The notes below the pieces were generated by a model. That model was not told the origin of the DNA, searched no databases, and saw nothing but the letters and a program-made list of their open reading frames with translations. From the NCBI RefSeq assembly GCF_040938485.1, contig NW_027271351.1, forward strand, positions 124,001 through 188,000: a DNA stretch of 64,000 nucleotides. Reading direction: 5' to 3'. The DNA comes from Diadema antillarum. Its lineage: Eukaryota. Position numbers and translations under genes: made by a program. Positions 1 through 64,000 of this stretch are shown here, one piece after another. How positions within the stretch are numbered: position 1 is the first letter of the stretch; every line of letters begins with the position of its first letter.

Positions 1-13921: not shown

Positions 13922-14223
13922 GACCTCGTTTACAGTGCCGGGCTCGGCTCGGGCTTTTAATTCAAACCTTTCAATATTTTGTCGTAGTGGCGCTCTGCTT
14001 GTAAACAAACGACTATTATTGGGAGCGCGCCAGTCGCAATTTGGTACCGCATTTGACCCAGTTTGCGTTTACAGTGAGAAAAGGCCGGGCTCGGCCGCAG
14101 AGAGCTTGGCCAAATGCGCAGCTGATTTTGGTACCACATTTGGCCTTTTGCGCGTTTACAGTGAAATGAAGGCCGGGCTCAGCCGCGGCCAAGCCCGGCC
14201 TTTTCATTACTGTAGACGGGGTC
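13922..14223. mobile_element. Harbinger-like MITE nested in a sibling of the 1947-2470 element (about 13800-14260)
   Basis: TIR gacc(t/c)cgt(t/c)tacagt, flanks taa/tga; the host element sequence resumes on both sides. Confidence 0.7.
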
Positions 14224-14583
14224 TGAGTCTGGCGTGTGAACGTGGCACATAAAGAGTTAAAGTAGCATTTATGGAGGGGAGTTTGTGCTAGGAATGACCT
14301 CTTGCTTGACCTTCTCAAAATGAGCATAACTGGCTGTTTCATTGATTCAATGGCTCTTACTTCAATTCTTTTTCAATAACTCTCTCTCTCTCTCTCTGTG
14401 TCTGTCTACATTAATGGACTATTGATTGATTTGTAAGTAATGGATTTTTCATTATGATTTTATCATTATTAGTAGTAGTAGTCAAAGAAGTGCCCCATTA
14501 TTCTTAAATGTTGCTATATTTGTGATCATCACTGTAACTGCTATTTCCACTGTCTCTATCTTGTTTGCGTGGTAATGTTACAG

Positions 14584-14691
14584 GAGATCAAAATGGACAT
14601 AATTAAAGACATCTTTGCTGCTGTCGGTGACAACACAGTACTGGAGTCACTGAGTATGGCGAGTACAGGTCTTGCAGACAAAGCAGCACTG
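14584..14691 (+). CDS. TMOD: Tropomodulin exon 6 (EIKMDIIKDIFAAVGDNTVLESLSMASTGLADKAAL)
   Basis: tacag| acceptor, |gtgagt donor, phase 0-0, LRR repeat. Confidence 0.92.
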
Positions 14692-15881
14692 GTGAGTGAC
14701 TACATTTGAGCTTCATGCAGCCACATGTCTCCCATTCAAACCTCTCTAAAAGGCCACCTGTTCGTAGCAGCCACCTGCAGAGTGTGCCCATGATAGTTCC
14801 CAGTGCAGGAGAATACTGTAAAAGCTGTTCGTTTCATGGGGATTACATTTTCCGTAAATTTCGCAAATCGCAGTTTGGCCACAAATTTAACAACACGCGA
14901 AAATGTCGCCACCTGATCTTGATCGTATTAAATTTGCGGAGTGAACGGGCAGGCATTATTGTACTTTTGATAGCCTCCTTGTCAACTCGTGAAAATAACA
15001 TTGCGTGAAAATGTGTGTACCCTCCTCATTGCTGAAAATGTCTGTACATGAAAATAACAGCTTTTACGGTAGTGTGTGTGTGTACGGTGACAAGTCTGTG
15101 CTTCCCTCGAGTGGCTTTTCAAAGCTGATTGGATTGAAAAAGCATATCATTAGTTGAATGCCAGATGGGTGTATATTAAACTCAATTGCCCAGCAATTTT
15201 TAGTGATGTGGACTATCTATTCCTTCCCCTTGGGGAAAGCCCCTCTTTGCCATAGAAATTGCAAGCAAAAATGAGCATAGAATTGTCACATGAGACAAAG
15301 TCAAGCCACCAGCGAGTGTCAAGCCCCACCGAGAGGTCCTCTGGAGACCCATCTGTATTTCTTAGTTAAGCCATTAAATTCAAAACTGAATTCTGCAACC
15401 AGTGTTTGGTACTAAAAATGACTACCAATTGCCAGGGCTTGCTTTGCAGAAGCTTATCCATATTCATTTCCCACTGACAGCTTGTTGACCAATGTAGTAA
15501 TGCTATTGGTCAAATTGACAGTCAATATGATATCATTATTGTGGTGTAATAGCAACAGAGCAATGCACTACTCCAAACTAAAATTATCATGGTTGCTGTC
15601 TTGCATACAGAGATTTGTGAACATGAACTGTGTATACTCCATCATAGGTCACAGGAACATCACAGAATTTTTGTGATGTTTTTCAACCGATCCTTTCACG
15701 CTGTTTTGTCAGCTACAGACAAATTGCATGTTTACGTTACAGTTCCGTTTTGATGCAATTGTGTGAACAGAGTAAGGCCCTCATATTTTTCCAGGTGGAT
15801 TAGTGTTCAGTATTTCATGTAGATGACCCAGCCCTGTAGCAGTTAAGTGATAATTTCATTTACATTTTATATTGCACACAG

Positions 15882-16025
15882 CTCGCAGCTGAGGTACTAA
15901 AGAAGAACAAGACACTGAAAACACTAAACCTGGAGTCAAATTTCATCACAAGTGAAGGCATGAGTGCATTGTGTAAGGCAATGACAAATAACACAACACT
16001 GACGGAACTGAGATTAGCGAACCAG
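15882..16025 (+). CDS. TMOD: Tropomodulin exon 7 (LAAEVLKKNKTLKTLNLESNFITSEG...ELRLANQ)
   Basis: cacag| acceptor, |gtaagt donor, phase 0-0; LNxESNFIT motif. Confidence 0.95.
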
Positions 16026-16911
16026 GTAAGTGCATTTACGTTTTTGCATCTCTCTTTGTTTCTGTCTGTATGTCAATAGTTGCCATATTTGAAGTGTAAC
16101 TTGTTGAAAAAACCTAAAACTTAAAAGATGCAATGGAATATGTCAGTATGGCTAGAATGCTTGAACGTGTCATTCAAGTAGATTTTGGACAGAAATATCA
16201 ACAAAATTGTACAAATTAAAGACTACGTCAGTCTTCACACTGTCAGTACTTTGCATTGATATCATGAAAGTTGCCCACAAGAATAAGAAGAGTTCAATTG
16301 CTGATGTATTACTACTGTAAAACCACAAACACTTGTGGTTTGAAACTTTTTCAAATTGGAGCTGACAGCCTTTTTCGCAGCATGAAACTTTCACGAATTG
16401 CCACTGGCATTCAATGCATTGTGTCAACAAAAACCTTATTGCTTGCACTTTATTCGTGAATCATGGCTTCTCAGATAATTTGCAATGGCTTCGTGCACGC
16501 AGAAATTTCTGGTTTTACAGCGTACGAAAATACTAAAAGAAACAAGACCCAACTGCTCTCTCATGTGTAGTGTGCTGTCCTGCCTGTTCTTTCTTATCGT
16601 CGCTGGGGTGACAAAATCCTTTATCTCAAATTTTGGCGGAAAGGACTTTTGGATTAATGGTCAGATAATCAGTTAAGTGATGTCCTGTCCAAATCCTAGC
16701 TGTCTTTCCCCCAAAACAAAAGCCACCACAGCATGTCAAAAAGGAAAGGCTATCCCATTTGTATCGTGCTTTGGCTGCAATGTTTTTGTTGTTGTTTTTT
16801 GTTTGTTTTTTTGCTCTCCTGAACATTTGATATTTTGTAGATGTGAGGTTTTTTTCACCCCAGCGACTGATGTCATAATCAAGTTTTGACTTTTTTAATT
16901 TGTCCAATCAG

Positions 16912-17059
16912 AGAGGACTAATGGGGAGCAAAGTAGAGCAGGAGTTTGCCAACATGTTGGAGAAGAAAAACAAGACGCTGCTGAAGCTAGGCCTTGCCTT
17001 TGAGCACGCGGGACCACGATCCATGGCGCAAGAAGCGCTCATGAGGAACAACGAAAATG
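16912..17059 (+). CDS. TMOD: Tropomodulin exon 8 (RGLMGSKVEQEFANMLEKKNKTLLKLGLAFEHAGPRSMAQEALMRNNEN)
   Basis: atcag| acceptor, |gtgagt donor, phase 0 to 1; G.KVE.E.A.MLE.N.TLLK.G..F...GPR motif. Confidence 0.95.
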
Positions 17060-17836
17060 GTGAGTGAAGAACCAAAACTCATCTTATTCTCCAAGAAGAG
17101 CCAAATAGACTTACTGTTATCAAAGCTTGCACAGTTTGCCTGGAACTAAAAAGTCTGACATGACCTGTGGTATATTTAAGAGTACATCATGTCTTTGCAG
17201 AAAGATGAAATATAGAAAAAAAAAACAAAAAACAAGTTTACCAACTGGCAGCAGCATAAAAGTTGAGCAGTATCCTTTGTAGTATGTCTTTGACAGACCT
17301 TTTTCTCTGCAGACAAAATGAATAAATTTTTTTCTCATCAGGTAAATTCACTATAAAATGCTGTTACCTTTAAAAACAAACGTGACTGTAAAATCTTGAT
17401 TTCTCATCTTGAAAGAGCATGTTGATGAGGGGGAAAAAATGAAAATCAGGTTTATGTGGTAAGAATCATGTAAGAAAAAACATGGAAAGATAAATTCAAG
17501 GGGAGACATGAATGTTAGGTTGCAGGGTTTAGAAGAAGTGGTGGAACTATGAAAGAAGTAGAAAAGAAATTTGGAACAGGACAATCTTTAAAGAGAAAAA
17601 AGAAAAATATGTCTTCCGAGTGAACTCACTGTGTCTTGTTCAAAAGTCTACACAGATGATTGTTTTGTCTTGTATGCCAATTTTTCTGTGTCTCACTTCC
17701 TACTGTGGAGTGTGACATGTTTATCCTTGCTGTCCATTGCAATATCAACAATATGTCACATTGAGAAAGAGTCTAAAGTCCATATTCAATGATCTTTCTC
17801 CGTCTCTGGCTCTCTCTGCTTTTTTCCCCCTTTCAG

Positions 17837-17865
17837 TGCGCAAGCAGCGATCAGAAGATAAGTGA
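17837..17865 (+). CDS. TMOD: Tropomodulin last coding exon (VRKQRSEDK*)
   Basis: Long pyrimidine tract with ttcag|, phase 1; VRKxR end typical of TMOD; TGA at 17863-17865. Confidence 0.88.
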
Positions 17866-20800
17866 GGACTTCTTCAGCTGTGTGTGTGTGGCTCATCAAC
17901 TCAAAAGTTGGACTTCCTGTACTTATCTCCTTATTGCTCTCTCTTTCTCTCTTGAGTCTACATCTCTCTGTCTCTCTTTTCTCACCATTGACTGTGGAAG
18001 TGTCTCAACTCTCTAGGTTTTGCAGCTTCTTTCCGCCAGTCCTTCATACCTCTGCAGCGTCGTCGATTCCGGTAGGAGGGGGGAGGGGGAGGGGGGGCGT
18101 TCGTTGTGTTTGGAAGGCTTTCCTGCAATCAGTTTACACCTTGTGACAAGGAGTTGATGCTGTAGCAGTAAGACGGAACGTTTGTACATAACTGCATTGA
18201 CAAACCTGTGTGTTATCAGTGGCCAACGCGCTATGTAGAGTCAATTTTCAATGATGTCAAAGGGCCTTTTGTTTGTAATCTTGGGTGTTCAGTCTATCGC
18301 GATATCTATGTAATAATCATAGAAATAAGCAATGTTATGTGATATGCAAATTAATGTTTGTATCTTGCAATGTACTTTAAAACAAGACAGCATAATTCTG
18401 TCATCTCTTATTGGATCTGTGATGACAGCAACTGTAATATTTCTTTCCTTTTTGGTTTTTGGTAGTGCTAGAGCGCTGGGTTGCTGTTCTCATGCTATTA
18501 ACGGTGTTTGCGAAATGAAATTTGATTTGCATTGGTAGCGCCTTTGCGCCCTGTTGTGAAGGAAGGGAAGTGTGTGCTACTCTATTGGTCACAGAATGAT
18601 TAGCTACTTAACCATTATGAAATTTGAAATCAGGCAAATTGTCAATGTGTTTTGTATTACCTTGGTGGTGATGAAGGGGGGAGGGGGGAGGAGGGGTAGG
18701 GAAAGTTGAGCTGTGCTGTTATGCCCCGTAACATTGGGCTGATTTCGATGAAGAGGCATGCAGTGTGCAACCATTCAACGTCGGTCGCATCAGTACCCAT
18801 TTTCCTTTGAATTCTGAGAGACAATACTGACTTTGTGCTGTGTGTAAATGTAAGTTTTTGTGTAGAAGTAAAGTGCAATGAAGAGCTCATTTTTACCTTA
18901 TCTTGAGCTGAGTAAAGTCAACAGTTGCCATAGAGATGCATTGTAAACATATAAAATCTCAACACATGTTGTGAATGATAAGGGACCCAATTGCATATTG
19001 AGAGTTCTGTCATGGTAGAATTACCATAATGGCGAGAACCACATCAGCCGCTTCTGTTCAGAATTTGCAATTGTCGTTTCAGTAAATGCTGTTATTGTTC
19101 TTTATGGCTGTAGTGAGTCTTTGATGCAGTTGAATCCATGATAAAGGAATTCTCTCATGGAATTTTCATTTCTAAATTCTGTAGTTGAAGTATGCGACAA
19201 GCCAGCCTAATTTACTTTTCCCCTGTACAATGCATCACTGAAACCAGTGTACCATGATTCAGCAATAACTGATGTTTGCCAACTCCGCTCCTGTATACTG
19301 GACCGTTTTAGGAGCTACACATGTATAAAGCAAAGAAGTTAATTGATTTAATGATCCAGTACTACAACAAGTTATCATATATAATTTGGTATTCTGTTCA
19401 ACCTTGATGGTATTTACCTATTTTTTATCCCGAATTCTCACGTATTGGTATAATGCGTAGAAAATAATCAAAACTAACAGTTAGACATGTAACTAGGTGC
19501 ATATTGAAGTGCTGTATTGTCCACACGTAAATTCAGAACTTTGTTGTCGGTGTTTGCTATCTCTTCAGGAAGTGAACTGTTGTCCCTCTTCCTCTTATCT
19601 TTTTTTTTTTTCATTCATTTGACATGAAACAATATCAATGACGTTAAATGGGAAAAGGAGCATGAGATAGAGTTCTGTTTGACATGAGTGAGATTTCATG
19701 CAGTAGTTAGCCAAATTGTAGTGATTTTTTATTGCCATTATGGTTGGACAGGGAAGTCTTTATGGTGTGTACCAGGGACATCGGAAAAAAGAGAGAAAAA
19801 AAGATGTGTTACAGTGATTTGCATAATGTATTCAAGAATCTATTCATGGAATGTCAATGTGTATTGTGGGCATTTCAGTCTGAATTTTAAAGCTGTTAGT
19901 GTGAATCAGTAAGGCCTTTCTCCAAGATTTGAACATATATGTGAACAGTAAGAAAGAAATAGCAGCAGTTCTTTAGATTTTCCTCTGGTGTACATAGGTG
20001 TCGTCTGTTCTCATAGGAAAGGTAAAGCTACTCCTGTTTGTAGTAGTGTGGAAATATACTCCTCTACAAGTTTTCACTACCACTTTGTACGATTTATCAC
20101 AGCAATGGATATTGTACTATATGCTTCAAAGTATACAAATTCGTATATTCATATGTAGGAGTCAGGAATCACTTTATGGGTAGGCATACCAGATTCTTAC
20201 TTCAGGTGATCATTTTGATGTGTTTTGTAGCAGAAAATATCTGCTATTCATGTTGGCTAATCAAAGTATGATGGGAGCATAATGTGGCTGTTGATTTTTG
20301 TGATTAGTAATGTTCTGATTAACAAACAGCTGCCTGTAATGAGGGAGAATAAAAAAATCAGCTGAGCTGGAGCATGCAAAATTTGCTGTAATAAGTTGTA
20401 AAAGGCGTTAGGGTCAACTGTCAGTTTCTTTGAAGTGAGATGCTCGTGTAGCTGCAGTGGTGGTATCATGTTTACTATACCTTTAAAACTTTGCAGGGGG
20501 TATTCATAAAGGAGATCTAATATATCTACCATGGAAGGGCTAAAAAAATTAAAGTGGTACACATATCAGTGAAAGAAAAGATTTTCAATGCTGTTGCCTA
20601 TGCTGGGTATAAACCTTGCGGGGAAAAAAAAAGAAAATCTTGGTTTTCAGTATGTCTTTGGCAAATATTTAAAAGATTGTTATCAATCAAAACAAAGCTT
20701 AAGATGCGCTCTGTACAGACTGTAGCTTGAATCATCTGTTTGATAGTCCATTGGTAGGATCAGCTGACAGGTCGTGGAACCTGTGTACATAGTATTATTT

Positions 20801-23800
20801 TGCTGAATAAAAGGTTTTTTTGGCATAGTGCTCTGAAACAGATTTACGGCTATGCTGCAGATGCTCCAGTTTGAATTCATACTCATTATAGATAATGAAT
20901 CTTCATTTCTTTCACATTTGTTTTAGAGCATAGCTCCAGTCATTGGCTTTATTTAAGGTTGTTATGGACATTTTGTTCATACTATCCACTTCAAATATGA
21001 GAAATGACAAACTGCAATGGAATGGGAATAAGAAGACAGCAACAACAAGGAGAGTTGCGTTCTCATAAACTATGAAAAAAGCGTGTAATGATATCGTCAA
21101 AAAATGCAATCTAGTGCTCACATCATGTACAAGTTTGAGTCATAAATTGATATAATTGATGTGTTCAGATCAGCATTCTACTAATTTTTGTCACATTGTG
21201 TTTGTATGTACCCACCATGACCACAGTTATTGTGTATGCATATTCTGCCTTCAAGATTTAAGTATGCACCATTTTGCACTCTTTTTCTATAAATCATTTT
21301 TTGAATGCTTTTAGGGGGAAAATCATCCTGTCTTGGATCTCATTTTGATGTTGATCGTAATTTCTGTTATATCAGTGTGTGCCTTTGGTCTGTGCAGTTC
21401 AAAACATACGTGTGCTAATTCGTGTCCACGTTTGGTCTGTCGCAAGACTTGGTGCATACGCAATATTTCCTCCCAATTTTCTTTCCTGAGCTGTGGTGCC
21501 CAACTTCTGGTGGCCTAATGGGGGATTCACCTCCTTGAGTTACTCTGTCTGCGTGTGCTAATGCTATTTTGGGATGACGCAACATCCGATGGCTGCCATG
21601 CGTGGCTGTAGTGGCATTCCCATGCGGGTCAAGAGACTCCCAATTTGACCGCGAGGGAGCTAAGTATGGTTGACCGCTGGAAAGAGGAGCATGATGCATG
21701 CTGGTCTATCAAGTCACCCTCTGTACTACGCTGTCACCCACACTCTTGGGTTAGTTTGATTGTGCTCTGTAGGTATGGTGTAGATATCATACTGCTATAT
21801 CGGTGTTAGAAGAGGTTGGATTGCCGTCAAAGATGGCTTCCAGCCAACCACGCCCCTCCAGGATTTGCATCACCTGTAGGTCACAGGGATCATCTTGAGT
21901 TCAAATTGTTAAGGCACAGAGTTACCCGAGTGAATATGCAGAGGAGAAGAATTGTACACTGCGATCGGATGTAATTGGTTTGATTTGCTGTTTTTCCCAA
22001 AGTACCATCAGTACAGGGGTCTACAGTGTTGAAGTTCAAGGAGGTTGGTTTGCTTGCCTTTTTTTTTTCATAAAATGTTGGAGAGCAAAGAAATAGATCA
22101 GTTCAAATTTGAATGTTTTACATGTAATTTTGAAAGTTATGATGGTTTGAAAGTCAGCTTTTCCAGCGACCATATGATTTTGCTCAAATTTTTTACTGAC
22201 CTGAAGTTATGTGAAGATCGAATTCGGAGTAAGATTTCATATTAAAGGTAACTTTCCTTGCATACTTCTTGACTACCTGAAAGTACAATGACTGCAGGAG
22301 GCAATGTTTCATTCTGTTTAGATTGTTTGTCATACCAACCACAAAATGCCATTGCATACCTGCCTCATTTTCCCCTTCAAAACAGTGAAACAATAAATTC
22401 CATCAGACTTAAGTAAAGCAAGAAAAATGAGTTCCTTGATATTCTGGTCACATTTCTCCCAGAAAACAACACTGGTACCTGGAGTCTATACAATCAGGCC
22501 AAAGTGTCCTCTTTGACTAACTTTGGTAATCAGGAGAGATGGGATAGTTGGCCATGACTAGCCTCTTGTGTTGATGACTCCCCCTATACTGGGCTTGTTC
22601 CAGTTCCTCTACTGACTTGCCACCCTTTTAACTTCAACCCAATATGAATGTTGTAGTCTTGTATGACTGTCTGTTCCTTCTTGTCTTCATTGTAATTTGA
22701 TTTCACAGTATCTGATCTGTGCTTTTCATCTTGTCCTGTTGAAGATTCTTCCATTCGAGAATGGCACCAATGGCACCACATTGTCTGATTATGTATCTGG
22801 ATATCTCTCCATGGGTGTGTTTTGTACTTGTTTTTGTTTGTTTGTTTTTTGCTTGGTAAACTGATAAGATGAGGAGTGTACAAGGTAGCCAAATGAAATT
22901 CAATCTCCCTGTGTATGGCTAAAGAAAGAAAAGTGAATACTGGTTGGTAGCTGTCAAGAAGTGAGTCATATCTGCATGTACTCTGTTCTTGCATTAAAAT
23001 GAGCAGATCAAAAGTGCAAAAGCACACTGTTCGATTTTGGGAGTTGTTTTCAAAAGGTCAACGGTCAGAGGTCACAATGTAATATCTTGCAGAACCTGAT
23101 CACAGGTCAAAGTAAGTTGGAAGCAGAAACGGGAGGAGGAATATCTGTCAACATCTCGATGTAAAATTGCTTAGTGTTAGATGCCCATTTATACCCAAGC
23201 CTTTCATTCAATAGCAGGTTTTTGCAGTCAAAATGATACGCTCTGACAGCCTGCATTTGCAGACAGAAGCCTCTGGTATTTAGACTTTATAATGAAGTGA
23301 TCACTGACGAAGCACATGGCAGCGTTCATTTATTTGACGTAATTGAGATCATCGATTACAAGTCCAAGGGCAAGACTGTGGTCTTCATGAGTCTTTGAGT
23401 GTTGAAGGATGGTACCTGTGTTGCATTTTATCAGCTAAAAAAATTCCAAACCTTGAATCAGAACTACACATAAGTAAAAACAATTGTACTGGTTGTGCTT
23501 ATCTTATTATTGTTTTTGTAGCAAAATGCAAATGATCTGCAAATGATTTTCCACGTGTGGAATCAAACCATGTGCTGTAATGTTTGAGCAATTTTGCCTG
23601 CAAATATCTGCTAGAAATCTTGGGGCTTTGTGTGTAATCAAATGTAAATATGGTGCACTTAAAGAAGGTGAAATATGTCCAAGACTAATTCTTGTGCCAT
23701 ATGTATGTTGATTCTATTTGTAAATGTTTTGTATAAAAAAACAGATTATTTCATTATCGTAGTTAGCTTGCTCTAGAGGTAATTGTATATGTTTGCTTTG

Positions 23801-24754
23801 CATGGTGGAAGTTTTGCCTGTAGTTTGCCAGATATATGTTTCAAACTTTGCTTTAATATGCCAGCTAGACAAATTTCTAGTGAGCATTGCCTCGTATGTA
23901 TTTCATGTACTGCCTACTTTTCTCTGGAGTGATTTTCTTTCATTCGCTGATTTACTGGTAGCTGTAATTCTCGTAGTAAGATCAGTACTATATTTTGGAC
24001 ATTCAGGTGTAAAATGTGGTACAGTATGATTTACACTTGCATGAAGGTGCAATTAACCCTGAAGTTTTCCCCTGCCGTATATTAGACACTCCCATATTGA
24101 TATCATATACCGGATATACCCCAACATTACAGACCTACCAATGGTAGTAAGAATATCAGTTACCAACCCAGGGGTTCTTGCCATTGGAAGGAAGAGATAA
24201 AACACTATTTAAGAAGGAACAGCCATTACATACGTGTCCTTTAATTAAAGGGTTCTTGTATAAAGAGGTGTATGCATGCCTGTGTAGTAATATGGGAACT
24301 CTGTAAGGAAAATGTAGTGTGCATGTTGGTGTCAGTGTGTGTAAATGCTACCCTAGATGAATGTTATTGAATGAAATATGGGAGGGGGTGTTAATGGCTC
24401 CCAGTTGAGATTACTGTAACACCAGGTGTTCACAGGGAAAGTAGCCTCCCTGTCCACTTTCATGCATTTGTTTAACTATAAAAGACACCAGAGTGTAAAT
24501 GAGGGATCTCATTGTGAAGTTACTACTCTATTAGTATCTTATAGATGCATACACATTCTGTGTAGACTTTTTCAATACCTCTACCTTGTATGGTCGTGTA
24601 GGCTATACATGATTTAAAATTTTTTTTATCTTGCTTTCATCTACTCATATGCTATCAGTGCATAGTAGTTAGAAACATAGGTAGAGGAAAACTGTAAGCA
24701 ATCTACAGTTGTATATTCACTGTTTAATACACAACATTTATACATGTTATTTAA

Positions 24755-24990
24755 AAGCTACAATTGGGAGCAAGGACTGCTGCACAAAAGTCATATAGAT
24801 GTTCATTCTGTGTATATTTGTGGGGACCTTTCACATGTACCGAATCCACTTCAATTGGTTCTGAGCCTGTTATTTGAAACCTACAAGTTTGAGCAAGGAC
24901 AGCTCCAACAGTTATATAGATGTTAATTCAGTATAATATGTTCTTGGGGACTTTTCACATGTACTGAACCCACTGGAATTGGTTATGAAC
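24755..24990. repeat. Diverged tandem duplication, period about 123 bp
   Basis: agcaaggac..atatagatgtt and ggggac.tttcacatgtac.gaa.ccact each occur twice, 123 nt apart. Confidence 0.65.
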
Positions 24991-25858
24991 GTAACTCCTA
25001 ATGTTTCAAGGCCATGTAGAAGAAGGTTCTTTGTCAAATACATAATTGGAGGAAGTGCTTGATAAAATTGCAACAAGGAAACAGGATAAGGCATTTTCAT
25101 TTTTGATTTGTAGTACAGCTTTGAGCATTACAAGATTGTTGGGAACAGAAAATGTGTGAGGCCTGTGTGAATAATGAAATATCAAAAGTTTTGCAGCATT
25201 TTGCTGCATTGTTTGGGATCATGGTGGTGGTGGAATGTTGACATTTGCACATTACTTTCTGAGTGTTGTGTTTATTTTTACTTTAATACCACCAGTTCCT
25301 GTACATATGTAAACATTCTTCTTTAAACCATGTGACAAGTTCACTTAGTTTGATATTTTTTTTTCTTTTTTTCCCACCTTGTCATATTTCTACACGGCCA
25401 AAAGGAGGTAATTTGTCCACAATTTTTGAGTGCTGCCAGGATGCCATTAACAAAAAAGAAAGAAAAAATGCTTAAACTGATACAATTCTCCTGTCTGTAT
25501 TTAACAAAGGCCCTTACCAAAGACAGTGTGAGTTGCAGTGGTATTGCTAAGGTGCACAAACAAAAACGAGAGTTGAGTATCTGGTTTAATTGGTGACAAG
25601 GGTTGATGGAATACTATGTCTTCATAAAAGATGAGTTTTGACTCCCGAATTCTGCGTGGTCTTACTTCCATTATGATGTCTTGAATGGTAATCTGATTTA
25701 TTCATGTCATGAAAAAAGAATTGAATTATGTAATGAAATTTGATTTTGAATTACTGTAATAAAAATAGGATAGAACCATTTAAACCTTGTGCTGACACAT
25801 GTCTCTGTCTGTTTGTTTGTAATGCAGTATTACCCCATTATGCCAACTTGATAGAAAG

Positions 25859-25946
25859 TTAAAGGGATGGTACACTTTTGGTTTAGAATGGGCAGCAGTT
25901 TCCAACTTTTGTGTGTGTGTGTGTGTGTGTGTGTCTGTGTGTGTGT

Positions 25947-25978
<32 letters not shown>

Positions 25979-26293
25979 TTGAGAGATAATGAGAAACCTC
26001 TTATGAAATATGAAAGAACATGCAATTCTTAGAGGAATTCACAGTTTATTGAGATGGTTGAGATATCCCCCCCAAAAAGCGATCCTAATCAAATGCAACA
26101 GGCCACAACTTAAATTAGGATTTCCTTGTTTTACCTTTTTTTTTTGATATCTCAGTCATTATAAAACTGATTTTAATCAAATGAATATTCAATTTCCCTT
26201 TATTAGAATTGTATGCTCTTTAACATATCATAGAGTGGTTTCTAAATATCTAGCAAAATCCTCACCTCAACCAATAATATACCATCCCTTTAA
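25859..26293. mobile_element. ttaaaggg...ccctttaa MITE containing a (TG)n tract
   Basis: TIR aagggatggta; homologous to 33734-34144. Confidence 0.75.
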
Positions 26294-26402
26294 TTCTGTT
26301 ACAGTATAAATAGGTGTAATTCAAATATAAAGTCTTTAATAAACTTATGTGTATTAGGTATCTGCAATATGGGAACTGCACATGTCATGTATGATATTTG
26401 TC

Positions 26403-26404
<2 letters not shown>

Positions 26405-26473
<69 letters not shown>
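26405..26473. repeat. (TG)n microsatellite (another at 25911-25978)
   Basis: Direct reading. Confidence 0.98.
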
Positions 26474-26663
26474 ATGTATGTTGTTTGTATGCACTCAATT
26501 CTTTTGTCACACCAGAAAATAGGTCAAATTCAAAGTTATATGTGTGAAATCAGACCTACCAGGCATCTAATTGCTAACTCTCTTGCAGGAGTCTGCGCCT
26601 TTGAATGTTTCTACAACAGATATATGGCGCTTGACAAATACTGTGGATCATCATCATTATCAT

Positions 26664-27198
26664 ATATTGAATGGGTTAGTCAAATACCGGTTAGTGATTG
26701 GCTAAACACAGTCACGTGATGGAGGCACAATGGTTATGTTCGCCCATGGGCAGAACATTTTTGTAACGTTCTCCCATGGTAAAACATTTTCACGTAACAA
26801 ATGACAAACGATACCAAATGATTGAACGATCATATTTTTCACGCAATCGATAGGATAAATTTGCCTATTCCATACAATGTGAAAAAGCAGATGACCGATT
26901 GTTGTAATGCATACGAAAGTGTGATTTGAAGGACCCGCGCACAGTGAATTTGGCTCTGCGCGATCGAACGATAGAGTGCGTTGTGCTGGTGGTTGACGTT
27001 GACGTATTTGACGTATTTGACTAACCCATATTATAACAGATGATGACTTTTGTTGTCGCCGAACATGTACCGAACGTTCCACCCTCAGGGTTTGAAATGC
27101 TATTTCGGGAGGCTATAAGTCCCTCAATAGCATTTCAAACCCTTTGGGTGGAACATTCGGTGTGTTCCCTCCCCCGCCAGTCATCATCTATATTATAA
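26664..27198. mobile_element. Non-autonomous Crypton-like element (17-bp inverted repeat plus 168-bp terminal hairpin)
   Basis: ATGGGTTAGTCAAATAC at 26671-26687 is inverted at 27013-27029. TTATAA at 27031 and 27193 bound a hairpin. Layout matches 60310-62960. Confidence 0.7.
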
Positions 27199-27384
27199 TA
27201 TGACTATTTGAAAGCTGATGTGCTAAAATGATGGAGTGTACATTTGTAGATACATTACTACAATGCCCTATGTGTAGCATTTTTTTCACTTTGTATTTGT
27301 ACAAAAAGCCAAACATAGTGTGACCACCTTTAAATTTGCATTTAGAAATTCACTTATTTTTTTCTGTACTAGTCAGCTATACAT

Positions 27385-27525
27385 GTAAATATATAAATAT
27401 GTAAATATAAAAATATATGAATATACAAATATATAAATATATAAATATATGAATATATAAATATTCAAATATATAAACACATAAATATTTAAATATATAA
27501 ACACATAAATATATAAATATATAAA
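27385..27525. repeat. AT-rich minisatellite (aaatatat variants)
   Basis: Direct reading. Confidence 0.9.
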
Positions 27526-27944
27526 TGATTATATGTTTCTATATGTTGATGTCAAACCCATCCGTAATTTCCACACACTTTAATTGTATTGAATGGGAAG
27601 TTTCTTCATTTACACATGTGGATCGCATCAGTAAAGTTTGAGGAAAATCAGACAATCCATTCAAAAGTTATGAATCTTTAATGCTTTGGTACCACCATCA
27701 CTGGATAAGAAGACTGCAACAATTTGTGATGTCACAGCAGAACAACATTATAAAGAAAATGTTAAAAGAGCATTCTGCAAAATGTCATTTTTCTAGCAAA
27801 TTGAAAGAGCAATTGACTTATCTCTCTCAGAATGTGGGGGGAAGGGATATAATATCATCCTTATCATATGTCACTAACAAGTCATAGGAATATGTACTTT
27901 TCATGAAGAATACAATTTTTAAACTAGTAGATCTTTCAAATCAA

Positions 27945-28380
27945 AATTTTTAACAAACATGTCAGGTAAAAAAAAAAGGAGCTGGCAGGAATCAAACCTG
28001 TCATCTACTGCTTTCTAGGCAGTGGCACTACCACCAGGCTATCCCTGGTTGCCGGCATTGACACAATGAACTAGGAACAAATGCCCAAGCTCTGATATTC
28101 TGACATTGTTATGTTAAATAATTCAAGACAGACAAGGTATATTTAATGAAAGCAAGAGATTATTCAGCAGAGGGGGGAAGATATATAAGGTGTGAGTTTT
28201 CTTCAATTTGTCTGTCCTCTGTACAAATGAAATTTGTCAGATCCCAACTGCTGATTTACATTTTTAACATTACCTGTCAGCAGCAGTTGTGATCTAACAA
28301 ATGTCATTTATACAGATGGCAGCCAACAACTTGAAGAAAACACATACCGTAACAATTTTCAACATATTTTCACTTTTCTA
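27945..28380. repeat. Older diverged member of the 301-bp tRNA-containing family
   Basis: aaacctgtcatctactgctttc...cactaccaccaggct.tccctggttgccggca is shared with the array; it also ends in an inverted arm. Confidence 0.8.
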
Positions 28381-28959
28381 TACATATTGTGAAAGGAGCA
28401 TTAAACTTCCCTCTTTTAGATCAAGCAGGGGGAATAATATTACCTTTGACATATGTCAGTATAAACTAGGCCAGGGAATGAAGACTATTCATATGAACTT
28501 ATATCTTGTGGAATTTTCTATCTTTTGATTCTTTATCGTAGTGCACATGTCATAGCATGATAATTATGTAGTAGTCTTCTGATCCTGTGGTCTCATCACC
28601 AACATTTCAAAATTCATACATTTTGAATTGATTATCAGATCTCACTCAGACTTTCACTATTGTGCTCTACTGATATTGCTGCATTCACTCGATCCATATG
28701 TATGTTTGTGTTTCATTTCTCTTTAATTTTTAAGAAAAGAAATTGAGGGACAGGAAATAAAAAAGGGGATAGAGAGATTACAAAAATAAAGATACTATCA
28801 TGTAGCTGTATTTGTGGATATGGGGATGGATAATACACAGATGAGAAGATGATGATTACATGGTGGGGGGAGGGGGGAGATGGAGAGGGAGAGAGTATTT
28901 CGATCCCAACCTTCACAGATCTCCATCTAAACCTATTATTTTCCCACCCCCTGTTAAAC

Positions 28960-29570
28960 ATATCTGCTAATGCATTCCGAGGTTAAATGGTGATAATATT
29001 TGCTGCACAAGTAATATGAGTAAAGATTATATAACTAAACGTCTCAGATGCAATGGTATGTATCTAACTACACTGTAATATCTCGCCGCTCAAAATCTTA
29101 TTATTCAGTGAGTGCGATGCGCGGCCAGCCAGGCATAGTGTAGATTTACCTTTGTCATGTGGTATTTGACGCCACCATACAAATTCGTTCGGATTGGAGG
29201 TCGATTGTTGTTGTTGATATTTTAACGATCGGAGTCTTGCGAAGGTGGAGGTGGAAAGGTGTTCAGATTTTATGGTTACATTTCGTCGCTAGAAAAAGAA
29301 AACCTTCATGAGCAGAGGAAATATGGCGTGGAGTAATACTCTTCATGTTGATGATGCCCTTGCGGAGGATTTCGCATCAAATTTGTCCGGTTTGGGCACC
29401 GAACTTGGTACTGGAGCATACAACATGAGGTGAGACAGGTTATGTTCGTTTCGGTTCACCGTCATGACTGCGCTCGCAATCGCAGTCTAGTCGCAGCATA
29501 AACTCGCGCTAGCGGGGGTCATAAATCGGAAGCCAGCAACGTTCTCGGACTCCGTGGCAAAATGATTTAA
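28960..29570 (+). promoter_or_regulatory. CpG-rich promoter / first-exon region of TFCP2
   Basis: Visible local CpG enrichment around exon 1 in otherwise CpG-poor DNA. No TSS mapped. Confidence 0.5.
29323..29429 (+). CDS. TFCP2: TFCP2 exon 1 (MAWSNTLHVDDALAEDFASNLSGLGTELGTGAYNM)
   Basis: Matches the TFCP2/UBP1 N-terminus; donor |gtgaga, phase 2; in-frame upstream ATG at 29308 (adds MSRGN). Confidence 0.92.
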
Positions 29571-29889
29571 AACGGGAAAAAATGAAATGGAGAAATGCCC
29601 TTATGTGGCCAACCTGTGTAACAATAAGTACTAACGTTACTGTTCCTAGTACAGTACTATCATACGCAACGGTGCCTGACGCTAGAAAGTCGCAAGGTTA
29701 CGTGTGTGTAAACACTAATTTAACAAATAACAATGTCGATAATATGACAATAGTGAGATCACGAGATTGATTCTGTGACTGTAAAACGACCTTTAATCTA
29801 TTCACAATATTATGACTTATGTTTTGTTTTGGACGCTTACTTTATGTAACATCAGAACATCAGCCTTTAAAGTACCTAACTAAATAAGT

Positions 29890-30452
29890 ACCGGTTGTAT
29901 AGTGAGGTGCCCGCACCTCGTCAGGGGCCCGAATACCGTCACCCCGCTTAAAATCGTTTTAAGCTCACTAAGCCAAAATTTATGCCCGGGACTGTGTTCA
30001 GTACGCTTGAAACTTGGCAGGGCTACCACAACCAAGCAAATTTTGGTGAAAACTGAACAGATTTTCGCGAAAATTTGAAATTTTAATCAGAATAGGACCC
30101 TACGTGTTATAAGTATCACCACTGTCCCCGCACGCATCTTTTACGTGTATGTCTATGGGAGCATCACGGTCACCCGCACACGTCTTTTACGTGCTTTGTC
30201 TATGGGAGCGCGGGTGATGAGTTGCGGGCCCCTTCCTTAGCGCGCAACTTTTTCGCATCGGTCGCGTTTGACGACGATAGCTGCAAATTTTCGATATCGA
30301 TCAGTGAGCTTGTGATTCCATTGGAATTTTCAGCATTTTTTCTTGTATGTGAGTTGGATTTCAAAGAATTTCAGTGGCGAAATGTGATTCAAATATGCGC
30401 AAACATTAACTATGACGAGGTGCGGGTCACCCAAGTATACTTGTTGTAGTTT
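29890..30452 (+). mobile_element. HINE-like element
   Basis: Sub-terminal IR cccgcacctcgt / acgaggtgcggg, 3' palindrome caagtatacttg then tagtt. Confidence 0.6.
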
Positions 30453-32311
30453 AACTCATAACCAGTGATAACACAACAGTGACCTTCGGCCTCCAGCAGG
30501 ACAAAAAAACAGGCAAAGTTAAAAAAAAGAAGAAACACACACACACACACACACATAAAAAAAAAGAAAGAACACATGTTTATTGTTAAGTGTCCTACTT
30601 TTTTTGGTAAAAAGGAAGGAGGAGGTCCCCCCCCCCTTTTTTTTTTCTCAGTATCGCCAATAATGCAATGCGCAAAAAAACTTCTGCGCACACTGCAGAG
30701 CCCTGTCACGACGTCACAGCTGCACTGTGTGATTCTTCGGGAGCGTTGTCGCTTCCGGTTGGTTTGCACGTGTCTTTACTCTCAGTTCCCATTTGATTCA
30801 ATGCAATTTTTGTCTGCTTTTCTGTGTGGTTGCTGCTTTTCCCTTTGGTTAAATAATATAGAATCAAGTTAAAGAAGAAGAGTCTTCTGTTTTTTACTGA
30901 TTTGTGGTCACTAGAGTCATGCATGGTTCACTACTGCATACTGTGAGGCTTTGATTTGCTGATCACATGATGGAAGTCGAAGAAATCTTCAGCAAAAAAT
31001 ACCCCTGGGGCCTGCCTTATAAAGACTTGTGATAGAAATCAATCACAAGTTGCTTGTGAGTTGCAATGCAAGTTGCGATTGATTTGGGGACTTGTGATTG
31101 ATTTGAAGGCTTATTAAGACGGGGCCCGGATTAAGACAGAATGTAACCTGAGTGCATATCCAGCCAAACTGGTTCTGTGGTGGCAAGTTTGTCCCCTCGC
31201 TGAGCAATCCCATAATGCATCCAAAGCAACGCTTGCCAAGCTGCCCGCAGGAATGGACGATACCACCAACCAAGGCTCTCCCCCATCAAATTCTCCATTT
31301 GAGAACTCGGCAAAAATATCACCGAGAGTCTTCTTCCCATCCAGTACAGTGTGTGTAAACCATGGTCATTACACAACTTTCTTTGGCATTCTCATTAACA
31401 CACAAACAAACACCGTTGTGTTTTTGACAGTGACATGGAAAAAATCCCAATAATTTCAAAAAATTTGTACCTCGTTATCTCATACCAACGTACCGTAACA
31501 AAAAACTTGTATTTCAGATACAATGTACAGCAACGCAGCTCATATCAGATTGTGCAGGGAGTGCATGCAGTTGAAATATGAACATGCATGCAGAAGTTTT
31601 TTACTCAGAGCAGCTAGCTGCCACTGCAGCATTGCAAGTGCATGATATGCAGCAATCAGAGTTTAATACTGTGCATGTAACTCTATGGCAGCAATGCACT
31701 CGATCTTGGAGTGCCGTGTGCTTGCGCGAATTGTATCCAGTCATTTTATTGACATCACTTGATATGTGCATAGTTAGAAAACTGTTTATGGCCATATTTA
31801 ATTTAAATGCAAGCGCGCACTAAGGTGCGTGCTCTAGTTTCTGCTAGGGCGAGGCGTGCCGTGCAGCTGAGGGTTTATGACATAACAAAGCCTTCTATAT
31901 CGCGTAAAAAAAAAGACAAAAATTCATGATGTTTCTGTCATTGAAGAATGTTATTCCTGGTTGAATAACTTCAGAATAGTGATCAGTTAGATATGAAGAT
32001 TTGAGCCTCAGGCATAATTGCGTTTGAATGAAAAACTGGAAATTTAAAAATTTTATGTACAAATGTACAAACTATATGGTAAGTTTTGAGGGAATGACAT
32101 GCTCACTTTGCCATTTGCATATTCATATTGACCGTTCAAGAACTGTTTCCTGAAAAAATAATGAAACTTCAAAATGTCATAACTTCCTTATTTTTCATCC
32201 GATTTTGATCTAAACTATACTGTTGAACTCGTAATATTTTACTCTTTCTTATCAGACTAACTTATATTTGAACTGGATTTCCCCTTTAAGTCTTCATTTG
32301 ATAATGACGTG

Positions 32312-32739
32312 GGGTGGTATTCTGAAAATCTTCCTAAGTTTCTTCCTAAGTTTCTTCGTAAGTCAGAAACTTAGGAAGTGCCTAGGAAAGACAGAATTGG
32401 TATTGTGAAATTTCTTCCCAGGCACTTCTTAATGCAAATTAGGTCATCCTTATTCCCGCCCTCGTCCTTTTTTAAGCCAAAACGAAATGCCGTATCATAA
32501 GGAACCAACTAATGACAATAGCATATTACTATGATGTAGGCTCAAATACACGTGTGCACGGCATGTCCCCTTTCTCACGCTCATTTCGCGCATCAAAGTA
32601 CATGTGCGCGCAGTGAATGACACAGCGCGCCTATCACGATGTTTGCAGCTTGCTATTCTTAACGTACTTAGGACAGGGGTGGAGCTTTCCTAAATATCTT
32701 CCTAAATTTCTTCCTAGGAAGGATTTTAGAATACCACCC
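32312..32739. mobile_element. MITE with TIR gggtggtattct(g/a)aaa
   Basis: Inverted termini and internal ttcttcctaag repeats. Confidence 0.7.
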
Positions 32740-33733
32740 TTGTATTGTACATAGATGTCATTGAAAAGCATTGCATAAAAAAAAAATAAAAAAAAAAACA
32801 CAGTCCTACATTATAGGCGATTTAGCTATCGGTGTCAGACTCTCAGCTCTATGCGCATACTAAGTTGGAGTTGGGACAAGGACTTCTTTGATAATTATTT
32901 GGCCCATTCCTTGTTTAAAGCATGACTTCACAAGTTATTAAATTGGTGATCCAAACACATTAACGGCTGTCTCAGTAAGACTTCCATTCAGCGTATATGT
33001 CCCCTCACATTAGCCCACCATTTGCCAAATGTGCAATCATGTTTGCATCAGTGTTAAGCTACATTTTGATAAGGGTAGGGTATCGTAGATGTCAATATTT
33101 TCACATGATTAATTTTTCGCACTGACCAGCTTGAAAACATATTTGCAGGTTCTTAAATTTGCTCTCTGTGCAGATTATTGCTTTATGCTTGTATGTTTCC
33201 ATCTAATTCACACACAAAAAAACCCCAATATAAATCATCAGGTCATGCTGCCTGATAAATTCGAGTGCACAGACTGCACAGAAACTACTGTACTGCACAC
33301 ACACACACACGCACTCCTACAGCAGGGGGCATATTGGTAACTGAGAAAGACCACAATTCAAACCATTCAAAATGTGCAGAGAAAATTGTGAATATTTTTG
33401 CGGATCATAGAATTCATGCTAGCCATCAGTTCAGCAAAATACGCAAAAATTAGTGCACTGCGAAAATGTCCATGTTTACAGTACGTTAGTAAGTGCAGAG
33501 TGATACATCTAGGCAAAATTGGTGGGGGGGGGGGGGGGGCATACATGTACTACCATATGGAAATCTTTCCCCCATCTCAAATTGACCATTTTTTTTTTGT
33601 AATTCAGCCAAAGGAAATTGGAATGCATTGCATTCTTGATGGATTAGCAATTGACTGCTTAGTGGTTGCTTCTGTTTACTTTGTTTACAGTAGTTCTCTT
33701 TTCTTTTCTTTTTTGGAAGAGAAATTACATTAC

Positions 33734-34144
33734 TTAAAGGGATGGTATACACTTTTGACTGAGATGGGAATTCAGCTCTAGTTTTAACTCTTGGCAAGAT
33801 AATTACACCACTTAATATACAAAGTATTAAAGCGCATACAATCCATTCTAAGAGGAATTATAAGTTTATTTAATGAAAAATCAGTTTTGAAATGGCTGAA
33901 ATATCCAAAAAACAAATGGGTCTTATAAAAGGTGGATCCCACCTTTCATGAGACCCCTTTGTTCTACTTTGTTTTTGGATATCTCAGCAATTTTAAAACC
34001 AATTTTCATCAAATAAACTTTTAATTCCTTTTAGAATTGTGTACTTTTAATATATGTCATATAAGTGGTTTCTGATATCTAGCAAAAGGGTGAATCCTGA
34101 ATCCTTATCCCAACCAAAACTACAGCTGTATACCATCCCTTTAA
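33734..34144. mobile_element. ttaaaggg...ccctttaa MITE (Kolobok-like)
   Basis: TIR aagggatggtatac, TTAA flanks. Confidence 0.8.
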
Positions 34145-34179
34145 TGCTTAGAATACAGGCTTTAGTCAACTGATCTATT

Positions 34180-34630
34180 TCCAAGATCATCTAATTCCAA
34201 TATGGCTAAAGCCATTTGGAAAATAACCTCCTCTCAATCTGGGCTAATGGCCATTTGGTCTAATCTGGTACTCACTTTGGCTGATTGTCATTTTGTCTAA
34301 TGACCAAATGGTCTAGTTGCTATCTTGTCGATTGATTCCCCCCCCCCCCCCCCCCCGTTTTTTTTAATACCACTTGCTCTACCAGTTCATCTATTTCTTA
34401 GGTAGTCCATTTTCATGGACAGTAGGTCTAATTACTGTATGGTGTGCTTCCCATTTGGCCTATTATTCACTAGGATTCAGTTGGTCTATTTCCATTTCAT
34501 CTAATTTCATTAGGGTCTTATTTCCACCTAGTCTACGAGCAAATGCATCTGATTGTCATTTCGTCTAAATACTGCTTTGTTTAATAACAATTTAGTCCCT
34601 TTCTCGTTTGGTTTAATCACCAATATGGCT
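34180..34630. repeat. Degenerate tandem repeat (ccatttggtctaat motif)
   Basis: Recurring catttggtcta / cattttgtcta motifs interrupted by a poly-C run. Confidence 0.6.
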
Positions 34631-34714
34631 ACTCTCGTTATGTGTACAGATTACACGTAGGTAGATTAAAAATCTGAGCAAGTGTGGTTCATTGTTTTGC
34701 AACATGGGTCTTCT

Positions 34715-34975
34715 TCACCTGGTACGGTGCAGGTCACAGAGAGGATATCAACTTTTTAAGTTCAAGAGATGGATCGAGATCCACGTAGAGATTCAGTGGC
34801 TGACTAGCAGATACAAATCACGACAGTTACACCTCCAGTGTTGCTGACATGCTTGCACAACGTGGATGGGTATCACTTCGGACCAGAATAGAATAAAAAG
34901 GTATTACCCTCTTCTACATGTACAAGATGCACAACCAACTTGAGGATTTCAACCTGATGCTGTACATCTAGCTCT
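34715..34975 (+). mobile_element. Old LINE RT C-terminal remnant
   Basis: Broken frame reads SSVADMLAQRGWVSLRTRIE*KGITLFY..KMHNQL, resembling the SSVTxMLxxLxWxxLxxRR...LFYKI.N motif. Confidence 0.55.
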
Positions 34976-35688
34976 CAGTCTCAGTAGAACGACGTGAATG
35001 ATGAAAGATTTCACCTTTAGAAGTTCCATTCTCCAGAACTCATCAACATATGGTACTCTTTCTTTCCATGCACTAGCTGTATTAAAAGTGGAGTACTTGT
35101 AATCTTCCATTCTCTACCATACTGGTGGCATCTGTGGAGTGCTTTTGTCACCATTTGACCAGAGGCATGAAGTAAATTATCTTGAGCTTAATACTTGCAC
35201 TCTTGTCATATAAACACCAAGCACCTGTCAGCACTTGCATGACTTTTTCCTCGCTGGATGCTGGCAGCCAAGTTACATGATTTACAACAATCTTCAGGAT
35301 TGAAGGAGGCAGATTACCCTGAAGAAGATGATGAAGAAGAAGCCAGCTTGGTATATGATATCGTCGGCTATTGTGATTATCATTCAAATTTCCTGCGTGT
35401 GACCTACATGTACAGCAAACCTAAAATTACAAGAAAGGTTGTACCGGGTAAACCCATCGACTGATTGTACTATCTGCATCCCGTCGGTAATGATAGGATT
35501 ATGCTACATCTGTAGCATGCACACATGCTCTGCATGGGTAAGTGCCAACAGCACTGCCAGCACGCAGATGTTTGGTCTGCAGCTAGCCTGGTACATCTGT
35601 AGTGGTATACAGCTACAGGACTGCACCAATCTCGACTTTTGACTCTTGGGGAATCATAAATTTATTACCATTGCTACCTTGATTTGAG

Positions 35689-36057
35689 GCATTGTACAAT
35701 GGAGGTGTACCTGACCTCAAAAGGGAAACCCTGTATTTCATATAGGGGTTTTTCCTACACGGAAAGGAGGCGGACAAACGGATTCATCTATTGGCGCTGT
35801 CGGAACCGGAGAACGTGCTCGGGAACCCTGGTAACCCGAGATGCGGTTGGGCCGGATGGCTACAGGCAGCCGAGCGAGAATATCCGTCATTCTCACCCGC
35901 CGCATGTGGATGCTATGGCTGTGGAGCTGACCAAATCCCATGTGAACAATATTGAAGCAGCAAATGAGTTGACACCTATACCCCAGATTTATAGGCAACA
36001 CCAACTACAACTGTCTGTAGATGATGAAGCGGCTATAGCCGTACTTCCATCATTTAG
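35689..36057 (+). CDS. FLYWCH-type zinc-finger coding segment (MULE-transposase-like N-terminus), intronic
   Basis: SKGKPCISYRGFSY...IYWRC.....CSGTL.T...HSHPP fits the FLYWCH consensus. ORF 35684-36079 is intact, with ATG at 35699 and donor AG|GTATGA after 36057. No MULE DDE domain seen downstream. Confidence 0.8.
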
Positions 36058-39000
36058 GTATGAAAGGCAGATAAACTAATGTGATTTTTTTTTTTAAAGG
36101 CCTACATGATATTGATAAGCATGATATGATTATAATGTAACTTTCATATATATGTAATAAATGCAAAAAAAAGGGAACTGACCAGAAATGTATAATATAT
36201 CAAGTTAGAAATGAGCAAAGAAAATGGGATTACATATCATGATGGAATCCCATCTTCTTTGCTCATTTGTCATTTAAAATGTTCAATAAAAAAAAAAACA
36301 ACCACCTGCTGTGATGTTTCACCCCCTGCCAGTATGTGTCACGTGGAAAGCCTTGTAGAGAGTCTATGGGGATTCTAGAATCTTGTTTGGTATAGGTTGA
36401 TCGCTTATCTGAATTCTGGCTGGAAAGTACATGATTTCAATAACATTTTCCCAAGACATAAAGAAAATCTACACAATTTTGTAGGTAATATAAATTTCAA
36501 TGCAGTTAGGAATGAAGCAATATCATGAGGGATTATCAAGCAATTGTATAAGCCTTAAACTGTTACCATTTAGAAAGGAAAAGAAGAAGAAAATAAAAGA
36601 ACCCCCAAAGACTTTGTAATGTTAAAGATATTAGTTTATCTTGCTTACTGGTTGTGTGAATATAGTCATTGCTAATCAATGTGTGATTATTTGACTGGGT
36701 TCTCAGAGTGAAATGAATAAAAAGTTTGACTATACTGTAAACAGAAGCCAAAGGGCAATATAATTGACTAGGAACCATATCACATATTTCGATGGTAAAT
36801 TTATCAGAAATCTGCTTACAATGCAAATGTAATAATGATAACATTTATTGCCATAAGATGGTTACAGTGGGAAAATCCTGGATTTTTGGCACAAGTTACA
36901 AACTGTATATTGTGCTGTGATAATGGGGATGCATGTACATAGTTGTAAACACCAGCTGAGGATGTCCAATTACATTGTAGCCTTCTATAAAAATGATACT
37001 GGTAGTAAAACTCATCACCAATGGACTACGTATTGCAGGACAGATAATGTATTTCCCAGGGGCCTGATCAGGCATTTGAGCAACTGACTGAACACATACA
37101 GCAGAAAATTCCTCTTTGATTTTACTAGCATTTTCTTGTATTAGATTTGTGAATTTTCTCTATCTGGTGACAAGCATGCATGTTATTGTAGATTTGGTGT
37201 CTGACAATTGTTCAGATATAATGCTTGATTCCTTTTATGTTGACATAGCATTTCTTCAAAATAGCTTCGTCTGCAGTGAATATCATTCTCCAGCATTAAA
37301 GTTGAATTGATGGAGGTTACATTCCTCAAAGTTCATCGAGCTCGAGTGATTTGTGCAAATATGTGTTGGAAAGAGGCAGAAAAGCTACAAGTAAGCATCT
37401 GAATTCATAAAGAGTCAAACCTTGGATAGGGGAAGTGGCGCAATGCGTTGTATGAAAGCTTGATATTCATTTTGTATGTTCGAGGGCTACTGGTTTCAAT
37501 ATTGGCAAGTAATAATGTAAACAAGCTGTGATTCAAAGGGATGATTCTGCAATCTATATGCAAAATGTATGACTATGTAGGTCCATACAAATATATGAAA
37601 TCGCATTACCATTTTTGAGCTGTTTCATCTAGAACTTTGGTTTTTGCTTTCAGAGGAGGAACATGTGAAAGACAGGAAGTGTATCTTACAGCAGATTTTA
37701 CTCGGGTCATGAATCTGTTGTGTTAATATACAAGATTTTTGTAATGTTCATGAGTTATAATCTTCATATTTCTCAGACTGTGAGTAGAATCATTAAATTT
37801 CAGGTTTTATCTAATAGCAGCAACAGAAATACTGCAGTGTTTTAATGACGATCAAGTTCTGAATTCAATTGGAGGAAATAAACAGGAAATAAGTTTAGAA
37901 ATAGATTATAATGCCATTGCAACAATGATTCATCCATGAAACTCGATGGCTGTTGCTGTGTATGTCACAGCTGTGACAAGTTTTCAATCGAGGCTTATGA
38001 CACACCATTAGAATCACTACATTGTGTGTCTCTACAAGAAGACACACACACAAGTGGATACCTATGGCAGCTAAATCTTCTGGAATTGATAAGTATTCTG
38101 TAATAATGCCTGTGCACACACAAGAATGATTGACTTTTTTATTGCGATGCAAAAATCAATTTTATACGCCGCCATTCACACTATGGCTGCAAGTGAAATG
38201 CATTAGATTTCGAAACTGTGCGTATGATAGTTGTACCGGTCTGCCTAATAACTGAAGCATGACTCTGGCAGCCTCACCGTAGGCTAAGTGCTCGGGAAAG
38301 GCAAGTTTCATCATGTGCTGTTCACTCACACACTGGATTGTGAGGGATTAGTTTTCAGAAGAAAGAAAAAAAAATCAAGACACATGGACTGATATTCACA
38401 ATGTGTCAGTTTGGTACAGATTTGGTTTTATGTCACACACAAGAATGATCTGTTTTGGGTTGGTTTGTTTGTTTTTTGCATCATGTTGCAAAAATCAGTT
38501 ATCAAAGTTTGTCATTTTGGGGCCTTATTAACCTGTTGAGGACAAGTCCGGAGTATTCTTTGGCAAGTGTGTATGGGAAATGCGTGTTGTAGCAAAATCA
38601 TTCCATCCTCAACAGGTTAATTCACCTTGAGATGACCTGCGGTAATATTATTACATACAAGTTGTAGGAAGGGCAGAAATAAATGGTTAAGAGACGAGTG
38701 ACCTGGGTAAGAGGGCAGAGGTCAAGGTCAAAGGTTGCTTCATTTTAGTGACCATTTTTCTAGCCAAAATTTCTTCGAAAGGCCAATGGGAATATGATTT
38801 GGTTTAGTAAATAGGAATGATTTTAGAAACTTCATTGGAGAGCTGAGAGCTTAGGTTAATTCTCAAGGTCAGCCAGCTGTCAAGGTCAATGAACTTATCT
38901 GCATCAATGTATTATATGGACTACAATAATTTTGACAGAACATAATACATACCTAAAGTATATACTGTAAAAGTGGAAATTTTTGCAGTGTTGAAATTTT

Positions 39001-40344
39001 CACGCTACCTAACAAAGTAGCGCGAAAATCAAAGCATGCAAATATTTTTGCGAGCCATATGTTCCAGTACTTGATGTCTCGATTCCGAGGAATTAAAAAC
39101 ACGCGAAACTCTTCTTGCACAGCCAAGCATGAAAAATTAGTCGCGCCAAAATATGTACTCTTACAGTATTGTGTGAAAATGTAGAGACTTTCCACTCGAT
39201 TGGTCATTTGCTGTGAAAATGCTCTTTCTTTTATGGTATGATTCCATGCATTTTCTTTTAGAGCATATACTGCAAAATGGTTGCGGCTACAACTAGAAGC
39301 TAGTAAAGTATTGTACCTACTTCTTGCAATGTGAAAATAGTCACCCACTATACCTTCAGAAGTACAACCTTGTAGCTCGGTGTTGAAGTGCAAGTTTTGT
39401 AATATTGAATTGCAAACAAATCAAACAATGCATGAAACTACTTGATCTGCACCTTGAGTTTGTTGGATAGGACCACTCAAAAACTTGTGTGGGTAGGGGG
39501 ACAATTTGTGAGCATGACCCCAGACAATGCAAGCAGGAAGAACTTCATAAAGCTGGTAGACACAAAAGTCCTGAGTCACGTAGTACGTGCAGCTATGTCA
39601 GACAGACTATTAATTACACAGACTGATCATTTTAGGGGAAATAGCGACAAACTGAATAAACACAAGACCATATCATTGCTTCAACTCAGCTGCGCAGGTA
39701 TATCATGTACTCTTAAAATCTTGCTTCTAAATGAGCCATTTTGCTGTTTTATCAAAAGAGAAGGTTGCGTGGTGGAATGAGGGTCACCATGCACCAGATT
39801 AATGAAAATTGCTTGAAAATGTGATGAATAATAAGTGCCGTTAGCCAGAAAAATTTTACCTTGCGAGAATGTTAAGTCATTCTGTCACGAACATCTCATC
39901 CTTGTAGCTATTCTAAGTAACGGTCATGGTCGTATGACTGTCTTGTCTTAATCTGATTGAATGTAAACTTTTTTGCTTGTGCTGGTTTCATTCAAAATAG
40001 TCTTCAGTATTGAGTGGCATCTGGAAATTGCTCACCACACTTCTGAAGAACTTTATTAGTCTTTATAGGCTGTTGATCAATGCATTGCAAAAGAAAAGTG
40101 TTTACAGCCTAGGAAGTCTAAATTTGTTGTAGAAGAAAACAATGAGTTTGCATTTCATGCATAAACCTGTTGTTAACTTTTAAGTCATGACATAGTGCAT
40201 ACAAGCCAGTTTGCTTTCCTGATCAGTTCATATCACTGGTATTTGATATTCTACAAATGGAGCACAATTGATCATTCATGGTATGCAAACTGAAGGGGAT
40301 TATAATTTTTTTTTTCTTGATATTCATTTCTCTTTTCTCTGCAG

Positions 40345-40389
40345 TGAAGTCTTGGCTTTGCCCATGTTCAAACAAGAGGTCATCGAAGG
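40345..40389 (+). CDS. TFCP2: TFCP2 exon 2 (SEVLALPMFKQEVIEG)
   Basis: Strong pyrimidine tract with gcag|, donor |gtaagt, phase 2-2; VLALP.FKQE motif. Confidence 0.93.
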
Positions 40390-40461
40390 GTAAGTTTGTG
40401 TGTCCACACATCATCAGCTTGTTTCTCAGAAGCTGCGTGTGATCTGATGAATGTCAATCCA

Positions 40462-40623
40462 GGGCTCCATTTCATAAAAGGTCCTTGTGATAGCAACTCT
40501 TGCTGGAATGGCAGTTGTCATGGTATTAAACAAGAAGAATCCAGTTCCTGATTGGCTTTTGCCACGAGAAGTTGCTATTCTAGCAAGAGTTGCTATCCTA
40601 ACATCTTTGATGAAACGGGGCCC
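40462..40623. mobile_element. Short palindromic MITE (gggctccatttcat...atgaaacggggccc); similar element at about 31006-31127
   Basis: Inverted termini, internal gatagcaactcttgc / gcaagagttgctatc. Confidence 0.6.
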
Positions 40624-40908
40624 ACAAGAGCCAAAGATTGATTCCAGCATTCATTTCAGATTAGCATTTTTTAATGTACCGGGAAGCATTGATGGTGTCC
40701 TGTAGTGCTTTCAAAAGGCAGAATCAGCCAAGTAGCATTTTCTTTTCTCTTATTAAGTGAATAAAACTTCTAAACTTGCTTTTATGAATCTGAGACACTG
40801 GGTAAATCTGAAAATAGATGTGGAGACTTGAAACGTGCTGTAGTTCCTTCAGAATAACGAGCATAACCCATCCTTTCACTCTCGATGTGTCTTTTGAATA
40901 CTTTCCAG

Positions 40909-41004
40909 GAGAGGTGGTGACCCTGATCTGCCGAGCAGCATTGAGAAGGCACTGGCTGGAGCATTCTCCTCTATCCATGCAGCTGAGGAAGACCAACAAT
41001 CTGG
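40909..41004 (+). CDS. TFCP2: TFCP2 exon 3a (RGGDPDLPSSIEKALAGAFSSIHAAEEDQQSG)
   Basis: tttccag| and |gtgagt, 96 nt, phase 2-2, open in the TFCP2 frame; paralogous to 43611-43703. Confidence 0.75.
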
Positions 41005-41744
41005 GTGAGTATTCGTGTCTTCCCAATCCTTGTGTGTCCCTTAGCGTGCATTGTGAAGATGGTGCACCGGAGACCTGCTGTCAGAGATGCCAACTTTTTT
41101 TCTTTTCTTTTTTTTTTGCAGTATTTCAAACCTTTTTTGCCAGAAATATGCAGGTTTTGTTTCCCCCAGATTGTATTACTACTCATGTCTACTGCAGGAA
41201 AGGTAAAAATACTGTTTTTCCACCCCCACCCCCCCCCCCTCCCCCACACACATATGCACACGTAATGCCTTTTCAGTCCTCATAATACTGCAATGTTGAT
41301 TACAAGGTTGGCATCTGTATGCAGGGATTTGCCCACTTTGTTTTTTTGTTTTTGTTTGTTTGTTTGGTTTTTTTTTGGTATTCATCAACCTCTTTCCCTC
41401 ATTTAGCATTCCTCCAAATTTTATTAGTGGTGATAATTGTATGATAGTAGAAGAATGATTCGTCATCTTTTCTGTTGGTTTTTCTTTAGTCTCAAGTTTC
41501 CTCTTGTTTTGTCAGTGAAAGCTTGTATGAGGGCACCCATTATCAAAGATTCTATGATATTGAGAGCATTATAGTGATCATCATTCTCTGTGTACAACCC
41601 CAAGAAAAAGAATTTGGGATGAAAATTTAGATTTGGGATAAATATTTCAGCACAAAATTGTCAAAGATAATAAAGTTAGCTGTGAAAAAGCAGCCCAGGG
41701 GTAAAATTGTCAGGGGGAACATGCACTCTCAACATTAGACTATT

Positions 41745-42012
41745 CCCTGACATTTTTGCCCCCTGATTTTTTTTTTCCTGACATTTTTACTGCCGACTTT
41801 TTTCCCTGGACATTTTACCCTGGACATTTTCAGCCTTGACATTCTTGTCTCTGACCTTTTTATCTCTGACATTTTCTCCCTTAGATTTTTACTGCTGACT
41901 CCACCCCCCTCCCCCCCCCCCAAAAAAAAAAAAAACAATAATAAAATACCCAAAGTATTTTTTTTTTTTTTTTTTGCCCAGGTGGATGTTTTTCCCCTGA
42001 CATTTTTACCTG
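41745..42012. repeat. Degenerate tandem repeat (ctgacattttt / ctggacatttt)
   Basis: About 8 copies visible. Confidence 0.7.
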
Positions 42013-43610
42013 GAACCAAAATCTTCTCTTGACTTGATTTGTGTTGATATGTTCTATACAACAGTAATTGTCCTCAATTCCCTGTAAGCATTGAATATGA
42101 AAGCCATGCCAATGGGACACAGTTTTATGTTTATAATATGTGCATTTAAAACAGAAATACATATTTCTGACCATATATTGTAATGGACATTGCTTGTCAT
42201 TTATAAACTTCAGGTTTCAAATGAAAAGAATTTTTATAGTTTTTGTTTTGTTTTGTTTTTTAGCCATGATTTTGTATGTAAAAAGCATAATTATGAAGGC
42301 TTCAGAGTCGAACCCTATTTTTAAAACAAAAGATTAACTTTTGATATTCTGTAAATATTTTCGAAATGTGGACTTAGCCTATAGGATAAAAAGGTTTGCA
42401 GGTGGGATGCCATCGACCACAGTGAGCATGGGCATGATTCTGTTTCTTTTTAAATACTTTTGTATGTGCCCTAGGCCCACCTGTAAACATCTGATCAGAT
42501 CAGTCTGTTTTAACATGTATATTGTGCAATTATTTTGCTTCTCTTCTACCTATGCCTTGTCTTATATGTGCACGTTTGTTTTGATGATCTCTGTACATGT
42601 ATGTGGTTTAAACGCTTACATCATCACATCTAGCAGTATGAGACAGATGTCTTGTAGATGCTTTATTTGTGATTCCTTAGAGGCCCAATTTGTTACCTGC
42701 ATGCAACATATTTTGTGCATCACTTTGAAAGTTCCCTTTTGATTGAACATTGAGATTGTATAGTCTAACAGACAATGTGTAAAACCATTGATGGCTTATT
42801 AGGGACATACAGCTGACATTTGTATACTGAATAAACATGTATAATTGCCCCTTTTCACTGTTCATTCATCTACTGTTTTTTTTTTTCTACAAAGAATGTT
42901 GATAACACAGTCATTGCAACCCCCTTTACAATCATTGTTCATAGAATATTCCATATCAACAATTATTTGATGCGAAGGATTCAATTCTGATTTTGCTTTC
43001 ATTTTGAAGAAGGAAAAAATGTGATGAGTAGGAATCTTGTGTGGCAATGACGTATTAATCTCATCTGATTTGCATGTATGTAAATTTGACTGATACTGCT
43101 GTTTTGTGAAAATATGTGAAACTTTACAAATCCCAATATTTTTCCTCATTTGATAATAGATCTGTTTTCAGTGAAATTTGTACTGTACTCTTTGCTTGGT
43201 TGTTGTTCTACAATTATAGTCAAATCTTTTGGATCGTGGAGTGACATTTCCTTTTAACACCTAACTGCATTTGGGCGGTAATCTCTCTCTCTTTCGAATG
43301 CATTAATGTTGACATTTCTACCAGATTATTACAAATATGATAAGTGGCTGGGCACATGTTTGGTTTTGACTGATCCATTATCCATTTGTTTGAAGTATAG
43401 TGCACCTGTTGCTTGAAAGGGACAGTGAAGGGCTTTTGTTTGTTTTCTCTGAATTGGAACAAAGTTTCTCCTTTTTTTTAATAAATATCTGTCTGGATAA
43501 AAACAGAAACAAAAGTGAAATGTAATTGGGCGAGGGACTGTCCCGCTAGGTGATTTGTGTGTCACTGTTCTAGTTTCTCTGCCGTTTGGTAACCCCCACT
43601 ACGACTCCAG

Positions 43611-43703
43611 GAGTGCCAGCTCAGATCTCCCCACCAGTCTTGAGAAGGCGTTTGTGGGTGCTTTCTCGTCCATTCGCTCAGCAGAGGAGGACGAACCCTC
43701 AAG
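43611..43703 (+). CDS. TFCP2: TFCP2 exon 3b (SASSDLPTSLEKAFVGAFSSIRSAEEDEPS)
   Basis: ctccag| and |gtaccc, 93 nt, phase 2-2, open in frame; differences from 3a are mostly synonymous or conservative. Confidence 0.7.
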
Positions 43704-44413
43704 GTACCCGCCCGTTTGGTCTGTTGTGTGGAGACGTACAGGTGTACTGGTTATCCAGTCCAGTGTAGTTCTTCATTCAACTTCCTTCTGTTTTTCTATT
43801 TTTTGTTGTTGTTGTCATGATAGAAGTCCTGCTCACACATGTAGGCACGCCCAACTTTCAAACTACAATGCGCAAGTTCTTTTCAAGCAGTCCATCCTTT
43901 TTATTAAGATTTGTTGTAATTTTTCTGTACACATGTTGTGTATGCATTACGATATGAACACTGTACACTTTGATTCCATTATTTGCTTGCAGTTTCTTCG
44001 TATTAATCCACTGAAATGATGTTCATTCATTTCTAATTCTAACCCCTATCTTCCCTGTTCAATTTTGCAATTTCTTATTAAACCCATCCAGAGGTAGCTG
44101 TAGCTTAATTTAGCCTTGTGCTCATTATGCAAGTTTTTTTACTTTAATATGTACTACCATGTATCTGTGCATTCAAGCTGATTTGCAAAACTGTAGTCTT
44201 GTGCATGACATTTCAAGTTACGACAATGAAAAGAATGATGTAGAATTCTACCCACCTTGATGCAAATTTATTAATTGTTAACTAGATTTTTCCCTATAAC
44301 TTGTAACGATTTTTGTATAGTCAGGAGGACTTCTGTTTGATCCATGTATTTTATGCTGTCATGGCAATATCATGAGATGACCACATTTTATGAGATAGAA
44401 TGGAGAATGCATA

Positions 44414-45096
44414 ATGCTGCGTTTTCACCATGTTCCCGGTGGCCACAGCAGTCACGTTTCAGGACACCGTGGACAAAAGGGGATTGACGTGAGACAGGAT
44501 AGGCAAACGTGACTGACTGTGATTGCCGTGGATGCCGTGTCAGATTTTAAAACTTGCCACTGCAGTCCCGGTGATAATGAGGAACCTTGTATGCTGTAAT
44601 AAGACAGGGTGAATGCAACAAGACACGAAGGCACGTAATAGGCCGTAACAAAACTTGGAGGCGGTCCGTAGTGGGAAAATATTGATAGATGTCTACCCTG
44701 ACCAGACGCTGTGAGAACAGGGTCTGATAGCTGTACGTTCACTGGGGCGAGGACTGGACGGAACAAAACTAGAATACGAAGGAGGGAAAACAGGAGACTG
44801 TCTTATCTACCCACAGCGCATTACGTTACAGGCAAACTGGGCTGCCGTGGCTGTCGGGAACATGGTGTACTGCAAACGTCCATATTTTTGTGTGATTAAT
44901 TTTTGCGCTAAGCGGCTCAAAAACACTTTCGCAGGTTTGTAATTCGCGCTGCGCAACTGTCAACCTGTTCACAATGTCCAGAGAAAATTGTGAAGATATT
45001 TTTGCGGGTTTAAGAATTCACGCTAGCCAGAAGTAGCGCGAAATACATGAAAATTAATGTACCGCGAAATTTCTGCATTTACAGTAAACGCAGCAT
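44414..45096. mobile_element. Harbinger-like MITE with a nested TA element in its right TIR
   Basis: Left atgctgcgttttcaccatg; right catggtgta[44868-45086 insert]aacgcagcat. Confidence 0.65.
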
Positions 45097-47214
45097 ATGG
45101 AAGGACTAGAGGGTGAGGGGAGGAATAATGCTATTAAAGGACTGTGATTCTAACAGAATGCTTGAGGCATAATGTACTTTGTGGACAGATTATAAGGGAT
45201 TCTGTGGAGTGGGAGGGCTTGCCCAGTGTGGGTATATTCAAGAATCCCCATAACAAAATTGTGTACAGCTTTATCACTGATCTCTATTTGAAAGTACACA
45301 GACAGCCGAACAAACACACAAAACAGTACAGTCACAAATAGTACAGTCACATACACTTGCAAACATATTTTTTTTAAAGAGGGTGAGTAAAGGTGGGGAA
45401 ATTGCCGCTGGCATGATAAACATAAATTTGTACATATAGGATAGAGGGTGATTGATTGTCCTCGTCATGCGCACTAAAATGAACTCGAGTTTGAGAATGA
45501 AGCAAAACATGTTTACCGACGTGATGCTGCTCTCTTGCACAATCTCACAGATTGTTTTCCACTGCCAGATGGCAAATGTTCATATGCACAATTGGCATTC
45601 TTCAACTTTGCTGAATTTTTATGGGGGGAAAAGGCCGCTGTAATCTTGGATTGTAAATCTCTGTTATTGCTTGTTTGGATTTAGTCACCAGTTTCTGACA
45701 ATCATGGAGAACAACGAGTGATTCAGCCAAAGTTTGTCGGGATTAAACTGGGTTATAGCTAAGGATTATGTGATGACAGCAACACATAAAAGATTTGTTA
45801 CTTCAAAATGTGTTCAAGATGGGTCCATTGCGATAGCTAGCTTGTGATCATCAAGTTATAGCCACACAATAAAGATTTTATGTTAAGGATGCAAACTCGT
45901 CATTTTGATTTCATGTCCAAAAAGGAAATTTAGTGTGTGGAGGTCATTTGGAGACTTGAGGCACCTTAACTTCACCACCTTGTCATATTTGAATGTATGA
46001 TTGCATCCATTGTTAATGTTTCATGAAAACATTGAATGAGACACTTAAGTCTACAACTTTCTCAATCAATTTTTTGTTTGTTTTTTTTTTTGTCCAAATG
46101 TGATAAACTCAGAGATGTAATCTTTTAGTTCATGAGAATTCACCTGACTCACTGAAGTCAATTTCAGCGTGGAGTGGCAGTTCTCTTTTGCATTATAGAT
46201 TGTTGAACCTTTTCCGATGGTAGTTATGAAGTTTCAGAACTTTTATTTCTAGGGTTGAAATGAATTGGTTCTACAAATATTTTTGTGTTTTATTTTTTAT
46301 TCCACATAGATCTGATGCGTTATATCAGGATAAGTTGTAATCTAACTCTTTCATATGGCAGACTGTAGTTCGTGATAGAATTGTACATGCAATTGAACAT
46401 TGCAGCTTAGTCATACTAACATTGTAGTTGTGTTAAAATGTAAAATGTTGAAGATCAACCCAGTACTGGGCTTCTGTAGAAGTGTAGGCTATCATGTGCT
46501 TTTGTCACTGACTAAGGACTAGCATTAATATTCATTGTTCAATCAGGCACATATACATGTATATTGAGCTCCAGAAAGTGACTAGCAATGTTATTCACTT
46601 CGAGAATCGTTGGATTCAAAGAATGTTTCCATTTCTCTGTATTGTATAGAGCTTTGTGATTGAAACCATGTAAAAATTCTATAGTAACTTCAGTTCCAAG
46701 TCATCCTCATGTTATGTGATTGTCATCACTAGACTGCACTGCACTTGTTTCAGATTTGGAGTGTGTGATAGAAATGTAAGAGCATGTTTAGTAGTTCATG
46801 TAGTGCTTAGAGATTTTATTTACTTTTTTTGTAGTGGTGCACACCATATGTAACAAGACGGAAAACACGGCACAAAGTATTTGACCATCTAGAAGTGCAT
46901 GTTCCTACCAGGTGCCATTTATCTTTATATGTATCCTAGCTTTTCACATTTGCTGTGGTGAAGTTTGTTTTATAAATCACTGTGGTGGTGGCATATTGAT
47001 AATGATACTACATGTACCGATTTCGTAATAATGCAGCTTCCAGATATTTCTCATCCTAGTCATGGTCATACTTTTATTAATGGAAATACACTACCCTTGT
47101 GTTTGAAATGAAAGTGAAAAGACAAGTTGACTCTGGCCGGCCCTTCGTGCTTGCATGATTCTTGTGGATCTCTTGCAACATGTTTTAACAATGGGAGTCA
47201 TGGTTTCCTTGCAG

Positions 47215-47356
47215 TTTTCAAGTCATACTGAATGCAGCAACCTCTCCAGCCACTAAGGTTAATGAGGAGACACTGACCTACCTCAACCAGGGACAGTCCT
47301 ACGAGCTGAAAATCAAAAGGCAGGGTGCTAAGGAATACGAGGGAAAGCTATTCAAG
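47215..47356 (+). CDS. TFCP2: TFCP2 exon (FQVILNAATSPATKVNEETLTYLNQGQSYELKIKRQGAKEYEGKLFK)
   Basis: CP2 domain start; gcag| and |gtacct, phase 2 to 0. Confidence 0.96.
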
Positions 47357-47902
47357 GTACCTTGGTCTCAGGAGGGAGGGAAGGGGGTGTTTCACATAGA
47401 ATTTAAGTCAGTCTTAAAAGTAAGAGGGGAATGAAACCAAAACACATATTTGGATTGAATGACTGCTGCAATATTAGCAGAGCACGTCAGTGAAAGTTTG
47501 AGGAAAATCGGACAATACATTCAAAAGTTATTAATTTTTAAAATTTTGGTGCAGCCATCACTGGATGAGAAAACTACTATAGTTTGTGGCATCACATATG
47601 AAGAACAATATAAGGAAAATATGAAGAAACTTTGACATATTATCTCTTTTCCAGCATAATGATACAGGACTTGACTTCCTTCTTTCAGAAAGCGAGGGAA
47701 TAATATTACCCTTGTTAAAGTTAATATAAATTTGTAAAAATGAGGGAATGTGTACTTACAAAAAATAGAATATTGTTGAATTGTCTACAAGAGCTGCAGA
47801 GTCAGAAAACAAAATCTAAATTTGTATTTTCTAAGGATTGGTATTTACTCCTTGAGTGTTGATTGGTCAGACATTCATTTTTGCCTCATTAACATCCTCC
47901 AG

Positions 47903-48115
47903 AGTGTCGTAAGGGTGCTTTTCCACGACAAGAGGTTACAGTACACCGAGCAGGCACAGATCCACGGCTGGAAGACCAACAGGCCCGGAGAGCGCATCCT
48001 CCGCATTGACCTACCTCTCTCATACAACATCGTCAAGTACAATACAGCTTCACAGAACATCAACGCCGTTGAGTTCTTTTGGGATCCGTCCTCCACAGTC
48101 GGCTGCTTTCTACAG
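47903..48115 (+). CDS. TFCP2: TFCP2 exon (SVVRVLFHDKRLQYTE...AVEFFWDPSSTVGCFLQ)
   Basis: CP2 domain; ccag| and |gttagg, phase 0-0. Confidence 0.96.
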
Positions 48116-48221
48116 GTTAGGCACTCTGAGCATATAATCTATGTTGGTCTTTGCAATTGTTTCTTATAAATCAGCGAGAGGTAGAAATGTGCACTAATGG
48201 CACCAGGCAGTAGTAAAGACT

Positions 48222-49046
48222 TTAAGCCAAAACATAGTTCTGGTACGCCTGCAAAAGTTGTCAAATTTCGCTCCCAAATGTGAACGTATGCCAAGGAAAT
48301 GTGCGGAATAACACTGTAATAACAAGATATTCGATGGGTAACGACGAAAATGCGAAATATTAACCAAAAAAGTTCAGTCTCAGAACTTACCCGAATGGGG
48401 TCAGGCTAAACTCGGACTTGGGGATAGCTCGGCCTCGCTTTGTGATGTCCGGCTGAGTTGTATTGGTTGTCCCTCTGGATTGTACAGTGTTGTACTATGG
48501 GAGAGGCCTGTATAGACTAGCGCTTCGCATTCTGGCTACTCACAGTAATGGTCCGAGTTGTTACAACGCGCGCATCAAAAACCTCTTTGACCTCTAAAAC
48601 CAATCAAAGACGCTTGATACACAACAACAAAAACTTCAAAGACAGCGTGTGTCAGCAATTGAGGTGATGTGCGTATAGGCATGAGGACCGCCCGCTGTCC
48701 ATTTGTTTTGTACAGGATTAGCACGCACTTTCTTGTCTGTTCAGTTAGGCCTCGTTTGGTATTATACAGTAGAATATGACAATCATGAACTGCGTGTAAG
48801 TCTGAAATAGGGTTGAGTTTTCCCTGAGACCAAGTTAGTCTGGATCCTTCTGGAATAAAAGTCGGTTTTCTGACTTTTTCTGACTTTTATTATTTTTCTC
48901 AAAATACTCCAGAATGACTCATCATCCAAGCAAATCGCGTTAGCCTTGTAAGTTTCTTTGTAGACTCTTTCGATATATTGCAAGCAAATATGAAATGGTG
49001 CCAGAAAGGTTCTCAAGCCCTTACCAGAACTATGTTTTCACTTTAA
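48222..49046. mobile_element. TTAA-flanked non-autonomous DNA transposon, about 820 bp
   Basis: 17-bp IR aaaacatagttctggta next to TTAA at both ends. Confidence 0.7.
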
Positions 49047-49317
49047 TGAGTGCATCAAGATTATTGCCTTGCAGAGCAAGAGGAAAGTAGAATGTACAAA
49101 TGTACAATTTGTAGGTATGTATTTTCTGAACATAAACATCATCACTTGTTTAGGATTTATTGCCTCACCAGCTCTACCACTTGGTAAGTATACAAATACA
49201 AGAATCAAATAGGGGCAGCATAAGAACAAATTGAGGACTAGTCAACCAGATGATGTCAGTATCTCAAATACAACAAGCTCCAACCTTCATTGTTGTTTGT
49301 AAGACAAGTTGATGCAG

Positions 49318-49709
49318 TTAAAGGGATAGTACAGTATTGGTGGAGATGAGAATTGGGCTTGTAACTTTTTGCAAGATACCAAGAAAACACTTATTATATA
49401 GTACAGAACATATCAGTTTAAGAGGAATTCAAAGTTTATTTGATGAAAATCGGGTTTGGAATATTCACTGAAACATCCAAAAACAAAGTAAAACAAAGCG
49501 ATCATAATAAAGTGTGGGTCCCACACTTTATTAGAATCGCTCTTTTTTGGATATCTCAGCCATTCCAAAACCAATTGTCATCAAATAATGTTGAATTCCT
49601 CATAGAATTACATGCTCTTTCATATTTTATAAGAGGTTTCTCATTATCTCACCAAAAAATGTTAGAAACCTGAAATCATGTCTCAACCAGAACTGTACAA
49701 TCCCTTTAA
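49318..49709. mobile_element. ttaaaggg...ccctttaa MITE (Kolobok-like), intact copy
   Basis: TIR aagggat(a/t)gtacagt, TTAA flanks. Confidence 0.8.
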
Positions 49710-50703
49710 CATTCTGATGGGTCTTGATTTCTAGTTGATGTTTTCAACAAATAATAACTAGTGTCTTTTTAACTTGGTGTACCCCAACAGCAGTGTATGT
49801 GTGTGCTGGATTATTATTTTAGCTATTTATGTAGGCTCAAAGTGTTTTGTAAGTATAGAAAGCTCTGTGCTCACTTCAGTCAGGCATCAAAGTCATCCAA
49901 TCTGCATGAATTAATTCTCCAAGTTATGTTAATACATTTTGGATCTATTACTTTATTCATACTGTGGCCAAAATTTGGATCCTCCTAGAACCGTTGCGTA
50001 AACTCTTTCGAAAAACCAATCGCTTGTCTATTCATACTGCTTGGGCCGCCTGCTCAGATTTGCCCAAAAAGGCACTGACTGTCTCCGTTCTCATAGTAAC
50101 TGAGTACCCCTCCAGTAAACTGCGCACTTTTAGATACCACATTCTCACAGAAACTTGAGCTGTGTTTGCTGTAGCTCTATGGTTAGCTCATCTTCTGTCA
50201 CATGTTTATGTCAAAGGGCGATGACCTGCAGTGATTACCTTCCGGGTCTGCAAAAAGCTGTTTTCTCAAAAAGTGGAGCATTCATACTCTGAAACCACCC
50301 CCTGTAGGTGGTTGTCAGAACCTGATCGGATTTGATCGCCCTTTCCATCGTCTGTTTTTATACTGAGCTAAAAGGCTGTTTGAGGCTGCTTGAGGAGGCT
50401 CCAGAAATTGACAGTTACTTGGTTTAAATGGGATACTGTATACGCCATATATTTAGCGAGTCTAAATTTTTGTGTATCGGGACTTCCCGACAATTTCGCG
50501 AGTGGTTGAATTCGCAATCGTGGAGTACAGTACTGAACGAAGAAATGTATACGTGCCTATCATATTCACGTCTGGATCAGAGACAATATTGTGGAGCATC
50601 TTTAAATTTGCAAATAGCACCTGACTCGTGAAATTCGTGAAAGTAAAAACCTATTGAAATATTTGGCATGTACAGTATATGTTTGTCCAATTATGCTGCA
50701 CAG

Positions 50704-50853
50704 ATCCACTGCATAAGTTCGGAATTCACGGCCAAGAAACATGGTGGAGAGAAGGGGGTGGTCTTCAGGATACAGGTCGACACATACTACGTGGATGATG
50801 ACGGTACGGAGAAACATCTACACTCTGCCAACTGTCAGGTCAAAGTATTCAAG
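50704..50853 (+). CDS. TFCP2: TFCP2 exon ([27 protein letters not shown]...[10 protein letters not shown])
   Basis: CP2 domain core; cacag| and |gtgagg, phase 0-0. Confidence 0.97.
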
Positions 50854-51423
50854 GTGAGGTCAGAGAATAGTTAAACGCTTCTGTGAATATTGCACATCAA
50901 ATTAGTCGCATTACATGTTCCTGAGATAGTGATAGCGGTCTTAATCACTTAATATGTGAATAAGATGATTAAGATATGATTGTCTAATTTGCATATTATG
51001 CAAATTAGATGTGAGCATGTCATTGCCTCACTAATCTGCAATTGACCCACACATAAATCTTCACTGAATATTCATGCTTGAAATAAAATGCACAAGGCAA
51101 ATAGAGGAGGAGGAGCTGACATGATACAACTGAGTTGCCAATTTGTGCTTGATAGATGACAACTTCAGAAAATCGTAAATTTCTTAATTTTTATCATATT
51201 TGCTCGAATTTCACTGTGCTGTTCCTCTGATTATTGTTCTTCTATTCACACAAACCAATTTTCAAGGTGGAATTCCCCTTCAAAGTTTTCAAAGTGAAGC
51301 AGCCCTCTTATAGATGACTATGGTGCCTCTCTTAAATGTTTCATAGCATGATGTATGAATGATGTAATTTGTCCCACACTGGAGAGATTCTTTGACCCTA
51401 GTGTCTTTATGTGTGTCCCACAG

Positions 51424-51528
51424 CCAAAGGGAGCTGACAGGAAACACAAGACAGACCGAGAAAAGATGGAGAAGAAGACGGATAGACACAAGTACCAACC
51501 TTCCTACGAGTGTACAGTTCTTACCGAG
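51424..51528 (+). CDS. TFCP2: TFCP2 exon ([35 protein letters not shown])
   Basis: End of CP2 domain; cacag| and |gtgcat, phase 0-0. Confidence 0.96.
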
Positions 51529-52304
51529 GTGCATATATCCTTTTGTATTCAATATATTGAGAGCTTGATCTAAGGGCTTATTGCAGCTTTAGCAGAAGGT
51601 AATTCTTTTTGTGTCTGCTAAATATCACCTGCTCGTAAAAGATGTTGATATAAAACATTTGTAGGAAATGTATGTACTTGAATCTATGAAGATCCGCAGA
51701 ATTTATGCCTAAATGTTAGGCAAGGAAGAAGTGCTTGCCAGAAGAGTTGACAGTGAGTCAAATTTTCTCCTTACCATTATTAAACAGAAAAATCTTCAGA
51801 AATTCAGTTTTGGCTCTGATGTTGCCAATTTCTACCCATTCCACAGACAATACTGAGAGGAGGGAAATATGGAAGATTCACTCAGGTATTCTGGTGTCAC
51901 TTCATGGGATGTTTAAAAACAGATTTACCAGGGGGTGTTTGTTTCTTTTCTCATCAAATCTGTGCTAACGCATAGCGCACAAATATTGCCTACTGTGACT
52001 CAAATAATGTCGTGGTCAATATTTGTTTTATATACTGAACAAGACTTAAATATTCCATTTGTACAGGCATTATACCTTTCTGATATCAAATTTCTTGCAA
52101 GCCGTCATTTGTGCATGGAGCTAGCTGGCATTGTATTTACGCTAGATGGTGGCTGCAAATGCACACAAACTGTATCAAAGGTGTCATTATACTGCGACCT
52201 CTCTCTCAAGTCCTGAGAGATTTGTTGGAGTCTGTAGAACTCCTCGTACTGTGGCATTCAACTTACAGTGAGGTATATATATGATTATCTGGTCTCTACT
52301 CCAG

Positions 52305-52501
52305 TGTTCTCATGATGCTGGGCAGCCGTCCTCCTTACAAATCACCAGCAGCCCCCTCCCATACCACAACGACAGCTTTTCCTCCATAGAGCAGCAGAAC
52401 TACCCAAACATTGAGCAGAGTTTTTCGTCCATAGACCAGAGCTTTGGGGCCACGCCGGACAGGTCAGCGAACTTAGCCAATTGCAGCGCAGCTTTTGAAA
52501 G
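52305..52501 (+). CDS. TFCP2: TFCP2 linker exon (CSHDAGQPSSLQ...), two possible in-frame donors (after 52462 or 52501)
   Basis: ctccag| acceptor, phase 0; donors ag|gtcagc and ag|gtaaca are both phase 2, 39 nt apart. Confidence 0.8.
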
Positions 52502-53226
52502 GTAACATTGAATCTTGGATTTATTTTAAGAGGGGGGGGGGGGATGGTTGGGGGCAGGGTGAAGGGGGAGTAATCTGAATCTTAGAATGAAGACACTTCG
52601 CAGACATTCATTTTTCTTAGAAGAAAAATGCACAAGTCGATTTACAAATGATTTGTTGGATGACTCTTACAAGCTGTTGACAAGTAATGAGTGGTTAGCA
52701 TACTTTTAGGACAAAATTCTATGGTGCTTTAATATCTATCCTGATTTAAATGATAGCACAGCTTTTGAAGAGTAAAGGCATGATTGGGTACTTGCATCAT
52801 TCCTATTTCCTTTGTACAGGTCATTAAATGCAGATGGCTGCATTATCTGAAAATGAAAAAGTATATTTTGTGTTAATGGTTTGTTTTTTTTTTTCAACCT
52901 TAAAATAAGGGCCATTCATGTGTGAGACTCTTGATTTGTCAGGTTCTTGAAACTGGTAACCCTTTAGCTATGCTTCAAGCAGCTTCTGTAGGCAGAAGTT
53001 TAGCACTTTGTCAGATTTGTTCTACGCTAATTGAATGATTTATCAGTGGAATGTATTCTCAATGTCAACATCGTAACAAACTTAGTGTCAAAGTTGCACT
53101 AGTAAAGTTTTATGAGTAAAAATGAACTGCTGCTGGTTGAATGTTTTAAACATGAAACTGTAGTCACATTACAAGACTGTGACATTTCTCCCCTCTGTGC
53201 ATCATTGACCATTTTCTCCTCTGCAG

Positions 53227-53290
53227 GTCTCCCGCTTCTACTTCAAATCATGTACTCTCACCGGAAGTTCCTCAGCCCGCCACACTCATG
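53227..53290 (+). CDS. TFCP2: TFCP2 linker exon (SPASTSNHVLSPEVPQPATLM)
   Basis: ctgcag| and |gtaagc, phase 2 to 0; bridges the flanking exon phases. Confidence 0.8.
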
Positions 53291-54303
53291 GTAAGCTTCT
53301 CTCAGACAGATTACCCAAGTAGAGCAGTCAGATAATTTTGTGATCTAGATTTTAATTCTGCATTCCATAGTAAACATCACTTAATAGTGACTTCGTTTTC
53401 CCCTCGCTTTAGTTCGTGAATTTCACATCTTCTTCACTTCTCTCTATTATTTCCATGATTTTCAAACCTTCTCCCTCCTCCCTCCTTTCTGTTTCATCTT
53501 TCTCCTTCCACCGACTTCCAAACCCTTTACCTGATTCTTATTCTGTTCTTCATTACAATTGTCCGTGTCTCCTATTCTCTCATCTCCACTTGTGCAACTT
53601 CATCTTCCAGCTCACCACTTTTCCTCAATTGTCACCATTTGCCTTCCTTACACACTCCCTATGTCATTTCCCTCCTCCACTCTCCTCTTTGTAAGGTCCT
53701 CCTTTGCCAAACAACAGTCCCTGCAAGGACCACATGCATGTGGTGTTACTACAAGCCTCTCTTCCTCATTTATGTCACTATGCAAACTTTCAAACAAAAC
53801 ATTATTTTTTGTCATTTTCACAATGATATCATGCATGGTTCAACATTATTACGATGATGTATGTCTTTTGAGAGTAAGATACACCCCAAACTTATATTGT
53901 CTGCCCAGTAATAGATATGCAATTCGAAAGTTTGATACAGAATGAAGTGACGTGTGGAAAAAGTAATAGCATTGTGGATAGTGACATCAGTCTTTTTAGG
54001 TCCTAATTTGACTTGTTGGAATGCTGCTGAATTCTTCTTATGCTATATTTTCTGAATGAGGATTGATAGGCAAGAGATTTGCTAGCCCTGTCTCAACTTA
54101 GATGGTTTTGATATGATGAGATTGTATGTTCTTGTTTGATTCACTAACATTCATCTAAATCTAATACTCTGATGTTGGTTGAAGCTACAGGTTCTGCTTA
54201 CCACATTCGTTTAAAGTAAATCTCACTGTGGATAAAAGTCAAAGTTTCCAACCCCATTACTGATTATTGATTGAACATCTCCCTTTTTTTCCTTTGCATG
54301 CAG

Positions 54304-54397
54304 CCATTACATCCCCATTTTACAGCAGCTCAGACACAAGAATGGCTGAAACAGAACCGCTTTGAAAACTACTGCAAATTATTCCAGAACTTCGCAG
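54304..54397 (+). CDS. TFCP2: TFCP2 SAM-like exon 1 (PLHPHFTAAQTQEWLKQNRFENYCKLFQNFA)
   Basis: tgcag| and |gtagga, phase 0 to 1; WL..NRF motif. Confidence 0.94.
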
Positions 54398-54518
54398 GTA
54401 GGAGACCTTCATCCAGCCACTGTCTTCTGTTAGTCTTGCCATATGGGTAGAGAATCTGTAATCAGTAGAAGGAAATATTTGGCATTATGATATGATAAAT
54501 GGTAATTAAGTAATTCTT

Positions 54519-55766
54519 AAATGAAAGAAAGATATTATTCAGAGGGATGAAGGCTCAGGTTTGAGTTTCTTCAGTTTGTCTCCCTCTACAAATGAAAATT
54601 TGTTAAGATCGCAACTGCTGATCTGTAAATTAACGAACATGTCGGAAAAAAGGAACCAGTGGGACTCAAACCTGTCATCTACTGCTTTCCGGGCAGTGAC
54701 ACTACCACCAGGCTGTCCCTGGTTGCCGGCAGTGACACGATGAACATGGAACAAATACCCAAGCTCAGAGATTCCGACATTGTTATGTTAAGTAGTCCAA
54801 GGCGGACAAGGCATAGGATAAATGAAAGAAAGATATTATTCAGAGGGGTGAAGGCTCAGGTTTGAGTTTCTTCAGTTTGTCTCCCTCTACAAATGAAAAT
54901 TTGTTAAGATCGCAACTGCTGATCTGTAAATTAACGAACATGTCGGAAAAAAGGAACCAGTGGGACTCAAACCTGTCATCTACTGCTTTCCGGGCAGTGA
55001 CACTACCACCAGGCTGTCCCTGGTTGCCGGCAGTGACACGATGAACATGGAACAAATACCCAAGCTCAGAGATTCCGACATTGTTATGTTAAGTAGTCCA
55101 AGGCGGACAAGGCATAGGATAAATGAAAGAAAGATATTATTCAGAGGGGTGAAGGCTCAGGTTTGAGTTTCTTCAGTTTGTCTCCCTCTACAAATGAAAA
55201 TTTGTTAAGATCGCAACTGCTGATCTGTAAATTAACGAACATGTCGGAAAAAAGGAACCAGTGGGACTCAAACCTGTCATCTACTGCTTTCCGGGCAGTG
55301 ACACTACCACCAGGCTGTCCCTGGTTGCCGGCAGTGACACGATGAACATGGAACAAATACCCAAGCTCAGAGATTCCGACATTGTTATGTTAAGTAGTCC
55401 AAGGCGGACAAGGCATAGGATAAATGAAAGAAAGATATTATTCAGAGGGGTGAAGGCTCAGGTTTGAGTTTCTTCAGTTTGTCTCCCTCTACAAATGAAA
55501 ATTTGTTAAGATCGCAACTGCTGATCTGTAAATTAACAAACATGTTGGAAAAAAGGAACCAGTGGGACTCGAACCTGTCATCTACTGCTTTCTGGACAGC
55601 GACACTACCACCAGGCTGTCCCTGGTTGCCGGCAGTGACACAATGAACATGGAACAAATACCCAACAGCAGGTTGTTCTGACATGTTTGTTAATTTACAG
55701 ATCAGCAGTTGCGATCTTGACAAATTTTCATTTGTAGAGGGAGACAAACTGAAGAAACTCAAACCT
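54519..55766. repeat. 301-bp tandem array (about 4 units) with a tRNA-like segment, ending in a 91-bp inverted repeat, flanked by a 12-bp direct repeat
   Basis: Period 301 (identical ORFs at 54539/54840/55141). 55676-55766 is the reverse complement of the unit start at 54557. TAAGTAATTCTT at 54507-54518 and 55766-55777. Confidence 0.92.
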
Positions 55767-56182
55767 AAGTAATTCTTGTAATACAATATAGATGATTTCT
55801 AGGGTAAGATGGGGGATGGTTTTATGGATTGTCTTGATCACTTATGATATCTTTACCTACAAATGCTATTGTTTGTGACTGAGGAAGAAGAGAGTATTTG
55901 TTTGTTTGTTTGTTGTTGTGTTGGTTTTTTGGATGATGTTTGCTGAAGTTGCCAAACTGTTACCTGCTGTTGGTATTTTGTGTCATAAGCAGTAGTGTTG
56001 GTGTACATGGATGCAGAAGCAGTTGACATGATGCAAGAAATGACCTCATTTAACCTGCAGCATATTAGCCAATCACAAAACAGGGTTTCTCAAGTGCCTT
56101 CACACAGGAAAATGTTTCGGTTTATTTGTGATCCATTGTTGTTCTGATCTGTGTTAGTCATTTTTGTCTCAATCTCATGCAG

Positions 56183-56273
56183 GATCTGATCTACTCAGAC
56201 TAGCGAAGGAAGATCTCATTCGAATTCTAGGGCCAGCTGATGGAATTAGACTCAACAACGCCTTACAAGAAAG
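56183..56273 (+). CDS. TFCP2: TFCP2 SAM-like exon 2 (GSDLLRLAKEDLIRILGPADGIRLNNALQER)
   Basis: tgcag| and |gtatgg, phase 1 to 2. Confidence 0.95.
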
Positions 56274-56440
56274 GTATGGAGTGAATACCATCATAGGGGC
56301 AGCAAGGTGGCTGGCCTACATGCTAGCATGTTTGCCTTGCCATCAAGAAGCGTAGATTTGAGTCCATAGTGCTCTGTCTTTCCAATAGGATGTACACAGG
56401 CAGTCCCATGTGTGACAGAGTAACTACTCTTGCCTGTTAA

Positions 56441-56866
56441 GGCTGCGTTCACATAGAAGTATTCGGTATTCGGTATTCGGTATTCGAGCACCGAATACAC
56501 TATCACTCGCACCGTCAACTCACCATCCCAGGTAGTGAGGATTTCTTCCTCCTACATCGCAGAAAATCTTATTAACAATTTCTAAACTGCATCAGAATGT
56601 CAGTCTACATGCTTATTTTTGCTAAAGGGCAAATCCAGACCAAAATTGTCATTATTTCATAAACGAGAGACGGTATACTCTGCAAGAAAATCGAACAAGC
56701 TCGATTCCCACTTTGCTACACTTTTCGCAGCTATTCGGTACTTTCGAATAGTGCCCTCTTATGTGAACCGGTGTGTGGAAATCCTATCGTTCGATTCAAG
56801 CTATTCGCGTGCCCTCGAAAAACGAGCCCGAATACCCGAATAGTATACTTCTATGTGAACGCAGCC
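56441..56866. mobile_element. PIF/Harbinger-like MITE
   Basis: taa|ggctgcgttcacatagaagta ... tacttctatgtgaacgcagcc|taa. Confidence 0.85.
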
Positions 56867-57847
56867 TAAACCCTTGTGCTTTATTCACCATTTGGCATGC
56901 AGGCGAGAATGCTTTCTTTGCCAATTTGCACAGATGTTTAGAATCTGATTGTCAGTGAATAGAGATTACCTCATCCCCTTTAATTATCCCTATTTTGTCA
57001 CCATGGCCTGCGTGTTGGACTGAGGCACATTGCTACACTTGAGTGGGTTTGCTGTGCAACTAGGTCAAGTTGGAATGGATTGATGAATTCCGATGAAACA
57101 GATCGGCAAGTCCAACTAGACACCTTTGCACATAGAGGGTCAGGGAGGTTACACTTCAAATTTCCTCATAAATAGTAGGGTGCAAGACAAGGGGGCAACC
57201 CTATAAAATTGGCAGTTTACGCACACGCACACCCTCCATGAAATATTAAGTGAGTAATGGTTTCCCCTAGGTGACTTCCAGTTGTCAACAAGCAGTATCA
57301 ACCCAACACCTTGTGCCATACAGATAAATGAGTGAATGCCATTATTAAAGGCTATAAGGTGTGTTCCTTATGCTTTCCAGTTTTCTGCAGCATAGCAGAA
57401 GACTTCTTACATCTGGCATTAGGAACGGACATGGCTTTTGTTTATTAGGGGTTTTGTTTTATTTTTTTAATGAAAAGTGAACGCATGCTTTTTAGTTTCC
57501 CCTTACTTGATATTTTGTTATGAGTATATGTGATGTCTTCCAGTTGGCAGATGAAAATACTACATACAATAAAGCTTTGGATTACTCTCACATGTTATTC
57601 ATTTTTCTGTAGCATACTTGTTCAGTTAACCCCTACCCCTATAAATCCTGGTTATCGTGGTATATCAAATAGGAGCTTATAAAAGTATTGCACAAGACTT
57701 TTGTTATACACAAGACTTTTGTTCTATCTTCAAAGAGAAGTAGGCCAATATGTGGTCCTTCAATTGAATTAAGAGGACATTAAAGGGATAGTACAGTTTT
57801 GGTTGAGATGAGAAATAGGCTTTCAAATTTTTGCAAGATACCAAGAA

Positions 57848-59660
57848 GGTTGACACTTTAAATACGGAATTAAGCAACATCTCGAAGTGGTTTAAAAGTA
57901 ATAAGCTTTCATTGAATATTGGTAAGACATGTTTTATACACTTTCATACGTTGCAATCCCAACCCACCCTTCCTCAAAGTATTTTTATTGATGATATAAA
58001 CATTGCTGAGAAACATTCAACCAAGTTCCTAGGAGTAACCCTAGATAGCAATCTAACTTGGAATACTCATGTTCAGAATATTACAACAGCAATATCTAAA
58101 GCAACTGGTGTTTTAAGAAGAATAAAATATTTAATAAATGATCAAATTTTAATTATGTTATATAACACTTTATTTTTACCATATGTAATGTACTGTAATA
58201 TTGTATGGGGCAACAGTAGCAAAACAAAATTGAACACAATTTTTCTTCTCCAGAAAAAGGCTCTTCGTATATGCACACATTCACATTTTTTGGCTCACAC
58301 TGACCCCATATTTTATCACCCAAAAATTTTTGAATTCCCATGATATACATTTATACCTAACTGCCATATTTATGTATAAACACACTCGAAATGCATTACC
58401 ATTTTTTCATAATACCCTAGTAACCAATGACCATATTCACTCATACCCTACCCGTCGTTCCCATGATTTTCACTTAAGTAATCCGAAGCTTTTACTTGCT
58501 CAAAAGTTGATTAGACATCAAGGTCCGGATACATGGAACACTCTTCCTGAGGAGTTGAAACAGTGTGCCTCCTTGTTTTCATTTAAAGCAAACTTAAAGA
58601 AGTACATTTTATTACAGTATATTTCAAATATGAACTAAAAACAAATAAATTATATAACTAATGTTGGTCTTCTGATAGCAACAGCGCATATTGTCCCCTC
58701 TTTCAGTAAACCAATTTCATTATTCTAAATTCCAGCCTATCTGCCATTGTGCACCCTCAAGCACCTGCACACACATTCACCACCACCACCACCATCACAC
58801 ACCAGAGTTTATTTTCCCCTGCTACCTTGGCAGCAGAATTTATATTGTTACGAATTTAGTACGTCCTTATCTTTTCCTCGGGCCGGCCATCTTTTCAAGC
58901 AATGCTTATAATGGCGGCCCTCTGCATAATCGTTTCTTAACTATAAATGTTATTCTTATTGAATCACTGCTGCATAGACATGCATACTGTATATTAAATT
59001 TCTTTCATATCGTTGTTTATGCAAGTCAAAAGACTGTGTTAAATTTACTTTACATATGTCCTACATGTTCATGATTATGTACTTAATATGTACAGTTGAA
59101 CCTCTATTATCCGGCCTCCCTTTATCCGGATCTCTCTATTATCCGGACGCAATCTCGCCGTGATTTTTTTTTTTTTTTTTTAATAATTACGGGAAGAAAG
59201 GGGGATTCCCAACTCCTTGAGAACTCCTACCCAAACACACATGAATTATAGATTTGTACATATTACTTCCAATATGATTAACATACATTACATCAAATTT
59301 CCTTCCAAATTGCTTACCTTCAGACATTTCAACATCCCGAAACATCCCCAAATGTAACAATGAAAAGGTTGCAGTATACACATTACTATACATGTAGCAC
59401 TACAATGGGCTACATCAGTACATGTGTATGTATATGTACATGTATAAAGCATTGAGTCTCCCGTATCCGGCCAAATCCCTTATCCGGATGAGCCCCGGTC
59501 CCGACTTGTCCGGATACGAGAGGTTCAACTGTATCGTGGTTTATGCAAGTCAAATGACTTTGCGTTGAATTTACATTGTATATTTCCTGCATTTTCATGA
59601 TTATGTAACTTATGTATATTGATTTGCAGAAAATAAAGTATCTATCAAAAAAAAAAAACA
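57848..59660 (+). mobile_element. 5'-truncated LINE (CR1/L2-like RT C-terminus, 3' UTR, poly-A tail)
   Basis: WFKSNKLSLNIGKT, KFLGVTLDSNLTW..H, LYNTLFLPY..YCNIVWG, LQKKALR, GP.TWN.LP motifs. One frameshift near 58310-58330; stop at 58638; AATAAA near 59632 followed by an A-run. Confidence 0.9.
59093..59531. mobile_element. Tc1/mariner-like MITE, TIR cagttgaacctc, TA TSD
   Basis: ta|cagttgaacctc ... gaggttcaactg|ta, inside the LINE 3' UTR. Confidence 0.85.
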
Positions 59661-60123
59661 ACAACACTAATATGATATAGCACAGAGCATACCATTTTAA
59701 GAGGAATTCAGAGTTTATTTGATGAAAATCGGGTTTGGAATAACTGAAACATCCAAAAACAAAGTAAAACAAAGCAATCATTACAAAGTGTGGGTCCCAC
59801 ACTTTATTAGAATCATTCTTTTTTGGATATCTCAGCCATTTCAAAACCAATTTTTATCAAATAAACATTGAATTCCTTATAAAATTGCATGCTCTTTCAT
59901 ATTTCATATGAGATTTCTCATTATCTCACCTAAAAATGTTAGAAACCTGAAATTAGGTCTCAACCAGAACTGTACGATCCCTTTAACATAGACTGCCTCA
60001 TAATTCTTGAATACTTCAGACCATGAAATCATTTGCAGACTGTTGCATATTTCGTGTATGATGTCGAGTTAAGAGGAGCAGGATGTGAGAATTAATGTGA
60101 TGTGATATGATTCTTCTTTTCAG

Positions 60124-60173
60124 GCACATAAGACCAAGACTAACAATGTATGTTTGCCAAGAGCAAGAACAAG
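60124..60173 (+). CDS. TFCP2: TFCP2 exon (HIRPRLTMYVCQEQEQ), last one found
   Basis: ttttcag| and |gtaagc, phase 2 to 1; RPRLT.YVCQE motif. Confidence 0.93.
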
Positions 60174-60309
60174 GTAAGCTGTCAGTTCAAAAGTGGATGT
60201 TAACAACTTATCAACACTTGTTCTTGTTCATTTGTAACTTGATACATTCCATTCAAGGTCAGTTTGGGAGGGGGGGTGCAGTAATATTTCTCAGCATAGC
60301 AACTGTCAA

Positions 60310-62960
60310 TTATAGGAATAACGCATTCTGCAGAGTTGTTTAGCGAGTATGCAGTGCACGAGAGGTTTCTTCTGAGCATGCGCACTCCACACAAGCCAGA
60401 GGCGAGTGTGGAGTGTGCATGCGAAGAAGAAACCTCGAGTGCACTGCATATCGCTGAACAACGACGGGATAATGTGTTTATTCCTTTTATAAGATGGCTA
60501 AGTAATTTCAAACGTGAGGTTAATATACCTTGTATGAGAAAGAAATAATGAAATAAATCAAATATCAAAGATTTTGAAGTTGTACTTACGGTTGGAAAAT
60601 GGTCCAGAGTAGGCTTTCTCCAAGATTATCCCAGCTTGTGCTGAATCTGTGATATATTCCAAAGTTTCAAATCCAACACATGAAATTGAAAATGTTCCAA
60701 CTCTCAAGAATTCAACATATTTACCGCTATTTACAGCAGATCTGACAGCTTATACTGCCTAGATCTAGTTGTTGATAGTCACGTTACATCCGTGGAAGTG
60801 GAAAACGTTTCCACTCCCCGAACGAACGTGACCGGTGTCCCTCCTGACCGTGATCGATTATGTCGACTGTGTACTAATAGTTTGGTTTTGGGTTAGAACG
60901 ATGTTATCCTGCCGGATATCGCACTCGTACTCGGAGTCGTAGTCATAGCTATTTGCTACAGTTTCTTGACTAAAGTTACTCGTTGTTGTTGCTATGGCAC
61001 TGGATGTGGAGGGGCATTCCGCGATGGCCTTGCTACAAGATGTAGATTCCTGGTCGCCCAGCTCCTGGTTCTTATTGTCCTTGTTGACATCCGAGTATAC
61101 AATTGTAGGCAAGTGGCCAACGATTCAGACATTTTTTTTCAGTTTCGTTTGGCTTGTTTTGGAATAGTGCTTCAGCGAATCTGCCAATTTGTGCCCGCTG
61201 ACACTCTGGATATCGCGAGCCTCGTATCCACAGGCATCGAGTGTTGTGATGCTGGTTGCCCTTAGACAGTGATTGGTGTACGTTAGCTTGCATCCGGCCT
61301 TTTGTGACAGATTTTTCTGTTTGTTGCCAATCGTGTTAATGCCTAATGGGGCATTGTCGAACCATGGGGTATCTTGTGCCAGCTCCTCCTTCGAAACATC
61401 TTTTGGCCTTTGCCACATCCAAGGATTTTGGGGGTTCAACTTCGCTACATATTTCTCAAATGTGGCTACCGGACATCTTTCACCCAGTTCAGGCATTTCA
61501 AACATCAAGCCAGCATCGGCTTCTCGGATGACATTTTCGCGGTTGTTTTTTGTTAGAAAGTCTCTCATTTGTACGTATATCTGTCCACAATCATCTGCTT
61601 TGATGGTAAAGTCTTCAGCTTTCATCCCACGAATATTCTCCCATCCTCGATTACAGTAAAAGGTGAGAATGTCCAAGAAAACCTTATCCTGGAGGCCTCT
61701 GGGGGTGGAGAGGTCTAGTGAGTCTTGTATCTTGCTCATGTCGTCTGATGAAATCACAGGTTTGTGTACAACGGATCCTTTACCTTCTTTCTTTGCCTTC
61801 ACTTTCATCGCTTTGAAAACGCGGTTTGCTTGAGGAAACTTGCTGCTATCACCAATATCTATTCCATAGTTCTCGACAAAGTATCTCTGAACACCGAACC
61901 TAATGTTTTGTAGCGACCTTGTTTTGTATGATTCTCCATTGTCCTTCCTTATTCCAGAGTAGAATTTGGTCAAAAACTTGTCCAAATCTTTGGTATCCTT
62001 GGCGATTTCTTCCAAATCAGTTCCAGTGAGTTTGGCAAAGTCCATGAGTTTACATTTAGCAAATTTCAATACCTTCTTTGTCCCTTTGCTGTCCATGTCG
62101 TTTACCAGTTGGTCAATCTCTTCGTCTGTCATAACTTGGAAGGAGATGGAAAAGTCCTCCTCCTTTGTTTGATTCACAGACGCCATATCTCAAGGTTTCC
62201 GAATGAGTTGTGATTTCGAAACAGATGCACAAAGGCAGGCTACAGCGACGAAACTTAAGCCAATCAGTAATCGAGATCGTAGATCGTGAGATAGACTAGA
62301 TCAAAATCAGTAAAAACGAGGAGCCATAAAAACTCTTATTTCAGCAGGAGTTAATTTTTGATAGCACAAGTTTTAAATCCTATAAAATAATATGAGTGGT
62401 GGCCTTGAAACTATCTGGTTAAATGAAGAATTTTACTGCAAAAGGTTATTTTTACTGAGTTTCCACTGAAAAATCGTCGGTACGTCCCTGGCGATCAATG
62501 AATGTGTGTCATAAATTCAATTTCTTTTTCAACATGATCTGGTGGATCAGGACGGCTGGCTAGTTAAGTTATAAGGTGATTTTGTGTGTTGTGCCTGTGT
62601 TCGGCAGACTGTTGTGGACACGAGTCAATTTTCGGTTAAAGACAACATCGAGTCTCTTTTTATATTACTAGTGCATGACTGAAATCACATTTAACCATGA
62701 AATTTTAATGTAATATTTCTAAATGTAAGCAATTAGTTTATGAAAAGTTCATTGTTCATTTTACGTGACCTCATTGAGCATAAGCTGGTACAAATCGAAA
62801 TCTCGACTTTTGAGACACTGCACATGCGCCAAAACTGTGCATTAGACAATTTGGGTGCGTGAAAATCCCACGGGCGTGCAGGGATAGACACTTTTCGCGA
62901 ATGACCACGTGGTACGCTTTGACCAATCAGCAAGCTGGAAATTACTTAGCCATCTTATAA
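60310..62960 (-). mobile_element. Crypton-type tyrosine-recombinase DNA transposon (decayed), with a 23-bp inverted repeat and a terminal 183-bp hairpin
   Basis: YR ORF at 60765-62186. Perfect inverted repeat TTATAAGATGGCTAAGTAATTTC at 60487-60509 and 62938-62960. Imperfect palindrome at 60310-60492. Confidence 0.88.
60765..62186 (-). pseudogene. Crypton tyrosine recombinase (DUF3504/CryptonA-like); 353-aa open part, ancestral ORF about 473 aa with two in-frame stops
   Basis: Catalytic R-x-x-E (NRGWEN), H-x-x-R (TNHCLRAT), SGH and Y (SLKHY) are present. The same frame continues past TGA (61125-61127) and TAA (60858-60860) to GNVFHFHGCNVTINN* ending at 60765. Confidence 0.9.
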
Positions 62961-64000
62961 TGTACAATGAGATAATACCTTCCAAGATGACTTTGACTGT
63001 CAGTGTGTGGTTGTAAGCACCTTTAAAAGAGGGCAGTAACAGTTTTCCCCTCAATATATTGTTATTATAGATTGACAGGGAAATGTATTTAAAGACGCTG
63101 CAGTGTGGGGATACCATGGAGTGAAAAGGCTGGCTTGGCTCAAATATATTTGAGAATTCAAGTAAAGAATTGTGAATAGCTCTCTCTCTCTCTCTGATCT
63201 CTCGGTAAGTGCACACACAGGCAAAGAAACTCAAGTGGAGCTGACTGTTACCGATGAGCATACGCTTTGATGCACATATTTGCTGACCCATGGCGGTTGG
63301 GCTCTATATTTGTGGTTTTCTAATGTACCCCGTTGGGCAGCGAATGAAGATTCAATCAGACTGTGGAAAAGAAAAAAAAAAATTCAATCAGACCACCCAT
63401 GTTCCCCATGCTACTGGGCCGTGAAACTTTGTTTGATAGCATGGTTGACAAACACTATCCTTCAAAAAATGAGGCAGGGTTTTGTGTGCAAGTTCTGCAT
63501 GAGCACACTATGTGTATATTTACTTGTCTTCTTGCTGAAAGTACAATAACATTTCACTGTGAGAAACATCAACAAAACAAAACAAATACCTGGTAGAACA
63601 CTGTCCATCAGTGTCATTGATTCCAGGGTACTGCCATCTGTACAGTGAATGCATAGTGTAGATTATTGGTGCTGACATGTTTACAGAACATTCAGTGGAA
63701 TGCAGCTCCTTATTTTGCCATGACAGATTATTCATTTGACAGCAGCGACAAATTGTAGGTTCTATAAAATTTCAATCTCAGATGTTTTCATGACTTTCAG
63801 TAGTTTTCAAGTCTCATCATTTGCCCAATTTTTGCTCAAATTCTTAGTGGCTCGCAGCTTTGGTAATTCCTGCTTAGAATGAGCCTAATTTTTTACCTAT
63901 AAAAAAATTCACTTGAAATAAGAGAAGATAAAAGTTTTGAGCAATTTTCTTTTTTTCTCACCCCCCCCCCCCCAACTCAGTTTACCATGCTGTTTACCTA

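What the first reader, a model, noticed from the sequence alone, without database searches (positions are those of the whole stretch)
60310..62960. Crypton element whose internal junction is the reverse complement of its joined ends (DIRS-ICR-like three-core layout)
Seen: the layout is core1-a...a'-core2-b...[YR ORF]...b'-core3. Core1 is TTATA at 60310 followed by GGAATAACGCATT (arm a, slightly deleted). Core2 reads AATGTGTTTATTCCTT-TTATAA-GATGGCTAAGTAATTTC (60471-60509). Core3 reads GAAATTACTTAGCCATC-TTATAA (62938-62960). Joining the two ends gives b'-TTATAA-a, the reverse complement of the internal junction. Known: DIRS retroelements carry an internal complementary region matching both termini; tyrosine-recombinase sites are inverted arms around a 6-8 bp core; integron attC and CTXphi attP are recombined as folded single strands. 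Inference: a single strand would fold into a double hairpin bringing both ends to core2, or the excised circle would hold two inverted recombination sites (Flp/2-micron-like). Either implies a transposition route beyond simple excision at short terminal direct repeats. I cannot check whether Repbase or the literature already describe this layout.
Basis: partly seen in the sequence, partly recalled or inferred. Interest (0 to 1): 0.85.

Follow-up and report, generated by a model that had tools for sequence, protein, structure and literature searches.

The report
Crypton transposon with hairpin-and-splint ends
This is a 2.65-kb Crypton (tyrosine-recombinase) DNA transposon with a long strand-specific hairpin and an internal "splint" complementary to both termini; the same layout recurs in sea urchins, starfish, brittle stars, bivalves and corals, appears undescribed in the papers I could search, and suggests these elements recombine as folded single strands.

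Summary
Window 60311-62960 is one mobile unit with this layout: TATA, a 172-nt hairpin (a..a'), TT-TTATAA, arm b, a tyrosine-recombinase gene on the minus strand, arm b', TTATAA.

- **Boundaries.** More than 35 genomic copies, including ~470-700-bp non-coding derivatives, share these ends. All carry the hairpin, so it is not a separate MITE.
- **Empty site.** Contigs of a related organism lack exactly these 2650 nt, with no target duplication.
- **Conservation.** The layout recurs in at least 7 diverged Crypton families of this genome, in S. purpuratus, Patiria, Amphiura, Magallana and a coral-type contig, and less completely in Dreissena and Porites.
- **Hairpin.** 57 of 67 pairs covary. Its imperfections are strand-specific: 27 tandem G.A loops, GNA apex triloops, and 85% purines among unpaired bases, always on the strand antisense to the gene.
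- **Joined ends.** They exist naturally in tandem arrays as b'-TATAA|TATA-a. This is the reverse complement of the internal junction except for a conserved 2-nt surplus.
- **Isomers.** No inversion or permuted copies were seen.

Best reading (about 0.4): a folded single-strand or cruciform recombination site, like CTXphi attP or integron attC, with DIRS-ICR logic. This is inferred, not shown. The papers I could search say animal Cryptons lack terminal repeats. The scan noted similar elements elsewhere in this genome.

The parts
60311..62960 (-). Whole Crypton element (2650 bp); recombinase gene on the minus strand
   Evidence: Copy boundaries. Empty site in organism B, joint 60310->62961 with 1-nt ambiguity.
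60311..60314 (+). Left terminal TATA
   Evidence: Invariant in all copies, whereas the base before it varies (T/G/A). Conserved in other families and species.
60315..60484 (+). Hairpin a..a' (arm a foot 60315-60327, arm a' foot 60471-60484, apex about 60396-60402)
   Evidence: DNA fold -68.6 kcal/mol, z -16, against -59.9 on the other strand. 57 of 67 pairs covary across 9 families. GA/GA loops at conserved positions.
60485..60492 (+). Internal core TT-TTATAA between a' and b (the 'splint' centre)
   Evidence: The equivalent in other families is TTT-TATA(A).
60493..60509 (+). Arm b, complementary to the right terminus
   Evidence: Inverted repeat I2. Retained in all deletion derivatives.
61125..62186 (-). 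Tyrosine-recombinase ORF, 353 aa, with R180 K213 H306 R309 H332 Y341
   Evidence: It ends at an in-frame stop, before the C-terminal tail that relatives have.
60858..61112 (-). Same-frame ORF (84 aa) that continues the recombinase C-terminal tail after the stop
   Evidence: my frame arithmetic: 62186-61112 = 1074, a multiple of 3. Other copies differ by 8-nt and 1-nt indels at 61098 and 61132.
62938..62954 (+). Arm b', complementary to arm b
   Evidence: Conserved in all copies.
62955..62960 (+). Right terminal TTATAA (TATA + A)
   Evidence: Invariant in copies, families and species. Followed by unrelated flank.
62920..62931 (-). CCAAT-box-like motif just inside b', upstream of the gene (putative promoter element)
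   Evidence: Seen directly in the sequence. An equivalent ATTGG/CCAAT lies inside or next to b/b' in other families. Its function is inferred.

Best explanation
**Shown.** Window 60311-62960 is a CryptonA-type DNA transposon that encodes only a tyrosine recombinase (YR).

- Read on the strand antisense to the gene, its cis-acting DNA is: TATA, hairpin a..a' (about 170 nt), TTT-TATA(A), arm b, the gene, arm b', (T)TATA-A.
- The whole is one mobile unit that inserts without a target-site duplication.
- The layout is conserved across diverged families and three animal phyla.

**Inferred mechanism.**

1. The internal junction acts as a splint. In a single strand, or in a cruciform extruded from a supercoiled circle, the joined termini (b'-TATAA|TATA-a) pair with the internal junction (a'-TTT-TATA-b).
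2. This pairing forms one long stem. At its centre sits a duplex recombination site with arms b'/b and a/a', an AT core, and two surplus bases on the terminus-bearing strand.
3. The recombinase cuts and rejoins only the terminus-bearing strand, and exchanges it with an AT-rich target.
4. The internal strand is never cut, so it persists inside every integrated copy. Host replication completes the second strand.

This is how CTXphi attP(+) and integron attC sites work. It also matches the end-to-ICR annealing proposed for DIRS-1 single-stranded cDNA.
For: **Element identity and unit of mobility**
- Searches identify the recombinase.
- Searches show that more than 35 copies and deletion derivatives share both ends and all three cores.
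- One search shows an empty site lacking exactly 2650 nt.

**Conservation of the layout**
- At least 7 families of this genome at 36-51% protein identity.
- S. purpuratus, Patiria and Amphiura.
- Magallana, a coral-type contig and, less completely, Dreissena and Porites.

**Selection on pairing**
- 57 of 67 stem pairs show double compensatory changes.

**Strand specificity of the hairpin (15 hairpins, 975 pairs)**
- The 2x2 loops are GA/GA 27 times and AA/GA 6 times. None is made of pyrimidines.
- They read 5'-YGAR-3' on both arms, which is the context for sheared tandem G.A pairs (from my knowledge of nucleic-acid structure).
- Unpaired bases count 259 purines against 46 pyrimidines.
- G.T wobbles number 23, against 3 A.C mismatches.
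- The apex is a GCA or GAA triloop in 10 of 15 hairpins.
- The favoured strand is always the one antisense to the gene. It folds better in 12 of 15 cases.

**The joined ends**
- They exist in tandem arrays as a plain abutment, TATAA|TATA.
- Folded with the next unit's internal junction, they give one continuous stem.
- The joined ends have a 9-nt centre and the internal junction a 7-nt centre in most families. A conserved 2-nt asymmetry has a role in a folded site but none in two equivalent duplex sites.

**The internal junction is never a crossover point**
- No copy has its ends at the internal junction, and no inversion isomers were seen.
- The left terminus is invariant while adjacent flank bases vary. 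This is what exchange of a single strand would give.
Against: - No circular or single-stranded molecule was observed. Only assembled contigs were available, and they listed no back-joining or strand-switch joints inside the element.
- No enzyme that would generate single strands is encoded.
- A cruciform in a duplex circle would need the less stable pyrimidine-mismatch hairpin to form as well.
- The chemistry is unknown: which strand is cut, where, and with what stagger.
- A second allele in organism B carries TATAG at the empty site. It fits the model no better than it fits a classical core-crossover model.
- Hairpins of related families are not independent samples, so the strand-bias counts overstate significance.
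- Tandem G.A stability is taken from the literature as I recall it. It was not computed with dedicated parameters.
Confidence: 0.42

Rival explanations
1. Classical Crypton route. The element excises as a double-stranded circle and integrates by duplex site-specific recombination at the terminal TATA repeats. The hairpin and the b/b' repeat are accessory. They could be extra recombinase-binding sites that assemble the synapse, a single-strand origin, a priming site or a transcription terminator. On this view their splint-like complementarity is a by-product of repeated binding sites.
For: - The Goodwin-type model is supported for CryptonF-1_cRei in Chlamydomonas, with clean excisions and a short terminal motif resembling the target (bioRxiv 10.1101/2022.05.23.493040).
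- TATA is present at both termini.
- The foot of arm a (CAAATAA-like) is conserved as sequence, as a protein-binding site would be.
- Left flanks show a weak TA-N preference resembling the right end.
- Tandem arrays are also expected from duplex recombination with an existing right end.
Against: - The empty site lacks TATA, and natural joined ends keep both TATAA and TATA. There is therefore no shared crossover core.
- Strand-specific purine mismatches and GNA apex loops are unexplained by duplex binding sites.
- About 150 nt of stem covaries without sequence conservation.
- The canonical-looking 7-nt-spaced internal site is never used as a crossover.
Confidence: 0.25
2. A double-stranded circle carries two inverted copies of a full recombination site, the joined ends and the internal junction, as in the yeast 2-micron plasmid. 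Recombination between them flips the segments, for instance to amplify the circle during replication.
For: In the circle, the joined ends and the internal junction would be inverted repeats of 40-145 bp that separate two unique segments.
Against: - More than 35 copies of family A all have the hairpin in one orientation, at 93-96% identity in direct alignment against 78-84% in inverted alignment.
- All full-length copies are collinear.
- The purine-mismatch strand is antisense to the gene in all 15 hairpins from three phyla.
- The two sites differ by a conserved 2-3 nt in their centres.
Confidence: 0.1
3. The hairpin works as RNA. It would be a structured antisense or read-through transcript, such as a small-RNA precursor or a regulatory or terminator element. 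The b/b' repeat would then be an ordinary subterminal inverted repeat.
For: - Covariation and G.T (G.U) wobble bias are also signatures of RNA structure.
- Tandem G.A pairs are stable in RNA too (my knowledge).
- Weak sub-threshold resemblance to miRNA precursor models.
Against: - The favoured strand is antisense to the only gene and starts 4 nt from the element's end. No internal promoter could drive it in an integrated copy.
- The Rfam hits are far below gathering scores and lie on the other strand.
- GNA triloops closed by C-G are a DNA mini-hairpin hallmark (my knowledge).
- No RNA run holding the stretch was found.
- This reading does not explain the splint complementarity to both termini.
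Confidence: 0.07
4. The hairpin is an independent foldback MITE that inserted at a TTATAA next to a simple Crypton. The three-core layout is then a coincidence of this locus.
For: Both sub-units are bounded by TATA-type motifs.
Against: - Every copy and derivative carries both parts with the same outer ends.
- The same arrangement occurs in diverged families and other phyla.
- The empty site removes both parts together.
Confidence: 0.01

Closest known systems
CryptonA transposons (Kojima & Jurka 2011, PMC3212892; e.g. Crypton-1_SP of S. purpuratus)
   Same: - A single intron-less tyrosine-recombinase ORF related to DUF3504/QRICH1.
- No reverse transcriptase, no terminal inverted repeats and no target duplication.
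- Non-autonomous deletion derivatives outnumber coding copies.
- The best protein relatives are echinoderm Crypton-like proteins.
   Different: That paper states that no terminal repeats, direct or inverted, were found in animal Cryptons. The 2022 curation guide (PMC8969392) and the 2026 Glomhopper paper (PMC13465315) describe only short direct repeats or poorly conserved ends. Here a conserved hairpin, an internal splint and terminal TATA repeats are present. I could not consult Repbase entries.
DIRS-1 internal complementary region (Cappello model; Malicki et al. 2020, PMC7192593)
   Same: - An internal segment whose 5' part is complementary to one terminus and whose 3' part is complementary to the other.
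- It lies downstream of the coding region, near one end.
- The element encodes a tyrosine recombinase.
- DIRS-1 intermediates are single-stranded DNA, and the ICR is essential for retrotransposition.
   Different: - No reverse transcriptase, RNase H or methyltransferase.
- No long inverted LTRs.
- The arms are 13-50 nt rather than 33 + 55 nt.
- One terminus is linked to the splint by a 170-nt covarying hairpin.
- There is no transcript-truncation problem for a splint to solve.
CTXphi attP(+) and integron attC (folded single-strand sites for XerCD and IntI)
   Same: - Two inverted half-regions on one strand pair to build the recombination site.
- The site has unpaired or extrahelical bases at its centre.
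- The hairpin foot is conserved while the stem is variable.
- Exchange of one strand predicts that the uncut strand persists inside the integrated element, which is exactly the layout observed (my knowledge of these systems).
   Different: - Those systems are bacterial, and their single strands come from phage replication or conjugation.
- Those recombinases belong to other tyrosine-recombinase families.
- Nothing comparable has been reported for a eukaryotic transposon, and it is not demonstrated here.
Strand-biased circularizing integrative elements (SEs) of Vibrio (Nonaka et al. 2022, PMC9345347)
   Same: [quoted passage not shown]
   Different: - They are bacterial, have four genes including two recombinases, and have a different end structure.
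- There is no evidence here for copy-out.
2-micron plasmid Flp/FRT
   Same: A circle with two inverted copies of a tyrosine-recombinase site.
   Different: Flp inversion gives two isomers. Here only one orientation is ever seen, and the two sites are not equivalent.

Membership tests
Crypton (CryptonA group) | Encodes a tyrosine recombinase with the catalytic R-H-R-Y residues | tested here: met
   R180, K213, H306, R309, H332 and Y341 are invariant in an alignment with 9 relatives. A profile of the alignment hits XerA and an integrase in the PDB.
Crypton (CryptonA group) | Recombinase related to DUF3504/QRICH1; no reverse transcriptase or other transposase | tested here: met
   Pfam QRICH1 5e-5, Phage_integrase 7e-4 and DUF3504 1.5e-3, all below the curated cut-offs. 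Relatives carry PF12012 and PF00589. No other long ORF lies in the element.
Crypton (CryptonA group) | No terminal inverted repeats and no target-site duplication; short terminal direct repeat | tested here: met
   The empty site shows no duplication. TATA is at both ends. The termini are not inverted repeats of each other.
Crypton (CryptonA group) | Mobile and multi-copy, with non-autonomous derivatives | tested here: met
   111 matches: 5 copies at 95-98%, 3 at 90% and about 30 short derivatives. Insertion polymorphism between organisms A and B.
DIRS-1-type retrotransposon | Reverse transcriptase / RNase H (and methyltransferase) genes | tested here: not met
   Only the recombinase ORF is present.
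DIRS-1-type retrotransposon | Long inverted terminal repeats | tested here: not met
   The termini share only TATA.
DIRS-1-type retrotransposon | Internal region complementary to both termini (ICR) | tested here: met
   a' (60471-60484) pairs with the left end and b (60493-60509) pairs with the right end. Definition from PMC7192593.
Folded single-strand recombination site (attC / CTXphi attP type) | The site is formed by intrastrand pairing of two inverted regions, with unpaired central bases | tested here: inconclusive
   Predicted folds give a continuous stem with a small central loop. Strand-specific hairpin features support single-strand folding. No molecule was observed.
Folded single-strand recombination site (attC / CTXphi attP type) | Only one strand is exchanged; resolution is by replication | not testable with these tools
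   Indirect hints only: invariant termini next to variable flank, and an internal junction that is never a crossover point.
Flp/2-micron-type inverted sites | Two equivalent inverted sites that yield inversion isomers | tested here: not met
   One orientation in more than 35 copies and in 15 hairpins from three phyla. The site centres are 9 nt and 7 nt.
Foldback MITE plus separate Crypton (composite) | The hairpin occurs or moves independently of the recombinase unit | tested here: not met
   All copies and derivatives carry both parts, and the empty site removes both.

The most novel reading that the evidence does not exclude
Metazoan CryptonA elements transpose through a folded single-stranded (or cruciform) DNA intermediate. 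The tyrosine recombinase exchanges only the strand that carries the joined termini, and these are held on an internal splint. If so, this would be, to my knowledge, the first eukaryotic counterpart of attC / CTXphi-type single-strand recombination. It would also imply that the DIRS ICR and its single-stranded intermediate were inherited from a Crypton-like ancestor rather than invented to repair truncated transcripts.
Probability: 0.35. Interest if true: 0.9.

Novelty: new variant of a known kind. Interest (0 to 1): 0.78.

Why it matters
- **A gap in the textbook picture.** Cryptons are among the least understood classes of eukaryotic transposons. Reviews describe them as having no terminal structure beyond a few repeated bases, and their mechanism is a twenty-year-old model.
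- **What this adds.** A conserved, strand-specific hairpin plus a splint complementary to both termini is shared by echinoderm and bivalve elements and a coral-type contig (partial in Porites). This gives concrete, mutable cis-elements and a clear prediction: folded substrates should outperform duplex ones.
- **Link to DIRS.** It ties Cryptons structurally to DIRS retrotransposons, whose essential ICR has the same logic.
- **Copy-number puzzle.** It offers a possible explanation for why active Cryptons increase in copy number despite clean excisions.
- **Practical uses.** The layout is a signature for finding Crypton ends and non-coding derivatives in genome annotation. A eukaryotic recombinase acting on folded single strands could also be of interest as a tool.

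Tried and rejected
- **Empty alleles inside the window's own assembly.**
  - Whole-locus searches for two insertions found only filled alleles and unrelated flank repeats.
  - Flank-gap-flank patterns for five further insertions found nothing.
  - High heterozygosity may have broken the exact anchors, so this says little.
- **Joined ends of family A in the assembly.** All 27 pattern matches are the internal junction read on the other strand. Family B did yield joined ends.
- **Circle junctions or inversion joints in public runs.** All runs are held as assembled contigs, not raw reads. No back-joining or strand-switch joint inside the element was listed. Contigs drop rare forms, so this is not evidence of absence.
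- **Known RNA families.** Only two sub-threshold miRNA-like hits on the other strand.
- **TA target duplication with a DDE transposase acting in trans (as in MarCry).** Rejected, because the ends are not inverted repeats and the empty site keeps no TA.
- **Fold-back (self-primed) regeneration of one hairpin arm from the other.** Rejected, because it would erase the conserved G.A mismatches.
- **Polyadenylation-signal or TATA-box reading of the cores.** Not pursued. AATAAA is not conserved between families.
- **Repbase.** It could not be consulted.
Full report
**1. What is in the sequence**

- On the plus strand the element reads: TATA (60311-60314), arm a (GGAATAACGCATT, from 60315) and a long imperfect palindrome whose other foot is arm a' (60471-60484).
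- Next come TT-TTATAA (60485-60492) and arm b (60493-60509).
- About 2.4 kb follows, holding a 353-aa ORF on the minus strand (61125-62186).
- The element ends with arm b' (62938-62954) and TTATAA (62955-62960).
- The repeat finder reports b/b' with the adjoining TTATAA as a 30-nt inverted repeat at 90%, with 23 nt perfect. It reports the palindrome core as 50-nt arms 3 nt apart.
- The palindrome folds as single-stranded DNA at -68.6 kcal/mol, z = -16 against dinucleotide shuffles.

**2. The gene**

- The ORF weakly matches Pfam QRICH1, Phage_integrase and DUF3504.
- Its relatives are uncharacterised or ZMYM2-like proteins of sea urchins, a starfish and a brittle star, at 44-53% identity. The host is therefore probably an echinoderm; this is an inference.
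- In an alignment with nine relatives, R180, K213, H306, R309, H332 and Y341 are invariant. These are the tyrosine-recombinase catalytic set.
- A profile of that alignment hits XerA, QRICH1 and an integrase among solved structures.
- The window's ORF stops about 90 residues before its relatives do. A same-frame ORF (60858-61112) continues the tail.
- Contigs of other copies differ by 8-nt and 1-nt indels at 61098 and 61132. This copy therefore probably encodes a C-terminally truncated enzyme.

**3. One mobile unit, not two**

A DNA search of the window's own genome gave 111 matches.
- There are five copies at 95-98% (two are allelic pairs, and one is the window's own allele) and three at 90%.
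- About 30 short derivatives keep only element positions about 1-340 and the last 128 nt.
- Every one begins at TATAGG and ends at CTTATAA. Each contains the hairpin, the internal junction and both b arms.
- The base before TATA varies (T, G or A), and the bases after TTATAA are unrelated.
- Logan contigs of two runs from two studies of a related organism B join 60310 directly to 62961. They skip 2650 nt, with a 1-nt ambiguity.
- So the element is 60311-62960, it inserted between ...CAAT and TGTAC..., and there is no target-site duplication.

**4. The layout is conserved far beyond this family**

- A protein search of the genome found more than 100 Crypton recombinase loci at 36-51% identity, many with open frames of 420-470 aa.
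- I oriented them with the gene on the minus strand. At least seven diverged families show the same order:
  - TATA, then a hairpin of 150-180 nt whose foot reads CAAATAA-like.
  - Then TTT-TATA(A) and a family-specific arm b of 14-57 nt.
  - Then the gene, arm b', and TATA(TA)A at the very end.
- The non-coding 535-bp element at window 26664-27198, noted earlier by the scan, has the same layout in the opposite orientation.
- The same holds for loci fetched from S. purpuratus, Patiria miniata and Amphiura filiformis.
- It also holds for the oyster Magallana gigas and a coral-type contig. In Dreissena polymorpha the right end was not defined, and in Porites lutea the hairpin foot is partly degenerate.
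- The Dreissena hairpin apex is the same as in echinoderms, a GGC-GAA-GCC mini-hairpin.

**5. The hairpin is selected as a single strand, on one strand**

- A consensus fold of nine hairpins has 67 pairs, and 57 of them have double compensatory changes. Only the foot, a few internal motifs and the apex are conserved as sequence.
- The imperfections are not random. Fifteen hairpins (975 predicted pairs) gave these counts (and for the first eleven):
  - Symmetric 2x2 loops are GA/GA 27 times and AA/GA 6 times, and never pyrimidine/pyrimidine.
  - These loops sit at conserved distances from the foot, about 23, 50 and 79 nt.
  - Unpaired bases are 152 A, 107 G, 25 T and 21 C.
  - There are 23 G.T wobbles against 3 A.C mismatches.
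  - The apex is a GCA or GAA triloop in 10 of 15.
- The loops read 5'-YGAR-3' on both arms. This is the context in which tandem sheared G.A pairs form, and GCGAAGC-type mini-hairpins are exceptionally stable in DNA (both from my knowledge).
- On the complementary strand these positions become C/T mismatches.
- The favoured strand is the one antisense to the recombinase gene in all 15 cases. Even generic parameters fold it better in 12 of 15.
- Conserved mismatches also exclude models in which one arm is regenerated by copying the other.

**6. What the joined ends look like**

- For family A, a pattern spanning b' to a found only the internal junction on the other strand, at 27 sites.
- For family B, the same kind of pattern found three natural joined ends reading ...GTTG-TATAA-TATA-CAAATAG....
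- These lie in head-to-tail tandem arrays of non-autonomous units of about 600 bp:
  - One array has two units that are 99.8% identical.
  - Another has three older units. The third place is a duplicate of that region.
- So the termini abut without sharing a core, in agreement with the empty site.
- The joined ends therefore have a 9-nt centre (TATAATATA), while the internal junction has a 7-nt centre (TTTTATA). The arms are exact complements.
- When the natural junction is folded with the next unit's internal junction, it gives one continuous stem. The same is true of the window element's ends joined in silico. The stem runs from b'/b through the AT core into the hairpin, with a small central loop.

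**7. What was not seen**

- No copy has its ends at the internal junction, so there are no permuted insertions.
- No copy has the hairpin or the gene segment inverted. Direct alignments are 93-96% identical, against 78-84% for inverted ones.
- Contigs showed no back-joining or strand-switch joints within the element. Contigs cannot show rare forms, however, and no raw-read run was available.

**8. Mechanism**

*Shown:*
- The element is a Crypton-type recombinase transposon with an integral, conserved architecture of hairpin, splint and terminal TATA.
- It inserts without duplication.
- It forms tandem arrays with plain end-to-end junctions.

*Inferred (about 0.4):* the joined termini and the internal junction are the two strands of one folded recombination site. 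The site would form in a single-stranded circle, on an exposed single strand, or as a cruciform of a supercoiled circle. Only the terminus-bearing strand is cut and exchanged. This one idea accounts for:
- the three-core layout, because the uncut strand stays inside the element;
- the conserved 2-nt asymmetry between the two centres;
- the strand-specific hairpin stabilisers;
- the fixed orientation of hairpin and gene;
- the fact that a canonical-looking 7-nt-spaced internal site is never a crossover point;
- the invariant termini next to variable flank.

It mirrors CTXphi attP(+) and integron attC, and also the annealing of DIRS-1 single-stranded cDNA ends to the ICR (PMC7192593).

*Rivals:*
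- A classical duplex circle with accessory binding sites (0.25).
- A 2-micron-like pair of inverted sites (0.10, disfavoured by the lack of isomers).
- An RNA-level hairpin (0.07).
- A composite of two elements (refuted).

**9. An unexplained detail**

- One run of organism B also has, at similar depth, a second allele of the empty site. It reads CAAT-TATAG-AGTAAAATGAA....
- It has the same length as flank plus TATAA plus flank, with three substitutions.
- It could be a diverged haplotype that happens to carry TATA, a target-like allele, or an old excision footprint left by TATA x TATA recombination. I cannot tell which.
- Left flanks of 16 family A insertions show a TA-N preference, with A at -2 in 11 of 16. 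Five of 13 right flanks start with TA. The target thus weakly resembles the centre of the joined ends.

**10. Comparison with the literature**

- Kojima and Jurka (PMC3212892) write that they found no terminal repeats in animal Cryptons.
- The 2022 curation guide says the only distinguishing feature is a short direct repeat (PMC8969392).
- Full-text searches combining Crypton with hairpin, stem-loop, palindromic, cruciform, foldback, internal complementary region or single-stranded found no description of this layout.
- Repbase could not be checked.

**11. Verdict**

- The element is a member of a known class with an apparently undescribed, deeply conserved cis-architecture. This makes the Crypton mechanism experimentally testable.

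Noticed in passing
window 26664-27198: A non-coding 535-bp element with the same layout in the opposite orientation: b..b', ATTATAA, a hairpin of about 160 nt, then ATATTATAA. It has different arm sequences and a CCAAT-like motif next to b. It is probably a non-autonomous Crypton of another family.
   Followed up: partly
L080:2608-3805 (G000:C1633, minus strand) and L079:2133-3856 (G000:C49): Head-to-tail tandem arrays of ~600-bp non-autonomous family-B Crypton units with precise TATAA|TATA junctions. The two units in L080 are 99.8% identical, so the dimer is recent.
   Followed up: yes
window 60310/62961 and 60315/62974 (organism B contigs): Two different element-free alleles occur at this locus in organism B. 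One is clean. The other has TATAG plus a diverged right flank. Whether the second is a target-like allele or an excision footprint is open.
   Followed up: partly
window 61098, 61125-61132: This copy has 8-nt and 1-nt length differences from other copies and an in-frame stop that cuts off the recombinase C-terminal tail. The tail continues in the same frame at 60858-61112.
   Followed up: partly
window 59900-59990: Summed contig depth of about 160,000-760,000 in all four runs, with many loose ends at 59986. This suggests the edge of an extremely abundant short repeat just left of the Crypton.
   Followed up: no
L025:261-639: A 379-bp repeat present at 96-97% identity in at least 30 places. It also matches itself on the opposite strand at about 70%, so it is a foldback-type element.
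   Followed up: no
L024:1-852: An ~850-bp repeat present at 98-99% identity in at least 38 places of the genome. It is a young, high-copy element of unknown type.
   Followed up: no
L018 and L019, left end of the Crypton derivative: Another element with CAGGGAGG...CCTCCCTG ends sits inside the hairpin foot, apparently with a GAATAAC duplication.
   Followed up: no
L075 (Dreissena polymorpha), reverse-complement positions about 3030-3770: The hairpin, core and first ~300 nt are present three times in tandem, and a 77-nt inverted repeat reaches into the start of the recombinase gene. The bivalve element has a more complex or partly duplicated end.
   Followed up: no
window 60348-60448: A contig of organism B lacks the central 99 nt of the hairpin in some copy. 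This is a symmetric deletion, as expected for an unstable palindrome.
   Followed up: no
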